Source: a virus
Taxonomy: Duplodnaviria > Heunggongvirae > Uroviricota > Caudoviricetes
Direction: 5' to 3' (one strand)
DNA: 64,000 nt
IMG/VR virus record: IMGVR_UViG_2703718772_000011
In this document: in pieces, positions 1 through 64,000 of the stretch
How positions within the stretch are numbered: the first letter of the stretch is position 1
How the letters are laid out: each line of letters starts with the position of its first letter
Notes under the pieces: generated by a model
What the model saw: the letters and a program-made list of their open reading frames with translations, nothing else
What the model was told of the DNA's origin: nothing
Databases searched by the model: none
Position numbers and translations under genes: made by a program

Positions 1-202
1 TTGACGTAGTGAACGAGGACGTTTAGTTGCAGAAGTGAAATAGGTTTGACGTGCCATGTGGACTCCATCCAGTGTCAGAAAGAGTTGCGGCTGGCGATTG
101 CCAGCCGCCTTTCTCGTTCCATCCTGGAACTGTGTCTTACCGACACATTGTCATCCTGACGCCGATAAGATACATGATTTAAAATGATAGGTAAACACTT
201 AC

Positions 203-847
203 TTACTGCTTGTTGTAAACAAAACCAATATCTTTCTTGTGAGGCATATCTGCTGCGGAAAAAGCTGCGATCTTCGCGAGTCGATCACATATTTCATTTT
301 CACGATGCCCGGCGTGACCTTTAACCCACTTCCAGCGAACATTATGTCGACTTGCAGCCTCATCCAGACGCTTCCACAGATCAACATTCTTTACCGGTTT
401 TTTGTCAGAAGTCACCCATCCATTGCGTTTCCACCATTTCATCCACTGTGTCATGCCGTTTTTCAGATACTGGCTATCAGAGTGCAAAATAACGTTGCAT
501 GGATATTTCAAACGCTCCAGCCCGATAAGTGCCCCCATCATCTCCATGCGGTTATTGGTGGTGCTATGAAAACCATCTGAGAACTCGCGTTCCTCACCAC
601 GATACTGGAGAACTATACCGTAACCGCCCGGGCCACCCGGATTTTTAAGGCAAGAGCCATCACTGAAGATTTTCACGGTTTTAAGCTGGGGATTGAACTC
701 TACGACAGGCGTTGTGGAATTGGTGCGGGGAGAATTTTTGTTTTTGGCTTTTTTGCGAGTTTTTTCTTGCGATCGGGCTGGTGTCTTCGTCGTCATATAA
801 ACTCCTGAATCAAGCGCCGCGCCGATTTTTTCCTCGCGCGTGCGCAC
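203..847 (-). CDS. rnhA: Ribonuclease HI
   Basis: Translation closely parallels E. coli RNase HI ([51 protein letters not shown]). Basic N-terminal extension; true start may be the internal Met near 796. Confidence 0.9.
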
Positions 848-1379
848 ACGCGTGCGTGTTAATAATTATTAAAATAAACAAATTACTTCCCAGAACAGGT
901 TTTTATAAACCTGAACTGAACGAACGAAGTGAGTGAAGTTCACCTCGAACGAAGTGAGAGGTTGTCTTTTCAGGTAATACTCTCCCAGGGAGGTGAGTAT
1001 AAAAATCCCTCACCAACCTGGTCGTTTCATAACCTGAAAAGTTATGGCCTAAGTCTACTGCCAGCTTAGACTTGGGAAGTTATGGATGACAGCACCCCAG
1101 AACCGAGATCTTCCCACACTTTATGAAGGGGAGTACTGGATTCAACCTCTCGAAACACCCCAGACTCGACAATCATAAAGTGACCCTTGTCTCCGCTCAC
1201 TTTGGTTCCCCCTTCCCCGACACCTAAACGGCACCGGTTCTACGCTGGTAGTGAGCTTTTTTAAACCTGACGCCAGTGACGCTTACCCCCACCCATCAGG
1301 TCGAGTCTCCAGTCTACGACTGGAAACTATCAGATCTTAGCACTTACAATTCACTTTATGAATAGTTTGTACTTATCTA

Positions 1380-1634
1380 TCATTTCGATTGATTATTTTC
1401 TCGACCATGTAGTTGAACATTCAAGGCAAACACCTCGTTAATCAACTCACCTAAAAGCTGTTCAACAAGTTCGCGATGCTCCCCAAGATGCAAGCACTTA
1501 ATTGCCCATTCGTACAAGTTGAAAGCCTGCTCGCGATCTTTCATCATTTCACGGGCCTGGGCCAGAAAATCGCTCTCTACGAGCGCAACGACATTAGTCG
1601 GGTATGACATGTTAGTTTCCTTAAAGTGATTCAT
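1380..1634 (-). CDS. hypothetical protein (84 aa)
   Basis: ORF in co-directional gene array; no recognisable motif. Confidence 0.45.
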   Translation of the reverse strand: MNHFKETNMSYPTNVVALVESDFLAQAREMMKDREQAFNLYEWAIKCLHLGEHRELVEQLLGELINEVFALNVQLHGRENNQSK

Positions 1635-1715
1635 AAAATCGATTTTAAAGCGTCTGGGAAGGGGTTCTAGTGGATTCTGTAGTGATGTTCAGGTCTGGAG
1701 TCTCTGATACAAAAC

Positions 1716-1776
1716 AGCCTGCTTCCGTATATTAATAATTAATATGTAGTTATTTATATATATACAGAAGCAGGCT
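1716..1776. repeat. 17-bp inverted repeat with AT-rich loop (agcctgcttccgtatat ... atatacagaagcaggct), copy 1 of 2
   Basis: Read directly; arms near-identical to the element at 48093..48147. Confidence 0.8.
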
Positions 1777-1797
1777 AATTACAGACGCCAGAACAAA

Positions 1798-2391
1798 CTA
1801 AGCAGCCTTCTTTGATGGTCTTTTTTTCCTGATCACATTCGCAGGATCATACCCTCCCAGACTTTTCATGACGTCCAAAGGGATCTTGCTTATAGAGTGC
1901 CCAGCGTCCTGACAGAATCCTCGAAAAACAACGAGCATACTGCCACCTGGGTTGATGTTTACTTCTACCTGACCCAGATTGACGTCAGGCTCGACAAACG
2001 CTACGCGGCCACCAGACAGAATAATCGTCTCATTCGCACACTCTGTTGCACGCTCATACCACTTTGTATCTAGGGATTGAGGAATTAGCATCACTGTTGT
2101 AACTCCGCGAGCCTGCTCACGTATAGCCGCATCAATCCAGGGGGAGATTTTGGAGTAGGGGGGATTGAGGAAGGCAATTGTACCTGGCTGTCCCCATTCA
2201 GATTTCAAAGCATCACGCTCAACGCCTATGAAATTAGGCAGCTTTGCATTGTCCTTGTTGCAGGCAACGTCAACATCAAATGTCACCCCAAGATAACGTT
2301 GAATGGCAGAAAACAGCCAGTCAGGTGTTCTCCAGAGGTCACGAAGAGAGTTGTCGCGCTTTCGCTGTTTGATTTTTTCGGCTGCAATCAT
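1798..2391 (-). CDS. dam: DNA N6-adenine methyltransferase (phage Dam-like)
   Basis: FLNPPYS catalytic NPPY motif; size and layout typical of phage Dam-family MTases. Confidence 0.8.
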   Translation of the reverse strand: MIAAEKIKQRKRDNSLRDLWRTPDWLFSAIQRYLGVTFDVDVACNKDNAKLPNFIGVERDALKSEWGQPGTIAFLNPPYSKISPWIDAAIREQARGVTTVMLIPQSLDTKWYERATECANETIILSGGRVAFVEPDVNLGQVEVNINPGGSMLVVFRGFCQDAGHSISKIPLDVMKSLGGYDPANVIRKKRPSKKAA

Positions 2392-2574
2392 CTTCTTTCT
2401 CGATAGGTAAGTAAATACCTATTTTTGCATTTGATTTTATGTCTGGCAATCAAATAAAACGCGCCAGAAATGCAAACGAGAAGCTCTCTGGCGCGTTTTT
2501 GTGGTGCTGGGTATGTGATTGGCTTGCCCAGCACTATAAAGCTCTCTATGGGCTTTATTTTCAGTAGGGGAACG

Positions 2575-3384
2575 TCATCCAATAGTGTACTCCGCGACAA
2601 ACTTCTTAACGATCGGTGATTCTTCGTTCAATGTTAGATTTCCACCGTCTCTAACGGCAATTCCTGTCGCTGGAAATACAGCCATCATTTGCCCAGCCTG
2701 AGTTGACGCAGTGTTAAGCGGATACGGTTTTTCTGGATTGCTCATTAAAGCAATCTTAATACTATTACTTGTAGCCTTCTTTTCTGTGAGAAGGTGTCTC
2801 ATGGAAATTACCGTGTAAACACTAATATCTGGACCTCCGCTAAACCAATTAAGAAGGTTTAATATCTTATCCTTTGCTTTGACAGGCGCGTTATCGTAAG
2901 CGTCTAAGAAAATATCTTTTTCTAAGCCCGCTTTATTGAAAAACGAATCATCTTTATCACTTAAAGTAAAACGAGGACCTCTTGCAGTACGAGCTTTTTT
3001 ATTTGTATTGCTATCATTTGACTGTTGAACTTTTAATTCATCATTAACCTCAACACACTCTTCAACCTCAATAAATCCCAATTGTTCTGGCTCGTTTTCG
3101 GCAGCTTCAACACTTTCAGCGTTAATTACGTTTATAGGCTCATGCGCTAACTCCAACTCATTTAAAGCAGAGCTGAAATCACCTGCTTTTTCTTCATTGA
3201 ACAGTTCTTCGGCAACATCATCAGAACTCATGGCTACGCCAGCATCTAGGCCGAGCTGCAGATCGTCAATATCATCAGTATTTTCAACCTGTGCAGCTTT
3301 TTTTACTGGTTCATCAAGTGATTGCAACATGGCTGTCAGCTCGTCCAGATCATCATTTGTCATTACATTTTCAACCGAACTCAT
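2575..3384 (-). CDS. acidic hypothetical protein (269 aa)
   Basis: Long ORF with strongly acidic N-terminal half (D/E-rich); function unknown. Confidence 0.6.
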   Translation of the reverse strand: MSSVENVMTNDDLDELTAMLQSLDEPVKKAAQVENTDDIDDLQLGLDAGVAMSSDDVAEELFNEEKAGDFSSALNELELAHEPINVINAESVEAAENEPEQLGFIEVEECVEVNDELKVQQSNDSNTNKKARTARGPRFTLSDKDDSFFNKAGLEKDIFLDAYDNAPVKAKDKILNLLNWFSGGPDISVYTVISMRHLLTEKKATSNSIKIALMSNPEKPYPLNTASTQAGQMMAVFPATGIAVRDGGNLTLNEESPIVKKFVAEYTIG

Positions 3385-3542
3385 GTAAGTCTCCTTCTGT
3401 TTGGTTACATTTGCGTTTCGATGGCTACATTTTGACTAAACCTATCAGGCGGAAAAGTATTAAATACAGGCAGGAAATGATTGAAAGGCGACTGTTCTTT
3501 AAAAGAAAGCCTACTTTAAACTTTTTAAAGTAGGCTTTTGTT

Positions 3543-4100
3543 TTACACAATTTCAGAGGGTAATTTAAAAAATCCGTACTTATTACGTGCCTTAAAGAAG
3601 CATTGCATCATTAAGTTTGTGTCATATAAGGCACTATGTGCTTTGGCATGATCGTATATAAAGCCAAGAGAGAAGGCCAACTCTTCAAGGCGGGGACGTT
3701 TACCGTCTTCTGTGGCCCACAATCCCGATAACATAGTATCTATAACAGGAACTTCTGGCAGTCTTACTCCATACCCTGAAAACTCGTGTCGAATAAATGG
3801 TATATCAAATGCTTCGCCGTTATGAGCAACCCACACACTACATGCCCCCATATAAGCGCCAATTTCGCTGGCATGATTTGACAACAAAGGTTCAGCTGCG
3901 AGCTGTTCCAATGAAATGCCATGAACGGCTTGAGCTTTCGGATCTATGTTTCTGCGAGGGTTAAAACGCATCTCCAGACTATCAATATGTCTCTGTGTCT
4001 CCAGTTCATAGCGGGTAATTGCGATTTCAATAATTTTATGACCAGCAAGGAAATCCAGTCCCGTAGACTCGATATCGATGCCTGCAACAATCGTTGTCAT
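3543..4100 (-). CDS. DEDDh 3'-5' exonuclease (DnaQ/epsilon-like)
   Basis: Exo I motif GIDIESTGL, later H-x4-D (HSALYD); DnaQ-like fold expected. Confidence 0.8.
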   Translation of the reverse strand: MTTIVAGIDIESTGLDFLAGHKIIEIAITRYELETQRHIDSLEMRFNPRRNIDPKAQAVHGISLEQLAAEPLLSNHASEIGAYMGACSVWVAHNGEAFDIPFIRHEFSGYGVRLPEVPVIDTMLSGLWATEDGKRPRLEELAFSLGFIYDHAKAHSALYDTNLMMQCFFKARNKYGFFKLPSEIV

Positions 4101-4109
4101 CAGAACTCC

Positions 4110-4529
4110 TTACAACTTCTTAGCGCCCTTAAGTAGTGCGCTACGTACAAATTGAGCCGCTTTTTTCAAAGTTTCTTCACTGGTTTCACAGACAATCGGA
4201 TCTTTCCACTTACCTGACACAGTGTTGAGAATATTGATTTGGTTGCTATCCAGACAAACAGAGATATAAAGCACCGTGCCACCAGCCAGTATCAAATGCA
4301 TAGGAAACAGAGGCTTTTTACTGCCTTCACTGAACTGAGACATGGCGATGTTAATGGCTTCACCCACTTGTGTACCAACAAGCCCCTGCGCAGTTTCGAA
4401 TATGGCACGAATAGCCAGACGAGCCTCTCGATCGCTCATAAGCGACCGGGAATGTTCGTCCGCTACACGAATCAAAGCCTCTGTTGTTTTCCGATCCAGT
4501 TCATCTTCAAGCAACATTTCACTAAACAT
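4110..4529 (-). CDS. hypothetical protein (139 aa)
   Basis: ORF in operon context. Confidence 0.5.
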   Translation of the reverse strand: MFSEMLLEDELDRKTTEALIRVADEHSRSLMSDREARLAIRAIFETAQGLVGTQVGEAINIAMSQFSEGSKKPLFPMHLILAGGTVLYISVCLDSNQINILNTVSGKWKDPIVCETSEETLKKAAQFVRSALLKGAKKL

Positions 4530-4590
4530 TTTTTATCCTTAACCCATTTTGAGAGTTTTATTGTCGCAATGTCGAAGAGGCGAACAATTT

Positions 4591-5235
4591 CTAATGAACG
4601 GTCACTCGGCCACAGAACCGGTTTTCTATCTTTTCTACAGCGTTATCTAGCATTCTCATCACTGATCTGGCTCTTGCTTCAACCGTGCGATATCGGTTGG
4701 AAACGACGAAGGTTTGCAGATCTCCCCTTTGCGGATGCAGGTGAATTTTTGTCAGTTCCCCGCACATCAACGCATCAATACGAGCGACATACAGACGGTC
4801 TAATGATGCTCGTTGTGATCGCAAGTAATCTCGCTCTGAGAGAGCGACTCCCGGGCGTAAGCCAGCAATGGCGTTAAAGTTTGAAATAGCAGTTTTGTGG
4901 CAAAACTTTTCGATATCGAGGGCTAACTCAATACACCGATCTTCATTTGTATGGCCGACCAAATCCAACGTGTAGGCCATAACATCAGCAGGTGTGCGAT
5001 CGATAACAAAGCCTTCAACACCACGCGTAAGTAGCTCTATATGCTTTGCTATTTCCATTTGAATCTGAAGCCGCTCATATAGAGGCATAGAATCACCTAC
5101 TCGAACACCGAGGCGGCTCATCAAACTTCCGACACCAGCATCCACGTAAGGGATTCCGTAATGTTTGTCGATATATTTAGCCAGGGTTGTTTTCCCACTG
5201 CCCTGAGCACCAGTGATCCCAATCCGGTAATCCAT
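4591..5235 (-). CDS. P-loop nucleotide/nucleoside kinase-like protein (putative dNMP kinase)
   Basis: N-terminal Walker A GITGAQGSGKTT; sits among dNTP-synthesis genes. Confidence 0.55.
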   Translation of the reverse strand: MDYRIGITGAQGSGKTTLAKYIDKHYGIPYVDAGVGSLMSRLGVRVGDSMPLYERLQIQMEIAKHIELLTRGVEGFVIDRTPADVMAYTLDLVGHTNEDRCIELALDIEKFCHKTAISNFNAIAGLRPGVALSERDYLRSQRASLDRLYVARIDALMCGELTKIHLHPQRGDLQTFVVSNRYRTVEARARSVMRMLDNAVEKIENRFCGRVTVH

Positions 5236-5711
5236 TACGACCTTCTGTATACGATCTGCGAAAAGCCAGGCTCTTCCTCGCTGGCTCGTTGGGTATAAGC
5301 TGTTTCAACAGGCACAAAGCCTAAATTACGCATCATGCTTGCCGGGAAGAATGCATCGGCGTTTGGCACATCAACGCCGATGTGGGAGAGCCAAATCTCT
5401 TCAACATGCGGCATGAATAGCGAGTAAATTTGTTCCCCGCCAATCACCCACACAGGCTCTGGTAATCGCAACACATCATCCACACCAGCAGGATAGAATC
5501 CATTTGGTACAAAGCCATGAGAGCGCGTCAAAACGAGGTTATGACGCTCTGGAAGAGGGCGTTTGAGACTTTCCATCGTTTTACGCCCCATAACGACAGT
5601 GGCGTTTTTGGTGAGTCTCTTAAATAGCTTCAGATCGGTAGAACAACGCCAGGGCAGTTCGTTCGCTATGCCGATCTCATAGTTACGGCCAACAGCAGCT
5701 ATCATCTTCAT
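5235..5711 (-). CDS. folA: dihydrofolate reductase
   Basis: Collinear with E. coli FolA (IAAVGRNYEIG..LPW, VVMGRKT.ES, VIGGEQIY). Confidence 0.85.
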   Translation of the reverse strand: MKMIAAVGRNYEIGIANELPWRCSTDLKLFKRLTKNATVVMGRKTMESLKRPLPERHNLVLTRSHGFVPNGFYPAGVDDVLRLPEPVWVIGGEQIYSLFMPHVEEIWLSHIGVDVPNADAFFPASMMRNLGFVPVETAYTQRASEEEPGFSQIVYRRS

Positions 5712-6121
5712 TTGCTCACCTCATAGATGACCGGTCTATGATGAGAGTCAGCTAAAGCGGCACGGAGTCGAGGATCGTGCACCAGCGCAGCGATAAGCAG
5801 ATCGCCTTTATGCTCCGCTAATGTGCGCTTAATATGCTTCTCATAACTGGTGCCATTCGGTACGAGATGAAGCCAGTCATAATCAACGCCAAAATCTTTC
5901 AGCCATCGTTTAGTTGGCGCTTCAAGAGTTTCAGAGCGGCTACTGATAAGCACCACTTCAGCCCCTGAGCGAGCAAAACCACGCAACATACGGCTGGTGG
6001 GGAAAATGAGTTCATCACCGGCAATGAGCTGGCCTGCATCCGCGTCAGATACTGATTTACGATGGCTGGCATTTGCCAGCACACCTTCAATTTCGCATAA
6101 GACATACATACCTCTTGCCAT
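5708..6121 (-). CDS. hypothetical protein (possible HAD-like phosphatase)
   Basis: ORF between thyA and folA; start placed at the Met (MARGMYVLCEIEGVL) immediately after the thyA stop; motif only loosely HAD-like. Confidence 0.45.
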   Translation of the reverse strand: MARGMYVLCEIEGVLANASHRKSVSDADAGQLIAGDELIFPTSRMLRGFARSGAEVVLISSRSETLEAPTKRWLKDFGVDYDWLHLVPNGTSYEKHIKRTLAEHKGDLLIAALVHDPRLRAALADSHHRPVIYEVSK

Positions 6122-6122
6122 A

Positions 6123-7253
6123 TCACACCGCCACTGGAACCTTGATCCACGATAGAGGGTCATAGCCAAGAATTAAAACCTCGTCCCATTTGAAATCATC
6201 CAACTCTGACCATTCATGAGGGAAAATAACGACCGGATCTGAATGCTCTGGAGCCTGTCGTTTCATTAGCTCACACACACCTTCCATGTGGTTGTTGTAC
6301 AAATGCACGTCAAAGCCAAAATGCACAAATGCACCGGCCATGTGACCCGTAATCTTCGCGAGAAAATGAGTGAGAATGCCATAGCCAGCAATATTGAATG
6401 GCATACCAACAAAAGTGTCTACGCTACGCTGTACGAGGCAGGAGTTGAGGATGCGTTTGGGGATTCCAAGTTCATCCAGTTCAGCTTCAGTAACACTGCC
6501 GTCCATCTCCAGATCGTATAGCATCTTGGTGTAGATAGACTCGTAACCGAGGCGACTGTGTTGAAGACCAATGTCAGTTGCCATCGTTAAACGGGTTTCA
6601 AAATCCAGCTCACGACTCCACAAAGAGAAGACAAAGTGGCAAGGTGGCAGTTTCATATCCTCAAGCTCGCCTACGTTCCATGCGTTAAGCATGATGCGAC
6701 GATCGGTAGGGTTCGTGCGCAGTGTATCGACAATACGCTGTAGCTGATCGATTTCACGGGACAGCACTACGCGATCTTCACTGATACCCAGGTATCCCTC
6801 GACTTTGTACCCGCGTTCACGGAAAGTAGCGATCTTGCTCAGATATTCACTATGGCTCACGATGCGGGTATCTTCCCATCGACGCCACTGCTTACCGTAA
6901 ACCGGCCCCAAATCGCCATTCTCATCGGCCCATGCATCCCAAATCTTAACGCCGTTATCCTTGAGAAATTGGATGTTGCCCGTGCCTTTCAGATACCACT
7001 CAAGTTCGACAAGCAGTGGCTTAAGATTTACCGCCTTTCCAGAAATAAGCGGCACAGTCCCACCAGTAAGCATGTAGTAAGAGGGAACGTAGCAGGTGCT
7101 TAAAGTACCAGTGCCTGTGCGATCATCAGCCTGCACGCCGCTTTTAAGCACCGTCTCAATAACTTTTGCATACGATGCGTTTGTTACCTGACCGTTCGTA
7201 TGCTCACGATTCAAAAGGAGTGACACAAAAACCTCACAAAGATAAGTAACCAC
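6123..7253 (-). CDS. thyA: thymidylate synthase (ThyA family) with internal insertion
   Basis: DRTGTGT, WADENGDLGPVYGKQWR, LPPCH, MPFNIA motifs. About 45 extra residues between the PPCH and PFNIA motifs relative to E. coli ThyA. ORF begins with GTG; true start uncertain. Confidence 0.9.
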   Translation of the reverse strand: MVTYLCEVFVSLLLNREHTNGQVTNASYAKVIETVLKSGVQADDRTGTGTLSTCYVPSYYMLTGGTVPLISGKAVNLKPLLVELEWYLKGTGNIQFLKDNGVKIWDAWADENGDLGPVYGKQWRRWEDTRIVSHSEYLSKIATFRERGYKVEGYLGISEDRVVLSREIDQLQRIVDTLRTNPTDRRIMLNAWNVGELEDMKLPPCHFVFSLWSRELDFETRLTMATDIGLQHSRLGYESIYTKMLYDLEMDGSVTEAELDELGIPKRILNSCLVQRSVDTFVGMPFNIAGYGILTHFLAKITGHMAGAFVHFGFDVHLYNNHMEGVCELMKRQAPEHSDPVVIFPHEWSELDDFKWDEVLILGYDPLSWIKVPVAV

Positions 7254-7311
7254 TTATTCATTGCGTGAGTTTACATTTATTGAGAGAACAAGACCAGACA
7301 GATAAAAAAAT

Positions 7312-7345
7312 GGTGGCCATAGGCCACCAAAAACGAATAGTTGTT
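7312..7345. terminator. bidirectional rho-independent terminator (tggtggcc-ata-ggccacca flanked by A/T runs)
   Basis: Perfect 8-bp stem with A7 upstream and A-run downstream. Confidence 0.6.
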
Positions 7346-7397
7346 TCAGAAATTTAACGCGCCAACGCAATATACACAGATAGATAACTACCTACAA

Positions 7398-8267
7398 TTA
7401 TTTTTTGATCATTCCGTACATTGCTGAGGCTTTAGCTTGCTCAACAAAGGAGGATAAATCGACATCACTATAGGTTGGAGACTTCAGAATCTTTCCATCG
7501 GAAATTCGAAAACCGATCATCTTATCGGTGCCATCAGCATGGCGGAATCCCAGATCTGAAGAGTCGTATTTGCAGTTGGCCACAGCCTGGCGACGTTCCT
7601 CAACATCAGCAGGCCATAATTTTGTCATGTTAGACCGATGAATTTCGCCAACCAGCTCGACTACATTGATACCGAGGAAATCAGCCAGTCGATAGGTCAT
7701 CATGCACGCCACATAGATTTTGTTCATGACACGGCGCAGTTCCTGAATCAGCTCAGAATCCTTAACAGTCTTGTTCTCAAGTTTATCTGCCAGCTCTTCG
7801 AGCATACATGACGCCTCACGAGCTTCCTGAAATGGCATTGCCATATCATCGAAAACAGTGTTACCGGGCACAAAAATTGTCTGCATAAAGCGATCAATGC
7901 TCTGTTCCTGCGTGTAATAGGTCATGCCGGTAGAAATACCACCTTTGATGGCGACCATCGTACCAACACCAACGTATAAAAAGTCGGCCATTGCATCCAG
8001 CAGTTGCTCAATATCCCCATTCATTGCGGCTGGAATACCTTCCACTACAGCTTCTTCATGAATCAGGCTTGCACGGAGACGAAGCAGCTCTGGTGTCGGC
8101 ATAACGCGTCTCGGATGCTGGAAGAGTTCATGAAACTGATCGACCATCTTGTAAATACTTTCAGTAGCTACACCATGACCTTCATGCAACTCATATGGTT
8201 CTGGCTTAAATCCAATGAGACGATCGGTGGCAAGTTTCAGGTGGTCAGTCAGTTTGGTAAAGTTCAT
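7398..8267 (-). CDS. hypothetical protein (possibly all-alpha NTP pyrophosphohydrolase-like)
   Basis: Start moved to the internal Met (MNFTKLTDHL) preceded by an AGGAA RBS and lying after the nrdB stop; several E-x-x-E stretches; function unverified. Confidence 0.5.
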   Translation of the reverse strand: MNFTKLTDHLKLATDRLIGFKPEPYELHEGHGVATESIYKMVDQFHELFQHPRRVMPTPELLRLRASLIHEEAVVEGIPAAMNGDIEQLLDAMADFLYVGVGTMVAIKGGISTGMTYYTQEQSIDRFMQTIFVPGNTVFDDMAMPFQEAREASCMLEELADKLENKTVKDSELIQELRRVMNKIYVACMMTYRLADFLGINVVELVGEIHRSNMTKLWPADVEERRQAVANCKYDSSDLGFRHADGTDKMIGFRISDGKILKSPTYSDVDLSSFVEQAKASAMYGMIKK

Positions 8268-8344
8268 GCTAGTTTTGTTCCTTCTTAATTCTTGTGATCC
8301 ATTGTGGCCCAGCGTTGCCAGGCCACATAATGCTTTGTATCGGT

Positions 8345-9487
8345 TTACAGGTCTGCAAACTGGCTTAGAGAAGCCTTGTCCACGGTAGAATCGATCTGAC
8401 CTACCAGATATGTGCTTTGCTCTGCCTCTTGTGGTGCAATTTGCAGTGTGTCGGTTAACAACCACTTGTTCATCCAGACCAGCGGATCAGTGGTAACTTC
8501 TGGAAATAAAGCCTTCAGGCCAAGACGATTCATAGCCAGATTGGTGCGGTATTTTACATAGGTCTTCAGAATATCCGCGTTTAAACCAATCATCGAACCG
8601 TCTTTGAAGAGATAGTCTGCCCAGTTCATTTCTTGTTCGGCGACTGATTTCATGGTGTCGTAAATGACGTTTTCTTCATCAGCAGCAATCTCTTTCCACA
8701 ATAAACCTTCGCGACCGGTACGCATGAAGCGGATCATGCGTTCAGTTCCTTCGCAATGCAGAGCTTCATCACGGGCAATAAAGCGCATAATTTTGGTGTT
8801 ACCCTCAAGCAACTTCCGTTCGCCAAAGGCAAACGTACATGCAAAACTTACATAGAAACGGATCGCCTCAAGCGCATTAATGGACACCAACGTGCGGAAA
8901 AGCTGACGGTGCAAAGGGTATGGCTCCCAGCCATATTCATTTACGTACAGACGTTCAAACTCTTTCTCACCTAACGACTGGCGCTCGCAGGTCATCCCAT
9001 AAAGCCTGTCATATTCAGCAGAGATACTGATCGCTCGGTTGATGATTTCTTCATCCGTAACAATACCGTCAAAAACAATACTCGGATCGTCCACCATGCC
9101 ACGAATAATGTGGGTGTAGCTGCGGCTATGGATAGTCTCAGAGAAAGACCATGTTTCAACCCACGTTTCCAGTTCAGGAATAGAGATAAGCGGCAGAAGC
9201 GTTGCATTTGGGCTACGTCCCTGAACTGAATCGAGTAACGTTTGATAACGGAGATTGCTCAGAAAAATGTGACGTTCGTGGTCCCGCAGCTTCGTGTTGA
9301 AGTCGATACGATCACTCGAAATATCAACTTCTTCCGGCCGCCAGAAGAAAGACAATTGACGTTCAATCAACTTTTCAAAATCACGGTATTTTTGCTGATC
9401 GTAACGTGCCACGTTGACAGATTGTCCGAGGAACATAGGCTCTTTGGTTGCATCATTAGCACCCAAACGGAACGTTGAATATGACAT
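8345..9487 (-). CDS. nrdB: ribonucleotide reductase class Ia beta subunit
   Basis: Near-collinear with E. coli NrdB ([53 protein letters not shown]). Confidence 0.95.
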
Positions 9488-9587
9488 GTGTTTTTCCTTT
9501 TTTGATGTGTTTAAACAAGTTGTTATCTTATGTGTTTAAACAAGGCTTACAAATCAAAGATAAGGTGGGGATATACCCCACCATATG

Positions 9588-11903
9588 TCAGATTTTGCAG
9601 GCTCCGTCGCACTCATCTTCTGGCTCGACGGCTACAGCTTGCGTAAGTGGATTCTGCGCTTCGTCGTCATCACGCTTTCCTGCACCATCTCTGGTGTTGT
9701 GGTAGTAAAGCGTTTTAACTCCCATCTTGTAGGCGAGAAGCAAATCTGACAGTAGCGTCATCATTGGGACTTTATCGCCTTCAAAGCGAGAAGGGTCATA
9801 GTTGGTATTGGCTGAAATAGCCTGGTCAAAGAACTTCTGGATGATCGCCACCTTTGTCAGATAGCCGCGGTTGTCCGGCATATCCCACAGGTATTCATAC
9901 TGTTCCTTCAGTTTTTCAAACTCAGGCACGACCATCTTAACGATGCCGTCCTTAGAAGATTTCACCGACACCGGTCCACGAGGCGGTTCGATGCCGTTGG
10001 TGGAATTAGTGATCTGGCTGGAAGTCTCGCATGGCATTTGTGCCGTCAGTGTGGAGTTGCGAAGGCCGTATTTTGCAATACGTTCACGGAGTTCTTCCCA
10101 CGGCATCTTTAACTCAAAGTTGGTTTCGCCACTTTCGTCTAATGAAGAACGGTAATGGTCGATCGGCAACTGACCAATTGCGTACTTGGTCTGCTCAAAC
10201 CAGTCACACTCACCTTTTGCTTCAGCAAGTCGGCAGCTGGCATCAAGAAGGTAATACTGGATAGCTTCGAACGTTTCATGCACCAGTTTATTGCCAGCGG
10301 TATCAGAATAAAGAACGCCATTCTTTGCCAGGTAATAAGCAAAGTTGGTTACACCAATTCCCAAGCTACGACGAGCTTTGGCAGGCACTTCGGCTGCCTC
10401 CATCGGATAGTCTTGATAATCCAGTAACGAATCCAGTGCAGCAACGGCATAGAACGCCACCTCTTTAAGAGACTCCAGTGAACGGATGGCTCCGAGGTTA
10501 AAAGCGGATAAAGTGCATAGCGCGATCTCACCGTTCGGGTCGTCGGTAAATGCCAGTGGACGAGTGGGTAGAGTGATCTCCATGCACAGGTTTGACTGGC
10601 GAACAGGTGCAAGAGCAGGAATGAAAGCGCCATGCTCGTTAATATGATCGACGTTCGCAATATAAATTCGGCCCGTGGACGCTCGTTCCTGCATCAGAGA
10701 TGAGAACAGCTCAATGGCAGGTACTGACTTCTTGCGAATTGAATCATCGGCTTCGTATTTATGGTACAGCTTTTCAAACAGCTCCTGGTCTGTGAAGAAG
10801 GCTTCGTACATATCAGGCACATCATGCGGGCTGAACAGAGTGATGTTCTCGCTTCTGACGAGTCGACGGTACATTAGACGGTTACTCATGACGCCGTAAT
10901 CAAGATGGCGAACGCGGTTTTCATCAATACCACGGTTATTTTTCACCACCAGCAGACTTTCAACTTCAAGATGCCAGATCGGGTAAAACGCTGTTGCTGC
11001 GCCACCACGAACACCACCTTGCGAACAAGATTTAACAGCCGTCTGGAAATGCTTCAGGAATGGAATAACTCCAGTATGGGTGGCTTCACCATTGCGGATC
11101 TCGCTGCCCAGCGCACGGATACGGCCAAAACCAATACCAATTCCAGCACGACGTGAAACGTAGTCGATAATTGCGGCTGAAGCTGCACTAATCCCTTTCA
11201 GACTATCGCCAGACTCAATCAGCACACAACTGGAGAACTGACGGGTTGGAGTACGGACGCCGGCCATGATTGGTGTGGGCAGAGACAGTTTGAACGTACT
11301 TGTAACGTCATAGAAACCTTTGACCATCTCCATACGTGTTTTGCCAGCGCAGTCGTCTTCCCAATTCTGGAACAGACACATGCCTACCAGCATATAGATA
11401 TGTTGCGGCCCCTCATGAATCTCACCAGTAACACGGTTTTGAACGAGGTATTTGCTTTGCAACTGCACCGTAGCTGCATAGCCAAAAAGATCGTCACGTT
11501 TCGGCTTAATGTAATTGCCGAGTTCTTCGATCTCTTCAAACGAATAATGTGTCAGCAAATCCTTGTCATAAACGCCCTTGTTAACGTTCTTGACAATGTG
11601 TTGGTAGAAGTTCGGATAGTCGTAACGACCGAAGGCATCTTTGCGGATTTTAAAAATGTTCAGGCGGGCAGCCACCTGTGAGTAATTTGGTGCTTCTGGT
11701 GAGATCAAATCAGCGGCAGATTTAACCAAAGCCTCATGCAACTGGCTGGTGGTAATCCCATCAAAAATGCTGGCCGCAGCTCCCATTGCTACAGCGGATG
11801 CGCTTACACCACGAATGCCTTCTACGCCATACATTACGACGCGGTTGTATTTTTCTTCGGATAACGGCTCTGTTTGGCCGTTACGTTTTACGATGCTTAT
11901 CAT
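9588..11903 (-). CDS. nrdA: ribonucleotide reductase class Ia alpha subunit
   Basis: 771 aa, N-terminal ATP-cone (VKRNGQTEP), catalytic-core motifs (SNLCMEI); size matches NrdA. Confidence 0.95.
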   Translation of the reverse strand: MISIVKRNGQTEPLSEEKYNRVVMYGVEGIRGVSASAVAMGAAASIFDGITTSQLHEALVKSAADLISPEAPNYSQVAARLNIFKIRKDAFGRYDYPNFYQHIVKNVNKGVYDKDLLTHYSFEEIEELGNYIKPKRDDLFGYAATVQLQSKYLVQNRVTGEIHEGPQHIYMLVGMCLFQNWEDDCAGKTRMEMVKGFYDVTSTFKLSLPTPIMAGVRTPTRQFSSCVLIESGDSLKGISAASAAIIDYVSRRAGIGIGFGRIRALGSEIRNGEATHTGVIPFLKHFQTAVKSCSQGGVRGGAATAFYPIWHLEVESLLVVKNNRGIDENRVRHLDYGVMSNRLMYRRLVRSENITLFSPHDVPDMYEAFFTDQELFEKLYHKYEADDSIRKKSVPAIELFSSLMQERASTGRIYIANVDHINEHGAFIPALAPVRQSNLCMEITLPTRPLAFTDDPNGEIALCTLSAFNLGAIRSLESLKEVAFYAVAALDSLLDYQDYPMEAAEVPAKARRSLGIGVTNFAYYLAKNGVLYSDTAGNKLVHETFEAIQYYLLDASCRLAEAKGECDWFEQTKYAIGQLPIDHYRSSLDESGETNFELKMPWEELRERIAKYGLRNSTLTAQMPCETSSQITNSTNGIEPPRGPVSVKSSKDGIVKMVVPEFEKLKEQYEYLWDMPDNRGYLTKVAIIQKFFDQAISANTNYDPSRFEGDKVPMMTLLSDLLLAYKMGVKTLYYHNTRDGAGKRDDDEAQNPLTQAVAVEPEDECDGACKI

Positions 11904-11976
11904 GTATCACCAAATAAAGAGGGCCACTAAATATAGTGGCCCATGTTAATAGATAAGCACTTACCTATCAATGAAA

Positions 11977-12546
11977 TCAAATGAGAGACTTAAGAACATC
12001 GCGCACCTGGCGGAACTGATCTGTTTGCATACCGGTATGGATGGCAGCCACCGCATCAGCCAAATGTTCGTTTTTGTTCACGAGAACATCCTGTCCAGAT
12101 TGCTTACGACGCAGCCACGGTGCTTTAGGGTGTTTTTTCGTAGCCCACTGGATAATCTCTTCTTTCGATGTAGTAAGTTTATTGCCGACAAAATGCTTGA
12201 TTTCGTTTGGAGTGACCTGGATCAATGGCTTATCCACACACGCAAGTACACCGATACAAATACCGTAAGACGTCTGCGAACGAGAGTTTTGGCTCCCAAC
12301 CGGTAGTTCACAAAAAACCATATTCGCCTTATCAATGATTGGCTTCGCAACACGCCATATTTCACTGGCACGGCGCAGATCGTCACTGTTCACACGAACG
12401 GTCTTTTTGTTACTCCCCGCTTTAGTCTCAACAAGAGTAAGGCCGTGAATCTCAAGTTCGTCCGTCTCAAGGTCTAAAGTGCCCACAGCAAGCCCAAAGT
12501 TGCTCATTGAGGGATCAACACCAACTACGCTGATTTTTTTACTCAT
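11977..12546 (-). CDS. RuvC-like Holliday-junction resolvase (putative)
   Basis: N-terminal VVGVDPSMSNFGLAV and C-terminal HLADAVAA resemble RuvC catalytic motifs. Confidence 0.55.
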   Translation of the reverse strand: MSKKISVVGVDPSMSNFGLAVGTLDLETDELEIHGLTLVETKAGSNKKTVRVNSDDLRRASEIWRVAKPIIDKANMVFCELPVGSQNSRSQTSYGICIGVLACVDKPLIQVTPNEIKHFVGNKLTTSKEEIIQWATKKHPKAPWLRRKQSGQDVLVNKNEHLADAVAAIHTGMQTDQFRQVRDVLKSLI

Positions 12547-12555
12547 ATAGTCTCC

Positions 12556-13299
12556 TTACCATGTTCCCCATATAGGGTTTTCCAATAATCTCGCCTCCAA
12601 CGAATTGGCTACTATTGCCGTTTGCAACGTTGGTTGGGGATAGTTTGCAAAGTCTGAATACTCATTTTCCTGCGTGACACGTTTATCTACGGCATGTTTA
12701 ACGCCACTTGCTATGAAATGACGCATGATGCCCAACAGCCTCCGACTGTCTGCACTATCGTTTGCTAAAACATGAGGGAGCTGAAGTTCGATTTCTACCA
12801 TTTCTCCATACTTACCAACAAACTGTAGTTTGTCCGCACTGTACTTTTTATCCCTCCTTTGGATAAGGAAACCAGTAAAAGCATCACCTGGCGATGCCAA
12901 ACTATCCACCCGCTTATTGGCAAGTCGAATAAGGTTCGTGAAAGCCATACAGTGATGCGCACCCATTCCCCCAAAGAACCCTTCGCTATTAATGTTAAGA
13001 TCTTCAGTTTCATGGGATGCAATAAACCCAGGCCCGACGTTGGGAAGATATCCCCCCTCAACAAAAGGATTAATCAGGATCGGCGCAATACATCCAGGTG
13101 GTAGTGATTTCAAACTTTGCATCAATGGCGTCTCGGATATTAGACCAAGCAACGCGGCGAATTGTACTCCGTCAATATTGTTGCTGCCCCACAGAATACG
13201 TGGAGCCGCACCATTGGAAGTATGCCCATTGATCAGTTTTATCGACTGCATCACTGCAAATACCTGCAAAAACTGCGAGCGGCTTAATTTAAACGACAT
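12556..13299 (-). CDS. hypothetical protein (247 aa)
   Basis: ORF immediately downstream of the SbcC-like gene. Confidence 0.5.
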   Translation of the reverse strand: MSFKLSRSQFLQVFAVMQSIKLINGHTSNGAAPRILWGSNNIDGVQFAALLGLISETPLMQSLKSLPPGCIAPILINPFVEGGYLPNVGPGFIASHETEDLNINSEGFFGGMGAHHCMAFTNLIRLANKRVDSLASPGDAFTGFLIQRRDKKYSADKLQFVGKYGEMVEIELQLPHVLANDSADSRRLLGIMRHFIASGVKHAVDKRVTQENEYSDFANYPQPTLQTAIVANSLEARLLENPIWGTW

Positions 13300-15205
13300 A
13301 GCTGCGCCCCTCTTTAACTTCCAGCGTAATAGTTTCCCGGAACCATGACTTCATCTCTTTATGGGAGATAATCAGCACAGTACCTCGCTCGCGAGCTTTG
13401 GACTCCAGAATACCCATGAGGCGTTCAAGACCGGCTGTATCGAGTGCATCGTCAATTTCGTCGCCGATAAACAAATCGATGTTTTTACTCGCCCGGTTAC
13501 TAACCAGATCCTGCAATGCCAAAGAACACGCAATGCGAACCTTCCGCTTCTCACCACCAGAGAGGGTCTGGAACGACTTACTTGAACCTTTCTTCTGCAC
13601 ACTAATGTTGAATTTGTCGCGATACTCACCTTTTTTAGTGACATCCATCGTCGACCACTCAGCAGTAATATTCCCGTCAGACAACGTATTGAGATACTCG
13701 GCAGTGCGTGTATTCAGGAAAGGCGTAACAGACGTCAAAATATGAGAACGCACCCCGGCAGGAGAGTAGACCTGACGAGCTTTTTCCAATAGCAACGTTT
13801 GTTCCTGAATAGCCTTCAACTCATCTTTTAAGGACTTGAAGGTAGACTTACTGGATACCAGGTTATCTTCGTGTCTGGCGATAAGAGCAATAAACGGATT
13901 AATCTCTTTTGATATACGATCGACCTCAGTACGAGCACGAGTCACAAGAGACTCAATAGCAACAACCTCCTTCTCACGATGACGCAAAGATGAGAGTTGT
14001 TTCGTAAGCTCTTCAATCCGGGCAATGATAGCCGTTACATCAGGTGTCGTTTTAACAAGGGCAGACTCAATGCTTAACGCTTTCTCAAGATTCGTTTTGT
14101 GTTTAGCCATTGCCTCTGCAAGTGTCTTCGCCTGACCAATTTCCTGACGTGCTTGTTCAATGAAACTCTCCTTCACCGTTGATAGATCTTCTTCGCAGTA
14201 GGCTTTGCCACAAGTAGGGCATGGTGATCCCACTTTAGTACCAACCTCTTCTGCTTTGGTCTTAAAATTACGCGCGCGGTTCATTGCATCAGCCTGACTA
14301 TTTTCTGTAGCTTTGATGCTTGCCCGAATATCAGTTATCGCACCACGAACTTTGAGCAACTTGGCGTCATGTTCTTCTTTTGAGGCTAACTTTTTGCGCT
14401 CACTTTCGATTGCCTTCTCGGTATCACGTATCTGTTCGGGAAGAGTGCGGATCTCAAGTTCAACTTCCGTTAACTCAACTTCGGCACTGGCCAGCCCAGC
14501 CAGGGCATCGTCATAACGTTTAGAACGCTCTTGCTCCCATGATTCAGAGGAGGCTTTCGCTGACTCAATTTCTGACTGTGTTGCCTCAATGGTCGAGATT
14601 GTCGACTCCAATTTGGTTTTAACCACATCCATACGTGCGGCAGCTGCATTAGCTCGCTCACGAGCAATAGCGTAGGCGCGTGTCAGTCTGTCAACGCCAG
14701 CGGCTTCTTCTACGATGGTTTTGAGGTTTTTGTCGGACATTCCAGGTAAATCTGGCATAGCTTCTTGGCTCGCATAGATGGAAGCCATGAAAACCTCTTT
14801 AGATGCACCGATCAGACGCTCGACGAACTCCTGCGTCAGCGCATCTTTGCCTTTCGTCATATCGCCATCTTCACCACGAACGATAAGACGATTTTTGAAC
14901 TCTTTGTGTTTACGGTGACGAATGATTGCGTATCTCTTGCCTTCATCCTCGATGGTTACTGCAACACGACAGTTCTTTTCATGGTCGGTAGACAACACAT
15001 CGTCACCCTTCACACCATGAGCTGTTTCGCCATAAAGACACCACATCAGGCTATTCATTAGAGTTGACTTTCCAGAGCCATTACTTGATGCGGAACTATC
15101 ATCACTATTAACACCCTGAATAAGCACTAAACCACGCTGATCTAACTCGACCTCCGCGCTGGCGATAGCCATAAAATTCTCAACCTGGAGCTTTAAAAAC
15201 TTCAT
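13289..15205 (-). CDS. SbcC/Rad50-like recombination ATPase
   Basis: Walker A (SNGSGKST), long coiled-coil middle, ABC signature LSGGEKRK, Walker B LFIGDEID. Confidence 0.85.
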   Translation of the reverse strand: MKFLKLQVENFMAIASAEVELDQRGLVLIQGVNSDDSSASSNGSGKSTLMNSLMWCLYGETAHGVKGDDVLSTDHEKNCRVAVTIEDEGKRYAIIRHRKHKEFKNRLIVRGEDGDMTKGKDALTQEFVERLIGASKEVFMASIYASQEAMPDLPGMSDKNLKTIVEEAAGVDRLTRAYAIARERANAAAARMDVVKTKLESTISTIEATQSEIESAKASSESWEQERSKRYDDALAGLASAEVELTEVELEIRTLPEQIRDTEKAIESERKKLASKEEHDAKLLKVRGAITDIRASIKATENSQADAMNRARNFKTKAEEVGTKVGSPCPTCGKAYCEEDLSTVKESFIEQARQEIGQAKTLAEAMAKHKTNLEKALSIESALVKTTPDVTAIIARIEELTKQLSSLRHREKEVVAIESLVTRARTEVDRISKEINPFIALIARHEDNLVSSKSTFKSLKDELKAIQEQTLLLEKARQVYSPAGVRSHILTSVTPFLNTRTAEYLNTLSDGNITAEWSTMDVTKKGEYRDKFNISVQKKGSSKSFQTLSGGEKRKVRIACSLALQDLVSNRASKNIDLFIGDEIDDALDTAGLERLMGILESKARERGTVLIISHKEMKSWFRETITLEVKEGRSYVV

Positions 15206-15434
15206 ATAACACCTCTGATACCGTGTGTTAGCTTTTGGCCTTCTTTCAATCTGAACTCCGTATGCGCCGGGAAGGATCTGCGCCTCAATACGCCTTTTCT
15301 TGTTAACCTTCCAAGATAAAACGCTACGGGATTTCCTTGTGGCGGGTAGGGCTTGTGAAACATCACCGTCTGGCCTCGTTCAAGTCTTTTCATCGTGATG
15401 GCAAAGTCTCGAAAGCTCCCATAACGACTTTGCT

Positions 15435-16520
15435 TCACACAGCCTCCGAACTCTCCGCTTCGGTGAGGATTTCCTGACACAAAATATCCAATTTGCTCAG
15501 ATCAAATCCGCCGTCAGTATCGTGGACAATCTTGCAATAAGCAGATACCGACGCTCCCAGGCTATCGATTTTGCTGGTTTCAGTTGTGCTGGCTGTACCT
15601 TCCATCATTGATGACTTACGGATGAAGTTGCACACGACACCTTTTGCACCCATTGTTTTGAGGATGTTCTGGTACTTAATGCCTTCTTCATCGTTCTCAA
15701 TTACGGCGCGGAAACGCACGTAGTTGCCGCGAATTTGGTCATCAGCAACATCATCTTCCAGGTTAATGAATTTAGGCGCACTGGTTTCGTAGTGACTGAA
15801 ACTGCCGTCCGGGTTTACGATCATGTAGCCCGCCAGAGATCCAACATCTCCCCAATTTTGATGAGTCAGTGCACCGACACTGATAACTCCAGGAATGACC
15901 TCTTTGTGGTTGTGGTAATGCCCACTAAGCACGAGACGAAAGCCGATATCCTTTAACTCCTGCGCATCGATACCGACGTCAGGCATTGTTGGAATGGCTT
16001 TGTTAATGGATGTATGGATAACAACGTCATGATTATCACCTTCTACGCTCTTACGTAATGCTTTCAGATCGCTGATAAGCTCCGCATGATTGTTACGCCA
16101 GCTAATCAGGTGGACAGTCACATCGCCAATTTTTATTGAGTGTGGGCGCTTGCCACATACGATTACCACGCCGATAGAACTCAGCGATGCTGCTGCGTTG
16201 GCGCTATATACTGAATCGTTGGTTTCAAGATCGTGATTACCGGCCAGCATTACTACTGTCAGATCAAGCTCGTTGATAATCCACTTGTACGTTTCAGTTA
16301 CGTAATGCAAAACAGAAGGGGACACAGTTCCTCGGACGTGAAATGTATCACCGGCAACCAACATGTACTTACAACCGGCCTTCTTCATGGCGATGGCTGC
16401 TTCTTTCGTTGCTTCCAACTGTATTTCAAGTATGGAGTTAAGCCCCTCAGCGTTCGTCGTGGAGAACGCATCCCATTTATGGTAGTGGCAGTCAGAAATG
16501 ACGCCGTATGGCAAAGTCAT
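15435..16520 (-). CDS. SbcD/Mre11-like nuclease
   Basis: Calcineurin-like phosphoesterase motifs (SDCHYH, AGDTFH, GNHD). Confidence 0.85.
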   Translation of the reverse strand: MTLPYGVISDCHYHKWDAFSTTNAEGLNSILEIQLEATKEAAIAMKKAGCKYMLVAGDTFHVRGTVSPSVLHYVTETYKWIINELDLTVVMLAGNHDLETNDSVYSANAAASLSSIGVVIVCGKRPHSIKIGDVTVHLISWRNNHAELISDLKALRKSVEGDNHDVVIHTSINKAIPTMPDVGIDAQELKDIGFRLVLSGHYHNHKEVIPGVISVGALTHQNWGDVGSLAGYMIVNPDGSFSHYETSAPKFINLEDDVADDQIRGNYVRFRAVIENDEEGIKYQNILKTMGAKGVVCNFIRKSSMMEGTASTTETSKIDSLGASVSAYCKIVHDTDGGFDLSKLDILCQEILTEAESSEAV

Positions 16521-16774
16521 GTGTTTTTCCTTTGTGGTTATTTTGATACAAATTCTAAGAGCAATGAGGAGGTAAACAACTATGCATAACGGTATGTTAG
16601 GAATGAAACGAGCGCCTTAATATACAAAATTTATAAGTAAGTATATACCTATTTATCGTGGCGCAACTTTGCTTGTCTGTATGACTAAAAATAAGACAGG
16701 ATCACTGTAGAACGCTATGAGAGCTATTTTGAGGGGGCGTAGATTCTATCTACGCCAATATACGATCTGGAGGG

Positions 16775-17419
16775 TTACAGCGCGTCAGTGGGCTTTTTAC
16801 GCGCTGCATTTATGCTTATGACGCCAGCTTTAGGACGTGGATCGACAAGGTTCAGTTCTTCTTCGCTATGGTATTCAAGGTCGAACTCACGTTTTACATG
16901 TCTGATGTAGATTGCAGTGAGCAGGCTATCTTTGGTCAGGAAGTGTCCGTAGGATTTGCGGATCACTTCTTCAACCTTCTCGATTTTCTCACCACCCATG
17001 CAGAGGTGATTAAACCGGCTGTGTTTCCGCAACATCTCGTCAACTGGGCCTGAGTAAACCTTGTCTACTTTCCCAAAACGAATGATTTTTCCTGTATCTG
17101 CGGATACAAGGCAAATCAGTTTGTCTGGTGATAAACGATCTCGCCACGTTACTCCTGAACGGAGTGTGTTGAAGTAGGGCGCATCCAATCCGATGATCGG
17201 TTTACGAAATGCGAGCAATGGAACGTACCTGATACAACTATTCAAATGAAAGTTCACACCAGCCTTATCAAGTTTAATTCTGGTTTCGTAGATCGGGCAC
17301 TTCGCCGCTATACCGCAGATATCACAAAGTAACTTCTGCTTATTCAGGTTGGAATTTGATTCGATAGTGTAGGAGCCGTCCTCAAGACGACGAACCCAGC
17401 GCGTGCGTTTTAGATCCAT
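16775..17419 (-). CDS. hypothetical Cys-containing protein (214 aa)
   Basis: ORF; CDICG...C cluster; no confident family. Confidence 0.5.
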   Translation of the reverse strand: MDLKRTRWVRRLEDGSYTIESNSNLNKQKLLCDICGIAAKCPIYETRIKLDKAGVNFHLNSCIRYVPLLAFRKPIIGLDAPYFNTLRSGVTWRDRLSPDKLICLVSADTGKIIRFGKVDKVYSGPVDEMLRKHSRFNHLCMGGEKIEKVEEVIRKSYGHFLTKDSLLTAIYIRHVKREFDLEYHSEEELNLVDPRPKAGVISINAARKKPTDAL

Positions 17420-17520
17420 AATCGTTTTTTCAGTAGTTATTGGCCGATGCTACGATAACTCATTAGGCATACCTTAATCTGCATTTGCCTGTTTTACTTA
17501 TCCCAGTTATCCACTGGATA

Positions 17521-17578
17521 GATCCAAATAAGAGATCCCAAGTAAGATCAAATAGAAGATCCAAAGAGATCCCCGATC
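17521..17578. promoter_or_regulatory. cluster of six GATC sites in about 12-bp AGATCC(A) repeats
   Basis: GATC at 17521, 17534, 17546, 17558, 17568, 17575; resembles Dam-methylatable heptamer repeats of P1 oriR. Confidence 0.6.
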
Positions 17579-17617
17579 GCCTCTAGCCGTTGCGGTTACT
17601 GGTCTGAAAGGGTGTTG

Positions 17618-17725
17618 CCATCCACTATGGAGAGCAAAGAAACCTCTGTAGAGAGCTGAATAACCGCTATGAAGAGTAAAACAACCACTCTGGAGAGCTG
17701 TATATATCCACTGTAGAGAGTAGAG
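17618..17725 (+). repeat. iteron array A: five direct repeats (consensus aaCCACTATAGAGAGc) at 21-22 bp period
   Basis: Repeats at 17621, 17643, 17663, 17685, 17707. Confidence 0.8.
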
Positions 17726-17879
17726 CACATTGTCTTTTATGGATAACTTAATGACTTAATTCTTCATTAACATACTGATATACATAGATATATTTTAAAC
17801 TCTACTCTTAGTCATGATTCTTATGTCCTTAAATATCCACAGAAGAGTAGAGTTACCTGTTCTTGAAATCCTCTGATTT

Positions 17880-17888
17880 TTATCCACA
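17880..17888 (+). promoter_or_regulatory. consensus DnaA box TTATCCACA
   Basis: Exact 9-mer; one-mismatch copy ATATCCACA at 17833..17841; inside AT-rich segment 17730..17880 followed by GATC sites at 17894, 17908, 17949, 17994. Confidence 0.55.
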
Positions 17889-18000
17889 GGCCCGATCCAG
17901 TAATTCAGATCACAAAGAGAACCAAAGAGACCCATAAAGACCCAATAAGATCCCCGCCCACCTCAAACCGTTGTGCCATCTGCCTTCAGACATGATCGAT

Positions 18001-18122
18001 ATCCACTATAGAGAGCGAATAATCCACTATAGGGAGCAAAGCAACCACTATAGAGAGGAGAAAAACCACTATAGACGGTAGGATAACCGCTGTGATGAGT
18101 GCTACTATCCACTGTAATCAGC
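18001..18122 (+). repeat. iteron array B: six direct repeats immediately upstream of the rep gene
   Basis: atccactatagagagc-type units at 18001, 18022, 18043, 18064, 18085, 18107. Confidence 0.8.
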
Positions 18123-18162
18123 AAAGGCCACCAAAGCCGTCGAATAACAAGAGACATTTGGA

Positions 18163-19218
18163 ATGAGCGAAAACGGCAATAAAAACATAGCGATCGTTGA
18201 AGCATTTTCAGAAACAGATAAAAAGACAGGCGAAGTTGTTACGTTGGTTCCTAACACTAATAACACTGTTCAGCCTGTTGCTTTGATGCGTCTGGGCCTC
18301 TTCGTTCCGACGCTGAAATCGACATCCAGAGGAAGAAAGGGGCAAATGGTCTCTATGGATGCCTCTGCTGAACTCAAACAGCTGTCTCTGGCAAAAGCCG
18401 AAGGGTACGAAGACATAAGGATCTCTGGCCTTCGGCTTGATATGGATAACGACTTTAAAACGTGGGTGGGAATAATCCACGCGTTTGCCAAACACAAGGT
18501 TGTTGGCGATACTGTCACGTTGCCGTTCGTTGAGTTTGTAAGGCTGTGTGGCATTCCGACCGCCAGGTCATCAGCGAAGTTACGCAAACGCCTGGACAGT
18601 TCGCTAAGCCGTATTGCCACAAATACCATCTCGTTCCGTAGCAAAGGCTCTGATGAGTTTTACGTAACGCATCTTGTGCAAACGGCAAAATATAGTGTCA
18701 AGCACGATACGGTCGAACTGAAAGCAGATCCCAAGATTTTCGAACTCTACCAGTTCGACAAAAAGGTTCTTCTGCAACTCCGGGCTATAAACGAACTCTC
18801 AAGAAAAGAATCCGCTCAGGCGCTTTATACTTTTATTGAAAGTTTGCCGCCTGATCCGGCACCAATATCACTAGCCCGTTTACGCGCCAGACTTAATCTG
18901 ACAAGTCGCACTATTACTCAGAATGCGACGGTAAGAAAGGCTATGGAACAGCTGCGAGAGATAGGATATCTCGATTACACGGAAGTTAAGCGCGGAAACT
19001 CGGTCTACTTCGTCATCCACTATAGGCGGCCAAAGTTACGCCAGGCACAAATATCAACAAAAATCGATAATGATGAGACGGAATATAGCCTCCCAGATGA
19101 GAATCAAGATGACATTATCGACGTTGTGCCTGACGAAAAAGAAGGCAAAATGGTCATGTTGAGTAAAGAAGAACTGGCGCTTCTCGAAGAGTTGCGCAAG
19201 GCAAAGACTCGCAAATAG
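18163..19218 (+). CDS. repA: iteron-binding replication initiator (RepA-like)
   Basis: Only plus-strand gene in this region, flanked on both sides by iteron arrays with origin-like elements upstream; P1 oriR-repA-incA-like layout. Assignment by context. Confidence 0.6.
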
Positions 19219-19219
19219 C

Positions 19220-19703
19220 CCAACCACTGTAGTTAGTAGTAAGGCTCACTATCCACTGTAGTGAGCCTTACTTATATCTGTAATTCGCTATCCACTATAG
19301 TGAGTATCGTTATCTGTTGATAACCACTGTAGGCAGTAGAATGCAAATACTGAATTAAATGTTAGTGATCACTAACACTGATGAAACAAGGGCTGCGAGG
19401 TTAGTGGTCACTGGGTATCTTGGAAAATTTACTGTCTATAGTGGTTGTTGTCGCCCTCATCTTTGAGCGTATCCACTGTGGCGAGTGGATATCCACTGAA
19501 AACAGCAAAGGCTTACTCACCATAGTGGATACCCGCTGGACATCTCACTCCAATACTCACCATAGTGGTTGTTTGATGCGAATGAAAGGCTGTCTACTCG
19601 CTACAGTGGTTAGCAGATATGTAGGAAGGTTTTGTTACTGACTACAGTGGATAATGAGCTGGATACGAATGCGGTGAGCAGACTACTCACCGCAGTGGTT
19701 GGT
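19220..19703. repeat. iteron array C: about 12 CCACTRTAG-type iterons in both orientations downstream of the rep gene
   Basis: Direct copies near 19225-19335 and inverted copies (CTAYAGTGG) near 19432-19703. Confidence 0.75.
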
Positions 19704-19707
19704 GCTA

Positions 19708-19920
19708 TTAGTGTATTTTCTTCAACAGACCCCAAAGTGTTCCGGCTTTTGTAGTCAGTTTTCCTGTTTCTGGATCGTACATACGCCATTCACGCCGCTG
19801 GTGGACGATATACCCATCTTCACGTTCCAGACGCTCAAGAATGCCAGGCTGCTTGAAACCCTTAGCACGCCAGTAGCCGCTTGTTTTCTCGATTTCCAGA
19901 CCTGCCAGTGTTAATGCCAT
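19708..19920 (-). CDS. hypothetical protein (70 aa)
   Basis: Small ORF, start overlaps the stop of the upstream gene. Confidence 0.4.
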   Translation of the reverse strand: MALTLAGLEIEKTSGYWRAKGFKQPGILERLEREDGYIVHQRREWRMYDPETGKLTTKAGTLWGLLKKIH

Positions 19921-20255
19921 TATCCAACCTCCTTGCAGTCATCGAAAAGGTAGCTTTGCTGAGAAGCGTGAACGCCATAGAAGCCCTTGTATTTGTTGTA
20001 TACGAAGTGGTCTTCTCCGACGCCGGTTAATTTGCCATTACGATTTGTGAGATATGGGGATGACAACACTCGATCGTCACGCACAACATAGAACTGGTCG
20101 CCGCTGTCTACGACCATCGCTCCATATGGTGCTTTTATGACGTCGGTAAGAGCGCCATTCTTAACGTCGGCTACAGACATTTCACACTGATAAACAGTGG
20201 TGTCGGCCACAACGATCGAAGAAAGGAACAACAGCGCGAATGGGATGGCCTTCAT
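19920..20255 (-). CDS. predicted secreted protein (111 aa)
   Basis: N-terminal signal-peptide-like segment MKAIPFALLFLSSIVVA. Confidence 0.5.
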   Translation of the reverse strand: MKAIPFALLFLSSIVVADTTVYQCEMSVADVKNGALTDVIKAPYGAMVVDSGDQFYVVRDDRVLSSPYLTNRNGKLTGVGEDHFVYNKYKGFYGVHASQQSYLFDDCKEVG

Positions 20256-20431
20256 GCTGCCACCTCTTTGATTACATCAAATGCTGAATTAAATACGAGC
20301 ACGATAGCCAAAGCGTTTATGACTACGTCGTGCACCGGGGAAAAGACTTTACGAATGACACCAGTGAAAATGCAGTCGATGACAAAAGCTATTGAAACGA
20401 TGAGTAACAAGTATTCAATAAAAATCTTCAT
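20252..20431 (-). CDS. small membrane protein (59 aa; below the ORF-track cutoff)
   Basis: Hand translation MKIFIEYLLLIVSIAFVIDC...; two hydrophobic segments; stop overlaps next start as ATGA. Confidence 0.3.
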   Translation of the reverse strand: MKIFIEYLLLIVSIAFVIDCIFTGVIRKVFSPVHDVVINALAIVLVFNSAFDVIKEVAA

Positions 20432-20470
20432 GATAGGTAGATACTAACTTATATAAATTTTACTGTAAAC

Positions 20471-20746
20471 TCACTCAAAAGTGCTGATGCTTAAAATACG
20501 CTCAAGATGTTCGGCATCTTCATCACTGATTTGTTGAGTCTCTTCTACGTACCAACAGTTGCCGTTATGCCAACAAACACCATCATCATCAACCATCACT
20601 GAATCAGCGTCATGACCTGTATATTCAACGAGAATACGCTGGATCAGCGCGTCAGTTTCTTCGTCGTTAAGGCCATCGGCTTTGACCATAAAAAGCGGAA
20701 ACACGTCATAGACAGTGCTGGTAACGATTCGAACTAAAACTCTCAT
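20471..20746 (-). CDS. hypothetical acidic protein (91 aa)
   Basis: ORF preceded by the conserved initiation motif. Confidence 0.5.
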   Translation of the reverse strand: MRVLVRIVTSTVYDVFPLFMVKADGLNDEETDALIQRILVEYTGHDADSVMVDDDGVCWHNGNCWYVEETQQISDEDAEHLERILSISTFE

Positions 20747-20801
20747 GTGTTTTTCCTTTTGTGGTTAGTGTTTACTTATTTTGTTAGTTATGAATAGGCG
20801 A

Positions 20802-21227
20802 TCAATCTTCTTGTTTAGGGAAAAACTGTTCAATAACTCTGTCAACGGCTGTGTCTATATGGAGTAGATGCCACACAACCATATCTTTGCTTCCCATGCC
20901 TTGTGTGAATATCACGTCATACTTACGCCATGCGCAGTGGAACCAATATGCTGAGTCATCAATTGGTAAATCCTCTCCCGCCTCTTTGAAGTATTTCAGC
21001 AGCATTGCCTGCTCTGCCGTTGGCGTTGGACCTATTTCCTGAGCGTACATACGGATGAATCGCTGCCAGTCTGTCTCGTCGGGGGTTGGATCTGGTGGGG
21101 TCATTTCTGCGATAGCGTTTCGTAGCTGATGCGCCCAATCAGGTTCAGGAAAGCCTTTTGCTACTTCATCATCAATAACATCCAGAGCCACGTTTGCGGC
21201 ATCGTAGAGTTTCTTAATAGCTGTCAT
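20802..21227 (-). CDS. hypothetical protein (141 aa)
   Basis: ORF; TTAAACAAATTGTTT palindrome just upstream. Confidence 0.5.
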   Translation of the reverse strand: MTAIKKLYDAANVALDVIDDEVAKGFPEPDWAHQLRNAIAEMTPPDPTPDETDWQRFIRMYAQEIGPTPTAEQAMLLKYFKEAGEDLPIDDSAYWFHCAWRKYDVIFTQGMGSKDMVVWHLLHIDTAVDRVIEQFFPKQED

Positions 21228-21275
21228 GTTTTCTTATCCTTTTAAACAAATTGTTTTCTTAATAAGATAATTGCG

Positions 21276-21301
21276 ATAAAAAAGGCGTCCAACTGGACGC
21301 C
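21276..21301 (-). terminator. rho-independent terminator (ggcgtcc-aact-ggacgcc plus T-run on minus strand)
   Basis: Stem-loop followed by T-run after the SPFH gene; same stem sequence as terminators at 22416 and 26022. Confidence 0.7.
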
Positions 21302-21318
21302 TGAACTTTTTAGGGGAG

Positions 21319-22149
21319 TTATTTCACTGTAATGAAAGGAGTGTTAGCCCCTTGAGTCATGTACTGCGGTAACTGGCCATTCCATTTATTGATGGCTTCC
21401 AGTTCCATAACGTTCGGGTTTTGACGCAGAGCTTCACCGCGCAGACGAATGGCGTCTGCTTCTGCTTGCGCACGAGCACGGATAGCATCAGCTTCACCAT
21501 TAGCCTGTTCACGTAGCATATTCGCCTCAGCTTTACGTTGTTCAACTTCCTGCTGACGTTGCAGAGTACGCTGGTTAGCCGTTACTTTGGCGTTAATAGA
21601 TTCAATGACAGTTTTTGGGTAATCAGGCTTTCCAACCCATGACAGGCTCAGTACCTCAATACCAACCGGAGACATCTCTTTCTGAATATCTTTCAGTGCG
21701 TTGTCCAGCAATTGTGCCTTACCACCGTCGATAAATGAGTCAGTGGTCATACGGCTGGCCAAACGGTTTAGAGAGTCGGCAATTTTCTGACGCAGATCTG
21801 ATTCGGTGATATCGTCTACGCCTTTGCGATAGGTCTGGAACACCGTCGTTACCTTGTCACGATTAACCAGATACGCAACGCCAATTTTGTGACCAATAGC
21901 AGTACCGTCACTCATCTGGAATGTGAACGGCTCGTCGTAGGTCTTCATTTGTTTGAAGGTCGGGAATACGTAAAGTTCGGTGTTAAGACCTGTCCATTGG
22001 CGACCAACGCCAACCACTTCACCAATCCCTTTGTCTTCACCTAATTTGTTTACTTTGATGCCAACGTATCCAGGCTCCACGCGATCACAGCCAGTAAGAC
22101 CCATTGTGCAAATAGCCGCCAGAGCAACTGCAAGTAAACCTTTCTTCAT
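21319..22149 (-). CDS. SPFH/band-7 domain lipoprotein
   Basis: Lipobox LTGC after signal peptide; prohibitin/HflC-like core; C-terminal coiled coil (EADAIRARAQAEADAIR). Confidence 0.7.
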   Translation of the reverse strand: MKKGLLAVALAAICTMGLTGCDRVEPGYVGIKVNKLGEDKGIGEVVGVGRQWTGLNTELYVFPTFKQMKTYDEPFTFQMSDGTAIGHKIGVAYLVNRDKVTTVFQTYRKGVDDITESDLRQKIADSLNRLASRMTTDSFIDGGKAQLLDNALKDIQKEMSPVGIEVLSLSWVGKPDYPKTVIESINAKVTANQRTLQRQQEVEQRKAEANMLREQANGEADAIRARAQAEADAIRLRGEALRQNPNVMELEAINKWNGQLPQYMTQGANTPFITVK

Positions 22150-22152
22150 TAC

Positions 22153-22353
22153 TTATTTCCCCTTTGCTTTGATTAATGAGTTGATAAACTTACGACCAGC
22201 AATAAGACCGATTACAGGAGCACCAAAACCAACGATAACTCCAAACATGACGGCTAAATCACTCTTGGTAGAAATCAGCGACGGAACCAGTAAACCGTAG
22301 ATGAGAGCCACTGAAAGGCCTGTGGCTACTGCCAATAGATAGATTTTGATCAT
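22153..22353 (-). CDS. small membrane protein (66 aa)
   Basis: Two hydrophobic helices; immediately upstream of the SPFH gene. Confidence 0.5.
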   Translation of the reverse strand: MIKIYLLAVATGLSVALIYGLLVPSLISTKSDLAVMFGVIVGFGAPVIGLIAGRKFINSLIKAKGK

Positions 22354-22415
22354 GTGTTTTCCTATGTGGTTGTTATGCGAAAATAATAAGTAAGTACTTA
22401 TATATTTTCAAGAGA

Positions 22416-22440
22416 TAAAAAAGGCGTCCTGTGGACGCCT
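22416..22440 (-). terminator. rho-independent terminator (ggcgtcc-tgt-ggacgcc plus T-run)
   Basis: Directly after the recA-like gene stop. Confidence 0.7.
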
Positions 22441-22445
22441 TGTGT

Positions 22446-24785
22446 TTACTCTTCTACTGACTCGGTGGGGTTGTCTTTTGCTCTTCGGTCGTCGATTGCC
22501 TGCAAAGCCGCAATGATTTCAGCCAGTGGCTTCTCCCGATACATCTCGACGATCTGCGATTTGGTGTATTTCTTGTCACCAATTTCAACTCGCCCGCTGG
22601 CGTTCTTTGGCAGGTATCCTTCTTCCAGCATGTACTCGACGAGCGATTCGATAACGTCGAGGCCACGAGTAGGATCGAAGTAGAATTTCCAGGTGCATTT
22701 GCCATACGGTGGTGCAACTTTGTTTTTGATGCATTCTGCGCCTACGTCCTGGCCGATCTTCTCTTTACCATCCTTCATCACCGATGCACCAAGACGGATA
22801 CGTACAGAAGCGTAGAACTTCGGTGAATCTCCACCTGGCGACGTAGTAGGGTCGCCAAACATTACACCGATTTTTGTGCGAACCTGATTCAAGAAGATGA
22901 TGCAGGCGTTGTATTTGCGTGCCCACAAAGCCAGAGTAGGGAAGTTCGCACTCGTCGCACGAGCCAGTGCCGTATTGTCGTTCATGTTTAGCTGATCTTT
23001 GTCTTTGGCAGTGCCTTCAGCCATCTTTTCGAACTTCTCGGCTTTGGAGTTCGGAACCATAGACGCAAGAGAGTCAGCCACGATACAGATTGGTGCTGAT
23101 TCGGGGATAAGCTCTTCATCACGAACCAATTTAAGTATTGTGCCGATCAACTCTACAGAGTCTTCGAAGGTATCTGGCTGCTTGTATACCCACTGACCGT
23201 CATCCTCATCTGCGTTCAGGCCATTGGCTACAGCCAGGCCAACGTCAAAACTGTTTTCATGATCGAGGAATACCGCCAGACCATCTTGTTTTTGAGCGGA
23301 GATCATCGCTGCTGTTGCAAGGAATGTGTTGTGGCTGATAATCCCGTTAGACCAGAAAGAGTGTGTTTCCGGCATCGCTACGTCGAACGTTGGCGCTTCA
23401 CCTTCCTCAATAGCCACGACTTCGTCGTAGAACAAGTTAGAGCCAATTACCGCTGCCAGTTGTGCAAACAGATGCTCGTTAAAACGATTCTTTCTGCCAA
23501 TGAAGGAGACATAGATTTCTCGCAGTTTGTCTATTCCGACACGATCGCCGCGGCCAATAACGTGGTCTACCAGAGCGTAGTCTTCACGGGTGGTCTTGGT
23601 GAGCGACTCGTAGAGTGATTTCACTAAGCCGCTGATGTGCGGAACATAGCCTGAGTAAGTGCGGTCAAAACCAATGTCCCGTTTGGTTGCCACTGATAAA
23701 CGTGCCGGAGATTCGAAACCAATCGTTGACAGAAAAAGGTCGTAATTAGAGCCACTGAATGACAGCCGGTAATATGTATTTTCATAACCCGCGACGTGTT
23801 TTTCAGAGATAGTTGACGTAATCCCCAGATTCAGGAGCATGAGGCGAATTTGCTGTAGCAGCAGCCCACTCGCGCTCACAACCTCAATGCAGCGACCATC
23901 ATTGACGTGGCATTCCAGCTCAAAGTAGCCGCGAAGGAATGCAATTTGAGCCTCGCTATTGGCGCGACGCACACTCAACGGAACCTGCTTGCCAGCAGCT
24001 TTCTCATACTCCAGACCATATTCTTTAAAAAGCAGCGAACGCACCTCTTTGCTAAACAGCACATGGTCTTCCGAGCCGTTATGTTTTCTCGTAACTGGCA
24101 TCTTGTCTGATACCAGCGAAATGAGGCGGTAGTACTCATCCTTGATGAAAGGATCTGTGTTAGAAAAATTCACTGAATTTTCAGAGGCCACGTATCCGTC
24201 AGCAATTAAATAGCCCATCAGTTTTGCGATATTGGCATCCAGGTGCTGATCGCCGAATTGATGTGTGCCAACCATTGAAGGAATCGTGTCGCCTACACTG
24301 ATTTTTTCAGCATGTCGCCAGACGACATTACCTAAGTCGTCAACCACACGGATTGGGTGACGGAACGTAGCCTCGATATAACCGCCTGATGCCAGCTTAA
24401 TACGCTTGAATTTGCGACGGTTGTTCCATGTCAGGTGTGAGGTCTTCTCTATCACGCCATTTTCATTGATGAGTCCAACGTTATGCTCTACATCGCGAGT
24501 AGTGCATGTCGCTTTGTACCCTTCAATCTCAAACAACTCTTTCACTGTTACCATTCCACGCTCCGTCAGCAGCATGGTGTCTGCGGTAACACATTTCCCC
24601 GCACTTGGAGGACCGAATACTTCGACGATACGACCACATGGGAAGCCGCCATCGTAACGACCAGAAATAGCTTTGTTTAACGGTGGAAAGCCTGTATCAA
24701 TCCAATGAGTTACTTTCTGAATTTCGTCGTTGCTACCGATTTTCTTTTTCAGAGCAAGTGCCAGTGCGGATTTTCCTTTTGCCAT
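22446..24785 (-). CDS. recA: RecA-family recombinase interrupted by an intein
   Basis: Exteins (about 357 aa) align with E. coli RecA (GRIVEVFGPPSAGK / TFLATAAMISAQ..., IIFLNQVRTKIGVMFGDPTTSPGGDSPKFYASVRIRLG). A 422-aa insert splits the Walker A loop. Confidence 0.85.
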   Translation of the reverse strand: MAKGKSALALALKKKIGSNDEIQKVTHWIDTGFPPLNKAISGRYDGGFPCGRIVEVFGPPSAGKCVTADTMLLTERGMVTVKELFEIEGYKATCTTRDVEHNVGLINENGVIEKTSHLTWNNRRKFKRIKLASGGYIEATFRHPIRVVDDLGNVVWRHAEKISVGDTIPSMVGTHQFGDQHLDANIAKLMGYLIADGYVASENSVNFSNTDPFIKDEYYRLISLVSDKMPVTRKHNGSEDHVLFSKEVRSLLFKEYGLEYEKAAGKQVPLSVRRANSEAQIAFLRGYFELECHVNDGRCIEVVSASGLLLQQIRLMLLNLGITSTISEKHVAGYENTYYRLSFSGSNYDLFLSTIGFESPARLSVATKRDIGFDRTYSGYVPHISGLVKSLYESLTKTTREDYALVDHVIGRGDRVGIDKLREIYVSFIGRKNRFNEHLFAQLAAVIGSNLFYDEVVAIEEGEAPTFDVAMPETHSFWSNGIISHNTFLATAAMISAQKQDGLAVFLDHENSFDVGLAVANGLNADEDDGQWVYKQPDTFEDSVELIGTILKLVRDEELIPESAPICIVADSLASMVPNSKAEKFEKMAEGTAKDKDQLNMNDNTALARATSANFPTLALWARKYNACIIFLNQVRTKIGVMFGDPTTSPGGDSPKFYASVRIRLGASVMKDGKEKIGQDVGAECIKNKVAPPYGKCTWKFYFDPTRGLDVIESLVEYMLEEGYLPKNASGRVEIGDKKYTKSQIVEMYREKPLAEIIAALQAIDDRRAKDNPTESVEE
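23328..24593 (-). mobile_element. intein with LAGLIDADG homing-endonuclease domain inside recA P-loop
   Basis: Starts with Cys right after GPPSAGK, ends His-Asn followed by Thr (+1); internal KLMGYLIADGYV and FLRGYFELECHVNDG blocks. Confidence 0.8.
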
Positions 24786-24787
24786 GA

Positions 24788-25060
24788 TCAGGCTCCTTTT
24801 GTTTCGTTGATTCGTTTTAAAGCGGCGGATTCGTCGAATACAATCGCATCGTGATTAAGGAGTCTGGATACACGAGCGAGGATTTTTACGACCTGCTCGC
24901 TGACTAATCCAAACTCGCGATCTGTCGCTTTCATTCCGGCAGCGCCTAGAATTGACGGCAGTGCGATGACAGCGTACTCACCGTGATAAAAGACAATCTC
25001 TTTTGCCAGTTGGGTGGGGGTGGTTGTAGCGCCATTAATAATCGATTTAAGCATTAGCAA
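24788..25060 (-). CDS. hypothetical protein (90 aa)
   Basis: ORF between FEN and recA genes. Confidence 0.45.
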   Translation of the reverse strand: MLMLKSIINGATTTPTQLAKEIVFYHGEYAVIALPSILGAAGMKATDREFGLVSEQVVKILARVSRLLNHDAIVFDESAALKRINETKGA

Positions 25061-26049
25061 TACCTTTCGAATGGAAGAACAAACACTTCAAGGTCTTCAA
25101 GGAACGAACGGAAATTCAGCTCGTAGCACAGTTGCTCGAATGCTTTCACGTCACGATTGCCTTTGATTGTTTCGATTTCGGTAGGCGGAAACTTCGTCTC
25201 AATCAGGTTCATTAGCGTGATGTTTCTCTTGAACGCTTCGAGCATTCGACAGCCTGTTTTCTCGTTGAAGGCATTCTTCGCTAGTTTGTTGAAGGCGGTC
25301 TTATGACGCCCTTTATTAACCACGATTGAGCCGTCGTTGATGCCGCGTACCATCGTTGCGACACTTCCCCATTCATGCAGCAGCTCTTTCGCACCGCCAG
25401 CACCAATGCCACCAACACCGCTAATGTTGTCCGAGTTATCGCCTTGTAATGCTTTTGCTTCCAAAAATGCGCGAGGCGTGGCGAATCCTGTCAGCTCCGC
25501 AAATTGCTCAAAATTAACCTGCTTGTTTTTGGCGTCTTCACGCAGGCTTACCCAGCTTACGTTTTCACGAACTAACTGAAGCCAGTCGCTATCGCCTGTT
25601 AACAGATAGATGTGTTCAACGGTTGGCTGCGGTGCCATGCGGGATACCAGCAGCCCGGCCAGATCATCCGCTTCTGCATCTTTTGCAATGAGTTGGGTAA
25701 CTCCAAGCGCGGTCATCATTTTGAGGATGTATGGCTTCTGGATAGCAAAGCCTTCCTTCATCTTTTTCATATCAGGATCGTCGTCGCGATTTGCTTTGTA
25801 GTCCGGGTAAAAGTCGCGACGCTTGTCACTAAATCCATCCCAAAGAATCATAGGTCGGGCATGGAGGATGGAGGCATAACGACGGACGTTCTTAACAAAG
25901 CCGAAAGCAGCCTGTACTTCCATTTCGCCGTTGTGCAATTTGTCAGATTGTTGGTGGTAATAACCCAGGCTATTGCCATCTACGAAGAGATAATTCACCG
26001 GTACATTCCTTCCAAAAAGTAAGGCGTCCGTAGACGCCTTACTGGTCAC
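25054..26049 (-). CDS. 5'-3' exonuclease / flap endonuclease
   Basis: YLFVDGNSLGYYH, LTGDSDWLQLV, GDNSDNISGVGGIG motifs of the Pol I 5'-nuclease/FEN family. Confidence 0.85.
   Translation of the reverse strand: MTSKASTDALLFGRNVPVNYLFVDGNSLGYYHQQSDKLHNGEMEVQAAFGFVKNVRRYASILHARPMILWDGFSDKRRDFYPDYKANRDDDPDMKKMKEGFAIQKPYILKMMTALGVTQLIAKDAEADDLAGLLVSRMAPQPTVEHIYLLTGDSDWLQLVRENVSWVSLREDAKNKQVNFEQFAELTGFATPRAFLEAKALQGDNSDNISGVGGIGAGGAKELLHEWGSVATMVRGINDGSIVVNKGRHKTAFNKLAKNAFNEKTGCRMLEAFKRNITLMNLIETKFPPTEIETIKGNRDVKAFEQLCYELNFRSFLEDLEVFVLPFERYC
26022..26047 (-). terminator. rho-independent terminator (ggcgtc-cgta-gacgcc plus T-run)
   Basis: Directly after the SSB-like gene stop. Confidence 0.65.
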
Positions 26050-26058
26050 GTAATGGGA

Positions 26059-27087
26059 TTACAGAGAGTCCAGCTCTCTCAGTAGGTCATCCAGACCTTC
26101 ATCTTCCGTCGCAGATGCGGCTGCTACAGATGTCGCTGCGACTGCTTCAGACTCTTTGACTGATACGGCAACGGCAGCGGAACTTGCTTCTGGTTTAAAT
26201 TCAGTTTCAACGGCACGGAGGATTTCTTCATCAACCAGACTGGTTGGTTCAGAAGCTGGGGTGTGAGCGGTTGCTACAGCAGTCGCACCCTCCGTATGAC
26301 CAGTGACAGAGCCAAATCCAGGTAGTGCCGCAGCCGATGTTTTCGCGGTTGAGGAAATTGCTGGTGCAGATGCTGCGGCAGTTGGTGCAGCGATGCCAAT
26401 CAGACGACCCATAGTGCGAACTGTCGACAGAAGACGAGTTTCATCAGCCTGATTTGCGTATGCGATCAGATCATGCTGGGTGTTCCAGAATTTATCTTCG
26501 ATATCGCCTTTGTAGACTTTACGCTTAGGCGAGACGTCATATTTGGTATCGCGACCAGAGCCAGTACGTTTAATCAGGAATGCGTAGCCTTCCTCTTTGC
26601 TCAGTGGATTGCCGATATCATCAGCGATGTCTTCGGTGATTGCTTTGCAGATATCATCGAATACAGTAGACGGCAGCTCGATTAACTGGCATTTCTCAGC
26701 ATCTGCGAAATCCTCACGAGCAGAAAGAATGCCGTTGACCAGGTAGCGAGGAGTGGCACGCATTTGACCGATGCGTTCTTCCATTGCTTTGTTACCCTTG
26801 TGACGAGCGCGACCTTCCATCACCATTTCGCATAGCTGACAAGCGCGACCGTGAGTATGTTGCTCACAAATATAAGCGTTGGTTGCTTCTTTACCTTCCT
26901 CGTTCTGATACTTAACGTAGTGCATACCGAAAGTCTGGAAGAACTTACCGTTTGGGTCGTCTTTATTCGGGAAGATGCGGATATAGTTGACGCCGTCTTT
27001 TAAGCGAGTCAGATCAACGTTGTTGCCACGTTTGGCGGCAATGTCTTCACGAGTTTTGTTAAGCAAATCAAGTAATGTCTTAGACAT
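26059..27087 (-). CDS. single-stranded DNA-binding protein (T4 gp32-like, putative)
   Basis: His/Cys spacing H56..C74..C83..C86 like the gp32 zinc site, Ala/Ser linker, acidic C-terminal tail EDEGLDDLLRELDSL. Confidence 0.55.
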   Translation of the reverse strand: MSKTLLDLLNKTREDIAAKRGNNVDLTRLKDGVNYIRIFPNKDDPNGKFFQTFGMHYVKYQNEEGKEATNAYICEQHTHGRACQLCEMVMEGRARHKGNKAMEERIGQMRATPRYLVNGILSAREDFADAEKCQLIELPSTVFDDICKAITEDIADDIGNPLSKEEGYAFLIKRTGSGRDTKYDVSPKRKVYKGDIEDKFWNTQHDLIAYANQADETRLLSTVRTMGRLIGIAAPTAAASAPAISSTAKTSAAALPGFGSVTGHTEGATAVATAHTPASEPTSLVDEEILRAVETEFKPEASSAAVAVSVKESEAVAATSVAAASATEDEGLDDLLRELDSL

Positions 27088-27204
27088 GTGTTTCTCCTTG
27101 TTGTGATTTGGCCGATGGCGCTATGCGCGTTGGGCTTTCGTTCATTCGTGGCTCTTTCGAGCTGTTAAATGATAGATCAGTACTTACTTATTATCTATCA
27201 AAAA

Positions 27205-27636
27205 TCAACGGGGAGTAATAAAGCGTTCAGAGCCTAATCGCTCTAATTCAACGATGGCCATCTTTGACGCCTGAACGATCATGTCTCGGCGATGCGAAAA
27301 GGCGGCGACAGCATGTTTGTATATGTCTGCGATGTGCCGTGCTTCATCCAACTTCTGCCGTTTAGACAGATACTGTGGGTTTGTTTTAACCTTAGCGTCC
27401 AGTACAGACTCGTTGAACTTAATGCCGTTCATACTCAAGTTCTTACGCTCTGTGTCGTATAGCTTTGCTTCAACAGCTTCAAGGTTAAGTTTTGCCTCTG
27501 CGACATCTCGATCTGCCTGCGCTAGTTTTGACCCATACTCCATTAAAAGCCGTGGCTGTTTACGCCATACTTCCTCAAGGTTGTCGCGGTCGAACTCCAG
27601 ATCGGCCATGATTTTAGAAAAAATATCAGTGTTCAC
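27205..27636 (-). CDS. hypothetical protein (possible UvsY-like recombination mediator)
   Basis: 143 aa coiled-coil protein next to SSB and RecA-like genes; similarity to UvsY is only by size and context. Confidence 0.4.
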   Translation of the reverse strand: MNTDIFSKIMADLEFDRDNLEEVWRKQPRLLMEYGSKLAQADRDVAEAKLNLEAVEAKLYDTERKNLSMNGIKFNESVLDAKVKTNPQYLSKRQKLDEARHIADIYKHAVAAFSHRRDMIVQASKMAIVELERLGSERFITPR

Positions 27637-27844
27637 TCTAATAGGTTCCTACTTATAAAATCTGTATCAATTATATCAAACAGAGAACGGGTTTATGGCG
27701 TCATGTCAACTTTGTTCAGGGGAAAATATTGAGATCACCGAAGATAATTAGTTGTCTTATTTTGGTAAGCTGTGCTGACCATCTTTAGGTCACATACATG
27801 AGATGGATGGGGGTGTGGCATGAACGGATGAAATTCAGTCGCCG

Positions 27845-27873
27845 TTGACAGATGTCAACACTGTGAATAGAAT
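27845..27873 (+). promoter_or_regulatory. consensus sigma70 promoter (TTGACA-17-TAGAAT) with overlapping palindrome TTGACAgaTGTCAA
   Basis: Hexamers at 27845..27850 and 27868..27873; GGAGG RBS at 27883; ATG at 27891. Confidence 0.7.
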
Positions 27874-27890
27874 ACTATTATCGGAGGCGA

Positions 27891-28115
27891 ATGAAGCAAC
27901 ATCCGAATAAGCATATTCAAGCAGCCATTGACTATGCATTAAGTAAAGGCTGGATCTGGGTAGCAGCTGGTGGTGCTGCACATTGTTTTTGCAGACTGCG
28001 ATGCGGTAATCCAGAAGGTGAACACAAAACTCACCAAATGAGCGTATGGTCGACTCCGGGTAATCCCGAAAACCATGCCAAACAGATCAAACGAATGGTT
28101 GATCGTTGTAAATGA
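27891..28115 (+). CDS. small His/Cys-rich protein (74 aa; HicA-like toxin candidate, unverified)
   Basis: First gene after the promoter; KGW...GGAAH pattern loosely HicA-like. Confidence 0.5.
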   Translation: MKQHPNKHIQAAIDYALSKGWIWVAAGGAAHCFCRLRCGNPEGEHKTHQMSVWSTPGNPENHAKQIKRMVDRCK

Positions 28116-28175
28116 TTTCAAGGCGGCATTAGCCGCCTTTTGCAGAAACTGTCCAACTATCTTCAAAGGAAAACT

Positions 28176-28739
28176 ATGGCGCTTTATAACTTCACTCTGA
28201 CGCTCTCAGGCGTATCGTATGAGACGGAAGGACTGGAAGACGCGCTGTACCAAAACGGCTGTGACGATGCGCTAATTTGCGCATATGGAAACTCCGTCTA
28301 TGTAGAATTTGACCGCGAAGCACAATCACTTGATGCAGCTATCGCATCTGCGGTCGACAATATTGAATCAGCCGGTATCGGTGCAATTGTTGAATCCGTC
28401 GACTCGGCTCTTGTGGGCTTAAGCGATATCGCGGAACTGACAGACCTGTCTCGCCAGGCAGTGGCGTTGCTCAAAGACGGTAAGCGCGGAAGCGGCGACT
28501 TCCCTTGCCCTGTACAACGCATAAAAGGCCAGTCTCCTCTCTGGGATTGGGCTGATGTGGCTGAATGGCTCATGAATAACGGACGACTTAAAGAGGGCGA
28601 TCAAATTGTCCAAAATGCCCGAACTTTGAGTAAATGGAATCTGGCGCTTCGAAACAGCGTCTCGAAAGATTTCAACGAAATAGAGCAAATTGCGGAGAAA
28701 CTGATTAAACGCCGCAAAGATATTGCGAAATGCGCATAA
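28176..28739 (+). CDS. HTH-containing protein (187 aa; HicB-like antitoxin candidate, unverified)
   Basis: AAGGA RBS then Met at 28176; helix-turn-helix-like LSDIAELTDLSRQAVALLKDG. Confidence 0.5.
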   Translation: MALYNFTLTLSGVSYETEGLEDALYQNGCDDALICAYGNSVYVEFDREAQSLDAAIASAVDNIESAGIGAIVESVDSALVGLSDIAELTDLSRQAVALLKDGKRGSGDFPCPVQRIKGQSPLWDWADVAEWLMNNGRLKEGDQIVQNARTLSKWNLALRNSVSKDFNEIEQIAEKLIKRRKDIAKCA

Positions 28740-28740
28740 T

Positions 28741-28772
28741 GATGCCCGCCAATTGGCGGGCATCTGTTCTCT
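28741..28772 (+). terminator. hairpin terminator (gatgcccgcc-aatt-ggcgggcatc)
   Basis: Perfect 10-bp stem 2 nt after the stop; weak T-tract. Confidence 0.5.
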
Positions 28773-28855
28773 GTAAAGGTGTCTGGCATCGTCTGGTTCG
28801 TTAACGTTTACTAAACCAATGGTGACAAAAATTAGTTATCTTTGAAAAATAAAGG

Positions 28856-28884
28856 TTGCATGAAAAGAAGGGGTATGCGTTAAT
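28856..28884 (+). promoter_or_regulatory. candidate cspA-type promoter (TTGCAT-17-GTTAAT) with AT-rich upstream element
   Basis: Hexamers resemble the E. coli cspA promoter as I recall it; would give a 5' UTR of about 180 nt. Confidence 0.4.
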
Positions 28885-29068
28885 AGCATCGTTGGTTTGC
28901 AAGACAGACCTTATGTAAGCAGTTTTAGTAAAGCAGTCTCAGTTCAGTGTTATCTTCTGATTTCCCTTCTTCGTGAGTCTCCTCCTTAAGTGCCTAAGTA
29001 AGTCCCAATCTATACAGATCAAATTCTCGCCGCACTATGTGGCTCACAAAATTAAGAAGGTAATATCT

Positions 29069-29284
29069 ATGTCTAATAAAATGACTGGTTTAGTAAAATG
29101 GTTTAACTCTGATAAAGGCTTTGGCTTTATTTCTCCTGCTGATGGCAGTAAAGATGTTTTTGTACATTTTTCGGCAATTCAGAGTAATAATTTCCGCACT
29201 TTGGAAGAAGGCCAGCAGGTCGAATTCTCTATCGAGAATGGTGCTAAAGGCCCAGCAGCAGCAAATGTCGTTGCTCTAAGCTGA
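29069..29284 (+). CDS. cspA: cold-shock protein CspA family
   Basis: [38 protein letters not shown]..., near-identical in pattern to E. coli CspA; start at the internal Met preceded by AAGAAGG. Confidence 0.9.
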
Positions 29285-29559
29285 TTCAACGCTGATGATC
29301 CTCATTTCTACAATAACGAAGACGGTGTAAGCCTGAGTGGATAGATTTGTAGGATTGTACAAGTTGAATAAATTAGCATGGTAAGGCCATGCTAATTAAA
29401 TCGACACAACGGCCAGTTTATTCCATAAAAGTGAATTGCCCATTGTGGCGAAATGCGGGGTTGCCGCATGAATAGTCAAAGGCAGAAGCTAACTGCCGGC
29501 ATGGCAAAACAAAGTGCGTAAGAGGAGTGACTTCCTCAACAAGCGCCATAATTCTTTAT

Positions 29560-29587
29560 AAACCCGCCAACAGGCGGGTTTTCTTTA
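29560..29587. terminator. terminator hairpin (cccgcc-aaca-ggcggg-ttttcttt), probably bidirectional
   Basis: Between convergent cspA island and dnaE stop. Confidence 0.6.
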
Positions 29588-32500
29588 TTACTTATTTATT
29601 GTCTCCGCGATATCAGCCAGAATGGCCTCCAGTCGCTCTCCTTCTTCCGGTCGGAAGTACAGGATATTCGGGTTAAATCCGTAGAAGACGGTTGCATCAA
29701 GCTCTGGGAAGTACTCCTTACGACCAATCAGATCTGATGGTTTACTCTTATTGTTAAATAGTGCGGTTGAACGACTACCACACGTCAAAATGTAGGTCGG
29801 ACGCACCAGATTGATCTCTTCACGTATAAAGTCGGTGAACTGGCCGATCTCGTCTTTGGTATAGTCTTTCTCTTTGTCCTTAACCTTCTTACAAACACCC
29901 GTGACATAAAGATCGCCCATGCGCAGATCTCCAACTGTCAGTAGTTTTGCCTTAAAGTCGTCGTATCCGTTCTCCATGAAGTAGCCGGTACGAGCGTCAT
30001 TGCCGTTCGCATTGTCCAGAATGATCATGATTTTGGGTTTAATACCAATAGTCGGGCGTATCAACTCCTCACCCAAGCCCATTTCAGCCGCCATACGTGT
30101 CATGAGTACGTTGATTTCGGCAGAACGCTTAGGATTCATTTCGAACGGACGTGATGCTTTAACAGCGTCAATGATGAGATTGCCCATCAGCTCAGCTTGG
30201 TCGCGCAGTCGTTCAGGATCAGTTGCTGGCAGACTGCCTGGCTCAATTGACGCAAAAGCCCCTACTTTATGAAGCGACTCGCGTACACGACTGTTACATG
30301 CACGCTTCTCGACCGCTTCATCGAATTGTGCCACTGACTCGAATTTGCCACCAACTTTCTCACGCGCACGCATAATTGCCTGACAACCATTTTCAGAACA
30401 GCCTTTCACAGCAGAGAATGGCGCATACAGTGCCTGACTGCCGTCTTCGAGTGTGCGGATCTCAATTCGGTTAGATGACACATTAACGTCTGGTGGCAAT
30501 ACGCGAATGCCATAGGTCAGCGCATCCTTCACCAGCCCCTGATGCTTATCCTCGCCCAGAATGGTGAGCGCAGCTGCGAAGAACTCAGCAGGGTAGTGCG
30601 TCTTTAGCCACATAGACTGATAACTGATTAAAGAATAAGCAACGGAGTGTGATTTATTGAACTGATAGGCTCCGTTTTTCTCAAATGCGGTCCAGATCTC
30701 CTTCGCTTTCATCTCTGATAGCCCTGGATGTGACGCTGTAACGCGTACTGCGTTTATAGGTAGTTTTGCGCCGTGCTCAAGTGCCTCTTCGACAGTTTTC
30801 AGAGTTCCGTCTTCGCATTTAAAATGTTCCGCACGGTGAATGCGCTGTGTAGTGCCATCTTCCAGCTCAACGTCTATCCAGCCAGCTTGAGCCTGAACGA
30901 TGAACTTCTCGCCCATGCTCTTCATTTTTTCCATGTTCTTCTTACCGATTGCGGAACGCACAGCGTCAGCTTCAGCCATTGTGAAGCCGGCAAGCAATCG
31001 AGTCGCGTTCATCGTCTGTTCCTGATAGAGAATCACGCCATTTGTTTCCGCGGTAAGTTCATCAAGAACGGGGTGTAATGATTCCGGCGTCATAAAGCCT
31101 TTGGCGACAGAAACATAGTCATCCAACATGCCTGATTGAATTGGCCCCGGCCGGAAGAGCGCAGTTGTAGCGACGACCGTTTTAAAGCTCATTGGCTCAA
31201 TTCCACCACCTAAATCTTTAAGCAGCTTGCGCATTGGGCCTGATTCAAGCTGGAAAACACCTTGAGTGTACCCAGCAGCAAAACCATCCAGCACCTTGCG
31301 ATCTTCAAGAGAAATGGCATCAAGATTGATATCTTCACCTGTGTTCTCTTTTATGTAGCGTTTTGCACTATCGAGCAAATCGAGAGTTGCCAGGCCAAGC
31401 ACGTCCAGCTTAATTAGGCCCATAGCCTCGCAGTAACGCTTGTCAAATGCGATACAACGCGCGTCACCACGGCGCTCAACCGGTGTACGTTCTGTCAGAG
31501 GAACACCTGCTACGATCATCCCTGCCGCATGTCTACCAAAGCCACGCATAAGGCTTTGTAACTTGCAGGCTGCATTGAATGCATCAGGATATTTTGTTGC
31601 GTATTTGTCGAGACTTGCCAGTTGTTCGCGCAGTTCTTCCAATGGAAGGCTATCATCCTCAGCGTTCTTCAGTTCTTTTGATACCGCCATATCTGCGGAC
31701 TCCACACCATAAATACGAGCGGTATCACGTAGTGCAGAGGCTGCGCCCAGGTAGGTGAAGTTCGGAATACCCGCAACGTAATCTTCGCCGTAGCGTTCAT
31801 TCAGATACTCGATCACCTCATGGCGACGTGCCTGGCTGAAGTCCAAGTCCGCATCCGGCAAGTCGAGACGCTCAGGGTTGATGAAACGCTCAAACAGAAG
31901 ACCGTGACGGATTGGGTCGACGTTGGTTATGCCTATGCACCACGCCACCAGAGAACCGGCAGAGGAACCACGACCAGGCCCAACGGGAATGCCAGTTTCA
32001 CGACTATGATTCATCAGATCGCGTACCATCAGGAAGTAACCACAAAATCCCAGGCGAGTCAGCGTGTCCATTTCGTACTTTAGCCGCTCAACATAAACCC
32101 TGTTCTCTGAAGCAGGTGGTGTGTATCCAAACTCTTTTGTGGTAAGACGTTTACGCAGCCCTGCAACAGCCAGTTTCATAAGCGTTGCAGGCTCGTCGTC
32201 TGCCATCTTTGGCAGTGCTGGCGGCAATTCATGCCAGCGCCATGTGCAGGCATCGATAATGGTATCCTGCGTTGTTGAGGCCATTGCAGCTGTTACCGGC
32301 ACATCCATGCGAACGGAGAAGGCTTTAAGCGCCTCAAGGAGATGGCGGCGACCATTGACGGCGTTATCTCGCTGGTGGGGGATACGCAGACGATGCGGCT
32401 GGTCGATTTTGATGTTGTTCGTAACCATGTGCGCAATGTCTTTAATGTCTGCATCGTCGATCGATTCGTAATAAGCGGGATAGAACGCCACTGGCTCTAT

Positions 32501-33106
32501 TTTCAATGCGCTGGCGACTTTCATCGCCCGGACGTTAATCTGGTCGTAGAATGGGGTAGGATGCGGATAAACCACACTATAGAAGTTGTCTTTTCCACCC
32601 GCTGTAATCAGTGTGCTTATGATTTTTGCAAAATCGTTGCGTTGGAACACGCTACCGATGTCGGAAGTAAGCAGGATGATGTTGCCTTTGGCATATGTAG
32701 AAACCAACTGTTCGAGCGAGAGACGCGGTACAAAGTAGAACTGTTCTCGTGTGTTGGCCACCGTCATTAGTTCGCAGATGTCGCGATATCCTTGCTCATT
32801 TTTAATTAGAGCGGTAAACGAGTAGTTACGTCCCCGCTCTAATGATTCCATACATCTCATAGATTCTTTAGCAAGTTTAGCCCGGTGCTCGTATGTGGGA
32901 TCATCAACGATATTTAGTTTCACACCACAAATAACCGCCATGTCGTCACCAGCGGCACGTTGTAGTGGAATAACACTCGCAATATTCATGCTATCTGCTG
33001 AAATTACAGCGGTGTAGCCAGCTTCTCTGGCAATCTTCACCGCGTTTTCTGCTTTTAGAGCCGACTCCCCAAGTGAGAAGTCAGTTCGAACCATCAGTGC
33101 TTTCAT
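29588..33106 (-). CDS. dnaE: DNA polymerase III alpha-type replicative polymerase (DnaE family)
   Basis: 1172 aa; GYFLMVRD..GIPVGPGRGSSAGSLVAW...LLFERFINPER and FNKSHSVAYSLISYQSMWLKTHYPAEF match DnaE catalytic-core blocks. Confidence 0.95.
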   Translation of the reverse strand: MKALMVRTDFSLGESALKAENAVKIAREAGYTAVISADSMNIASVIPLQRAAGDDMAVICGVKLNIVDDPTYEHRAKLAKESMRCMESLERGRNYSFTALIKNEQGYRDICELMTVANTREQFYFVPRLSLEQLVSTYAKGNIILLTSDIGSVFQRNDFAKIISTLITAGGKDNFYSVVYPHPTPFYDQINVRAMKVASALKIEPVAFYPAYYESIDDADIKDIAHMVTNNIKIDQPHRLRIPHQRDNAVNGRRHLLEALKAFSVRMDVPVTAAMASTTQDTIIDACTWRWHELPPALPKMADDEPATLMKLAVAGLRKRLTTKEFGYTPPASENRVYVERLKYEMDTLTRLGFCGYFLMVRDLMNHSRETGIPVGPGRGSSAGSLVAWCIGITNVDPIRHGLLFERFINPERLDLPDADLDFSQARRHEVIEYLNERYGEDYVAGIPNFTYLGAASALRDTARIYGVESADMAVSKELKNAEDDSLPLEELREQLASLDKYATKYPDAFNAACKLQSLMRGFGRHAAGMIVAGVPLTERTPVERRGDARCIAFDKRYCEAMGLIKLDVLGLATLDLLDSAKRYIKENTGEDINLDAISLEDRKVLDGFAAGYTQGVFQLESGPMRKLLKDLGGGIEPMSFKTVVATTALFRPGPIQSGMLDDYVSVAKGFMTPESLHPVLDELTAETNGVILYQEQTMNATRLLAGFTMAEADAVRSAIGKKNMEKMKSMGEKFIVQAQAGWIDVELEDGTTQRIHRAEHFKCEDGTLKTVEEALEHGAKLPINAVRVTASHPGLSEMKAKEIWTAFEKNGAYQFNKSHSVAYSLISYQSMWLKTHYPAEFFAAALTILGEDKHQGLVKDALTYGIRVLPPDVNVSSNRIEIRTLEDGSQALYAPFSAVKGCSENGCQAIMRAREKVGGKFESVAQFDEAVEKRACNSRVRESLHKVGAFASIEPGSLPATDPERLRDQAELMGNLIIDAVKASRPFEMNPKRSAEINVLMTRMAAEMGLGEELIRPTIGIKPKIMIILDNANGNDARTGYFMENGYDDFKAKLLTVGDLRMGDLYVTGVCKKVKDKEKDYTKDEIGQFTDFIREEINLVRPTYILTCGSRSTALFNNKSKPSDLIGRKEYFPELDATVFYGFNPNILYFRPEEGERLEAILADIAETINK

Positions 33107-33285
33107 GTGTTTTTACCTTTATGGTTTTTTTTGATTTTGTCATTGGGGAAGCCTACGAACTTCCCATACATCGAAATCGCAACTTCTTTTGCTGATTGGT
33201 GACAATCGGGCTTGTCTGGACACCCCAGACAAGCCTTGCCAGTTTCAGAAGCAGCGATAAGAGAGCCGAAACATCCTTTACGCAC
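33103..33285 (-). CDS. small Cys-rich protein (60 aa)
   Basis: Tightly packed between AAA+ gene and dnaE; four Cys. Confidence 0.35.
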   Translation of the reverse strand: MRKGCFGSLIAASETGKACLGCPDKPDCHQSAKEVAISMYGKFVGFPNDKIKKNHKGKNT

Positions 33286-33287
33286 GA

Positions 33288-34523
33288 TTAACCAAATATT
33301 TTTTGAACAACTTCACGAGCCGCTTGCGCAGAAGCTGAAGGGAGTTTGTTAATGAAAGAACGCTCAATACCTGTCACAAAGTCGCCTCGCATCATTCCAA
33401 TCTTGGCCGACAACAAAAGTTCACGAGGGCCAATTGGCTGACTGATAAGGTGTTCTTCGTATCCATCGCGAACGATACCGGCAAACTTAACCATCTTTTC
33501 TGCGTATTCATCCACGATACCGGCATTTATCAACATGTTGATCTCTGCCTCTTTGCTCATGTATTTCACATTCGAAACGATGCCAAAACGCGAAAAGTTC
33601 GCGGCGTTCTGGATGTTTGTACCCTGGTACAAGCCGGTTTCATCACCAGATCCGTTCGTGTTGCCAGTGCCAATGAAAGCAAACCGTTCATGCGGAGTAA
33701 TGCGACGCCATTCTGGAGTCGCCTCTTTGATGACCAACGCTTCACCTTCCAGCACTGGCTGATACACGCCAAGAATCTGTGGAAACGCAAAGTCGTATTC
33801 ATCCGCGAGGTAAACCCAGCCATGCTTCATTGCGAGCGCAAGCAAGCCAGGCTCGAAATACGTAGAGCCATCACGCGCCAGAATTTGCCCCGTAACATGT
33901 GCCTCTTCCATTGATGCTGTATGTTGGGCACGGATCAACGGACGATTGAGCAAAGCACATAGTTGTGTAGGCAATGACGATTTGCCTGTTCCTGCATGAC
34001 CCCACAAATAGCCAGGTATGCCAAGTTCAAGCATCATGAAAATGTCTTTGATCAGTTCGAAGTCGCCATATACGTAGCCCTTCTTCACTTCTGGAACGAA
34101 CTCTGGAAACAGCGTATTGACGTTGACGCTAACCATGAGCGGCGTCCCACGTTTTGTTCCGAGTTCTTTCACCGTTACATTTAGCAGTTCGTGAGCTGCG
34201 ACCAGATCTGTCTTGTACTCAACTGTGCCTGTGTAGCCTGGGCTACTGGTCACGCCAGATGATTTGGTCATTTCGCTTTTTTGCTCGGCACGTTTAGCTT
34301 GAATTGCATCAAGTGCCTTTTTCGATAGCGTTGGCTCATCTGGAAACTGTGTTGTGTACATTTTCAGTACGGTGTCAGGATCGGCATCTTTTACTGACTC
34401 AGGAATGCCCTCGCAATTACCATTGGCAACATGGGACTTAAAATAGTGAAATGATTTTCCGCACCACTTGCAAACAAGGTAATCAGAAGGATTTTTTTCA
34501 TTTTGCAGTGCAGTAGTAGTCAT
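33288..34523 (-). CDS. MoxR/CobS-like AAA+ ATPase with N-terminal zinc ribbon
   Basis: CKWCGKSF..C ribbon; Walker A GHAGTGKSS; Walker B LADEYD. Confidence 0.7.
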   Translation of the reverse strand: MTTTALQNEKNPSDYLVCKWCGKSFHYFKSHVANGNCEGIPESVKDADPDTVLKMYTTQFPDEPTLSKKALDAIQAKRAEQKSEMTKSSGVTSSPGYTGTVEYKTDLVAAHELLNVTVKELGTKRGTPLMVSVNVNTLFPEFVPEVKKGYVYGDFELIKDIFMMLELGIPGYLWGHAGTGKSSLPTQLCALLNRPLIRAQHTASMEEAHVTGQILARDGSTYFEPGLLALAMKHGWVYLADEYDFAFPQILGVYQPVLEGEALVIKEATPEWRRITPHERFAFIGTGNTNGSGDETGLYQGTNIQNAANFSRFGIVSNVKYMSKEAEINMLINAGIVDEYAEKMVKFAGIVRDGYEEHLISQPIGPRELLLSAKIGMMRGDFVTGIERSFINKLPSASAQAAREVVQKIFG

Positions 34524-34618
34524 GCGTTTTTCCTTTGTTTTCTAATGAGCGTTCAACTTCTTATATAAATATATCATTATCTATCGTAAGTGGTTACTTA
34601 TCGTTAAGGCTGTTTTGT

Positions 34619-36727
34619 TCACTTTAAAATGATACGAGATAGTTCAGTAACTACAGATGAACCAAGACTATCAACGCTCGTTACCAGGGCATGATTTGAG
34701 TAAAATCTCTCCGGTGCGTCAGTCATGATGCCAATTGCCATCAAATCAATGTCAGTCTGCGTTTCAATTTGCTTCGCAACCGAACGCAAATGAGCGTCAA
34801 AACCTCTCCCAACAGCCCACGGCGCGCCATCGCTCAGAACAAGCATGATCTTCCTGTCCTCCAAGCGACCGGAAAATAACGATGCAAGGCTGGCTATGCT
34901 TTCACCATCCACGTTATTAAGAAGTGGGAATGTGTAGCCTACGCACCCCATACGTGAGCGAACTTCGCGAGAATTTACCTTTTCATTCCAATTTTTGATG
35001 ATAGGTAGCATTAAAGATTCAAAGCGAGAGAACTCATACTTGACAGCCTTAAGTTCTCCTGCCGCCATATGACTACCAAATGTAGTGAAGCCGGTGATAA
35101 TGTTGGGAACATTTATTCGATCAAGGGCATCGGCGATGGTATATGCACTTGCAAGAGCTAGTTTTATCGTTTCGCCACTCATTGAACCTGATAAATCAAT
35201 CACTTGCTGAACACAGGCGTTAACGGCTTTAGATTCTTCTTTTTTACGAAACACGCGATCATCATTCATTGCTAATCTGTAGATACTAGAACCATGAATG
35301 CGCCCCCGACGCTGGCCCGGTATAAACTGAACTCTGTTTCTGCTTGCTATTGCTCGCTCCAGGTCTTTTGCCAGCGTCGACGAAACACCTGACGAAAGAT
35401 GCTTTTCAATATATTTGTCGAAGAGCTGGTTGCCTTCAGGAACGATGCGATAGCGGCTGATTGGACATCCTCCTAAATCAATATCGGAGAATGTTTTAAT
35501 AAGCCGTTTGATATGGGCTTCTGCCTGATCAATCGAGCCGATGAAGTCGTATGAGCGATTGTATGGCCTGTATTCGCTTTTCGAGCTTTCTGTTAACTCG
35601 CTTTTAATCGTTTCGGATAGCGCATCTTCTGTCATGCCTCCGACTTCATCTTCCATGCTATCCAACTCCTCTAAAGCCTCTTCCAGACTCATTTTTGACG
35701 GAGTTGGAATGTCTGAAGAGCCGTCTTCTGTCGTTTTTCTTTTTTCGTGGTCAGCGGTTAATGATTCTGACGCCGCGTTATCAGAAGCATCAGAATCTGA
35801 TACCGCTTTATCATTTTCTGTATCATCGAATATTGTTTCTGATGATTCAGGATTATCTGAATCATCACTGTCATTATTATCATGTTTGTGCTTATTGTGT
35901 GATTCTGATTTGATAGATTTGTGATTATCTAACGCTGAGGGTGTCTCATGATCTTCGTTATCTTCATTGTTTTCTCCAGAGGCATCCGTCTGGTCAGCGT
36001 CTGAAGGATCGGAAGTTTTTCCCGGAGCTGACTCCTTACCTTTGCTTTCACTTTCAGTGTCTTTGAGGATCTTAGCTATGGTCGCAGCCACCTTTACACA
36101 ATCCTCGGTGCAAGACATGTTACGCACGGCCACATCGATACCATGTTCTTTTAATAATGAAATTGGTTTCTCAATGACAGGCCAATATTCATCCATGAAA
36201 TCTACGAACGGTGCTTGGCCATCCCAGGCTCTTACAACCGGACAGAGAAAGAAGTTTAGAAAAAGCGCGCGCTGATCTTTGCCACAATAAGCAATAGCCT
36301 CTGAAGCCTTTGGTTTAAAGACTTTTTCGATTATAAGGCGCTGAGTTGCCATCAGATTACGTCTTGTTCCGTTAAAGACCTGACCCATTTTTCGCTCGAT
36401 GAACACGTCTTCTAAGGCATTCCATAGCGACCAGGAAGGAACGCGTCCTTTTTCTCTCATTTTGTTGGACACACGAATATCGGTAAACAAAATGTGAGCA
36501 ACCTCATGATCGAGAAATCCGCGCACAGCATTCATCAATGCCGGTGTTGCGTTATCCGGGATTGATGGGATGTTTACGAGAATTGGCTCTCCATCATCGT
36601 TATAGCGTACATAAGCGTCGTCCCCTCGTTCTGCAACAGGGATGTTTTTACCTGAAAGGAGAGCGACTACTCGTTTTACACTGTCACGGAAGTCCTGAAC
36701 CTCTTTGATGGAACGTTTTTTAGACAT
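34619..36727 (-). CDS. von Willebrand factor A domain protein (CobT-like partner)
   Basis: C-terminal VWA with MIDAS motif DLSGSMSG; central about 150-aa acidic Ser/Asp-rich low-complexity insert. Confidence 0.7.
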   Translation of the reverse strand: MSKKRSIKEVQDFRDSVKRVVALLSGKNIPVAERGDDAYVRYNDDGEPILVNIPSIPDNATPALMNAVRGFLDHEVAHILFTDIRVSNKMREKGRVPSWSLWNALEDVFIERKMGQVFNGTRRNLMATQRLIIEKVFKPKASEAIAYCGKDQRALFLNFFLCPVVRAWDGQAPFVDFMDEYWPVIEKPISLLKEHGIDVAVRNMSCTEDCVKVAATIAKILKDTESESKGKESAPGKTSDPSDADQTDASGENNEDNEDHETPSALDNHKSIKSESHNKHKHDNNDSDDSDNPESSETIFDDTENDKAVSDSDASDNAASESLTADHEKRKTTEDGSSDIPTPSKMSLEEALEELDSMEDEVGGMTEDALSETIKSELTESSKSEYRPYNRSYDFIGSIDQAEAHIKRLIKTFSDIDLGGCPISRYRIVPEGNQLFDKYIEKHLSSGVSSTLAKDLERAIASRNRVQFIPGQRRGRIHGSSIYRLAMNDDRVFRKKEESKAVNACVQQVIDLSGSMSGETIKLALASAYTIADALDRINVPNIITGFTTFGSHMAAGELKAVKYEFSRFESLMLPIIKNWNEKVNSREVRSRMGCVGYTFPLLNNVDGESIASLASLFSGRLEDRKIMLVLSDGAPWAVGRGFDAHLRSVAKQIETQTDIDLMAIGIMTDAPERFYSNHALVTSVDSLGSSVVTELSRIILK

Positions 36728-36825
36728 GGCTAATCCTTTGTTATGAAAACAAATTATTTACTAGTGTGTTTAATGTAGCACTGCGCGAACAGGGAACTAA
36801 GCCATTCGCGCAGGGAGAAGAGGGG

Positions 36826-37038
36826 TTAACAGATTCTGACGGCTAAAGACCCGGAGCCGGTATTGAGAAGCGTGAAGCGTTTGTTGTTAAGTTCGAATAT
36901 AAATCCAGTTGTGTCATTCACACCAACCTGAATCTGCTCATTCGGTAGATCGGTGAGGATGTCAGCTACACACTCATCAACTAATTTCTGTACGTGTCCG
37001 ATCTCAAGAGCGATTAGGCTGGAAATAGTGGTGTTCAT
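36826..37038 (-). CDS. hypothetical protein (70 aa)
   Basis: Small ORF. Confidence 0.4.
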   Translation of the reverse strand: MNTTISSLIALEIGHVQKLVDECVADILTDLPNEQIQVGVNDTTGFIFELNNKRFTLLNTGSGSLAVRIC

Positions 37039-37289
37039 TCAATCAATCCATTCTAACTTATACTATGGTAAGGAATACTACTAAAATTTGTATCAATACT
37101 GAATACATTCATATCATATGCAAGTTGATTTTCTTACCTATTTTTGGCTAATTTTTCTCCGTGCAATGGCCTTTAACCGGTCTTTTAAGTGCCTATCGAA
37201 AAAAATGATAATAGCTTTACAACCCTAACCTTTGATGTAATATCGGTAAGCACTTACCAGAGAGAATTGAACGCGCAAAGGTTGTAACC

Positions 37290-37676
37290 ATGTCTGATAA
37301 CAAGATTGAATTTATAGAAAGTCGCTACGCTGCTTTTATCGCAGGGTTGATTGAATCCTCACCTATGAGCCAGGCCCAGATAGCCAAAACAATTGGGTAT
37401 AAAAACGCCAACAACCTTTCTTTAATTAAAAGCGGCAAAATTCCTTTGCCTATCGATAAGGTTCGTCCGCTGGCGCTGGCACTGGGTATTGAGCCAAGTC
37501 GTCTTATGATGATGGTGCTGGAAGAACGCCAACCCGAACTCGCAGCATTTTTATACAAAGAAGGCACTGCTCCTCTTAACGAGGACGAAAAACAGGTTCT
37601 TGCTGCATATAACGAGCGATTCGGTAAAGAGAAAGGCGCATCACAAAAGGTTGTTGAGGCCATAAAGTCTCTATGA
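37290..37676 (+). CDS. XRE-like helix-turn-helix transcriptional regulator
   Basis: HTH segment SQAQIAKTIGYKNANNLSLIKSGK; palindrome GGTAAGcacTTACC about 30 bp upstream of its start. Confidence 0.6.
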   Translation: MSDNKIEFIESRYAAFIAGLIESSPMSQAQIAKTIGYKNANNLSLIKSGKIPLPIDKVRPLALALGIEPSRLMMMVLEERQPELAAFLYKEGTAPLNEDEKQVLAAYNERFGKEKGASQKVVEAIKSL

Positions 37677-38774
37677 AAAATTTACACGAATAAGCTCTGT
37701 TGATAGACGATCTCCCTTAAATTTGTGGTCAATTTCGTCTAAATCGGGTTGCTCTACGATTGATGCGATGTACGTCGAGAAACTTTCTAAGGCGTCTCGC
37801 ATCTCGTCCATATAATCGTGCCGGTCGTAGACCCGATCTATCCCCTCAAGACTGTGGTTCATGATTTTACGTGATACCTCCTGGCTTATGCCTAATGCTG
37901 GGAAGTAACTACGCGCAGTACGGCGCAAATCTCGGGGTGTAAATGGCTCAAGCTCCATCAGTTCTGGTCGTTCCAGAATACGACGTAATGCCTGGGCTAT
38001 TGCCACTTTAGACATAGGAAGGTCTTTCCCGATTTTTTTATTCGAAGGCACGAGCCACTGGCTGTCTTTACCATATTCGAACAACTCTTCAATACAAGTG
38101 CGCATTAATGAGCTTAAAGGCAGAGAATGCTCACGGGCAGATTTGTTCCTCTTGCCTTGATTCCAAACCCCACGCTTAAGATTGAACTCACTTTTTTTAG
38201 CACGCAGTACTTCGTCAGGTCGTCTTGCTGATACAAGACACAGTCTGGCCGCCCATTTTGTACCAGCGCACACATTGAAGTAGTCCCATATATTCCAGAA
38301 CACCCATACCTCTGCGTCAGTCAGCTTCCGCTCGCGGGGCGTGGGCTTTGCGCCACCGGCAACTTTGTTAAGTGACATATCGTTTAACGGTGACACGTCT
38401 ATCATCCCCTGGAAGGCGCACCAGCTAAGGAACTGCTTCATCAGAGAGAAAACGCGGCGGCCCATAACAATTTTGCCATCCAGTATTAGTGGGTTGACCA
38501 GTTGGTTCACCATGAACCTATTAATATCACTTACTTTTACATCGGCAATGTGCGGCAAAACATGTATCAAAATACAATGAACAGCGATCTCTGGCCGACG
38601 TCTGGTTATCAGCAGAGATAAGCGAGTGAATAACATGAATGCGTCCGAGAATCTCATGTCATTGCTGACCTGTGAGATCATAACGGCCTGCATTTGAGAT
38701 GCTCTTTCGAGATACTCTATCGCCTCTTTTGAGGTGTTCTCCGCAGCGCGTGCTCTGTCAAAGCTATTTTTCAT
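37671..38774 (-). CDS. tyrosine site-specific recombinase
   Basis: C-terminal box II-like TPRDLRRTARSYF...MNHS...RVYDRHDY with candidate catalytic Tyr. Confidence 0.6.
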   Translation of the reverse strand: MKNSFDRARAAENTSKEAIEYLERASQMQAVMISQVSNDMRFSDAFMLFTRLSLLITRRRPEIAVHCILIHVLPHIADVKVSDINRFMVNQLVNPLILDGKIVMGRRVFSLMKQFLSWCAFQGMIDVSPLNDMSLNKVAGGAKPTPRERKLTDAEVWVFWNIWDYFNVCAGTKWAARLCLVSARRPDEVLRAKKSEFNLKRGVWNQGKRNKSAREHSLPLSSLMRTCIEELFEYGKDSQWLVPSNKKIGKDLPMSKVAIAQALRRILERPELMELEPFTPRDLRRTARSYFPALGISQEVSRKIMNHSLEGIDRVYDRHDYMDEMRDALESFSTYIASIVEQPDLDEIDHKFKGDRLSTELIRVNFS

Positions 38775-38872
38775 ATGACAATCACCGAGTTACGCCGATG
38801 TACTGTATAAGTAAACAGTATATTAGGCATAGATTCTTATAGGATCAAGAGTAAAAGTAACTCATTTTTACT

Positions 38873-38905
38873 AATGATTCCATACATAGTAGGTATGGAA
38901 TCATT
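38873..38905. promoter_or_regulatory. lox/dif-like site: perfect 13-bp inverted repeats flanking a 7-bp asymmetric spacer (aatgattccatac-atagtag-gtatggaatcatt)
   Basis: About 100 bp upstream of the recombinase start codon. Confidence 0.5.
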
Positions 38906-38954
38906 TTGACGTTGTTTTTTGAATTTTAAGGGAAACGGGAGTGAGTTTGGTGGG

Positions 38955-38984
38955 AATAAAAACGGCTCCTGTGAGCCGTTAAAA
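38955..38984 (-). terminator. rho-independent terminator (acggctc-ctgt-gagccgt plus T-run on minus strand)
   Basis: Directly downstream of the glutaredoxin stop. Confidence 0.6.
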
Positions 38985-39230
38985 TCAGAGGGTGCTGACG
39001 TATGCAGCCAGTTCTGTGTATCCGCCAATCGGTTGGCCATCGATCAGCACTTGGGGGATAGTCTCTACCGGTTTACCAACAATTTCACTTAGTTTTTCCT
39101 TGTCGATACCGGCAGTGGTGATGTCGATGTACTCATAATCACCGTAGCCATGTCCCTTTAGTTGCTTCGCCAGCTCGACCGCACGTTTGCAGTATGAGCA
39201 GTTATCTCGTCCGTAGATAGTGATCGTCAT
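38985..39230 (-). CDS. grxA: glutaredoxin
   Basis: CSYC active site; GKPVETIPQVLIDGQPIGGYTELAAYV parallels E. coli Grx1. Confidence 0.9.
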   Translation of the reverse strand: MTITIYGRDNCSYCKRAVELAKQLKGHGYGDYEYIDITTAGIDKEKLSEIVGKPVETIPQVLIDGQPIGGYTELAAYVSTL

Positions 39231-39577
39231 TGCTTTGCCTCATGCCACTTTTGCTTCAGGAGATAGCCTTCCAGGGGCCAGATTTGATCGATAGCATCTT
39301 TTCGAGCGTACTCGCGACCAACATCAAAGTTGAAGATTTCTGGTCTTACGCACGCAGATTTTCCCGTTACGGTATATCCATTTTTGAGAACCATAACGCA
39401 GAACGTTAAGAGTTTTAACGACTCATGACATTTGTCGATATCTGTTTTTGAATTGTAAACGGAGATGAAGTTATCCCCGTGGCTGGCATCATATGCAGTG
39501 AAATAATGTTCACTTTGAATGAGTTGTTCAATGTGTTCAGGGGTGACTTTTAGTGGTGTGTTATCTTTGCTGGTCAT
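39227..39577 (-). CDS. hypothetical protein (116 aa)
   Basis: ORF overlapping the grx start. Confidence 0.5.
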   Translation of the reverse strand: MTSKDNTPLKVTPEHIEQLIQSEHYFTAYDASHGDNFISVYNSKTDIDKCHESLKLLTFCVMVLKNGYTVTGKSACVRPEIFNFDVGREYARKDAIDQIWPLEGYLLKQKWHEAKQ

Positions 39578-39619
39578 TATTTCTTCCTACAAAGTTCGTA
39601 GACTTGACTCTTTCAGTTG

Positions 39620-39650
39620 CAAAAAAGGGGCCGAAGCCCCTTTGAATTTT
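39620..39650. terminator. bidirectional terminator (aaaaaa-ggggc-cgaa-gcccc-tttgaatttt)
   Basis: GC stem flanked by A6 and T-rich tract; ends the tRNA/hairpin transcription unit. Confidence 0.7.
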
Positions 39651-39718
39651 GCGCTGAAAAAAAGTGTTGCTAGGATGTTAGCAAGCTATGGTTAAGAACG
39701 TCTGCCGTAATTGTCTAT

Positions 39719-39796
39719 CACAGCGTTGAGCGGTCTGGTTTATGTTAGCGGAGTCTTAATCTGGGTGATTAAAAGGCCAAACCGCTCAACGCTGTG
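39719..39796. ncRNA. tRNA-sized stem-loop element 1 (16-bp stem cacagcgttgagcggt / accgctcaacgctgtg)
   Basis: Related stem sequence recurs at 39986, 40116 and 40727. Confidence 0.35.
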
Positions 39797-39798
39797 TC

Positions 39799-39885
39799 TG
39801 GCGGAGAGTAATGGAATCGAACCATCATCGCTTGCGCAATGGGACGGTTTTCAAGACCGCTTGAGCACCATGCTCCCTACTCTCC
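39799..39885 (-). tRNA. tRNA-Ser (anticodon TGA), class II with long variable arm
   Basis: Hand-folded: acceptor ggagagt/actctcc, anticodon loop cttgaaa, T-loop ttcgatt, ends GCCA; D-arm somewhat atypical. Confidence 0.65.
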
Positions 39886-39985
39886 GGCTATTGTGATGGT
39901 CGGTGCTGAACTCCGACACAGGGTTGTAGCAAGCCCCGCAAAGCGCGCACTACTGTAGTTGCGGCACATCAGCCTGTGCATTCAT

Positions 39986-40064
39986 CACAACGGTAAGATC
40001 ACTACCTTTCGACCAGTCATTGTGCACATGAACGACGATTAACCGTAATGATCTTATCGTTGTG
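39986..40064. ncRNA. tRNA-sized stem-loop element 2 (cacaacggtaagatc / gatcttatcgttgtg)
   Basis: Paralogous to elements at 39719, 40116, 40727. Confidence 0.3.
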
Positions 40065-40115
40065 TTGTGAAGCCAGATGCTTATCTTCTGGTTGCTTCAA
40101 AGAGCTGCACTTCCT

Positions 40116-40204
40116 CACAACGGTAAGAGCACTGGTCTGACTCTATCGATTTACGGGCTTGTGGGTCAGTATCGCCGATTCGCCCAATGCTCTTACCTGT
40201 TGTG
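40116..40204. ncRNA. tRNA-sized stem-loop element 3 (cacaacggtaagagc / gctcttacctgttgtg)
   Basis: Abuts tRNA-Thr; no canonical T-loop found. Confidence 0.3.
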
Positions 40205-40205
40205 T

Positions 40206-40282
40206 TGGTGCCGGTTAACGGGATCGAACCGCTGACATCCTGCTTACAAGGCAGACGCTCTACCAACTGAGCTAAACCGGCA
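40206..40282 (-). tRNA. tRNA-Thr (anticodon TGT)
   Basis: Acceptor tgccggt/accggca, D-arm agctcagttggtagagc, anticodon loop cttgtaa, T-loop ttcgatc, CCA encoded. Confidence 0.85.
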
Positions 40283-40285
40283 ATT

Positions 40286-40372
40286 TGGTGGGGAGTGATG
40301 GAGTCGAACCACCCGAGTCGCAATGACAGTAGATTTACAGTCTACCCCGCTGCCCCTACGGACTAACTCCCC
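40286..40372 (-). tRNA. tRNA-Tyr (anticodon GTA), long variable arm
   Basis: Acceptor ggggagt/actcccc, anticodon arm gtaga-ctgtaaa-tctac, T-loop ttcgact, CCA encoded. Confidence 0.8.
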
Positions 40373-40377
40373 TAAAT

Positions 40378-40452
40378 TGGCGATGGTGGGTGGATTCGAA
40401 CCACCGACCAGTTGGTTAACAGCCAACTGCTCTACCGCTGAGCTACACCATC
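40378..40452 (-). tRNA. tRNA-Asn (anticodon GTT)
   Basis: Acceptor gatggtg/caccatc, D-arm gctc-agcggta-gagc, anticodon arm gttgg-ctgttaa-ccaac, T-arm ggtgg-ttcgaat-ccacc, CCA encoded. Confidence 0.9.
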
Positions 40453-40726
40453 AATTCAGCACTGCCAGTATTTATTACTCAACAGTGCCAATCGCGACGG
40501 TTTAGTTTCTGCCAGGAAACGCACCGCTACTTGCACTTTTCGTTAGTGCCAGACGCTTTCGACTTCGCTCAATAGTAGAAGGCAAAATCTTTAAGTAGAT
40601 GATGTTTCTGAGGACAGCACCTACTTTGTAATTTATACAATGTGATATATGGAATCATTTGTTGTGAAAACAGGCACCAATGGCAACAGTGGTTAAACCT
40701 ACACAACAATCCCGTCTTCACAACGT

Positions 40727-40841
40727 TGAGGCCACTACTCCGATTGAATGTTTGCCCAACATGTTACATATCAACGCTCGCCGGTATCTCTGTGAATAGA
40801 ACCTTAGAATTGATAAAAATGTAATGGCCTCAACGTTGTGT
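40727..40841. ncRNA. long stem-loop element 4 (cacaacgttgaggcc / ggcctcaacgttgtg)
   Basis: 15-bp perfect arms about 85 nt apart inside a 700-bp ORF-free region that also holds hairpins at 40921..40994 and 41003..41026. Confidence 0.3.
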
Positions 40842-41230
40842 GCTGGCTAACCATACCAGCCGGGCTACGTCGCCGCTTTTTAACCCAGTATAAACGACAT
40901 AATTGAACAAAATGACGTAACAGAATGGGCGGTCAGTGGCTAAGAATCCGGGAGTCATATGGAGTTGAAAATATACCAACCGCCCATTCTGTTACTTCAT
41001 CGGAGGGAACATGAATGTTCCCTCCTGCGTTCTGCAATCACACTCGCTCAGTGTGTCCCATTTCGGTAACGAGGCTGGAAACTGACCTCGCTGGTGTTTG
41101 GCTTATTAGGCTACTGCCAGATAGACTTCTTCGTTTGCACTTGTATTTAAGTTCAAACAGTCGCGTCTCAACGAAAACAAAGTCATCTTATACATAAAAG
41201 ATAAGTAAGTAAATACTTATCATGATGTTT

Positions 41231-41521
41231 TTATTCGGTTGTGACTTTTTTGATCAAGGCCACTCTACGACTAGGTGTTCTTGTGATGGTGGCAGTGAAT
41301 CGTTTCGCCTGGATAGTAATGGTTTCGTTCTCCTTAAGTTGCCCGTAGCGAGTTTCCACCAGGGTGCCAAGACGCCACAGACCATCATCGATACGTTTAT
41401 GACTAGCAAATTTAATCAGCAACAGTTTTACGACTAACTGACCTACGTAAAAGGCGAATGCGACTCCGGCCGCTAAGAAATAGGTGGCCAACCACCAGTC
41501 CCAAGAAGTTAAATTGCTCAT
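41231..41521 (-). CDS. membrane protein (96 aa)
   Basis: N-terminal transmembrane segment WWLATYFLAAGVAFAFYVGQLVV. Confidence 0.5.
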   Translation of the reverse strand: MSNLTSWDWWLATYFLAAGVAFAFYVGQLVVKLLLIKFASHKRIDDGLWRLGTLVETRYGQLKENETITIQAKRFTATITRTPSRRVALIKKVTTE

Positions 41522-41670
41522 TTTCTAACCTTTGTTTCATGAACTACCCGATACACACGCTTTCCGATGCACAGTGTTTTGGTTTTAAGTTCCTGCTTAA
41601 TTAAATCACGACAGATGCCGAAGCCGATAAGGAAGCCACCCATAAAAGCTAATGAGATGTATGGAATCAT
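41518..41670 (-). CDS. small membrane protein (50 aa; below ORF-track cutoff)
   Basis: Hand translation MIPYISLAFMGGFLIGFGIC...; stop overlaps next start (ATGA). Confidence 0.3.
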   Translation of the reverse strand: MIPYISLAFMGGFLIGFGICRDLIKQELKTKTLCIGKRVYRVVHETKVRK

Positions 41671-41882
41671 TTTAACACTCCTGATTCTACTAATTGCTGT
41701 AGCAATACTTTCCCTTTATCAGTTAACTGGTAGTTGGCCGAGCACCACGTTTCAGAAACGTTTGCAACCAACCCTAAACGCTCTAACTTAGCTCGCGTTT
41801 TAGGCTTCCAGTACTCAGGGAACTCCGGCCACTTACTGATTTCATGAAGCGTTTCTTTCTCCCTTTTACTTAATACGATCAT
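41667..41882 (-). CDS. hypothetical protein (71 aa)
   Basis: Small ORF overlapping ligase stop. Confidence 0.45.
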   Translation of the reverse strand: MIVLSKREKETLHEISKWPEFPEYWKPKTRAKLERLGLVANVSETWCSANYQLTDKGKVLLQQLVESGVLK

Positions 41883-43201
41883 TCTTTATCTCCGATTCGA
41901 TCTTCGGTATCGCGTAAGCAACGCGGCCATTTCAGTCGTGGGTGGCGTAAGCTGCCGTCCGGTGTTTTCTCGTGACAATGAACCTCGACAATACGACCAC
42001 GGTACTTCTCTTTGTTGTTCCAGATCTCGTCCAGATATTTATGCTTAATGCCGCTCGCACGAACGATGACGCCGTTTTCAAGACGAATAACAATTTTTCC
42101 AAGTGTGTTGGCAAAACCAGAGTCCGGGTCGCCCGGCTCAAAGTCGATAATTTCACCATCTTCTGAATCTTCGTCTTTTAACTTCCACCAGCTGCGGGTA
42201 CGTTTAAACTCGTAAACAGAGTTCGGATCTTTGCCCATCTCCCCTTCTTCGTTATCGTCCAGGCGTTTCATGAAGCGTTCGATGAAGTCTTCGTGGCTAT
42301 GGATGATGTAGAACGGATGCAGGTGAATGTCTCGTGCGTAGCCTTCACTGCGATCGTTTTTGAACAACGCCACGAGCATAGCCAGGCGCTCTTTCAGCTT
42401 CATACCTGTCTTTGCATACTCTTTGGATTTAGCCTGTGCCCGCCATTCCGGTAGGAAGAAGTCGAAAACATGATAAATAGCGCCAATTGCCTGCACGTTC
42501 TTTTTGCGCAATGCAGATACGGACTGGTTAAATGAACCGGCTGTTCCTTCACCATCGAAGAAGATGTGTTTGTGGCCTGAAAGTTTGCCTAATTCGAGCA
42601 TTGCTGGCTTTAGGTGATCGAGAGACGTGATTGGATTACCAGTACGAGAAAGGAAGTTAACCTCTTCCTCGTCAACAATAACCTCGCAAATTACTCGCAA
42701 ACCATCGAGCTTAAGACTGCCAATCATCGGCCATTTTGCTTTAGGATTTGGCTTGAAGGGGTATTTGTCGCCTTTTTCTTTATACGGTGACGCCAGCTGC
42801 ACCTCGAATTTCGGAATGGGATTTTCAAAAACCTTGTTGCATAGGCTAATCCCAACACCTGCTTTCGGGTCTTTTAAGAGGAAACGACGGAACACGTCCT
42901 GCCCATCGGCGCACATTGACGCCACGATAGACTCAACAGCTGCTATTGCTGCGTTCCCCGTCAGCTCGCGAGAGGCCAGCTTATTCAGTACATCAATGGC
43001 TTTTTCGTCACTTGGGACGGACTCACTAAGCGGCTCTGCCACTTTGTATTTCTTTACCCCAAAACGGATGAAAGGGTTGAGCATCAATGAAACCATGCTT
43101 TGTTCAAAGTCATCCATGTTGGCCAATGCCTCTTTTTTTGCATTGGTTCCCATAGCTTTCATTTCGTCCAGCTTATGCTTAAGTGCGATCAACTTTTTCA
43201 T
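41879..43201 (-). CDS. ATP-dependent DNA ligase-like nucleotidyltransferase
   Basis: Motif I KLDGLR (K-x-D-G-x-R); 440 aa. An RNA-ligase identity cannot be excluded by eye. Confidence 0.7.
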   Translation of the reverse strand: MKKLIALKHKLDEMKAMGTNAKKEALANMDDFEQSMVSLMLNPFIRFGVKKYKVAEPLSESVPSDEKAIDVLNKLASRELTGNAAIAAVESIVASMCADGQDVFRRFLLKDPKAGVGISLCNKVFENPIPKFEVQLASPYKEKGDKYPFKPNPKAKWPMIGSLKLDGLRVICEVIVDEEEVNFLSRTGNPITSLDHLKPAMLELGKLSGHKHIFFDGEGTAGSFNQSVSALRKKNVQAIGAIYHVFDFFLPEWRAQAKSKEYAKTGMKLKERLAMLVALFKNDRSEGYARDIHLHPFYIIHSHEDFIERFMKRLDDNEEGEMGKDPNSVYEFKRTRSWWKLKDEDSEDGEIIDFEPGDPDSGFANTLGKIVIRLENGVIVRASGIKHKYLDEIWNNKEKYRGRIVEVHCHEKTPDGSLRHPRLKWPRCLRDTEDRIGDKE

Positions 43202-43680
43202 TGTTGTTTTGCCTCCATATGTTGATCGATTTGCTCATGTGTTTCTTTTGTTGTTTCTTCAAGCAACGCCGCATACACGTCAGTGATCGCTGTTTGTGAT
43301 GTGGCGCTCTTCTTAACCATGCTATTAATCGTTACACTGTCACGTTTTCGTTTTATAGTTCTGGCTTGTTTATTCCGTTCTTCAACCTCCTTAATGAGTG
43401 CGGTCATATCTTCGAAATACAGAGATTCTCCTTTACGAATCTCTTCAACCATCATTTTTAACGCCTTGCATTTGCCTGCTTTGATAGCGGTTGCGCACGA
43501 CTGGAATGAAGTTCGAGGAAGACGGTTTTCTTTGAAGGCAAGAATGGTGTGCTGGCAAACGGAGTAGCTGCAATATGCCGACTCACCGTTTATCTTTACT
43601 TCCTCACAACGAAGTGAATAACCATTATTTCCTGAAATAGAGGGGATTTTTGACAAATCAGCTTTCACAACTACCGCCAT
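43198..43680 (-). CDS. hypothetical protein (160 aa)
   Basis: ORF. Confidence 0.5.
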   Translation of the reverse strand: MAVVVKADLSKIPSISGNNGYSLRCEEVKINGESAYCSYSVCQHTILAFKENRLPRTSFQSCATAIKAGKCKALKMMVEEIRKGESLYFEDMTALIKEVEERNKQARTIKRKRDSVTINSMVKKSATSQTAITDVYAALLEETTKETHEQIDQHMEAKQQ

Positions 43681-43735
43681 AAATAATCTTGTACTTACCT
43701 ATCGTTATTTGCGTAAAAAACGACGCGCGGAGAGA

Positions 43736-44512
43736 TTACCAACTTCCCCAGCTAATCATCTTGCGCTGATTGCTTTCTAAGCGATAGGGGGCAAGAAGCT
43801 CTGTGACATGATTGGTGGCGTATGATTTAGCCTCTTGCTCTATCATCGGTAATTCGTTAGCAATCCTGACCACCTTCCAAGCAAATTCCGCCATTACGCC
43901 ATCACATGCCTTCCCAGCATCAATAACGATATGCACCAGATCCAACTGGCTTTTGCACATGTCGCAAAGAGACGCATACTCACTCTCTCTGATTACATTT
44001 ACGGCATCATTAGCCCCTTTATTAAGCAAGACTTCCAACAGATTTTTCGGGGTAACGAAATCTGCTTTCAGAGATAATGTCTTTTCACCACTTATCGAAC
44101 GCAAGTACTCTTCGTAGTTATTCTTCATCAAACCGCTGCTGCGCATTGCTAGAACTGCTTCTTGAATGGCCGCTTCAATAGTTTCGTCGTTTGAAAGACA
44201 AAAAACGGTATTTGTGTAGATCACTCTGCCATCAAGCCATGCTCCAACCTGCACTTTAAGACTGAGCGGGTTTTCTTTGCTAATAAAAACAACTAATGCA
44301 GAACGTCGTGCACAAGAAGGTTCACCCCATACGTGTAACTTAACCTTCAGATAAGGTAGCCCCGGTAGCGGGATCTCGACCAAACGAGTGGCGATATGAT
44401 CCATTGCTGTTTTTACCGCTTTTTCAATGATGTCTAGTCGATTGCTCTCGCTGATTTCTAAACCAGTTTTATCAATGATGTCGCAGGCTAATTTCTGAAT
44501 TTCGTCTTTCAT
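43736..44512 (-). CDS. hypothetical protein (258 aa)
   Basis: ORF. Confidence 0.5.
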   Translation of the reverse strand: MKDEIQKLACDIIDKTGLEISESNRLDIIEKAVKTAMDHIATRLVEIPLPGLPYLKVKLHVWGEPSCARRSALVVFISKENPLSLKVQVGAWLDGRVIYTNTVFCLSNDETIEAAIQEAVLAMRSSGLMKNNYEEYLRSISGEKTLSLKADFVTPKNLLEVLLNKGANDAVNVIRESEYASLCDMCKSQLDLVHIVIDAGKACDGVMAEFAWKVVRIANELPMIEQEAKSYATNHVTELLAPYRLESNQRKMISWGSW

Positions 44513-44587
44513 ACCAACTCCTAGCTAACAGATGAAAGTATTCTTACAGAAAGATAAGTAATCATCTACTTATTTTAGCGGCACTTG

Positions 44588-45769
44588 TTACGATAGCGCC
44601 TTAATGCCCAAAACCTTGCTTTGCAACTCCAACTGTTTGGTATACGGTTTTGCCCGATAATAGGCTTTGATAATTTGTTCTGGCGTTGCATCGCCTGGGT
44701 CGAGTCCTTCCTCGCCCAAACATGCTACTTTGACATTAAGACCAATACTGGTCAGTCGCCTGGCTGCGGCCATAGTGTTGCGTATAGCTTGCTTTTCACT
44801 ATCCCACATCATGATCACATTACGTAATCCACGCGCCTTGAGCGTCAGGAACGCGCCCAACTGATCTTCTGCATCCTGAGTGGTGTTACCAGATAGATGC
44901 ATCCCGAACGTTCCTATCGGTTCCACGTAGTCACGTAATGTTTCTTCATCAAAAATAGCTCGTTTAACTCCCATAACATCGAACGCCCCCTCACAGACAA
45001 CTACAGTCTGTTTGCCGACCGCATTATGGCCGTTGTAGAGAAACTTACCTGAAGCTGGAAGCTGCATAGGAAAGAGGTAGCGACGTTCAGCTGTACCGGT
45101 AATGTCTCGCCCCTGAAATGTCTTCATTACCCCATCCAGATCGTAAACCGGTATCAGTATTCGCATATCGAATATCTGTCCTTTAACCTGATCTGTATAC
45201 GGATCTACATAAGCGTGCTTGCCTTCGACGCAGTATCGTAGGTCAAAATACTTTGCCATTTCAGGCGATATGTTTCGTTCAACCAGATAGTCTGGAAGAC
45301 GGCCATCTATAGGAAGTTCGTAATGACGAGGGAGTGCAAGTGGTCCCTCTAACTCGACTGTGCTTGCAAGCACTATCTCTTCTTTCTTTGGTGCCCACCC
45401 CTGGGAAAGAAGGGCGTTCTGCACATATTCCTCGAACTGTCGTCGTGATTTGCCGCTGTAGTGCTTGAGGAAGACCAGCTTATTGAACTGAATCTCTTCG
45501 GGATGATCACCAGCGAAGCATTTACCGACGCCACTGGTCAGATTGAAATATACCTTCCAGTTGGAGCTGCCACATACCGGACACTCCTTGATATTCACTT
45601 CACGACCGCGAGTACTCACGCCTCCACGTCGATAAACGATACCTTCAGTATCCAACCATTGTTCAAAATCTAATTCGGTAATTAGCTCTTTCAGCTCGCT
45701 CACGATAATTCCACTTTTAACAGGCAATATTGTGACCAACCTAAATGTTGATATAACATAAAGGCTCAT
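44588..45769 (-). CDS. DNA primase (zinc-ribbon plus TOPRIM, DnaG-like)
   Basis: CPVCGSS...C zinc ribbon; TOPRIM blocks VVVCEGAFDVMG and MMWDSE. Start reset to the Met preceded by the conserved AAAGAAAAACACATG motif. Confidence 0.75.
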   Translation of the reverse strand: MSLYVISTFRLVTILPVKSGIIVSELKELITELDFEQWLDTEGIVYRRGGVSTRGREVNIKECPVCGSSNWKVYFNLTSGVGKCFAGDHPEEIQFNKLVFLKHYSGKSRRQFEEYVQNALLSQGWAPKKEEIVLASTVELEGPLALPRHYELPIDGRLPDYLVERNISPEMAKYFDLRYCVEGKHAYVDPYTDQVKGQIFDMRILIPVYDLDGVMKTFQGRDITGTAERRYLFPMQLPASGKFLYNGHNAVGKQTVVVCEGAFDVMGVKRAIFDEETLRDYVEPIGTFGMHLSGNTTQDAEDQLGAFLTLKARGLRNVIMMWDSEKQAIRNTMAAARRLTSIGLNVKVACLGEEGLDPGDATPEQIIKAYYRAKPYTKQLELQSKVLGIKALS

Positions 45770-45807
45770 GTGTTTTTCTTTTGTGGTTTGGCAAAAGAAA
45801 AGTTGTT

Positions 45808-45840
45808 TCACCAATGAATCAAGCGTGGAGGTGTTCTCCA
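45808..45840 (+). terminator. hairpin with plus-strand T-run (gcgtggag-gtgtt-ctccacgc-ttatttttt)
   Basis: Between two minus-strand genes; may terminate antisense transcription. Confidence 0.4.
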
Positions 45841-45850
45841 CGCTTATTTT

Positions 45851-47191
45851 TTAGGTAACGTCTAAGATTCGCTCAATGAAGCGCATTTGTTCGAGGTTTT
45901 GTTTAACACGAATGCTGATCCCTCCCTGCTGGTTACGTGAACCAGCAAAGTAGAGACGAGCCTCTCCTTTCGCTTCTTCTTCTTCGGTTTTGTTGATCGT
46001 TATTACCAGGTCAGCAATACGTACTTTTTCGATGTTGTCGGCAGCGTGCATCATTGTGGCAACTTCTGACGCGCCACCTTCACGGTTTGTCTGCGATGCC
46101 GTGATCCCAGCAACGTTATGCTTGTCATAAAGAGCACGTAAATCGGTGTAGATACTACGAATGTTGGCGCGATCATCACGAAGGTCATAACTGGCACGCA
46201 TCAAATCTGCGTAGTCGACAACAACCATGTCAGGCACCATGCCGTTGGCTTTCATGCTGTTAAGCATACGGTCCAGATCTGCCGGTGACATACTTCCTGA
46301 CGGACGCTCAACCACCCACAAACTACCAATCCCCTTCGTGGCTCCCAACTCTGCCAACTTACGATGAACCTCATCGCGCCGTTCCACCAGCTTGGACATT
46401 TCTGTCTCCGACAATCTTGCATCAAAACGGTCGGATAAAATGGTGGTGTGAACCTCCAGCGAGAGATACAGAACATTGTAGCCAGCAAGCGTTGCGTTTA
46501 TGGAAAACTCACCCATTGCGGTCGATTTACCGGATTTAGCGAACCCCATGAAGAGCACCATTTCGCGCTTTGCCCAGCCTTTTTGGTACAGCAACCTATC
46601 GAGAAGAGGGAGTCCAGTTGTAATACTGTTTGGTACATACTCCTCTGAAGCCTCATATTCACGCGCTTTCAATCGCTCACTTGCGGAGGTGTAGTAGTCA
46701 TAGATTCCGGTCGCTTCGTTCGATCCAATCTGCTGAACCTTGGCCATGATTGCCATCGCCCCCTGAAAGTCGCCCTTCTCTTTCAGTTCAGCAGCCTTAA
46801 TCAGAGCATCATCAAACGCTACGCTTTTTGCGAAGGTTGATACCTGGTCAACCATGTACGAGGTATCGGACAATTTTTCTGCAAGAATGCGCTTAAACGC
46901 AGCAACAACATCGGCGAATAGTTCCTCACGGATAGTCTTATCGCGTTTCGCACGCTTAAGCATATCCAGAATCGCAGATGAAGAGGGCGCGCTCTTGTAC
47001 ATACGGTAATAGCCCGAAACCATATTAACCAATATGGCATTGGCCGCATTGGCAAATTGGCTAGGTACAACCAGATCTCCAGCACGAGTAAGAAACTCGT
47101 GATCACGACAAAAATAGGCCGTCAATCTGTTCTGAAAATCTTCATCAAACTCTTCGGACAGCCCGCGTCCTGTATGGCAAAGTTCGGTCAT
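45851..47191 (-). CDS. replicative DNA helicase (DnaB family)
   Basis: GLPLLDRLL, Walker A GFAKSGKST, DYADLM, ASQTNRE blocks. Confidence 0.8.
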   Translation of the reverse strand: MTELCHTGRGLSEEFDEDFQNRLTAYFCRDHEFLTRAGDLVVPSQFANAANAILVNMVSGYYRMYKSAPSSSAILDMLKRAKRDKTIREELFADVVAAFKRILAEKLSDTSYMVDQVSTFAKSVAFDDALIKAAELKEKGDFQGAMAIMAKVQQIGSNEATGIYDYYTSASERLKAREYEASEEYVPNSITTGLPLLDRLLYQKGWAKREMVLFMGFAKSGKSTAMGEFSINATLAGYNVLYLSLEVHTTILSDRFDARLSETEMSKLVERRDEVHRKLAELGATKGIGSLWVVERPSGSMSPADLDRMLNSMKANGMVPDMVVVDYADLMRASYDLRDDRANIRSIYTDLRALYDKHNVAGITASQTNREGGASEVATMMHAADNIEKVRIADLVITINKTEEEEAKGEARLYFAGSRNQQGGISIRVKQNLEQMRFIERILDVT

Positions 47192-47234
47192 GTGCTTTCC
47201 TTTGTTTTTTAAACAAATTGTTTTCTAGTATTAG

Positions 47235-47984
47235 TTAATTAGATAGGGGATCAATAAACCGCCGTGCTTCTTCCAGTTCTTCTGGAAAGTGGGCGGAAAT
47301 AAGGCGCTCTGGAACGATTTCCATTAGCCAGATAGCGGAGAAAATTGTGCGTATGCGCTTGCTGCGAGGGATGGTGCGCAAACGCTCCAGAATCCACTCA
47401 AAATAGCTTTCCTGAATCGGGTTGAACTGCATGTCTCCCATATGCTTAAAGCTAACAAGAGAGTCATCCAGACGGGTTGTTGCGCGTCTGGCTAATTTCT
47501 CTTCAAATATCTCAATCAGTTCTGGCTGCCACAAATGCTGTGGGCGCGGCAGCTTGTCCCACAGCCGTCGTGCAGCTGCGGAAAGAACGGTGGAGATAAA
47601 GTAGTCGTATGAGCAGCAATAGCGATCCGCAAACTGGCGTGCTTTCCATAGCGACGTTTTATTGGCAGTCGACAACTCCTGATAAGGCAGACGTTTTAAC
47701 CCGGTGGTGAACGGAGCTGTTTCAAAGTGTTCGCGACCGTGCGTCAGCATGATATTTGAGTACTGACGTTTGTATGCCTCCGTAAAAAGACAGGTGGCCA
47801 TGAGAGGATGCATGTCGCGGTAATCAAACCACTTCGTCTCGAAGAGTTCAGCCTCGTCTTTACAGCGCGACAAACCAATGTTTTCAGCGACCCACTTGTC
47901 CATAACAGCGGTATTCCACTCTGTCATGAAGTCGTACTGGTCGTTGTCGATGGTATCGAAAAAGATTTGGCTCATGTGGCTCAC
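47235..47984 (-). CDS. hypothetical protein (249 aa)
   Basis: ORF upstream of the helicase gene. Confidence 0.5.
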   Translation of the reverse strand: MSHMSQIFFDTIDNDQYDFMTEWNTAVMDKWVAENIGLSRCKDEAELFETKWFDYRDMHPLMATCLFTEAYKRQYSNIMLTHGREHFETAPFTTGLKRLPYQELSTANKTSLWKARQFADRYCCSYDYFISTVLSAAARRLWDKLPRPQHLWQPELIEIFEEKLARRATTRLDDSLVSFKHMGDMQFNPIQESYFEWILERLRTIPRSKRIRTIFSAIWLMEIVPERLISAHFPEELEEARRFIDPLSN

Positions 47985-48092
47985 CTGGTAGGTAGTTACT
48001 TACTTATCACAATGAGCGGATGATAGCGACTGGTGGCAGTTTTTGGAAGTGGAAACGGAAGGGAGTTGTTCTGGTGGTGTCTTTTTAAAAGA

Positions 48093-48147
48093 CCTGCTTC
48101 TGTATATATTTAATAAGTTACTTATTATTTATATATACAGAAGCAGG
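48093..48147. repeat. 17-bp perfect inverted repeat (cctgcttctgtatatat / atatatacagaagcagg) with 21-nt AT-rich loop, copy 2 of 2
   Basis: Arms match the element at 1716..1776; loop contains AATAAGTTACTTATT. Confidence 0.8.
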
Positions 48148-48258
48148 CATAACTTGTCGTCTTAGACGCCCAGAAGCTCTACACTTTGAGCCTGTTAAAT
48201 TGATTAAAAACTTATGTGTAAAATAGAACGCATTAGTCAGTAGCTAAGAGATGCAATA

Positions 48259-49026
48259 ATGGACGATTTATCGGTATACGCGAGATCATTGGATAAGGCT
48301 AAATACTATGTTTACTGTCTCTATGATACAGAAGACAAGATGAAAAGACCGTTTTACATAGGAAAAGGCAAATCGACTCGTTGTCTCGATCACATCAAGT
48401 ATCCCGATGACTCTCCCAAATCCATGCGGATCAAAGAACTTTTGGCTAATAAAAAATTAGGCATAGATATACTTCGTCATGGTATGGATGAAACCACAGC
48501 CAAACTTGTTGAGGCGACATGCATCGACCTTATGGGGGTCGGAGAGCTTACGAATAAGGTACGAGGAAGTGGTTCCATGATGGGCAGAATATCACTGGAC
48601 GCCTACCATCACTTAGTGCTGCAAGAGGAAACTGAAATTGCTCCTGAGCACGCCGGTCTTGCCTTCCTGCTAAACAGCACCTACAAGTCAGGAATGTCCG
48701 CTCTGGCATTATATGAAGCTACGCGTGGCGTATGGGCAAAGGTTCCAAGAGACGAGAATCTCAAATATGCCTACGCTACATATGGTGGGCTGATAATGGA
48801 AGTTTATCAGATTGAATGCTGGGTCAAAGCCGGTTCTCAGCAGTACTTTACAAGGGATATAGCTCTTGGCCCCGACACAAAACGTTATGAATTTGTTGGC
48901 AGAATAGCCGATGAGCATATTAGAAAACTGTATGTAGGCAAATTAATCAAGAAGCCACCAAGCTACGGTAGCCCTTTTGTGAAGGTTGGGGTGGTTAGGA
49001 CTGAACATAGTGTTAGCGCGGCATAA
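48259..49026 (+). CDS. GIY-YIG nuclease domain protein
   Basis: N-terminal YYVYCLYDTEDKMKRPFYIGKGKSTRCLDH fits the GIY-(x10-11)-YIG...R...H pattern. Confidence 0.6.
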   Translation: MDDLSVYARSLDKAKYYVYCLYDTEDKMKRPFYIGKGKSTRCLDHIKYPDDSPKSMRIKELLANKKLGIDILRHGMDETTAKLVEATCIDLMGVGELTNKVRGSGSMMGRISLDAYHHLVLQEETEIAPEHAGLAFLLNSTYKSGMSALALYEATRGVWAKVPRDENLKYAYATYGGLIMEVYQIECWVKAGSQQYFTRDIALGPDTKRYEFVGRIADEHIRKLYVGKLIKKPPSYGSPFVKVGVVRTEHSVSAA

Positions 49027-49078
49027 AGCTGACACTGTAGTTATGCATTGGCGCAATGTACGCGCCAATGCATGATTT

Positions 49079-49438
49079 TTAACCTTTCTTCATCAACTCT
49101 CGTTTGATTTCATCGGTACGCATCGTGACATCGGCAGCGGTGATCGCCTCATTCAATTTCACGATGTCCTCGATTTCCTGCGGTGACTTCTCTGCCAGAT
49201 GGAAAATGGCTGCTCGAATCACGTCAGAACGAGTGAACTTCTCGAAGCGAGGGATGAACTTCATCATCTCCAGCAGTTCGAAGTATTCGTCCTCCAGTGA
49301 CATTGTGCGGCTTTTAATTTTCTCTTTGCCACGAGTCGGGCGTCCCTGTGGTCTGACTGGTTGGCGCAAAGGAGTTGTGTTCTTAGCCGGTGCATCAGGC
49401 TCTTTGCGCTTTGCTAGGTCACCCATTTTCATGGACAT
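49079..49438 (-). CDS. putative partition adaptor / centromere-binding protein (ParG/ParB-like)
   Basis: Small basic protein immediately downstream of parA; assignment by context only. Confidence 0.4.
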   Translation of the reverse strand: MSMKMGDLAKRKEPDAPAKNTTPLRQPVRPQGRPTRGKEKIKSRTMSLEDEYFELLEMMKFIPRFEKFTRSDVIRAAIFHLAEKSPQEIEDIVKLNEAITAADVTMRTDEIKRELMKKG

Positions 49439-50106
49439 TATTCTTCTTCCTCCAGACTCAACAGATAATCTACAAATTCTTCAAACTCGGCTTCCGCCTT
49501 CTTGTCGCGTTCGCTACCGGTCATTTCAAAGATAGAACGACCTGACTCTTCCGCATCATCGTAGACGTTGCGGTTATATAGATTGACTGGCGCAGACTCG
49601 ATGCCGAACGTCTCGACAATCTCTTTAGCCGCCAGAATGCGAGACACTTGTGATGGCAAAGCCGGGCACTGGTTCATGACCGCGCGGACCTTCACTTTAT
49701 CGTTTACATTGCGAACATTGTCGATAATAGGATCGATGTCACGTAAAGATTTCAAATCACGACGCTTAGGACGCAGCGGGATAATGATAACGTCAGCCAT
49801 CAGCATCGCTTGTCGCTGAATTTCGGAGTCGAAGCCACCAGCATCTACCACTACAAACTCAGCTCTACCCTGAAGCGATTTTAGGTGCTTAATGATGTCA
49901 TCCTGAACGTATGCAAAAGGAATCAGCTCAAGGTCTTCGTTCTGTCGACGGTCTTCACACCAGCTCGTTGTCGTGCGCTGAATATCTATATCGGTAATAT
50001 AAACCTTCTTCTTCTTTTTGACTTTCAGGCAAACGGCAATTTGCTGGGCAACGGTGGATTTGCCAGGCCCGCCCTTTGTGCCGCCAACCACAAAGATCTT
50101 GGTCAT
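49438..50106 (-). CDS. parA: ParA/ParF-type partition ATPase
   Basis: Deviant Walker A GGTKGGPGKST; 222 aa small ParA. Confidence 0.85.
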   Translation of the reverse strand: MTKIFVVGGTKGGPGKSTVAQQIAVCLKVKKKKKVYITDIDIQRTTTSWCEDRRQNEDLELIPFAYVQDDIIKHLKSLQGRAEFVVVDAGGFDSEIQRQAMLMADVIIIPLRPKRRDLKSLRDIDPIIDNVRNVNDKVKVRAVMNQCPALPSQVSRILAAKEIVETFGIESAPVNLYNRNVYDDAEESGRSIFEMTGSERDKKAEAEFEEFVDYLLSLEEEE

Positions 50107-50424
50107 TGGAGAGTTCCCTTTGCGTATATAATTATCGTCTGAAACAACTTGTTTTCTTATATGTGATATAGCCTAAATGCCTACGGCTGCGGTGTAAAGG
50201 TTAAATGGTAGGTTGTGATTAACAATTGGCAATCATAGCTTGTATTTGTCTGTTGAAAAAAGTAACAATGACCTCTATATTACAAGTACGGTGATATGCC
50301 GTACACAATTTGATAATGCACACGTAATGGGCTATAGCCTTTTAAAGTAATTTTTGAGTCGAAAACTCAGTTTGAACAGAGGAGATTGATGGCCTTCCTT
50401 CATCACGGCCATCAGGAGGAATAC

Positions 50425-50694
50425 ATGTCAGCACTAAAAAAGCAGCGCATCGATTTGAGATTAACCGATGACGATAAAAGCATCATCGAGGAAGCTGCCG
50501 CAATGTCTAACCAGAGCATTACTCAGTTTATGGTTAGCAGTGCATCTGAACGTGCCGTGAAAGTTATAGAGCAACACCGTAGACTAGTTCTGAATGAAGA
50601 ATCCTGGAATCTGGTTATGGACGCTATAAGCAATCCTCCGGCACCGAACGACAAGCTGAAACGAGCTGCTGATCGTCTGAAAAGCATGGAGTAG
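50425..50694 (+). CDS. DUF1778-type antitoxin (TacA/AtaR-like)
   Basis: Start at Met after AGGAGG RBS; RLTDDDKSIIEEAAAMSNQSITQFMVSSA...EQHRRLVL typical of antitoxins paired with GNAT toxins. Confidence 0.75.
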   Translation: MSALKKQRIDLRLTDDDKSIIEEAAAMSNQSITQFMVSSASERAVKVIEQHRRLVLNEESWNLVMDAISNPPAPNDKLKRAADRLKSME

Positions 50695-50701
50695 TTTACT
50701 C

Positions 50702-51223
50702 GTGAGCAATACAACGATAGAGATTTTCTCTGGAGAGAAAGATTATGATCTAAACGGTTTTGATTGCGGCGAAGAGTCACTAAACGCCTTTTTAGCCAAC
50801 CACTTAAAAAGGCAGCATGAGGGAAAAATTCTTCGTGCTTATGTGCTTTGCACTCAAGAAGAAAGGCCAAAAGTGTTAGGATATTACACTTTGTCAGGTA
50901 GTTGTTTTGAAAAGGAGTCCTTACCTTCAAGAAGCAAACAAAAGAAGGTTCCTTATCGGAATGTTCCAAGTGTTACTTTGGGTAGGCTGGCTTTGGACAA
51001 GTCCCTTCAAGGTCAAGGATTTGGCTCAATGCTTGTAACACATGCAATGCGCGTTGTGTACAATGCATCTCTTGCTGTAGGCATTCATGGACTTTTCGTT
51101 GAGGCGTTAAATGACAAAGCCAAGGCGTTTTATAAAAGTTTAGGCTTTATCCAGCTGGTTGGTAACAACGAGCGTTCTTTGTTCTATCCTACAAAATCTA
51201 TCGAAAAATTGTTCGAAGAATAA
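50702..51223 (+). CDS. GNAT-family acetyltransferase toxin (TacT/AtaT-like)
   Basis: GTG start 8 nt after antitoxin stop; FDCG motif and GNAT core (QGQGFGSMLV). Confidence 0.75.
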   Translation: MSNTTIEIFSGEKDYDLNGFDCGEESLNAFLANHLKRQHEGKILRAYVLCTQEERPKVLGYYTLSGSCFEKESLPSRSKQKKVPYRNVPSVTLGRLALDKSLQGQGFGSMLVTHAMRVVYNASLAVGIHGLFVEALNDKAKAFYKSLGFIQLVGNNERSLFYPTKSIEKLFEE

Positions 51224-51255
51224 TGTGTTCCCCTCATTTGAGGGGAACTTCGACA

Positions 51256-51471
51256 TCACCAACCACAAACCCTCTCTCCCATCGTATTGTGAAAAAGGAT
51301 TTGGCGTTCGGTTTCTTCAGTCATTACATCATTATTGCTGATATAGATAGGCTCAGCCCCATCGCAGAACAACACGCTGGCTGTTTGTGGTTTAATGACG
51401 CACCCACTTATCATACAACTCACGATGAACGGCAGAAGCATCTTTCTGACGTATTTTACTGCTCGTCTCAT
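51256..51471 (-). CDS. o-spanin (outer-membrane lipoprotein, Rz1-like)
   Basis: Signal peptide plus lipobox MISGC; C-terminal Cys; embedded in alternate frame overlapping the i-spanin gene. Confidence 0.6.
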   Translation of the reverse strand: MRRAVKYVRKMLLPFIVSCMISGCVIKPQTASVLFCDGAEPIYISNNDVMTEETERQILFHNTMGERVCGW

Positions 51472-51643
51472 TCACCACTTTCACTGTGTTTTGAAGTCGT
51501 TTTCTGTCTTCCTGTTTTGCCTTCTCTTCCATTGCTCGTCGCGCCGCATTCCCGCCCATCGTGTAAGCGCCGACAAGAACGAAAAGAACGGCAGCCAGCG
51601 TAATCAAAGCAACTTTTAGCTTTGTCATCAGGCTGCCTAGCAT
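51392..51643 (-). CDS. i-spanin (Rz-like)
   Basis: N-terminal TM helix then charged helical region; overlaps o-spanin ORF by 80 nt. Confidence 0.6.
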   Translation of the reverse strand: MLGSLMTKLKVALITLAAVLFVLVGAYTMGGNAARRAMEEKAKQEDRKRLQNTVKVVNETSSKIRQKDASAVHRELYDKWVRH

Positions 51644-51644
51644 A

Positions 51645-52364
51645 TTAGACCATCCCTTTCTGGTGTTTTCTTACCTGCGACCAGGCAATGAATCCTGCCA
51701 CAACAATAGTGGCAATACCGAAGATGATGCGTACTGTATCCCCGCTAGAGATATGACCTTGTGCTTTATCCATAGCAGCGGAAACCTGCGGCATAACATC
51801 GGCCAGCTGCGCCAGACCAATACCTGCTGTAACAGTTGCGCCTGCGGTTTCTTTAGTTACAGGAACAGCCTTCACGGTTTTCACCGGCTTAACAACGCCA
51901 GCTCGACGCAGACCTTCCTCAATAACTTCTGCCGCATACCAGGTGTTCAGCGTTTTTAGCGGGCCTCGGCCATTCTCGTGGCGAATGATTGCCTCAACCA
52001 AAGGTCGAAGGATGTCGTAATCATGCAGATCGATGATCATGTCTGCGGTTACACCAACGGCTTTAGACACCTCATTAATGTAGGCGTCAGTATTGTTTTC
52101 ATTCGGCGGTGCCCAGCGTTCAATAACTTCACGAATGGTATCGATACTTGTGCCGTCTTTTGCGCGACGTTTATCGTGGTAGGTAATTAGAGTCACCGCC
52201 AGCGCACGAATCCCCCAAACAGGGTCTTTAAACGTGCAAAAGCGCGGTTCGTCTGGATTCGCAACCAGACCTTGCCACGGTGATCCTTTATCAAGATTAC
52301 CGGGGTTATTATTACGAATGCCTCTCGGAGTCTTCATCCTTGATCTCCTGTTATTGCAGTCCAC
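51645..52364 (-). CDS. lysis-cassette protein with C-terminal TM anchor (candidate muralytic enzyme)
   Basis: GIRNNNPGNL motif near N-terminus, C-terminal hydrophobic helix; function inferred from position. Confidence 0.45.
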   Translation of the reverse strand: MDCNNRRSRMKTPRGIRNNNPGNLDKGSPWQGLVANPDEPRFCTFKDPVWGIRALAVTLITYHDKRRAKDGTSIDTIREVIERWAPPNENNTDAYINEVSKAVGVTADMIIDLHDYDILRPLVEAIIRHENGRGPLKTLNTWYAAEVIEEGLRRAGVVKPVKTVKAVPVTKETAGATVTAGIGLAQLADVMPQVSAAMDKAQGHISSGDTVRIIFGIATIVVAGFIAWSQVRKHQKGMV

Positions 52365-52686
52365 TTTTTACGCCATACGCGGCTAACCCCAAAAGCAGTG
52401 CGGTAATAATGAACGACGTTATTTTAGAAACAATGCCGCCAAAGAACCCACTTGAGATGGAATCTAACCGGTTAAGGAGTTTGTCCAGATTGGAGTGTTG
52501 AATACTATGTTGCGCCGGGGTCATATCACCAAAGTAGGTTTTCAGCTGATCATTGACCTCCTGGCCAATTTCTTCACGTAGCTCTTTACCTAATTTGCCA
52601 ACAACCTCCCGAGCAACGATCGCGGCAATACGCTCAACTTGCTCTGTTGTAACGCCCGCCATCTCGTTCGACATGTTTTCCTCCAT
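52351..52686 (-). CDS. membrane protein (holin candidate)
   Basis: 111 aa with C-terminal TM helix, first gene of the lysis cluster. Confidence 0.4.
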   Translation of the reverse strand: MEENMSNEMAGVTTEQVERIAAIVAREVVGKLGKELREEIGQEVNDQLKTYFGDMTPAQHSIQHSNLDKLLNRLDSISSGFFGGIVSKITSFIITALLLGLAAYGVKSGLQ

Positions 52687-52876
52687 GAAAAGTCAAATCG
52701 GGATGGCGGATTTATATCACACTTCCCCTTTCAATTATAGGTATATACTTACCTATCTATGCATATACCGTTTAACGGCTGTTCAAATTCGTATCTAGTA
52801 ACTCACTAATATATCCCTATGATTGCGGCTGTGAGATCGCATTTTAAACCTCACAGCCATATAAATAATGTCTAAA

Positions 52877-53119
52877 TCAGTTACTTGTTGCCCCAACAGT
52901 ACCTGCAAATTTCAGCCATTGACCTGACGGACTTCTATTACTACGGTAGTGATAAACGAGGATTGCGTTTGTAACTCCACCGTAGTCAGCTTTATGTGAC
53001 GTTGTTAAACGAATTGTATAATCACCGTTAGGTAGATTAAAAACTTCGATTATAGATTCTGCTAATTCTACAGCACCAAATCCCGTTATATTGTTGATAC
53101 TGCCAGCATTGAATCCCAT
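52877..53119 (-). CDS. small beta-rich protein downstream of tail fibre (possible fibre accessory protein)
   Basis: 80 aa ORF in the position of lambda tfa; weak RBS. Confidence 0.4.
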   Translation of the reverse strand: MGFNAGSINNITGFGAVELAESIIEVFNLPNGDYTIRLTTSHKADYGGVTNAILVYHYRSNRSPSGQWLKFAGTVGATSN

Positions 53120-53150
53120 AGCATCGCCAAAGCCAATCCAATAACTTTTG

Positions 53151-56100
53151 CTAAACGCCCCATTTGATTTTAGGTGGGGATATGGACAAACTCATGCCCA
53201 TATCCCCACCTGAAACAGAGGAAGTTCGCACAGTCATGCTTGGAAGAGCACTGCTCTTCACATAGGAACTTAGAAGGTTTGTTACCTCTGTTTTCGTATA
53301 AGCATTAACATTAGCCGCAGTCAAAGTTATATCGGCAGAGCCATCAAACGCCACACCAGCAATTTTCCTTGCTGTCTGCAATTTTGTGGCGGTGGCAGCA
53401 TTACCAGTAGTGTTCTGATTACCGGTTGTATTCACACCAGGTATTGAATCCTTAGCGGTATATACCTGCGCCCACGCTGACCATTCCGAACCTACGGTAT
53501 CTCTTCGTGAGCGAATGAAAACTGGCGCATGTGCACCGCTCGTACCACTCCAGCCAATAAGCAACTCTCCCTCACCAGAAGCACTCGCACCTTTCATGTG
53601 CAATACGTTGCCATACATGGTCGGGTAGCTATTGTTGTACGCCTCATACATTTGAATGCCAGCAGTGCCTTGAGTAGAGCCGCTTAACGCCGTAACTCGG
53701 CCACGAGATACCAATGTATTAATATTGATATCGCCTGAACCATCAAACTTAACACCATTGATGTTTCTCGCTGTTTGCAACTTCGTAGCTGTTGAAGCAT
53801 TACCGTTCAAACTACCATTTACGCCACCAGTAACATTTAGTCCATTACCAATGGACACAGCACCGCTGGTATTATTAATTATAATAGGTCGCAAACCGTT
53901 CCATGAACCTAATGTGTTTCCTGATGCTGTTAGCATGAAATATGTGTTCGATCCATCATTACGGATAAAGAACCCAAAGCTACCGTAAGCAATGCGGAAA
54001 CCATTTGCATATTTTGAAACGATCTCACCAGAAGACGTTAATCCGCCAGTTAACGCTCCTCCAGATAGTGGTAAAGCTCCGACATCAGCCGCAGTAGGCT
54101 TGTTTTTAGTGTTATACGCTCTGCGCCATCCTGGTGAATAGCTCGTCCCGTTAAATACATAGATAAACTCCGCATTAGTGAGAGCACCAGAGACACTCGT
54201 CGTTGTGGCCGTTGTTATTCGAATGGTGTAATAAGTTGCACTGTGGCTGAATACTTCTATCACCGCCCCCGCAAGTGGAATAACGCCACAACCAGTTTCA
54301 CTATTTGGTATGGTTGCGCTATTGGCATAGGCCCACGCACATCGAGCAATCCATGACTTTGTGTTAAATGCTCCATTATTTTGCAATAACGTCACTAACT
54401 GTGCTGTTGTTATTGCTCCGCCATTACTTCCTGTAGTTAACCAACCAGTAGGAGATGCCGGGCAACCTATATTTGTTGGCGACAAGGAAATATTTGCCGA
54501 GCCGTCAAACGACACCCCATTGATAGTACGCGCAGTCTGCAACTTCGTAGCAGTAGCCGCGTTGCCCGTTGTATTCTGATTACCAGTCGTATTAACACCT
54601 GGCAAATTAATATTCGCAGTACCATCAAAGCTCACGCCGCCGATAGTTCTTGCCGTCTGAAGTTTTGTAGCAGTTGCAGCATTACCAGTGGTGTTCTGAT
54701 TACCCGTAGTATTTACACCTGGAAGGTTGATATTTGCAGAACCGTCGAAACCAACTCCACCGATAGATCTTGCCGTCTGCAATTTCGTTGCTGTACTCGC
54801 ATTGCCATTCAATGAACCAGTTAATCCACCAGTAACAGACAACGGACCTGAAACCGTCCCTCCTGATGTTGATAATGCACCTATATCCGATGGCGTAGGT
54901 TTGTATTTTGTATTGTAGTCTCGTCGCCAGCCAGGAGCGTAAGCATCACCATGATTAATATAAGTGAATTGAGCGTTAGTGATTCCGCCATCGACGGAAG
55001 TGCTTGGTGTTGTTACACGGATGGTCATGGCACCTTTATGGCCCATAACTTCAATAACGCAACCCGCAAGGTGAATAAGTCCACATCCGGTGTCAGTAAT
55101 AATTTTATTATTGCCGTATGACCATGAGCATTTACACATCCAGTATGGATGATTGAAGGCCCACTGAGATTCCAGCCATTCAATAAATTGCGCCGTCGTC
55201 CAGTTTCCTGCACCTGTGCTAATAGAGCCATGAAAAGAGCGGCAAGCACCTATTGTTTGCGTAAATTTATCTTTGTTTGGAATATCTGCGCCATTCTGAT
55301 TCTTCGCCAATCGGCTATTCGCATTGTCATTCGCAGCTTTAACTGCCTTTGGAGTTGCAGCCAGTGATTCGCTGGTGCTATCGACAGCACTGCTAAGTTT
55401 CACAACACCTTTAGTTGTAAGGCTTGCGTCTTCCATCGCAACTGCACCGGCAATCTCTTCAGCACGATCAGCGGCAGCTTCTGCACGGGTCGCAGCGGAT
55501 TCAGCAGCAGTTTTGCTCTGAGATGCAGCCGTCGCACTGCCTGCCGCCTCTGTTGCTTTCGTGGATGCCGCCGTGGCGCTGCCCTTCGCTGCTGACGCCT
55601 GTCTGGTCGCCTCATCTTTTGAAGCAGACGCAGATGATGCCGATGACGCTGCCGAACTGGCGGACGATGCGGCTGCCGTTTTTGAGGATTCTGCACGGGT
55701 TTCCGACGCTTTCGCGTTCGTTTCGGATGTCTTCGCTGCGGAAGCAGACCTCGCTGCTGCGCTGGCCTGTTCAGTGGCTTGGCCAGCCTTCGTTGTGGCT
55801 GTTGAAGCAGACGATGCGGCACTTTCTGCCGATTTTCCGGCGGCGGTGGCACTGGCTGAGGCCTGCCCGGCACTTGTTGACGCGGCACTGGCAGACGACG
55901 CAGCCGCTGTTTTTGAGCCTGCCGCAGCCGAGGCACTCTGTCCCGCTGCCGTTTCAGAAGACCTGGCGTTCGTCTCGGACGTTTTTGCCGCCTTCGCGGA
56001 ATTTCCTGCCGCCGTTGCCGAGGAAGCGGCATTACTGGCGCTCGAGGCTGCGCTCGTTTCTGATGATTTCGCTGCCTCTTTTGAGGCCGCCGCATCCCGG

Positions 56101-56798
56101 GCTGAGGTGGCAGCTTCTGACGCCTTCGTGGTCGCGGTGGATGCAGAAGTGGCTGCAGATTTTTGTGACGCTGCAGCATTCGTTTCAGATTTTTTCGCAG
56201 CAGTTGCACTCGCACTTGCGGCACTTTGTGAGGATGCCGCAGCGGATGCACTTTGAGACGCTTGAGAGGCTTTTTCTCCAGCGGCATTGGCGCTTTTTGC
56301 TGCTGCGGCAGCACTGGCCGCCGCCTCACGAGCTTTGTCGCCAGCAGCATCAATCGCGTCAGTGTTATTTTTATACCACTCAACGTTTTCGTTGTGCTCG
56401 TTGACGATCTGCATTAGCGGCTTAACGGTCACTTCTGTACCGTCTTCACGCTCGATTGTCACCTCATCCAGCGCAGTCAACCAACTGCGCATGGACTTGG
56501 AATCAGCCGACATACGCGACATTAGCGCAGTAAAGCGCGCGCTAAACTGTGTTAAGTCGCCTTCATAGGTCGTAATGATTCGGCACGGAACTTCAGACTG
56601 AGTTTCGCCGGTATAAGGTTCTGAGAGAACAATATTCGTATCGCTTGTTACGCGCTTGATCTCATACAGCTTATTGTCGGGGCCAATGACGATCATCCCC
56701 GGCAACACACCATTAGCTGTTACGTTCCAGGCTGTCCCTGCCCCAACCAGAGTATTGCTACCCTGTGTAAATGTGATAGTACCTTCCCTGTACCACAT
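53151..56798 (-). CDS. tail fibre protein
   Basis: 1215 aa; Ala/Ser-rich low-complexity region, repeated NAATATKLQTAR-I-GV-FDGSANI units; follows the J-like gene as in lambda. Confidence 0.85.
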   Translation of the reverse strand: MWYREGTITFTQGSNTLVGAGTAWNVTANGVLPGMIVIGPDNKLYEIKRVTSDTNIVLSEPYTGETQSEVPCRIITTYEGDLTQFSARFTALMSRMSADSKSMRSWLTALDEVTIEREDGTEVTVKPLMQIVNEHNENVEWYKNNTDAIDAAGDKAREAAASAAAAAKSANAAGEKASQASQSASAAASSQSAASASATAAKKSETNAAASQKSAATSASTATTKASEAATSARDAAASKEAAKSSETSAASSASNAASSATAAGNSAKAAKTSETNARSSETAAGQSASAAAGSKTAAASSASAASTSAGQASASATAAGKSAESAASSASTATTKAGQATEQASAAARSASAAKTSETNAKASETRAESSKTAAASSASSAASSASSASASKDEATRQASAAKGSATAASTKATEAAGSATAASQSKTAAESAATRAEAAADRAEEIAGAVAMEDASLTTKGVVKLSSAVDSTSESLAATPKAVKAANDNANSRLAKNQNGADIPNKDKFTQTIGACRSFHGSISTGAGNWTTAQFIEWLESQWAFNHPYWMCKCSWSYGNNKIITDTGCGLIHLAGCVIEVMGHKGAMTIRVTTPSTSVDGGITNAQFTYINHGDAYAPGWRRDYNTKYKPTPSDIGALSTSGGTVSGPLSVTGGLTGSLNGNASTATKLQTARSIGGVGFDGSANINLPGVNTTGNQNTTGNAATATKLQTARTIGGVSFDGTANINLPGVNTTGNQNTTGNAATATKLQTARTINGVSFDGSANISLSPTNIGCPASPTGWLTTGSNGGAITTAQLVTLLQNNGAFNTKSWIARCAWAYANSATIPNSETGCGVIPLAGAVIEVFSHSATYYTIRITTATTTSVSGALTNAEFIYVFNGTSYSPGWRRAYNTKNKPTAADVGALPLSGGALTGGLTSSGEIVSKYANGFRIAYGSFGFFIRNDGSNTYFMLTASGNTLGSWNGLRPIIINNTSGAVSIGNGLNVTGGVNGSLNGNASTATKLQTARNINGVKFDGSGDININTLVSRGRVTALSGSTQGTAGIQMYEAYNNSYPTMYGNVLHMKGASASGEGELLIGWSGTSGAHAPVFIRSRRDTVGSEWSAWAQVYTAKDSIPGVNTTGNQNTTGNAATATKLQTARKIAGVAFDGSADITLTAANVNAYTKTEVTNLLSSYVKSSALPSMTVRTSSVSGGDMGMSLSISPPKIKWGV
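53172..53211. repeat. perfect 14-bp inverted repeat inside the last 20 codons of the tail-fibre gene (aggtggggatatgg-N12-ccatatccccacct)
   Basis: Read directly; encodes GDMGMSLSISPP. Confidence 0.8.
55388..56363 (-). repeat. GC-rich low-complexity coding repeat (Ala/Ser/Thr-rich segment of tail fibre)
   Basis: Generates long spurious ORFs in other frames on both strands. Confidence 0.8.
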
Positions 56799-56891
56799 GT
56801 TGAATATGCTCCTTGATTTGGCGGGCTATCCTTGCCCGCCATTAAGTAATTACTTACCTATTTTTACCGATATAAAATTTTTTTTCCACCA

Positions 56892-59800
56892 TCACAGACG
56901 GCCAATTCTTACTCGTAAGACGTTGTTATCGTCATAAACGTCAATCCGCTGACCATTTATAACCAATCGCCCATTGCCGCCGCTATTACCGTTGATCTCA
57001 AGCGTTCCATTTTTGCCGAACCGCCATCCAGATCTACCGCTAACAAAATTGGTAGATTGCAGATCGCCTACTTTTGCATTGGTGATTGTGCCATCCTTGA
57101 TATACGCTCCATTCATATAGGCGATACTGTTTTCGATAACAAATGGCGTTGTGATCTTCCCGTTAACAGAGTTGACCAAACCAAACCTGTCCGCCTGAAC
57201 CAAAAACTGAGATAGCCCAGTGGTGTCAATACCAAGCGCAATACCGGCAACATACTTCTGCCCTCCGCTCGTTGAAGTCTCCATTTTCAACGTCCACGCG
57301 GTTGACACTTTTTTGTTGGTATCAGCAATAGCTGTTGCCTGCTGTTGAATTGTCGCGGTATTTCCATCCACCTCTGCTTTCAGAGTATCGATTCGCCCAC
57401 TCAGAGCATTATCTGCCTGCGTTCTCGCTGTCGTTTCAGTTGTTACCGCCGCGGAAATGTTGGCTGCCGTTTGAGACTCTAAGTTTGTGATTTGAGTCGC
57501 CAGTGCCGCATCTTGCTCTGTACGCGTTTTCGTTTCGGTTGCTACAGCCGCTTTAATATCCTCTTTGTATTGAGAGGTCAGCTTGGTGATCTGAGACGAC
57601 AACGCCGAGTCAGCATCAGTTCGAGCCTGCGTTTCAACTGCAACGGCCGCACTAATATCTTTCGCAGTCTGTGCTTTTAAACTTGAAACCTCTTTTGTTA
57701 AAGCGGTATCACCATCTGCACGAGCCGTTGTTTCTCTGGCAAGAGATGCCTCAAGATCATTAGCTTTTGCTGTAAGAGACGTAATCTGAGTGGACAATGC
57801 ACTATCGGCATCAGTCCTTGCCTTTGTCTCTACAGCAACCGCTGCGGCAATATCAGTTCCGGTCTGTGCTCGCAGGCTGTTAATTTCTCGTGAGAGCGCC
57901 TGGTCAGCACTTGCCCTGGCCTCCTGCTCCTGAGTGATGGCAGCGGATATATCACCGTCAACCTTTGACTGAAGCTGGTTTATTTGTTTGGCTAACGCAG
58001 AGTCCCCGCTTGCTCGAGCCTCCTGCTCACTACGTATTGCAGCAGAAATATCATCATCAACCTTTGCCTGAAGTTGGGTGATCTGGCTTGCCAGAGCCGA
58101 ATCTTCCGTTGCTCGGGCTTCTTGCTCTTCCTTAATAGCTGCGACGATATCGTTGCTTACTTTCGACTCAAGCTGAGTGATCTGTGTCGTCAGAGCTTCA
58201 TCGGCAGATGTACGAGCCTCCTGCTCTGTACTAATCGCCGCGCTGATATCTCCTTCAAACTTAGATTGCAGCTGAGTGACACGCTTTGCCAACGCTTCAT
58301 CGCCATCGGCACGAGCGGTGGACTCTTCCAGAATACTGGCCTTAATGTCTTCGCCAATTTCTACGCGAATTTCCTCAACCTTCGTGGCCATTGCAGACAT
58401 ATCATCAGCAAAGGTTTTCTGTGTTGTTGCGATCTTCGCGTTATTGACCATCTGCTTGTGCTGGTCTTCATCTTGACGAAGAGCCAGGTCAATATTTGTT
58501 TTGGCTAACGCCTCAATGTTCGTAGTCAGTTCTGCACTGGCACGATCGACCTCTGCAACCGTCTTTTTCATTTCTTCAACGGCAGCGGAGCTTTCCTCTA
58601 CCGTTGACTGCAACACTTCCAGTTGTTTAGCGTTTGCAGCATCGCCTTCAACACGAGCCTCGCTTTCCTTAGCAATAAGAGCCGCCGCTTCATCTCTTGC
58701 AGCCTTTATTGCCTCGACTGTATTAGCGAGAGCTTTATCGTGTTCAGATACGGTGTTTTCGATTTCAACAATTGCAGCATCAGTAGCATCAATTTTTTCA
58801 AACGCTTCATTGACCTTGTCGATCGTTGCCGAAACCTCACCTTTAAGCTCGGTTTGTGCGTTCTCCAAAGCATCGCTACGCTCGTTGAATTTTATTTCAA
58901 AATCCGCGAGGTTATCGCTGAACTGCTTATCTAATTCAGCTATATCTTCCTTAACGTCGTTTACCGCCCCCTCCAAAGATTCGACGCTCTGGTTGATATG
59001 CTCATTTAACTCGTCAACTGCTTCTTGAGAGGCTTTGCTGTTGATGTCCTCAAGCAGAGCCTGACCAAGCTCGGAAGATGTAATTTTGCCAGTCAGGAAC
59101 GACAGTACATCGCGAGTTGTCGCCTCTGTACCCAAGTTTGAGTTCGGAGGACTTAACATACCTCGCTTGTTCGATGCTCGAACCCAGTAATACCACGTTT
59201 CGCTATCCCCAAGACCAGCATGTGTAAAGGTGGTGCTTGCAGACTCTGCGATCAGTTTCGCCGTATCCAGATTGTTGGTCTGGGATGCGTAAACATTAAT
59301 GTGATCAAGGTCTACCGAATCTGGATTAACCCAATTCAGTATCACATTACGATAGTCTCCAACGGCCGTTAATGACGTTGGGGCATCCGGCGGTGTCATT
59401 GTGCCCAACACCTGATAAACGGTACTGATAATCTCTGTTTTTTTACCGTTGAATGAAACCGCATACAGCTGGAAGTCGTAGCGTCCATTCTCCGCGACAT
59501 TAACGATTTCGTATTGCTCTTCGGTTACACGCGCCGATTGCCAGTTCGATACATTGTTTTCATCAGAACGTCGCCAACTGATCCAATACTCTGGAGATTT
59601 CCCTTCCCATGTTGCAGTCAGTTTTACTGACAGGTTGCCCGGGCTTGAGAGATAAGTCCCTTCAGTGATTTGTAGATTAGATGGCTTGGAGTAAGTTGGG
59701 TCCAATACCGTCGTATTCTGCGGGATCAGCGTTGCACCATTGTCGATTGCCTCATATTTAGACGGATTGTTCTCAACAGCGGTGATGTCAAAGCTACCCG

Positions 59801-61625
59801 GCGTTTCCCCCTGCGCGATGTTAACGATGCGAACGCGCATAGGTTCGAGGTCTGGTTCTGTAATAGTCCAGACGCCGTTCAAAACAGGCGTTTCAGCCGA
59901 AGACAGGGCTTTTGAAAACGTAACTTTTGTTATATTTTCGCCAGTTTCAAGAACATCGCGTTCAACGATTTTGCCTTCCTGATTCAGTATTCGAATAAAG
60001 CAGCCGCCTTTGGCTAACGACACAGGCGCATCGAGTGTGACGCTGTTTTTGGTAAACGCCACAATTCGACCTGAGTTACGTTTGCCTGCGCGATATTTGT
60101 TCTGAATCAGAACGGTTTCACCAGGCATCAGAAATGACGCGTCTAAGCCGGCAGTAAATGTAATTACATCCGACTCCATTCTGGCGGTATATAAAAGCCA
60201 CAAACCAACTCGGTGAGCCTGCCCTCGGCTTGTACAGCCAAATGCTACGACTTCTGTTTTACGCTCACCATAACGGCGCATTGCGTCCTGATCTTCGACG
60301 TACTCGATGTTTTGCTTATAACCGTCCTCCTTGTTGTTGTAGGTTACGAGCGCAACGGATGGGCGATCTTTACGCGCAGAACCTTTATAGGTAAACAATC
60401 CATCTTTGACGTTAGAGTTGGTAAACATCATTACCGGATCTGATGGGCTATCCTGCATGATGTTAACCATCCCACCAGCCCAAAACACCATGCCGCGGAA
60501 TGCTCCGGCAATATCCTGAATTAGCCGGTATGCGTCCTGTCGACTGGTGATCTGCGTATTGATTGCAAAGCGTTTCTCTTTGCCACCAAAGCCATCATCG
60601 ACCTCTTCGTCACAATATCGACCAATCTGGTACAACTGGCCAAGGTCAATCATAGATTCCGACACATACTGACCAAGGCCATATCGAGCATTGGTAAGCA
60701 AATCAAAGAGAATCCACGCGGGGTTTGAAGAAGACAACAGCTTAAAAGTGCCATCCCATACACCATCATAAGTGTTGCTGGCCTCGTTGTAGTTTGACGG
60801 CACGCGAATTTTTAATCCACGTACCAAATACGAACGAGATGGCATGGTGCTACCAAACTGCTCAGAATTAACCTTCAGACCCACCAGCACAGAGTTTGGG
60901 TAGTTCATCGGTGTATCTACAATCTCACCTATTGAGTCCACCCATGTATCGTTATAGAGATACTGGCTTCTGTTATCATCGGTAATACGGACTACACGAA
61001 CCTTGTACGCGCGTCCAGGCTTAGGCAGCTTCAGCTCATAGCTACGGTAATAAACACCTGTCTTCTTTGCTGTTAGCTTAATGCCAACGCTTTTTTCACC
61101 TTCTGCGACCACATCTACAAATGTTGAGTCGCCATTTGCTATCTGGAACTTGTACTCAACGGTTGTACCGTTCGTGTCACCAGTTTTTTTATCTATGCTT
61201 CGCAAAGAAGGAAACTTCATGATGACACGAACCCGATCAGCTTCATCGTTATCGATTGAAACCGTTACATAATGTGTTTTTTTTAACTGGATATTGACGG
61301 ATTTAGGCGTTTCAACGAAATCAAAGCCAGACATTGGAGTCTGGTCTTGCGAACCGTCGCGAAAATCCCATGTGATTCCGCTGAAGTTGGAGGAACCGTC
61401 TTCATTTACAATCGGCAGATCGTCGACAAAAATAGATCTTGCGCCATTTACCAAGCCGCCAATTACACCTTCCCCAAGAAGATCGAGGATAGCGGCCATT
61501 GCACGAGAATTTACGGTATCGTCGGCTTCAACCGGTGTACGGCTAGAGCTTTTGCTGCTTTTTTTACCACCCGCACCTGCAATAAACAGCGGTAACTTTT
61601 TCTTCTTGAACTGTTCCATGTTCAA
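56892..61625 (-). CDS. central tail fibre / host-specificity protein (lambda gpJ-like)
   Basis: YPNSVLVGLKVNSEQFGST..RSYLVRGLKIRVPSNYN..YDGVWDGTFK matches the conserved gpJ block; 1577 aa. Confidence 0.9.
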   Translation of the reverse strand: MNMEQFKKKKLPLFIAGAGGKKSSKSSSRTPVEADDTVNSRAMAAILDLLGEGVIGGLVNGARSIFVDDLPIVNEDGSSNFSGITWDFRDGSQDQTPMSGFDFVETPKSVNIQLKKTHYVTVSIDNDEADRVRVIMKFPSLRSIDKKTGDTNGTTVEYKFQIANGDSTFVDVVAEGEKSVGIKLTAKKTGVYYRSYELKLPKPGRAYKVRVVRITDDNRSQYLYNDTWVDSIGEIVDTPMNYPNSVLVGLKVNSEQFGSTMPSRSYLVRGLKIRVPSNYNEASNTYDGVWDGTFKLLSSSNPAWILFDLLTNARYGLGQYVSESMIDLGQLYQIGRYCDEEVDDGFGGKEKRFAINTQITSRQDAYRLIQDIAGAFRGMVFWAGGMVNIMQDSPSDPVMMFTNSNVKDGLFTYKGSARKDRPSVALVTYNNKEDGYKQNIEYVEDQDAMRRYGERKTEVVAFGCTSRGQAHRVGLWLLYTARMESDVITFTAGLDASFLMPGETVLIQNKYRAGKRNSGRIVAFTKNSVTLDAPVSLAKGGCFIRILNQEGKIVERDVLETGENITKVTFSKALSSAETPVLNGVWTITEPDLEPMRVRIVNIAQGETPGSFDITAVENNPSKYEAIDNGATLIPQNTTVLDPTYSKPSNLQITEGTYLSSPGNLSVKLTATWEGKSPEYWISWRRSDENNVSNWQSARVTEEQYEIVNVAENGRYDFQLYAVSFNGKKTEIISTVYQVLGTMTPPDAPTSLTAVGDYRNVILNWVNPDSVDLDHINVYASQTNNLDTAKLIAESASTTFTHAGLGDSETWYYWVRASNKRGMLSPPNSNLGTEATTRDVLSFLTGKITSSELGQALLEDINSKASQEAVDELNEHINQSVESLEGAVNDVKEDIAELDKQFSDNLADFEIKFNERSDALENAQTELKGEVSATIDKVNEAFEKIDATDAAIVEIENTVSEHDKALANTVEAIKAARDEAAALIAKESEARVEGDAANAKQLEVLQSTVEESSAAVEEMKKTVAEVDRASAELTTNIEALAKTNIDLALRQDEDQHKQMVNNAKIATTQKTFADDMSAMATKVEEIRVEIGEDIKASILEESTARADGDEALAKRVTQLQSKFEGDISAAISTEQEARTSADEALTTQITQLESKVSNDIVAAIKEEQEARATEDSALASQITQLQAKVDDDISAAIRSEQEARASGDSALAKQINQLQSKVDGDISAAITQEQEARASADQALSREINSLRAQTGTDIAAAVAVETKARTDADSALSTQITSLTAKANDLEASLARETTARADGDTALTKEVSSLKAQTAKDISAAVAVETQARTDADSALSSQITKLTSQYKEDIKAAVATETKTRTEQDAALATQITNLESQTAANISAAVTTETTARTQADNALSGRIDTLKAEVDGNTATIQQQATAIADTNKKVSTAWTLKMETSTSGGQKYVAGIALGIDTTGLSQFLVQADRFGLVNSVNGKITTPFVIENSIAYMNGAYIKDGTITNAKVGDLQSTNFVSGRSGWRFGKNGTLEINGNSGGNGRLVINGQRIDVYDDNNVLRVRIGRL
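57275..58330 (-). repeat. about 10 tandem 99-nt (33-aa) coiled-coil repeats inside the J-like gene
   Basis: Repeated DISAAI..EQEAR...D.AL..QI.QL..KV units. Confidence 0.8.
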
Positions 61626-61637
61626 AAAAATCCTTGT

Positions 61638-62231
61638 TTACATTAGCTGGTCAATCGTGATTGAAGAACTCACAACCTGTGAGCCAACCAGAATTTCCTC
61701 GCCATAGATAAGTTGTACTGGGTTGCCCTGGTTTTCTGTATTTTGAGGGCCGTCGAAATAATAAGAGTTCGAGTTATCTGCCTGTCTCACACTTTCGTTA
61801 GTGGCTTGCGGCGATATGATTTGTGATATGCCGCCCATCATCAGTGACAAACCGAGAGGTGCTAAAGCAGGCATCACTACCGCCGATACAACCAACAAAG
61901 CGGCCCCTACTACCGTCTGAAACCACCCAAAAGCAGATCCACCGCTTCCTCGCGGAACAGGTGTAATGCGGATTTTGGCAATGTTGTCAGACTGCCCCAT
62001 CATCTGATATTCACTTTCGTCAACAGACCACTTGTGGCCCTGTTTATTGGTGATCTGGATGTGGTAACGGTCATAGGTTTTGATATTGCGCTTCATCCAT
62101 GCTTTAAACCCAGGCTTGTTGGCCTCAATTAAATCCAGAGCCTGTTTTGTATTGCGCACCTTTAGATGCCAGTGGCGGCCAAAATGTTTGGCCATAGGGC
62201 CGCCAAGCTGCACATGAACTAACTCAGACAC
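61638..62231 (-). CDS. tail assembly protein (lambda gpI-like)
   Basis: IYGEEILVGSQVVSS and hydrophobic Gly-rich middle parallel gpI. Confidence 0.8.
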   Translation of the reverse strand: MSELVHVQLGGPMAKHFGRHWHLKVRNTKQALDLIEANKPGFKAWMKRNIKTYDRYHIQITNKQGHKWSVDESEYQMMGQSDNIAKIRITPVPRGSGGSAFGWFQTVVGAALLVVSAVVMPALAPLGLSLMMGGISQIISPQATNESVRQADNSNSYYFDGPQNTENQGNPVQLIYGEEILVGSQVVSSSITIDQLM

Positions 62232-63043
62232 GTCTCATCTCCCTTGAGCAAGTCTCTGTGACGCAAGTGATGCGTCGTATGTTTCTGATACATTCCGCCG
62301 TAATAAGCACGACAACTAAGACGGTCGATCTGGTGATGAAGAATCATTCCATCGCCGATATAAACCGCGCAGTGATCTGGCATTTTCCCGTATTGAATAA
62401 AGAAGACGTCCCCACGTTGAGGCTCTGTTCCAGGTGCAAGCCGTACCAATCCCTCGTTTCGGTAGTTCTGGTCGAGAATGTCGTTATCGCCGGTGTACCA
62501 CGATGGAATATGCAGGTGTGCGTTCGGGTTAAGCTCGACGTTAAACTCACGCTTCAAATAGTCCCGACACAACATCCAGCAATCGAATACGCCAAATACA
62601 TACGGTCTACCCAGGTATGGCATTTCGAAACCATCAGGTGTGATCACATTCATCTCGCTAAAATGGAAAGGGGCATCTCCCTCAACATTCTTGCGAATAG
62701 CCAGAATCATCCACGGAACTTCCGTCGCTTCACAGCCTGCACGATCGGCATCAGATGCTTCTGCTGATTCATCAGTATGTGAATGCCAGATTGCGATTAC
62801 GTCACCCGCATCCTCTGCCGCCATAATGTCGTCAACGTGCATTACAAAAGTGTTCTGCGGGTTCTCCGAAACATTCCGCGCTTCCATAAAGCGATATTTG
62901 TCGCCATTAGTTCTAACCAGAAAGCCACACGCTTCATTAGGGTAGCGATTTATGGCGCAGAGATAGATTTGCTGCATAACGTCAGAGCCAAGCTCAGGGA
63001 TTGCTTTATTACCCATACCGCGTAGCTCCAATAAATCCGCCAA
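62219..63043 (-). CDS. tail assembly protein (lambda gpK-like; JAMM/MPN plus NlpC/P60)
   Basis: JAMM motif HSHTDESAEASDAD; C-terminal Cys/His papain-like domain. Alternative start at 63016 overlaps the L stop. Confidence 0.85.
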   Translation of the reverse strand: MADLLELRGMGNKAIPELGSDVMQQIYLCAINRYPNEACGFLVRTNGDKYRFMEARNVSENPQNTFVMHVDDIMAAEDAGDVIAIWHSHTDESAEASDADRAGCEATEVPWMILAIRKNVEGDAPFHFSEMNVITPDGFEMPYLGRPYVFGVFDCWMLCRDYLKREFNVELNPNAHLHIPSWYTGDNDILDQNYRNEGLVRLAPGTEPQRGDVFFIQYGKMPDHCAVYIGDGMILHHQIDRLSCRAYYGGMYQKHTTHHLRHRDLLKGDETCLS

Positions 63044-63740
63044 AATGGATCACACCGTCGGCAAAATAATTCCGACGCGCATTACAGGCGTCATAACGTT
63101 TTGTGCAGTAATCCGCACCAGACATAGACGTCTGCTGGTTATTTTTGTCGAAATATGGACCGGTATAGCCGCATTCTGGCCCTCGGTATTTCCACGGGCA
63201 GGTGTTTTTAATGATCTGACGATACGGCAGTTGCACCCCCATCAAATCGAACACACTGGACAATTCAAACTCGACAACCTGATGAGTTTCGAGAGTTTTC
63301 TGTTCGATAAACCACATTTCATCCGGGAAATGTTGGTTTGGATCTGCTGTTGGGTTGCCGTCTTTAAAATTAACGGCATCGAGGAAGCGAGCCAGCGTCA
63401 TCTTGCGAATAATGCGGCAGCCAACAAGATCGTCGTTTGCCTGAACTTCCGCAGAGACAGTTCCGGCAAAGTTCGATACCTGAATTTTTGGACGTGGCAA
63501 CGTTCCCTGGCCCGTTTTGTCAAAGCCTGATGCTTTGATTGGCCACGGCTCGTATGTCACTCCTTGCCAGACGACCGGTTGCATCAGTTCGTTTGTTCCG
63601 GCGTGGAAGAATAACTTCCCCCCTGAAGTTGTGTTCGACATATCCAGTACGAACAACTCAATGAGTGCAGAGGGAGATAAGCTCTGAATATCAGCTTTAA
63701 TTCCCATTGTTTCATCCTTGAAATAAGTAGGCGCTAACAT
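63009..63740 (-). CDS. minor tail protein (lambda gpL-like)
   Basis: WQGVTYEPWPIKASGFD, ARFLDAVNF, NTCPWKYRGPECGYTGP and C-terminal Cys cluster parallel gpL. Confidence 0.85.
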   Translation of the reverse strand: MLAPTYFKDETMGIKADIQSLSPSALIELFVLDMSNTTSGGKLFFHAGTNELMQPVVWQGVTYEPWPIKASGFDKTGQGTLPRPKIQVSNFAGTVSAEVQANDDLVGCRIIRKMTLARFLDAVNFKDGNPTADPNQHFPDEMWFIEQKTLETHQVVEFELSSVFDLMGVQLPYRQIIKNTCPWKYRGPECGYTGPYFDKNNQQTSMSGADYCTKRYDACNARRNYFADGVIHFGGFIGATRYG

Positions 63741-63789
63741 CCTGTCAGCGCCACAATGATAGTAAATTAGTACTTACTTATCCAGATAC

Positions 63790-64000
63790 TTAAGCCTCAA
63801 ATACTTGTCTGAATGTAGCAGTTAAGACACAGTACCCCTGATATCGCTTGACCGTATGACTGTCACATACAACTACAATCCGTTTTCCTCTTGGATTAAC
63901 CCAATAGAACGACTCAACGCCTGCTCGCTCAGTCAGGAAGTCATCGATTGCATTAATTTCGTTGTATGATCTGGTTGAACCGCCCCGGAAATCCTGGAGA
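63790..64000 (-). CDS. partial CDS, 3' end only (minor tail protein, gpM position)
   Basis: Frame open for 69 codons to the window edge, ending TAA at 63790..63792. Confidence 0.4.
   Translation of the reverse strand, partial: LQDFRGGSTRSYNEINAIDDFLTERAGVESFYWVNPRGKRIVVVCDSHTVKRYQGYCVLTATFRQVFEA

What the first reader, a model, noticed from the sequence alone, without database searches (positions are those of the whole stretch)
48093..48147. Two near-identical 17-bp inverted-repeat elements 46 kb apart (1716..1776 and 48093..48147)
Both have arms CCTGCTTC(C/T)GTATATAT / ATATATACAGAAGCAGG around an AT-rich loop of 21-27 nt; the second loop itself contains AATAAGTTACTTATT. One sits between two co-directional genes, the other in a divergent region in front of the GIY-YIG gene, so neither is a simple terminator. 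Candidates: protein-binding sites (partition, packaging or regulator), recombination hot spots, or small mobile palindromes.
Basis: seen in the sequence. Interest (0 to 1): 0.5.

Follow-up and report, generated by a model that had tools for sequence, protein, structure and literature searches.

The report
Triplicated conserved terminator hairpin in phage-plasmid
The two look-alike palindromes are two of three copies of a conserved hairpin that SSU5-type phage-plasmids keep at operon boundaries, where it most likely stops transcription from running into the next gene module; this is ordinary in kind but unusually well conserved in sequence.

Summary
The arms CCTGCTTCYGTATA(TAT)/(ATA)TATACRGAAGCAGG occur at 1718-1774 and 48093-48147, four arm matches against 0.11 expected.

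The window is an SSU5-like phage-plasmid. A third copy lies outside the window, upstream of terS. At least 120 related contigs carry the element, always at the same three syntenic gaps. In complete E. coli genomes it is essentially confined to these plasmids, so it is not mobile.

Nearly all genes are on the - strand. Each copy starts 3-25 nt after an upstream stop codon in the co-directional contexts. The divergent context of copy 2 here comes from a GIY-YIG gene sitting in a variable cargo slot.

The - strand RNA folds better than the + strand, and the one variable arm position is usually a G.U pair on that strand. A U-rich tail follows copy 2 clearly, copy 1 moderately and copy 3 poorly.

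Published RNA-seq of the near-identical Cyrano shows transcript levels collapsing across copy 2. Distant relatives keep the par and replication genes but let the palindromes decay and gain new canonical terminators at the same places.

Best reading: intrinsic terminator or 3'-end hairpins insulating modules. The near-invariant arm sequence remains unexplained and could reflect a sequence-specific factor.

The parts
1718..1774 (-). Copy 1 (class 1) of the palindromic hairpin. Arms are CCTGCTTCCGTATA / TATACAGAAGCAGG around an A/T-only interior. On the - strand RNA, arm position 9 is a U.G pair.
   Evidence: The - strand fold is -32.9 kcal/mol (z -5.6) against -29.2 for the + strand. Orthologous copies occur at the same position in 30 related loci.
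1706..1717 (-). U-rich tail of copy 1 on the - strand (CUGUUUUGUAUC).
   Evidence: Sequence. The class-1 tail score averages -2.98 and every lineage is at or below -2.5; background mean is -2.13.
1692..1698 (.). Outer motif GGTCTGG of copy 1. Its inverted partner CCAGAAC is at 1788-1794, 3 nt from the dam stop codon at 1798-1800.
1798..2391 (-). Dam-type adenine methyltransferase gene, the gene whose transcript runs into copy 1.
   Evidence: Pfam PF05869, E 2.5e-38. Annotated as such in Cyrano and SSU5.
1380..1610 (-). Small gene (phrog_5343, about 77 aa) downstream of copy 1. The likely start is the ATG at 1610-1608, preceded by AAGGAAAC, about 108 nt after the hairpin.
   Evidence: sequence.
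48093..48147 (-). Copy 2 (class 2), with perfect 17-bp arms. On the - strand it forms an 18-bp stem topped by a 7-bp inner stem (AAUAAGU/ACUUAUU).
   Evidence: The - strand fold is -31.5 kcal/mol (z -8.8) against -28.8 for the + strand. The orthologous copy in Cyrano sits in the gap where RNA-seq signal collapses.
48078..48092 (-). U-rich tail of copy 2 on the - strand (UCUUUUAAAAAGACA).
   Evidence: Every class-2 lineage has a U-rich tail; mean tail score is -3.87 and all are at or below -2.5.
48068..48074 (.). Outer motif GTTCTGG of copy 2. Its inverted partner CCCAGAAG is at 48169-48176.
47987..48007 (-). Operator- or promoter-like palindromic motif ATAAGTAAGTAactACCTAC, between copy 2 and the start of the replication operon. 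This gives the order terminator, then regulatory region, then gene.
47235..47975 (-). First gene of the replication module (phrog_2500), followed by the DnaB-like helicase (45851-47191) and the primase gene. This is the module that copy 2 insulates.
48259..49026 (+). GIY-YIG nuclease gene occupying the variable cargo slot between the par operon and copy 2. Its presence makes the context look divergent in this window.
   Evidence: Pfam PF22945. The gene is absent in relatives where the palindrome abuts window position ~49080, or is replaced by other cargo.
49079..50106 (-). parA (49438-50106, type Ib-like) plus a 119-aa partner (49079-49438, phrog_5111, weak ribbon-helix-helix signal). This is the ancestral upstream operon of copy 2.

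Best explanation
The palindromes are two of three copies of a conserved punctuation hairpin in the - strand transcripts of SSU5-type phage-plasmids.

Host RNA polymerase transcribing an upstream unit reaches the element a few nucleotides after the stop codon. The upstream units are dam (copy 1), parA-CBP plus cargo (copy 2), and the ABC-ATPase-like / 88-aa wHTH genes (copy 3). The RNA then folds into a long hairpin: a G+C-rich base (CCUGCUUC/GAAGCAGG), an A/U upper stem and a small inner stem, followed by a U-rich tract.

The transcript ends there, by intrinsic termination and/or formation of a stable 3' end. The next module then depends on its own promoter and operator region, which lies in the ~110-145 nt before its start codon. 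These modules are the small gene plus RNase H, the replication genes phrog_2500-dnaB-primase, and terS-terL plus the structural genes.

In the lysogen this insulates silent lytic modules from plasmid-maintenance and cargo genes that are expressed.

What is shown: the anatomy, synteny, strand bias and U-tails, the transcript drop across copy 2 in a near-identical relative, and replacement by other terminators in distant relatives.

What is inferred: that the hairpin itself causes the drop, that copies 1 and 3 act in the same way (copy 3 probably weakly, together with a second hairpin just before terS), and that the three copies stay alike through selection plus occasional gene conversion.
For: 1. 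Identity and copy number. The window is an SSU5-like phage-plasmid, 97-99% identical to CMS-2020a, PhiR41_1 and Cyrano over the two regions compared. There are three copies per genome. Among 5,426 complete E. coli genomes, 260 carry the element, with a median of 6 strand-wise places. I read that as three palindromes each matched on both strands. 1,430 places are on plasmids and 4 on chromosomes.

2. Synteny. All 120 palindromes retrieved from viral contigs map to the same three gaps.

3. Position. The element, counted from its outer motif, begins 3-5 nt after the stop codon of dam and of the 88-aa gene. The palindrome core lies about 20 nt after the stop of SSU5_037 in SSU5 and 25 nt after the stop of CYRAN_30 in Cyrano.

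4. Strand bias. The - strand RNA is more stable than the + strand for all three copies: -31.5 vs -28.8, -32.9 vs -29.2 and -37.3 vs -29.0 kcal/mol. At arm position 9, the pair is G.U on the - strand in 78 of 120 copies and a C.A mismatch on the - strand in only 2. The diverged class-3 hairpin of K. oxytoca has three G.U pairs on the gene strand; that intergenic region folds at -43.7 against -24.5 kcal/mol on the other strand.

5. U-tails on the gene strand. Class 2 is always U-rich (mean score -3.87) and class 1 is moderate (-2.98); background is -2.13.

6. Expression. In LF82/Cyrano RNA-seq (PMC9928086, S1 Table), the LB overnight averages are parA 49.8, CYRAN_29 89.1 and CYRAN_30 54.6, then CYRAN_31 6.2. 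Log2 values fall from 10.42 to 2.56 in another condition. The palindrome plus UCUUUUAAAG is the only strong hairpin in that 193-nt gap.

7. Functional replacement. The K. oxytoca and K. michiganensis relatives keep ParA (75% identity), the CBP (52%), phrog_2500 (54%), DnaB (69%) and Dam (71%). Their class-1 palindrome is reduced to one arm followed by a new canonical terminator. Their class-2 palindrome is degenerate, with a new terminator beside it. Their class-3 copy is a diverged hairpin followed by a U5-U8 tract.
Against: 1. The U-tract of copy 3 is poor in the close relatives (CUUCGUAAG, UUCUGAAUAC). The mean tail score is -2.75 and only 43% of lineages reach -2.5. A second, covarying hairpin with GUGUUUUAG lies just before terS and may be the real terminator there.

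2. The simple terminator scan did not report the palindromes, because their loops exceed its 3-8 nt limit.

3. The arms are almost invariant across lineages whose flanks are only 50-80% conserved. The arm changes that do occur are one-sided and uncompensated, whereas the neighbouring terS-leader hairpin shows compensatory changes. That pattern suggests sequence-specific recognition as well as folding.

4. The spacer sequences between the arms and the outer motifs do not covary (permutation p = 0.59).

5. The RNA-seq gives steady-state levels in a lysogen and no 3'-end mapping. It is uninformative for copy 1 and shows only a 2-6-fold drop across the copy 3 gap.

6. In this window no - strand gene ends directly at copy 2.
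Confidence: 0.68

Rival explanations
1. The hairpin is more than a passive terminator. It is a sequence-specifically recognised RNA control element. A phage-encoded or host factor would read the conserved arms to allow read-through or processing in the lytic cycle. One version resembles lambda tI/sib retroregulation: terminated transcripts keep the core hairpin, while read-through transcripts add the outer GGUCUGGG/CCCAGACC pairing and become RNase III substrates. This partly overlaps the best explanation.
For: 1. Arm sequence is nearly invariant and changes are uncompensated, while a neighbouring hairpin covaries.

2. The same arms occur at three module boundaries.

3. A conserved outer inverted motif lies beyond the U-tract and could pair only in read-through RNA.

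4. The stems reach 18 + 7 bp, long enough for RNase III by established knowledge of that enzyme.

5. K. oxytoca copies share derived 3'-arm changes (GAGCCAGG instead of GAAGCAGG), which hints at co-variation among copies within a genome.
Against: 1. No candidate factor was identified.

2. Neither the outer stem nor the spacers show compensatory change.

3. Gene conversion between copies could explain their similarity. E. coli copies 2 and 3 have identical interiors, 27/27.

4. There is no experimental evidence for processing or antitermination in this phage group (literature searches found nothing).
Confidence: 0.2
2. The palindromes are double-stranded DNA binding sites. One possibility is dispersed centromere sites for the type Ib ParA and its small ribbon-helix-helix partner, as with the four scattered sopC-like palindromes of phage-plasmid N15 (recalled from my own knowledge). 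Another is operators of a global regulator.
For: 1. The arms are palindromic with an A/T centre, and sequence rather than pairing is conserved.

2. In some relatives copy 2 lies immediately downstream of the par operon.

3. The three copies are spread roughly evenly around the circle, at about 28.8, 61.5 and 91.6 kb of 107.6 kb.

4. phrog_5111 gives a weak ribbon-helix-helix-type hit.
Against: 1. K. oxytoca and K. michiganensis relatives keep ParA and its partner but their palindromes are decayed or halved.

2. pMT of Y. pestis keeps a perfect class-3 copy without this ParA or its partner.

3. Arm-to-arm spacing varies between 51 and 57 bp through TA slippage, which is awkward for a rigid dimer.

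4. The strand-biased G.U pattern and the U-tails have no explanation on double-stranded DNA.

5. Two other scattered palindromic motifs look like better operator candidates.
Confidence: 0.08
3. The copy upstream of terS is the packaging (cos/pac) cut site, or the copies are lytic replication origins with an A/T-rich unwinding centre flanked by inverted protein boxes.
For: 1. The linear SSU5 record opens inside the class-3 palindrome, about 133 nt upstream of terS, which is the classical position of cos.

2. Copy 2 lies next to the replication genes.

3. The centre is A/T-rich between G+C clamps.
Against: 1. Three near-identical copies are incompatible with a unique packaging site.

2. The Cyrano record is the re-annotated plasmid pLF82, which was compared with SSU5, so its start is probably not independent.

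3. An assembler break at a strong hairpin or at a 55-bp repeat explains the SSU5 ends, and many draft contigs end near all three classes.

4. The palindromes decay in relatives that keep both the replication and the packaging genes.

5. The plasmid origin is expected beside the initiator-like + strand ORF at 18163-19218, whose counterpart in relatives is annotated RepA/RepB. Inverted repeats lie at 19231-19700.
Confidence: 0.03
4. The palindromes are small mobile elements (MITE- or REP-like) or active recombination sites.
For: 1. The sequence is repeated and has terminal inverted symmetry.

2. Copy 2 borders a hypervariable cargo slot.

3. One relative has a dam 3'-end fragment plus an arm copied to the class-2 position.
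Against: 1. All copies lie at three syntenic positions.

2. Only 4 of 1,434 places in complete E. coli genomes are chromosomal, all in one record.

3. No target-site duplications are seen in the flanks.

4. No associated transposase or recombinase was found.
Confidence: 0.01

Closest known systems
Intrinsic (Rho-independent) terminators at operon boundaries of phages and plasmids
   Same: A G+C-rich stem base followed by a U-rich tract on the coding strand. Placement is just after a stop codon and ahead of the next promoter or operator. Transcript level collapses across copy 2 in Cyrano.
   Different: The hairpin is unusually long (18 + 7 bp, about 55 nt). It is present as three near-identical copies per genome. 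The arm sequence is almost invariant across genera. Copy 3 lacks a good U-tract.
Lambda tI/sib dual terminator and RNase III retroregulation site; T7 intercistronic RNase III sites
   Same: Long intercistronic hairpins in polycistronic phage transcripts. Extra complementary sequence lies outside the terminator and could pair only after read-through. Several similar copies occur per genome, as in T7.
   Different: No cleavage data exist. The outer stem shows no covariation. The resemblance rests on recalled knowledge of those systems, not on a test.
Dispersed centromere palindromes of phage-plasmid N15 (sopC-like inverted repeats)
   Same: Several identical palindromes are scattered around a phage-plasmid genome that encodes a ParA-type partition system.
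   Different: The N15 sites are short (~16 bp) SopB boxes of a type Ia system. Here the arms are 14-17 bp and are separated by 21-27 bp. The elements are strand-biased and carry U-tails. Their presence does not track the par genes.
REP/BIME and ERIC-type intergenic repeats of enterobacterial chromosomes
   Same: Repeated imperfect palindromes lie in transcribed intergenic gaps and can act as mRNA 3'-end stabilisers or terminators.
   Different: Those families are chromosomal and have hundreds of copies at non-syntenic sites. This element has exactly three syntenic copies and is confined to one phage-plasmid family.

Membership tests
Intrinsic (Rho-independent) terminator | A stable G+C-based stem-loop forms in the RNA of the transcribed strand. 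| tested here: met
   - strand folds are -31.5, -32.9 and -37.3 kcal/mol with z-scores of -5.6 to -9.0, and each is better than the + strand.
Intrinsic (Rho-independent) terminator | A U-rich tract lies immediately 3' of the stem. | tested here: inconclusive
   Class 2 meets it (UCUUUUAAAAAG / UCUUUUUCUAU, mean score -3.87). Class 1 is moderate (CUGUUUUGUAU, -2.98). Class 3 is weak in close relatives (-2.75, 43% pass) but has U5-U8 in distant relatives.
Intrinsic (Rho-independent) terminator | It lies downstream of a co-directional gene, at the end of a transcription unit. | tested here: met
   The outer motif starts 3-5 nt after the stop codon for copies 1 and 3. The palindrome core starts about 20-25 nt after the stop codon at copy 2 in SSU5 and Cyrano. 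In this window copy 2 is separated from the par operon by a + strand GIY-YIG insertion.
Intrinsic (Rho-independent) terminator | Transcript abundance falls across the site, or 3' ends map to the U-tract. | tested here: inconclusive
   For copy 2, Cyrano RNA-seq falls from 54.6 to 6.2, and from log2 10.4 to 2.6. The drop across the copy 3 gap is 2-6-fold. Copy 1 is uninformative. No 3'-end mapping is available.
Plasmid centromere (dispersed parS/sopC-like, or type Ib parC) | Presence tracks the cognate ParA and centromere-binding protein. | tested here: not met
   K. oxytoca keeps ParA (75% identity) and its partner (52%), but its palindromes are decayed. pMT keeps a perfect class-3 copy without either gene.
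Plasmid centromere (dispersed parS/sopC-like, or type Ib parC) | The site is bound by the centromere-binding protein and confers ParA-dependent stability. | not testable with these tools
   This needs EMSA or ChIP and plasmid stability assays.
MITE/REP-like mobile palindrome | Copies lie at non-syntenic positions with presence/absence polymorphism and target-site duplications. | tested here: not met
   120 of 120 copies lie at three syntenic positions. 1,430 of 1,434 places in E. coli genomes are on plasmids. No duplicated flanks were seen.
RNase III processing site (T7 R-sites, lambda sib) | About two turns of double-stranded RNA in an intercistronic hairpin. | tested here: met
   An 18-bp perfect stem is continued by a 7-bp inner stem.
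RNase III processing site (T7 R-sites, lambda sib) | rnc-dependent cleavage in vivo or in vitro. | not testable with these tools
   No end-mapping data are available.
cos/pac packaging site | A single site per genome near terS, with virion DNA ends mapping to it. | tested here: inconclusive
   Three copies argue against it. The SSU5 linear record does open inside the class-3 copy, but that may be an assembly break.
Rfam-described RNA family | A match at or above a family's gathering score. | tested here: not met
   No hit was found at the palindromes. Only sub-threshold, generic miRNA-precursor-like hairpin matches appeared.

The most novel reading that the evidence does not exclude
The triplicated hairpin is a sequence-specifically recognised switch. 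Its near-invariant arms and outer CCCAGAC-type motifs would be read by a phage-encoded or host factor. That factor could act by antitermination, by sib-like RNase III retroregulation, or through a DNA-bound roadblock. The result would be that the three lytic modules (an early small-gene/RNase H unit, the replication genes, and the packaging and structural genes) are insulated from plasmid-maintenance transcription in the lysogen and opened together on induction.
Probability: 0.2. Interest if true: 0.55.

Novelty: new member of a known kind. Interest (0 to 1): 0.3.

Why it matters
SSU5-type phage-plasmids are common in clinical Enterobacteriaceae and carry resistance and toxin-antitoxin cargo. 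About 5% of complete E. coli genomes in the collection searched carry this element.

The element marks where plasmid-mode transcription is walled off from lytic modules. It also marks the downstream edge of the main cargo slot. That helps annotation, the engineering of these replicons, and understanding of how cargo is expressed without triggering lytic genes.

The 55-bp triple repeat is also a practical cause of assembly breaks in this family.

If the arms turn out to be read by a specific factor, the element would be a simple handle on the lysogeny-to-lysis transcription programme of a poorly studied phage group.

Tried and rejected
A 15-mer exact scan of viral contigs returned mostly single chance hits. 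It was replaced by the two-arm gapped pattern.

2. Covariation of the spacers between the arms and the outer motifs was tested by duplex energy of a lineage's own flanks against cross-lineage flanks. There was no signal: own -4.2, cross -4.3 kcal/mol, p = 0.59.

3. The G.U versus A.C strand-asymmetry count over all arm positions gave 35 against 5 distinct sequences, but only 5 against 3 event types. The bias is dominated by position 9, so I treat it as suggestive only.

4. Rfam gave nothing at the elements, at gathering thresholds or at permissive E-values.

5. The sigma-70 promoter scan found no promoter in the copy 2 gap. The only hit overlapping copy 1 is a weak + strand match; the other two hits in that scan lie downstream of it. 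An idea that the loop holds a T4-late-like TATAAATA promoter was not pursued, because no matching factor is known.

6. A LexA-box resemblance (CTGTATATAT...ATATATACAG) was rejected. The two halves are about 35 bp apart instead of forming one 16-bp box.

7. A centromere array upstream of parA was sought by repeat search and none was found.

8. PDB sequence searches for the 119-aa ParA partner and the 88-aa protein gave nothing significant.

9. Literature searches found no description of the element. One preprint could not be opened.

10. Concerted evolution was examined. It is clear only for E. coli copies 2 and 3, whose interiors are 27/27 identical. It is not clear in SSU5.

Full report
**Observation.**
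Both sites exist as described. Copy 2 has perfect 17-nt arms at 48093-48109 and 48131-48147, 21 nt apart, and its loop contains AATAAGTTACTTATT. Copy 1 has the exact right arm at 1758-1774. Its left arm at 1718-1734 differs at 3 of 17 positions. Read as a longer imperfect palindrome it spans 1716-1776 with 27-nt arms, 85% complementary. The 17-mer with up to 3 mismatches gives 4 matches against 0.11 expected, and no shuffle reached 4.

**What the window is.**
It is an SSU5-like phage-plasmid. Over the two regions compared it is 98.6-99.4% identical to Escherichia phage CMS-2020a (CP053388.1) and 97-98% identical to PhiR41_1 and Cyrano. It is about 78-84% identical to Salmonella phage SSU5 and 76-80% to Klebsiella relatives. 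Almost all genes lie on the - strand.

**A third copy and the family picture.**
The part of the closest genome that lies outside the window holds a third copy (L004 18527-18581). It sits between an 88-aa winged-helix-like gene and terS. The three copies therefore lie at about 28.8, 61.5 and 91.6 kb of the 107.6-kb circle.

Flank mapping placed every one of the 120 palindromes at one of three syntenic gaps:
- Class 1: dam, then the palindrome, then a small gene and RNase H.
- Class 2: parA, its partner and cargo, then the palindrome, then phrog_2500, dnaB and primase.
- Class 3: the 88-aa gene, then the palindrome, then terS and terL.

Among 5,426 complete E. coli genomes, 260 carry the element. 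The median is 6 strand-wise places per genome, which I read as three palindromes each matched on both strands. Of the places, 1,430 are on plasmids and 4 on a single chromosome. The element is thus a fixed feature of this replicon family and not a mobile palindrome.

**Context.**
At class 1 and class 3 the element, counted from its outer motif, starts 3-5 nt after the upstream stop codon. At class 2 the upstream flank is hypervariable. It holds a GIY-YIG gene on the + strand here, DUF2971 and other genes in SSU5, and a 267-aa hypothetical gene (CYRAN_30) following parA and CYRAN_29 in Cyrano. In some relatives nothing lies between the ParA-partner gene and the palindrome. In SSU5 and Cyrano the upstream gene is co-directional and ends about 20 nt and 25 nt before the palindrome.

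Downstream of each copy there are roughly 110-145 nt before the next start codon. At class 2 this stretch contains a conserved palindromic motif, ATAAGTAAGTAactACCTAC, of a type found upstream of many genes. At class 3 it contains two AAACAAGTTGTTT-type boxes and a second hairpin just before the terS ribosome-binding site.

**Strand and structure.**
All three copies fold better as - strand RNA than as + strand RNA: -31.5 vs -28.8, -32.9 vs -29.2 and -37.3 vs -29.0 kcal/mol. All z-scores are at or below -5.4.

The only commonly variable arm position is position 9. It is a G.U pair on the - strand in 78 of 120 copies, a Watson-Crick pair in 40, and a - strand C.A mismatch in 2. A count over all arm positions gives 35 against 5 distinct sequences, but only 5 against 3 independent event types, so this evidence is suggestive rather than decisive.

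The - strand tail after the stem was scored with a TransTermHP-style U-tail score:
- Class 2 is U-rich in every lineage (UCUUUUUCUAU, UCUUUUAAAAG), mean score -3.87.
- Class 1 is moderately U-rich (CUGUUUUGUAU), mean -2.98.
- Class 3 is weak in close relatives, mean -2.75.
- The background mean is -2.13.

**Expression evidence.**
Cyrano is the plasmid pLF82 of E. coli LF82. Its per-gene RNA-seq values are given in S1 Table of PMC9928086. In LB overnight culture the averages are parA 49.8, CYRAN_29 89.1 and CYRAN_30 54.6. After the 193-nt gap that holds the class-2 palindrome, CYRAN_31 (phrog_2500) is at 6.2. In another condition the log2(FPKM+5) values fall from 10.42 to 2.56. Allowing for the pseudocount, that is a drop of roughly three orders of magnitude.

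The palindrome followed by UCUUUUAAAG is the only strong hairpin in that gap. Both flanks of class 1 are silent in the lysogen, so it is uninformative. The drop across the class-3 gap is 2-6-fold where the upstream gene is expressed.

**Distant relatives.**
Two plasmids were examined whose TerS is 59-65% identical: K. oxytoca NZ_CP138770.1 and K. michiganensis NZ_CP056140.1. The K. oxytoca plasmid still encodes ParA (75%), its partner (52%), phrog_2500 (54%), DnaB (69%) and Dam (71%). Their palindromes have decayed:
- Class 1 retains only a 3' arm and is followed by a new canonical terminator (AGAGATTCAGGCAC...GTGCCTTAATCTCT + CUUUUGU).
- Class 2 is a degenerate remnant with a new terminator beside it.
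- Class 3 is a diverged hairpin that pairs only on the gene strand through three G.U pairs and is followed by a U5-U8 tract.

The function preserved at these positions is therefore termination. Neither the par genes nor the replication genes need the palindrome. Conversely, pMT of Y. pestis keeps a perfect class-3 copy although it lacks this ParA, its partner, phrog_2500 and DnaB.

**What stays unexplained.**
In an unbiased sample anchored on TerS, the arms are almost invariant, while the adjacent flanks are only 50-70% conserved.

The few arm changes are one-sided and uncompensated: position 6 T to G or A, position 8 G to A, and position 5 C to T. The terS-leader hairpin in the same genomes does show compensatory changes.

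A relative whose neighbouring protein is only 65% identical still has the arms with one mismatch.

An outer inverted motif, G(G/T)TCTGGG ... CCCAGA(A/C)C, is conserved roughly 10-20 nt outside the arms at all three classes. The spacers between it and the arms do not covary.

E. coli copies 2 and 3 have identical interiors (27/27), while their orthologues differ. This points to at least one gene conversion between copies.

Together these features allow, but do not prove, recognition of the sequence by a factor. The candidates are antitermination, sib-like RNase III processing of read-through transcripts, or a DNA-binding protein.

**Other rivals.**
A plasmid origin at the palindromes is unlikely. 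The initiator-like + strand ORF at 18163-19218, with inverted repeats at 19231-19700, is the expected place. Its counterpart is annotated RepA or RepB in relatives.

The linear SSU5 record opens inside the class-3 palindrome, and so does the Cyrano record, with a 1-nt offset. Cyrano is a re-annotated plasmid that was compared with SSU5. In addition, draft contigs break near all three classes. I therefore regard an assembly artefact as more likely than a physical terminus, but this remains open.

No Rfam family matches the element, and no paper describing it was found.

**Verdict.**
The finding is a genuine, family-conserved, triplicated hairpin. Its best-supported role is transcription termination or 3'-end formation on the - strand, insulating successive modules of the phage-plasmid. 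It is a new member of a known kind. Its unusual sequence constancy deserves a simple experimental check.

Noticed in passing
window 2403(+), 16633(+), 20442(-), 22386(+), 27181(-), 41201(+), 43692(-), 47997(-), 52746(-), 56851(-), 63771(-): There is an over-represented ~20-bp palindromic motif, ATA(A/G)GTAAGTA-NNN-TAC(C/T)TAT. It gives 12 hits against 0.74 expected. Most hits lie 0-50 nt upstream of a start codon on the same strand. It looks like a scattered operator or a phage-specific promoter element, comparable to the dispersed C1 operators of P1.
   Followed up: partly
window 9513, 21244, 36747, 47211, 50142; L004 18451, 18476, 29489, 32607, 32658, 45472, 46201 and others: A second scattered palindromic motif, AAACAAnTTGTTT, is over-represented. 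Strand-wise matches number 11 against 3.2 expected in the window and 25 against 2.8 in the rest of the genome. One site lies just upstream of parA and two lie in the terS leader.
   Followed up: partly
L004 ~18415-18450 (outside the window; CP053388.1 ~61.4 kb): A hairpin AGAGCGCATGGACGCGCTCT followed by GTGTGTTTTAG lies immediately before the terS ribosome-binding site. It shows compensatory changes among relatives (gcgc/gcgc to gcac/gtgc). It is a probable leader terminator or attenuator of the late operon.
   Followed up: partly
window 48148-49078: This is a hypervariable cargo slot between the ParA-partner gene and palindrome copy 2. At least nine different flanks start right at the palindrome edge in relatives. 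It holds a GIY-YIG gene here, DUF2971 and other genes in SSU5, and the hypothetical gene CYRAN_30 in Cyrano.
   Followed up: partly
NC_018843.1 ends (L301 1-20, L302 3960-4000); OV696614.1 ends (L303, L304): The linear SSU5 record starts and ends inside the class-3 palindrome (...GACTTATTA | AATATATACGGAAGCAGG...). Cyrano's record does the same with a 1-nt offset. This could be a physical terminus, a copied convention or an assembler break.
   Followed up: partly
L299 31560-31720 vs L299 4070-4130 (K. michiganensis NZ_CP056140.1): A ~55-nt fragment comprising the 3' end of dam plus a palindrome 3' arm is duplicated at the class-2 position. This indicates a past recombination between copies.
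   Followed up: no
window 28891-29309 (+): There is a full-length Rfam cspA thermoregulator match (187.6 bits, E 7e-50) upstream of a cold-shock-type ORF carried by the phage-plasmid.
   Followed up: no
window 40209-40452 (-): Three tandem tRNA genes match Rfam RF00005 at 75.5, 70.6 and 39.7 bits.
   Followed up: no
window 18163-19218 (+) and 19231-19700: This is the only long + strand ORF in that stretch of the window, about 1.1 kb like the genes annotated RepB- or RepA-type initiator in relatives (not compared directly). It is followed by several inverted repeats (19231-19279, 19286-19309, 19469-19532, 19665-19699). This is the likely plasmid replication origin region.
   Followed up: no
window 1634-1647: A perfect 14-bp palindrome, TAAAATCGATTTTA, lies between copy 1 and the likely start (1610) of the downstream small gene.
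   Followed up: no

What the first reader, a model, noticed from the sequence alone, without database searches (positions are those of the whole stretch)
48259..49026. Opposite-strand GIY-YIG nuclease gene with its own promoter-like region
A 255-aa protein with an N-terminal GIY-YIG module and an uncharacterised C-terminal domain sits alone on the plus strand between the helicase block and the partition genes, preceded by the long palindrome. It could be a free-standing homing endonuclease or a nuclease with a defence or anti-defence role.
Basis: partly seen in the sequence, partly recalled or inferred. Interest (0 to 1): 0.5.

Follow-up and report, generated by a model that had tools for sequence, protein, structure and literature searches.

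The report
Phage-plasmid-borne modified-DNA restriction nuclease (PD-T4-3/CMoRE)
The gene is real and is a divergent member of a recently characterised single-gene antiphage system (PD-T4-3/CMoRE) that cuts phage DNA carrying modified cytosines; it sits in a swappable defence-gene slot of an SSU5-like E. coli phage-plasmid, so it is an ordinary, already recognisable defence cargo rather than a homing endonuclease.

Summary

[quoted passage not shown] Here the GIYxY-YIG tyrosines (Y17, Y19, Y33), R41, E85 and N99 are intact.

Identity to the characterised enzymes is only 32-33%. The acidic autoinhibitory lid loop is 5 residues shorter and not acidic.

The window is an SSU5-like phage-plasmid. 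The gene lies in a 0.9-kb cassette (48148-49080) with its own terminator. The slot starts just after a conserved backbone palindrome and ends at the parB-like stop. Relatives carry PD-T7-5, DUF2971 or KAP-NTPase genes there instead.

About 40% of E. coli genomes carrying this backbone have the gene, always on plasmids. A preprint already lists PD-T4-3 in these phage-plasmids.

Verdict: new member of a known kind, defence reading supported, homing reading not, low interest. Activity and specificity are inferred, not shown.

The parts
48259..49026 (+). [quoted passage not shown]
48259..48573 (+). [quoted passage not shown] Contains the GIYxY-YIG motif (Y17, Y19, Y33), R41, H45, E85 and N99, and a short non-acidic alpha2-alpha3 loop (YPDDS, residues 48-52).
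48580..49023 (+). C-terminal domain, about residues 108-255, homologous to the CMoRE modification-sensing domain. The fold looks PUA-like (ASCH/EVE/YTH).
48148..48258 (+). Cassette-specific 5' region. It holds a weak promoter candidate (TTAAAT at 48195-48200, 18-nt spacer, TAAAAT at 48219-48224) and a weak Shine-Dalgarno-like AAGAGA upstream of the ATG.
   Evidence: Backbone homology with Cyrano, SSU5, p899037_3, pJSWP021_2 and pHXH-2 ends at 48147. The strict consensus scan found no promoter. The lenient scan gave an 8/12 match. That this is the promoter is inference.
49039..49080 (+). Intrinsic-terminator-like hairpin for the + strand gene. The 12-bp perfect GC-rich core is at 49043-49073 and the T-run at 49076-49080. 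It marks the right end of the cassette.
   Evidence: Inverted repeat I7. RNA fold -26.6 kcal/mol, z -4.55, followed by UUUUU. Backbone homology resumes at 49081.
48093..48147 (.). 55-bp near-perfect palindrome. It is a conserved backbone element that marks the left edge of the variable slot and is not part of the nuclease cassette.
   Evidence: Repeats I1/I2. Fold z -8.2. Conserved in SSU5, Cyrano and four other relatives that carry different cargo. On the minus strand it is followed by TCTTTTAAAAAG, so it may terminate the par/slot transcript; that is inference.
49079..50106 (-). Right-hand backbone flank: parB-like 119-aa gene (49079..49438) and ParA/MipZ-type ATPase (49438..50106). Context only.
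   Evidence: ORFs. ParA-type Pfam hits. Conserved at 80-99% nucleotide identity across 737 plasmid records.
47235..47984 (-). Left-hand backbone flank: 249-aa replication-module gene of unknown family, next to the DnaB-like helicase and primase. Context only.
   Evidence: ORF. No Pfam hit. Conserved in relatives. Present in 259 of 5426 complete E. coli genomes, always on plasmids.

Best explanation
[quoted passage not shown] It is carried as a self-contained single-gene defence cassette in a cargo hotspot of an SSU5-like E. coli phage-plasmid.

Proposed mechanism, by homology to CMoRE:
1. The C-terminal domain recognises hypermodified bases in incoming DNA, most probably 5-hydroxymethyl- or glucosyl-hydroxymethyl-cytosine of T-even phages.
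2. The N-terminal GIY-YIG domain (Y17/Y19/Y33, R41, E85, N99; Mg2+/Mn2+) cuts that DNA.
3. Unmodified DNA of the host and of the phage-plasmid is spared.
4. The outcome is direct immunity, not abortive infection. It protects the lysogen, and therefore the resident phage-plasmid, from superinfecting lytic phages.

Shown here: homology over both domains, intact catalytic residues, fold, cassette boundaries, slot variability and distribution.

Inferred: enzymatic activity, the modification recognised, expression from its own weak promoter, and the benefit to the phage-plasmid.
For: Family assignment:
- PADLOC PD-T4-3 E 1.3e-23, covering 228 of 256 model positions.
- The only PDB sequence matches are the four CMoRE entries, E 2e-15, query 12-230 against chain 17-243.

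Catalytic and motif residues:
- Y17, Y19, Y33, G35, G37, R41, H45, E85 and N99 are invariant across 29 subfamily members plus two CMoRE sequences.

Published function of the family:
- CMoRE degrades 5hmC/5ghmC DNA, not C or 5mC DNA, and gives about 5 logs of protection against T2/T4/T6 without abortive infection (PMC12923530).
- PD-T4-3Capno degrades T4 DNA but not T4-GT7 DNA, and also Mu DNA (PMC12366544).
- PD-T4-3 is active in its native E. coli host (10.1101/2024.12.20.629700).

Defence-hotspot context:
- Backbone homology stops at 48147 and resumes at 49081.
- Relatives carry other cargo in the same slot: PD-T7-5 (E 1.8e-139), DUF2971/PDC-S31, KAP NTPase/PDC-S49, or a 357-aa unknown.
- The gene is in 107 of 5426 complete E. 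coli genomes, all on plasmids. The backbone flank is in 259 genomes.
- Cassette GC is 43.5% against 48-49% in the flanking rep and par genes.
- The cassette has its own terminator.
- Chromosomal homologues are solo genes with unrelated neighbours, which fits a single-gene system.
- A preprint lists PD-T4-3 among DefenseFinder hits in E. coli/Shigella SSU5 clade J phage-plasmids (10.1101/2025.09.12.675607).
Against: - Identity to the characterised enzymes is only 32-33% overall and 26-27% in the sensor domain. Substrate specificity cannot be transferred with confidence.
- The acidic autoinhibitory lid is not present in that form. In CMoRE it has four consecutive D/E residues, and neutralising them causes cleavage of unmodified DNA and toxicity. 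Here the loop is 5 residues shorter, has only DD and has net charge +1. How self-DNA is spared is unexplained.
- No consensus promoter was found, so expression in the plasmid state is unproven.
- The global TM-score to the crystal structures is low (0.37), because the relative orientation of the two domains differs.
- Nothing in my literature searches shows that any protein of this particular subfamily has been tested.
Confidence: 0.85

Rival explanations
1. It is the same family and architecture, but a functionally shifted subfamily: a lid-less CMoRE relative. Its sensor domain would recognise a different DNA modification, such as other hypermodified pyrimidines, arabinosyl-hmC or Mu-type modified adenine. 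Alternatively its self/non-self control would work differently from the acidic-lid mechanism.
For: - The sensor domain is only 26-27% identical to CMoRE.
- The alpha2-alpha3 loop is 5 residues shorter and is neutral or basic in nearly all 29 subfamily members examined.
- The subfamily is coherent: members share at least 50% identity, are 245-255 aa long and are widespread in Gammaproteobacteria.
- Family members are already known to differ in range. PD-T4-3Capno also cuts Mu DNA (PMC12366544), and CMoRE acts only weakly on Bas46/47 (PMC12923530).
Against: - No direct evidence points to a different substrate.
- The published 5hmC contact is made by a main-chain oxygen, so sequence divergence need not change specificity (PMC12923530).
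- PMC12923530 states that 'most', not all, family members have the acidic loop. Lid-less members therefore already sit within the family as described.
Confidence: 0.3
2. It is a free-standing GIY-YIG homing endonuclease (Seg/I-TevI-like). It would cut a specific site in relatives that lack it and spread by recombinational repair.
For: - GIY-YIG catalytic domain.
- Patchy presence among close relatives at one fixed locus.
- Distant homologues in jumbo phages are annotated 'homing nuclease' by their depositors.
Against: - The C-terminal half is homologous to the CMoRE modification sensor and has no recognisable sequence-specific DNA-binding module.
- The homing-endonuclease PHROG hit is non-significant, E 0.28.
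- Relatives without the gene carry other, unrelated cargo in the slot, not an empty cleavable site.
- Homologues at 53-79% protein identity are solo genes in bacterial chromosomes and non-phage plasmids.
Confidence: 0.03
3. It is a phage-lifecycle or DNA-repair nuclease. Examples would be host-DNA degradation like T4 EndoII, or structure-specific cleavage like LEM-3/Slx1/UvrC. In this reading it serves replication or recombination of the phage-plasmid rather than defence.
For: - The best Pfam label is 'LEM-3-like GIY-YIG', which is also the RefSeq product name.
- The gene lies between the replication and partition modules.
Against: - These similarities are confined to the roughly 90-residue catalytic core. 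The full-length match is to CMoRE only.
- The gene is dispensable: about 60% of E. coli genomes with this backbone lack it, and SSU5 itself lacks it.
- It is transcribed opposite to the replication and partition genes, with its own terminator.
Confidence: 0.04

Closest known systems
CMoRE / PD-T4-3 (E. coli APEC O1 and O157:H7 enzymes; PDB 9U7U, 9U7Z, 9U75, 9U8D; Liu et al., Nat Commun 2026, PMC12923530; system first reported from E. coli ECOR68)
   Same: - Single-polypeptide, single-gene system of about 250 aa.
- N-terminal GIY-YIG domain with the extra tyrosine (GIYxY-YIG), plus catalytic Arg, Glu and Asn.
- Homologous C-terminal sensor domain.
- Top sequence and structure match over both domains.
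   Different: - Only 32-33% identity overall (38-39% in the nuclease domain, 26-27% in the sensor domain).
- The alpha2-alpha3 'lid' loop is 5 residues shorter and lacks the DDDE/DDDD run.
- The interface residue L96 is an invariant Cys (C88) in this subfamily.
- It is carried on a phage-plasmid.
- Its activity is untested.
PD-T4-3Capno (Capnocytophaga homologue recovered by metagenomic selection; PMC12366544)
   Same: Same family. It was shown to be a modification-dependent nuclease that needs its GIY-YIG catalytic residues, which illustrates that distant homologues keep the defence function.
   Different: It is reported as 48% identical to PD-T4-3 and also degrades Mu DNA. Whether the present protein shares that breadth is unknown.
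Other type IV enzymes built from a PUA-like reader plus a nuclease (e.g. VcaM4I, PDB 6YEX; archaeal McrB N-terminal YTH-like domains, 6N0S and 6P0G)
   Different: They use a different nuclease (HNH or McrC rather than GIY-YIG). There is no detectable sequence similarity, and the structural similarity is marginal and rests on a predicted model.
Free-standing GIY-YIG homing endonucleases (I-TevI, T4 Seg proteins)
   Different: No linker plus sequence-specific DNA-binding module, a different C-terminal domain, and no empty-site polymorphism.

Membership tests
PD-T4-3 / CMoRE type IV restriction endonuclease | Significant full-length sequence similarity to the family profile and to the characterised proteins | tested here: met
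   PADLOC PD-T4-3 E 1.3e-23, residues 11-231 against profile positions 11-238 of 256. phmmer against the PDB gives E 2e-15 to 9u7u/9u75 over residues 12-230.
PD-T4-3 / CMoRE type IV restriction endonuclease | Two-domain fold: N-terminal GIY-YIG nuclease plus C-terminal modification-sensing domain joined by a flexible linker | tested here: met
   [not shown]
PD-T4-3 / CMoRE type IV restriction endonuclease | 'GIYxY-YIG' motif with a third tyrosine (CMoRE Y17, Y19, Y31) | tested here: met
   Y17-V-Y19 and Y33-I-G are invariant in alignment A1 and align with CMoRE Y17, Y19 and Y31 (numbering offset worked out).
PD-T4-3 / CMoRE type IV restriction endonuclease | Catalytic Arg and Glu (and Asn) of the GIY-YIG active site | tested here: met
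   R41, E85 and N99 are invariant columns shared with CMoRE.
PD-T4-3 / CMoRE type IV restriction endonuclease | Inserted, negatively charged autoinhibitory loop between alpha2 and alpha3, with four consecutive acidic residues. The authors state that 'most' members have it. | tested here: not met
   The H45-I58 segment is 14 residues here (HIKYPDDSPKSMRI; 2 acidic, net +1). In CMoRE it is 19 residues with 5 acidic, a run of 4, and net -3. Of the 29 subfamily members examined, 28 have the 14-residue loop and one (P0113) a 20-residue loop; none has a run of four acidic residues.
PD-T4-3 / CMoRE type IV restriction endonuclease | Single-gene system without a conserved partner such as a methyltransferase | tested here: met
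   The gene stands alone on its strand with its own terminator. Neighbours differ completely in IncF plasmids, Leclercia plasmids and Providencia, Shewanella and other chromosomes.
PD-T4-3 / CMoRE type IV restriction endonuclease | Cleaves 5hmC/5ghmC DNA but not C or 5mC DNA, and protects against T-even phages by direct immunity | not testable with these tools
   Requires plaque assays and nuclease assays. Only homology is available.
PD-T4-3 / CMoRE type IV restriction endonuclease | Tetramer (dimer of dimers) needed for function, with interface residues V92/L96 | tested here: inconclusive
   V92 aligns with V84 (conserved). L96 aligns with C88, which is invariant in the subfamily. No oligomer model was made.
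Free-standing GIY-YIG homing endonuclease | GIY-YIG catalytic domain | tested here: met
   [not shown]
Free-standing GIY-YIG homing endonuclease | C-terminal sequence-specific DNA-binding modules (NUMOD/IENR/HTH/zinc finger) | tested here: not met
   No Pfam family matches the C-terminal 148 aa even at E up to 10. It aligns instead with the CMoRE sensor domain. PHROG 'homing endonuclease' E 0.28.
Free-standing GIY-YIG homing endonuclease | Occupied-versus-empty target-site polymorphism among close relatives | tested here: not met
   All sampled relatives that lack the gene carry other cargo between the same two breakpoints. No empty site was seen in the 60-record spread sample.

The most novel reading that the evidence does not exclude
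This may be the prototype of a 'lid-less' CMoRE subfamily with two distinctive properties. First, its self/non-self discrimination would not rely on the published acidic autoinhibitory loop, and its modification specificity might differ from 5hmC/5ghmC. Second, its sensor domain, and by homology the CMoRE sensor described as a distinct fold, would be a divergent PUA-like (ASCH/EVE/YTH) modified-base reader. That would link CMoRE evolutionarily to the other reader-plus-nuclease type IV enzymes.
Probability: 0.3. Interest if true: 0.45.

Novelty: new member of a known kind. Interest (0 to 1): 0.25.

Why it matters
- It converts a 'hypothetical / LEM-3-like GIY-YIG' annotation, carried by about 2% of complete E. 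coli genomes, into a specific and testable function: restriction of phages with hypermodified DNA.
- It shows that the short interval between the replication and partition modules of SSU5-like phage-plasmids is a defence-cargo hotspot with sharp boundaries. This matters for predicting how these common, clinically associated phage-plasmids alter susceptibility to therapeutic T-even-like phages.
- The lid-less variant is a natural experiment on the proposed autoinhibition mechanism of CMoRE.
- The PUA-like signal in the sensor domain, if confirmed on the crystal coordinates, would revise the 'distinct fold' statement in the literature.
- None of this is a new kind of system.

Tried and rejected
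- NCBIfam gave no hit.
- Pfam on the isolated C-terminal domain, and on the CMoRE C-terminal domain, gave nothing even at E up to 10. The PUA-like idea therefore rests on structure comparison alone.
- The sigma-70 and terminator consensus scan returned 0 sites of each kind. It missed the 3' hairpin that folding shows clearly. It gives no support for a strong promoter.
- I looked for tested PD-T4-3 homologue sequences in the supplements of PMC12366544, but no supplementary text is held. I therefore could not tell whether any tested homologue belongs to this subfamily.
- I could not establish whether the natively active PD-T4-3 of E. coli NILS69 is this allele. The paper text gives only the genome accession.
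- A literature search for a described SSU5 defence hotspot found no explicit description of this rep-par slot in the 12 listed papers (titles and abstracts only, of 57 that matched).
- Considered and rejected: homing endonuclease, EndoII-like host-DNA nuclease or repair nuclease, and a role for the palindrome as the gene's operator or promoter. The palindrome is conserved backbone, independent of the cargo.

Full report
**1. Observation**

Its start aligns with the first residue of most homologues.

Its immediate neighbours are on the opposite strand:
- To the left are a 249-aa replication-module gene (47235..47984), a DnaB-like helicase (45851..47191) and a primase-like gene.
- To the right are a 119-aa parB-like gene (49079..49438) and a ParA/MipZ-type ATPase (49438..50106).

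Pfam finds a GIY-YIG domain (PF22945, E 5.5e-7, residues 32-104).

The upstream palindrome is real. It spans 48093-48147, with 17-nt perfect outer arms and 16-nt inner arms, and folds with z = -8.2.

The 'own promoter-like region' is the weakest part of the observation. The consensus scan found no sigma-70-like site in 47900-49200. A lenient scan found only TTAAAT-18 nt-TAAAAT, matching 8 of 12 positions, at 48195-48224.

This is a good intrinsic terminator for the + strand gene.

**2. What the window is**

The region is 99.4-99.6% identical to Escherichia phages CMS-2020a and PhiR41_1 and to many 105-120-kb E. coli 'plasmids'. It is 80-87% identical in the par genes to Salmonella phage SSU5 and to Klebsiella and Enterobacter relatives. 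It is therefore an SSU5-like phage-plasmid.

**3. What the protein is**

- The PADLOC profile for the single-gene antiphage system PD-T4-3 matches residues 11-231 (E 1.3e-23).
- Against all PDB sequences, the only hits are 9U7U/9U7Z and 9U75/9U8D (E 2e-15), aligned over residues 12-230. That covers both the nuclease half and the C-terminal half.
- Those entries are the crystal structures of PD-T4-3, renamed CMoRE (PMC12923530).
- An AlphaFold2 model built from 41 homologues (pLDDT 83.6) retrieves the same entries as its top four Foldseek hits (E 3e-12 to 1.5e-10, prob 1.0, about 263 aligned columns).
- The global TM-score is low (0.37). The model places the two domains differently, and the linker (residues 98-107) has low confidence. 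The authors likewise describe their linker as flexible and disordered.

- It binds and cleaves 5hmC- and 5ghmC-containing DNA but not C or 5mC DNA.
- It cuts at CN11/N9G around two modified cytosines.
- It protects E. coli about 10^5-fold against T2, T4 and T6.
- It acts by direct immunity rather than abortive infection.

Two further papers bear on the family. A Capnocytophaga homologue degrades T4 but not T4-GT7 DNA, and also Mu DNA (PMC12366544). PD-T4-3 is one of only two systems found active in the native host E. coli NILS69 (10.1101/2024.12.20.629700).

**4. Membership details**

I aligned 29 subfamily members, including the window protein, with the two CMoRE sequences transcribed. The following columns are invariant:

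| Residue here | CMoRE equivalent or role |
|---|---|
| Y17, Y19 | Y17, Y19 of the GIYxY motif |
| Y33-I-G | Y31 of the YIG motif |
| R41 | catalytic Arg |
| H45 | invariant |
| E85 | catalytic Glu |
| N99 | catalytic Asn |

Identity to CMoRE is 32-33% overall. It is 38-39% in the nuclease domain and 26-27% in the sensor domain.

One published hallmark is not met. CMoRE has a 15-residue acidic loop between alpha2 and alpha3 with four consecutive D/E residues. Neutralising them causes cleavage of ordinary DNA and toxicity. In the window protein the corresponding segment is 5 residues shorter (HIKYPDDSPKSMRI, against HMRGEVAAVDDDELLNNKL). It contains only two acidic residues and has a net charge of +1. 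Twenty-eight of the 29 subfamily members examined, the window protein among them, share this 14-residue loop, and none has a run of four acidic residues. The authors say 'most' family members have the acidic loop, so this does not exclude membership. It does mean the autoinhibition mechanism cannot simply be transferred.

The subfamily is coherent and widespread. Members share at least 50% identity, are 245-255 aa long, and 288 homologues score E below 1e-5. They occur in Gammaproteobacteria, including on multi-megabase chromosomal contigs.

**5. Genomic anatomy: a cargo slot**

Pairwise and multiple alignments with PhiR41_1, Cyrano, SSU5 and three E. coli phage-plasmids show where backbone similarity begins and ends. 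It runs through the right arm of the palindrome, stops at 48147, and resumes at 49081, the stop codon of the parB-like gene.

The 0.93-kb interval 48148-49080 is thus a cassette containing three parts:
- a roughly 110-bp private upstream region,
- the ORF,
- the terminator hairpin.

Its GC content is 43.5%, against 48-49% for the flanking rep and par genes.

The same slot holds different cargo in relatives:

| Relative | Cargo in the slot | PADLOC / Pfam match |
|---|---|---|
| Cyrano | DUF2971 protein | PDC-S31, E 3e-41 |
| SSU5 | DUF2971 protein plus two unknowns | PDC-S31 |
| pHXH-2 | PD-T7-5 plus DUF2971 | PD-T7-5, E 1.8e-139 |
| pJSWP021_2 | KAP-family NTPase | PDC-S49, E 5e-22 |
| p899037_3 | 357-aa unknown on the + strand | none |

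The slot therefore behaves as a defence hotspot. The palindrome is a backbone landmark, not the nuclease's regulatory element. On the minus strand the palindrome is followed by TCTTTTAAAAAG. It may therefore terminate the par/slot transcription unit, but that is inference.

**6. Distribution**

- The gene (at least 95% nucleotide identity) is in 107 of 5426 complete E. coli genomes. It is never chromosomal.
- The left backbone flank is in 259 genomes. Roughly 40% of E. coli genomes carrying this backbone have the gene.
- In PLSDB, 135 records encode a protein at least 99% identical.
- A 1.6-kb piece of the phage-plasmid carrying the gene has been captured next to IS3 in IncF conjugative plasmids.
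- A homologue with 76% protein identity sits in unrelated large plasmids of Leclercia, Enterobacter, Citrobacter and Serratia.
- Chromosomal homologues in Providencia, Shewanella and another gammaproteobacterium are solo genes with unrelated neighbours.

This is the pattern of a mobile single-gene defence system.

A 2025 preprint that screened SSU5-group phage-plasmids with DefenseFinder already lists PD-T4-3, along with PD-T7-5, PrrC and RM systems, in E. coli/Shigella clade J (10.1101/2025.09.12.675607).

**7. Mechanism proposed**

- Shown: homology over both domains, intact active site, fold, cassette structure, and hotspot context.
- Inferred: the protein is made in the plasmid-prophage state from a weak private promoter. 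Its C-terminal domain recognises hypermodified bases in incoming DNA, most probably hmC or glucosyl-hmC. The GIY-YIG domain cleaves that DNA. Unmodified host and phage-plasmid DNA are spared. The lysogen, and so the phage-plasmid, is protected from T-even-type lytic phages.
- Uncertain: the exact modification range, and how self-DNA is spared without the acidic lid.

**8. Rivals**

- Homing endonuclease. Only the catalytic core fits. The C-terminal domain, the absence of empty sites and the chromosomal and plasmid homologues argue against it.
- EndoII-, UvrC- or LEM-3-like lifecycle or repair nuclease. Similarity is limited to the roughly 90-residue core. The gene is dispensable and oppositely transcribed.
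- A shifted-specificity, lid-less subfamily. This is a refinement of the main reading rather than an alternative, and it remains open.

**9. An observation beyond the finding**

- ASCH proteins,
- YTH domains,
- EVE/THYN1 bound to 5mC DNA,
- the type IV enzyme VcaM4I,
- archaeal McrB N-terminal domains,
- Lon N-domains.

**10. Verdict**

This is a real gene and a divergent new member of a known, recently characterised defence family. It sits in a defence-cargo slot of a common phage-plasmid. Novelty is modest and interest is low (0.25). The lid-less loop and the possible PUA-like sensor are the only points a specialist might follow up.

Noticed in passing
[not shown]
   Followed up: partly
window 48093-48147: The 55-bp palindrome is conserved backbone in SSU5, Cyrano and other relatives whatever their cargo. 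On the minus strand it is followed by TCTTTTAAAAAG. It could be the intrinsic terminator of the parAB/slot transcript or an origin-type element. It marks the exact left recombination boundary of the cargo slot.
   Followed up: partly
window 50386-51223 (+): A TacA (DUF1778) / GNAT-toxin (TacT/KacT-like) toxin-antitoxin pair sits just beyond parA. The same position holds two unrelated hypothetical genes in PhiR41_1 and SSU5, so this is a second variable cargo slot that brackets the par operon.
   Followed up: partly
phage records ON287375, MK994515, MF285618, ON375847 and others: Jumbo Serratia and Pectobacterium phages of about 255-278 kb encode near-full-length (85-88% of the query) homologues at 25-30% identity. 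Depositors annotate them as GIY-YIG or endonuclease (the 'homing nuclease' labels are on the shorter Klebsiella N1M2 and Pseudomonas OBP matches). This suggests lytic jumbo phages also carry CMoRE-like enzymes.
   Followed up: no
plasmid records NZ_LT882487 and CP044008 (Salmonella, 80-84 kb; H244/H245): A copy at 76% protein identity is split into two tblastn pieces and has no annotated gene in the PLSDB table, whose gene list omits pseudogenes. It is probably a frameshifted pseudogene.
   Followed up: no
L004 (NZ_CP075717 IncF plasmid) 5001-6174; NZ_CP062888; NZ_CP017847 (H85): A roughly 1.6-kb fragment equivalent to window ~47880-49498 (palindrome, nuclease gene and parB-like gene) has been captured next to IS3 in conjugative IncF plasmids. 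In another phage-plasmid an IS100 has inserted into this locus.
   Followed up: partly
window 47235-47984 (-) and 49079-49438 (-): The conserved 249-aa replication-module protein and the 119-aa parB-like protein have no Pfam family at all, although they are core backbone genes of a very common phage-plasmid group.
   Followed up: no

Follow-up and report, generated by a model that had tools for sequence, protein, structure and literature searches.

A probable AtaRT/KacAT-clade toxin-antitoxin operon in a variable cargo slot of an SSU5-like phage-plasmid

The DNA analyzed here (the window) is a stretch of 64,000 nucleotides, IMG/VR record IMGVR_UViG_2703718772_000011, and represents an SSU5-like phage-plasmid of E. 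coli. The ORF list and reading of the sequence place two plus-strand ORFs between parA (49438-50106, minus strand) and the minus-strand lysis genes for Rz1, Rz, endolysin and holin (51256-52686). The first gene (50425-50694, ATG to TAG) encodes an 89-residue antitoxin of the TacA1/DUF1778 family, with an N-terminal ribbon-helix-helix domain and a C-terminal toxin-wrapping region, and the second (50702-51223, GTG to TAA) encodes a 173-residue GNAT acetyltransferase toxin of the AtaT/KacT clade. This is the antitoxin-then-toxin pair that the original prediction had placed at 50425-51223 on the plus strand between parA and the lysis genes; the intergenic gap, given there as 8 nt, was found to be 7 nt (TTTACTC). 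A Shine-Dalgarno sequence, AGGAGG, was read from the sequence at 50414-50419, 5 nt before the antitoxin ATG, and the toxin GTG is preceded by GGAG at 50688-50691, within the final codons of the antitoxin gene. With both genes on the same strand, the antitoxin first and only 7 nt between them, the layout is bicistronic and co-transcription is predicted; a consensus scan found no promoter-like site between the two genes. A longer antitoxin ORF, starting at TTG 50386 or ATG 50389 as in the European Nucleotide Archive (ENA) record of Escherichia phage Cyrano, was rejected in favor of ATG 50425, since the alignments with KacA and AtaR begin at residue 1, RefSeq uses 50425, and the spacing from AGGAGG suits this start.

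In a search of PDB sequences, the toxin matched the AtaT structures 6GTS and 6AJM with an E-value of 1.4e-79 and further AtaT structures (6AJN, 6GTP/Q and 7CHD) at about 1e-79. The KacT structures 5XUN and 5ZGN were matched at about 1e-75 (best 4e-75), and TacT- and ItaT-like structures far more weakly, at 1e-11 to 1e-21. The AtaT and KacT matches go well beyond what chance would produce. Global alignment of the toxin with AtaT gave 69.4% identity with zero gaps, and several GNAT Pfam families matched the toxin above their gathering scores. Both results uphold the earlier assignment to the tRNA-acetylating GNAT toxins of the AtaT/KacT type, and the FDCG motif then cited is present at residues 20-23. 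The original prediction had also made its case depend on an acetyltransferase fold. Because the 69% ungapped identity is to crystal structures of GNAT toxins, the predicted GNAT acetyltransferase fold can be regarded as settled. A single-sequence AlphaFold2 model, built with no alignment, was too poor to use (mean pLDDT 37, pTM 0.25). NCBIfam returned weak, below-cut-off matches for the toxin (RimI, MshD and others) and no equivalog specific to the toxin-antitoxin pair, and PADLOC-DB 2.0 held no family for either protein at E <= 0.01.

The functional residues of the toxin agree with this assignment. The acetyl-CoA loop of the GNAT fold, Q/R-x-x-G-x-G/A in consensus, appears as QGQGFG at Q101-G106, together with G108 and Y144, which in AtaT bind acetyl-CoA and act in catalysis, respectively (PMC7595197). 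Alignment at the sites where mutation reduces AtaT toxicity (residue list from PMC7595197) showed 14 of 18 to be identical in the phage-plasmid toxin; the residues shared with AtaT are G108, Y144, Y85, R95, L27, L136, F30, H34, R37, S76, S78, K79, K81 and K82. In the hydrophobic aminoacyl pocket, L27 and L136 are identical and A26S is a conservative change. Among the acceptor-stem contacts of the clade, S76, S78 and K79 are identical and K77R is conservative, and the alpha-3 tRNA contacts S76, S78, K79, K81 and K82 are all kept. The S76-K79 contacts are retained only among close AtaT relatives such as KacT (PMC7595197). R71K is likewise conservative, whereas R40E, in the basic alpha-1 helix through which tRNA is contacted, is non-conservative; the target preference of the toxin could therefore differ from that of AtaT.

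The antitoxin matched Pfam PF08681 (TacA1, formerly DUF1778) with an E-value of 5.7e-26, covering 79 of the 80 positions of the profile. Together with PDB matches near 1e-41 to KacA (5ZGN_A, E 6.6e-42) and AtaR (6AJM_C, E 1.3e-40), this bears out the DUF1778 signature noted earlier, and the profile searches that had been proposed as a check thus returned GNAT families for one protein and TacA1 for the other. In global alignments the antitoxin is 78.7% identical to KacA and 75.3% identical to AtaR. The three residues with which KacA reads its operator in the crystallized complex with DNA, R8, D10 and R12 (PMC6698736), are identical here, in keeping with a ribbon-helix-helix protein of the TacA type, and M65 and I68 at the interface are also conserved. 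The NCBIfam matches of the antitoxin (MobA and RelB) were all weak and below cut-off.

Upstream of the pair, a consensus scan identified a sigma-70-like promoter, TTGAAA-17-TATATT (50253-50281, plus strand), with 10 of 12 consensus matches; as a pattern match, it is the best of five promoter-like sites in the region. An operator-like palindrome, GTACGG-TGATATG-CCGTAC (50286-50304), follows the -10 hexamer at a distance of 4 nt. Allowing one mismatch still gave no second GTACGG-N7-CCGTAC motif in the 64 kb window, where chance would yield 0.03. Its half-sites and 7-nt spacer length are the same as in the crystallized kacAT operator, TGTACGGTTATTAACCGTACA, and the 27-bp operator crystallized with KacA4KacT2 is AAATGTACGGTTATTAACCGTACATGA (PMC6698736). 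The same palindrome was found upstream of chromosomal ataRT of O157:H7 (TGTACGGTGACATACCGTACA), upstream of a divergent GNAT/DUF1778 pair in an Enterobacter phage-plasmid, and upstream of a third pair in E. coli plasmid p98201; it is absent from SSU5-family loci that are without the toxin-antitoxin module. A palindrome that is unique in the window, adjoins a -10-like hexamer and recurs with other pairs of the clade gives good sequence-level support for autorepression by the ribbon-helix-helix antitoxin-toxin complex, whose binding at this site is predicted from the motif.

The leader from operator to start codon measures 120 nt. An Rfam search of 49900-51500 at a permissive threshold returned only chance-level matches below gathering scores, so a known RNA element appears to be absent from this long leader. 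From the operator through the start codon, 151 nt in all, the sequence folds no better than its shuffles (z -0.47), and for this reason an 8-bp hairpin at 50387-50414 is not claimed as a regulatory element. At the other end of the operon, a terminator scan found a G+C-rich hairpin (51227-51248) with a 9-bp stem and a 4-nt loop, separating the convergent stop codons of the toxin gene (51223) and Rz1 (51256). The 51-nt stretch around it folds at -17.3 kcal/mol (z -2.86 against shuffles), and its T-tract is weak on the plus strand. This hairpin is likely a terminator or insulator for both convergent transcription units.

All of these elements were found to lie in one variable cargo cassette of about 1.05 kb (~50214-51258), which contains exactly the promoter, the operator, both genes and the hairpin, between the conserved region upstream of parA and the 3' end of Rz1. 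The breakpoints were derived from pairwise blastn and alignments against SSU5, a plasmid of E. coli F8111, an Enterobacter plasmid and Klebsiella phage pJN2-26; homology of the flanks ends at 50212-50216 and resumes at 51255-51264, which puts the breakpoints at 50213/50214 and about 51259-51264. The right end is accurate to about 5 nt, and the cassette overlaps the last codons of Rz1 slightly (minus-strand stop at 51256). When the segment from parB-parA to the holin gene (49079-52686) was used as the query, 737 PLSDB plasmids from Klebsiella, Escherichia, Enterobacter, Salmonella and others were matched. At least 80% of the query was covered in 133 of the 737, and most of the others match the flanks only. 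In SSU5 and some E. coli plasmids, the parA-Rz1 slot holds two unrelated, hypothetical minus-strand genes (PHROGs 3307 and 2594); in Klebsiella phage pJN2-26 it holds one ORF of 185 residues, and in Enterobacter, Citrobacter and Cronobacter elements a GNAT/DUF1778 pair with about 76% DNA identity to the one described here. The content of this recombination-prone slot is swapped among SSU5-family elements, and the cassette is self-contained.

Over the 1.2 kb surrounding the module, identity is 99.9% to Escherichia phage Cyrano (OV696614) and 100% to several plasmids of about 110 kb from E. albertii and E. coli. Cyrano corresponds to plasmid pLF82 in the adherent-invasive E. coli strain LF82; it is an SSU5-like phage-plasmid and produces virions. 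Its ENA record names the pair 'KacT Acetyltransferase-type toxin' and 'putative antitoxin', whereas RefSeq uses 'GNAT family N-acetyltransferase' and 'DUF1778 domain-containing protein'. Because this published, near-identical record already annotates a KacT-type toxin and its antitoxin, the pair is known at the annotation level and is an ordinary member of a well-characterized family; a literature search found no published assay of this allele. The cassette allele was found in 145 PLSDB plasmids, 140 of them from Escherichia and mostly non-mobilizable and of about 110 kb. Of 5426 complete E. coli genomes, 152 carry it; the same set gave 1626 chromosomal matches, the majority of them to chromosomal ataRT, which has about 66% DNA identity to the module and is present in about 30% of the genomes. 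This occurrence across plasmids fits what is reported of the SSU5 supergroup, whose shell genome includes toxin-antitoxin systems (PMC7969092).

The biochemistry, structures and regulation of the family are already well worked out, and the significance of the present analysis lies mostly in correct annotation. The new points are mild and confined to the limits of the cassette, the variability of the parA-Rz1 slot and an operator conserved across replicon types. What is added is a precise map of the cassette (promoter, operator, toxin-antitoxin genes and hairpin) in the parA-Rz1 slot, and evidence that members of the clade keep the GTACGG-N7-CCGTAC operator on chromosomes, plasmids and phage-plasmids alike.

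AtaR-AtaT is chromosomal in E. coli O157:H7, where it lies between livJ and panM, and is represented by PDB entries 6AJM, 6GTS and 6GTO. It shares with the present module the gene order, a separation of 6-7 nt between the genes, a toxin alignable without indels at 69.4% identity, an antitoxin at 75.3%, the GTACGG-N7-CCGTAC operator, and G108, Y144 and most tRNA-contact residues of the toxin; antitoxin residues N70 and K77 also match AtaR and not KacA, which has Q70 and R77. The module differs from AtaRT in being a phage-plasmid cargo cassette instead of a chromosomal locus, in a DNA identity of only about 66%, in a leader of 120 nt compared with about 25-30 nt for ataR, and in the R40E, A26S, R71K and K77R changes and GTG start of the toxin. 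With 66% DNA and 69% protein identity, a phage-plasmid locus and no RefSeq ataT/ataR name, the toxin falls outside AtaT proper. RefSeq reserves ataT/ataR for chromosomal copies and applies a generic name here, and on these sequence comparisons the module is therefore classed as a sister lineage within the clade, not as an AtaT orthologue.

KacAT of Klebsiella pneumoniae (PDB 5XUN and 5ZGN) provides the closest antitoxin match, with 78.7% identity and conserved R8, D10, R12, M65 and I68, and a toxin match at 4e-75; the name KacT is the one used in the Cyrano ENA record. The operator half-sites and spacing are identical to those of the crystallized 27-bp operator, whereas kacAT has TTATTAA as its central spacer and T next to the 5' half-site, where the present operator has TGATATG and A. 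KacAT also comes from another host genus and another replicon type. The slot pairs of Enterobacter, Citrobacter and Cronobacter elements (for example, pMRSN791417_6) have the same parA-Rz1 position, orientation and Pfam families, the same operator motif upstream and a hairpin after the toxin gene, and differ in having about 76% DNA identity, a 3-nt gap, and a longer leader with a tandem repeat. The Enterobacter homologue had no PADLOC-DB 2.0 match at E <= 0.01. GmvAT of Shigella pINV, TacAT and phd-doc of P1 are comparable as type II toxin-antitoxin systems on low-copy extrachromosomal elements. GmvAT stabilizes Shigella pINV. GmvT is a plasmid-borne GNAT toxin (PMC9431474), TacT-type toxins belong to more distant clades (E 1e-11 to 1e-21 against the module toxin), and phd-doc, the classic addiction module among phage-plasmids, persists as a gene pair in the P1-like ones (PMC7969092) and shares neither fold nor mechanism with the module.

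With high confidence, the module can be assigned as a type II toxin-antitoxin operon of the AtaRT/KacAT-clade GNAT/ribbon-helix-helix (DUF1778) kind, carried as cargo by an SSU5-like phage-plasmid and likely stabilizing it. The molecular mechanism of AtaRT and KacAT very likely applies to it by analogy, and on the same footing we infer its toxicity, tRNA targets, complex stoichiometry and stabilizing role. [quoted passage not shown] In KacAT, the antitoxin blocks acetyl-CoA binding and toxin dimerization within a T-A2-A2-T heterohexamer, and repression of the operon by this complex shows conditional cooperativity (PMC6698736). By this scheme, the module toxin would be active as a homodimer until the C-terminal part of the antitoxin wraps it and blocks both acetyl-CoA binding and dimerization. 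The wrapped toxin and antitoxin would assemble into a T-A2-A2-T heterohexamer, and its N-terminal ribbon-helix-helix dimers would bind GTACGG-N7-CCGTAC just past the -10 element. The bound complex would then repress the operon, probably with conditional cooperativity.

Loss of the element would bring loss of the labile antitoxin and arrest of the cell, amounting to addiction and hence stabilization of a low-copy plasmid prophage; the module may also help the element to compete against related incompatible phage-plasmids that are without it. Stabilization of the plasmid prophage, or an edge over incompatible relatives, is ranked first among the possible roles and is the most likely one by analogy, because it is the default for a toxin-antitoxin pair that neighbors the partition genes on a low-copy element, and the cassette adjoins parA in the plasmid-maintenance region. 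Against this role counts the existence of many SSU5-family elements without the module. Moreover, the reported copy number of Cyrano is about 5.5 per cell (PMC9928086), and Cyrano carries parA plus at least one other toxin-antitoxin pair, HicAB; in view of these features, the module may be dispensable for maintenance. Should the module prove to be the main stabilizer of these phage-plasmids, which are widespread in E. coli and Shigella, this would be useful for curing or engineering them.

A rather unlikely alternative is that the cassette is a swappable weapon between elements, which would abort phages or decide competition among SSU5-like elements, perhaps under modulation by chromosomal ataRT. 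Since the half-sites are the same and the antitoxins are 75% identical, chromosomal ataRT could cross-repress or cross-neutralize the module ('anti-addiction'), and such cross-talk would likewise be useful for curing or engineering these elements. In its phage-abortion version, the cassette would act alongside a PD-T4-3-like gene located across parAB.

Defense proper, by abortive infection, is unlikely. Another phage, on infection, would shut off host transcription or degrade the antitoxin and so free the toxin, and the ensuing block of translation would abort the infection and protect the host population of the phage-plasmid. The module does fill a slot that is swapped among SSU5-family elements, the slot beyond parAB holds a gene matching the defense gene PD-T4-3 (PADLOC E 1.3e-23), and PD-T4-3 and other defense systems are reported from SSU5-like phage-plasmids of E. 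coli and Shigella (bioRxiv 10.1101/2025.09.12.675607); tRNA-targeting toxins in general serve immunity (PMC12409363). However, adjacency to a defense gene counts for little where a maintenance region is rich in accessory genes, and the alternative genes in the parA-Rz1 slot are also without defense annotation. Neither toxin nor antitoxin matches a PADLOC model, and full-text literature searches found no phage defense by a GNAT/DUF1778 pair. Sequence alone does not separate defense from stabilization, the two roles named in the original prediction, and it is stabilization that has precedent.

A role in persistence or virulence is the third option, weaker than the preceding ones and distinctly improbable. 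Here the pair would be a host-physiology or virulence moron, which through persisters, stress tolerance or protein acetylation benefits the lysogen instead of inheritance of the element. For the TacT toxins of Salmonella, a role in persister formation or stress tolerance has been proposed, for example inside macrophages. The Cyrano pair is classed among the morons and is transcribed in the LF82 lysogen, with values 35- and 60-fold over the local prophage background (PMC9928086); overproduction of KacT induces antibiotic tolerance (PMC9431474), and AtaT was reported to acetylate EspB Lys206 and enhance EHEC virulence (PMC7957018). Constitutive transcription is, however, expected of any autoregulated toxin-antitoxin operon, and the hosts of the element come from river water, poultry, pigs, cattle, dogs, humans and soil, a range of sources that does not indicate a niche-specific virulence role.

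Finally, the pair is most unlikely to be a look-alike of a toxin-antitoxin system, made up of an ordinary GNAT acetyltransferase without toxicity and a small regulator, as the generic Pfam and NCBIfam matches (RimI-like and others) and the generic RefSeq product name might suggest, given that the toxin is 69% identical over its full length to proven toxins while housekeeping GNATs match marginally and below cut-off, that the toxin-specific tRNA contacts S76, S78, K79, K81 and K82 are conserved, and that a cognate DUF1778 antitoxin and operator are both present. None of the evidence found here contradicts the molecular assignment of the pair.

The parAB locus is bordered on each side by a variable cargo slot. 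PD-T4-3 is an anti-phage system made of a single gene. On the side of parAB opposite the GNAT/DUF1778 module, the window carries a plus-strand gene (48259-49026) for a 255-aa GIY-YIG protein (Pfam LEM-3_GIY-YIG, 5.5e-7), residues 11-231 of which matched the PD-T4-3 model in a PADLOC search (E 1.3e-23), whereas the equivalent slot of Cyrano (pLF82) is occupied by a DUF2971 gene in the opposite orientation. PD-T4-3 has previously been noted in SSU5-like phage-plasmids of E. coli/Shigella (bioRxiv 10.1101/2025.09.12.675607). Directly downstream of parA lies a minus-strand gene (49079-49438) for a 119-aa protein, which the ENA entry for Cyrano labels "RelE/ParE putative toxin". No Pfam match was found for this protein, and its sole match is to phrog_5111 (4.5e-80), a PHROG of unknown function. 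The position of the gene suggests a putative centromere-binding partner of ParA, and the toxin label therefore looks doubtful.

The antitoxin gene has an in-frame upstream start (TTG 50386 or ATG 50389, plus strand) with its own GGAG, and this start is the one taken in the ENA Cyrano annotation. Its use would lengthen the antitoxin by 12-13 residues (stretch 50386-50424), an extension that KacA, AtaR and the homologue from Enterobacter all lack. A perfect 8-bp hairpin (50387-50394/50407-50414) spans the extension and reaches the first base of the antitoxin's true Shine-Dalgarno. In the divergent pair of Enterobacter hormaechei pMRSN791417_6, the leader from operator to antitoxin start contains a tandem array (~1750-1830 of that locus) whose short units resemble GAAAACT/GAAAAATC(G), but nothing comparable was observed in the leader in the window.

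In a search of 5426 complete E. coli genomes, chromosomal ataRT, at the livJ-panM locus, was found to constitute the majority of the 1626 chromosomal matches; the module on the phage-plasmid has the same operator half-sites. A third GNAT/DUF1778 lineage (~68% DNA identity) occurs on large plasmids such as p98201, adjoining repB and vapBC. Two matching records were found in ~71 of the genomes searched; thus, GNAT/DUF1778 pairs apparently co-reside in some E. coli genomes, and cross-talk between them is possible.

The lysis cassette is adjoined by the tail-fibre gene (53151-56798, minus strand), and an 80-aa ORF (52877-53119, minus strand) lies between the latter and the holin gene. The tail-fibre protein contains long Ala/Ser-rich repeats and recurring NTTGNQNTTGNAATATKLQTAR units, and has 1215 aa in the window compared with ~1341 aa in Cyrano (8678-12703 of locus L001). 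This gene is probably a variable region for host range.
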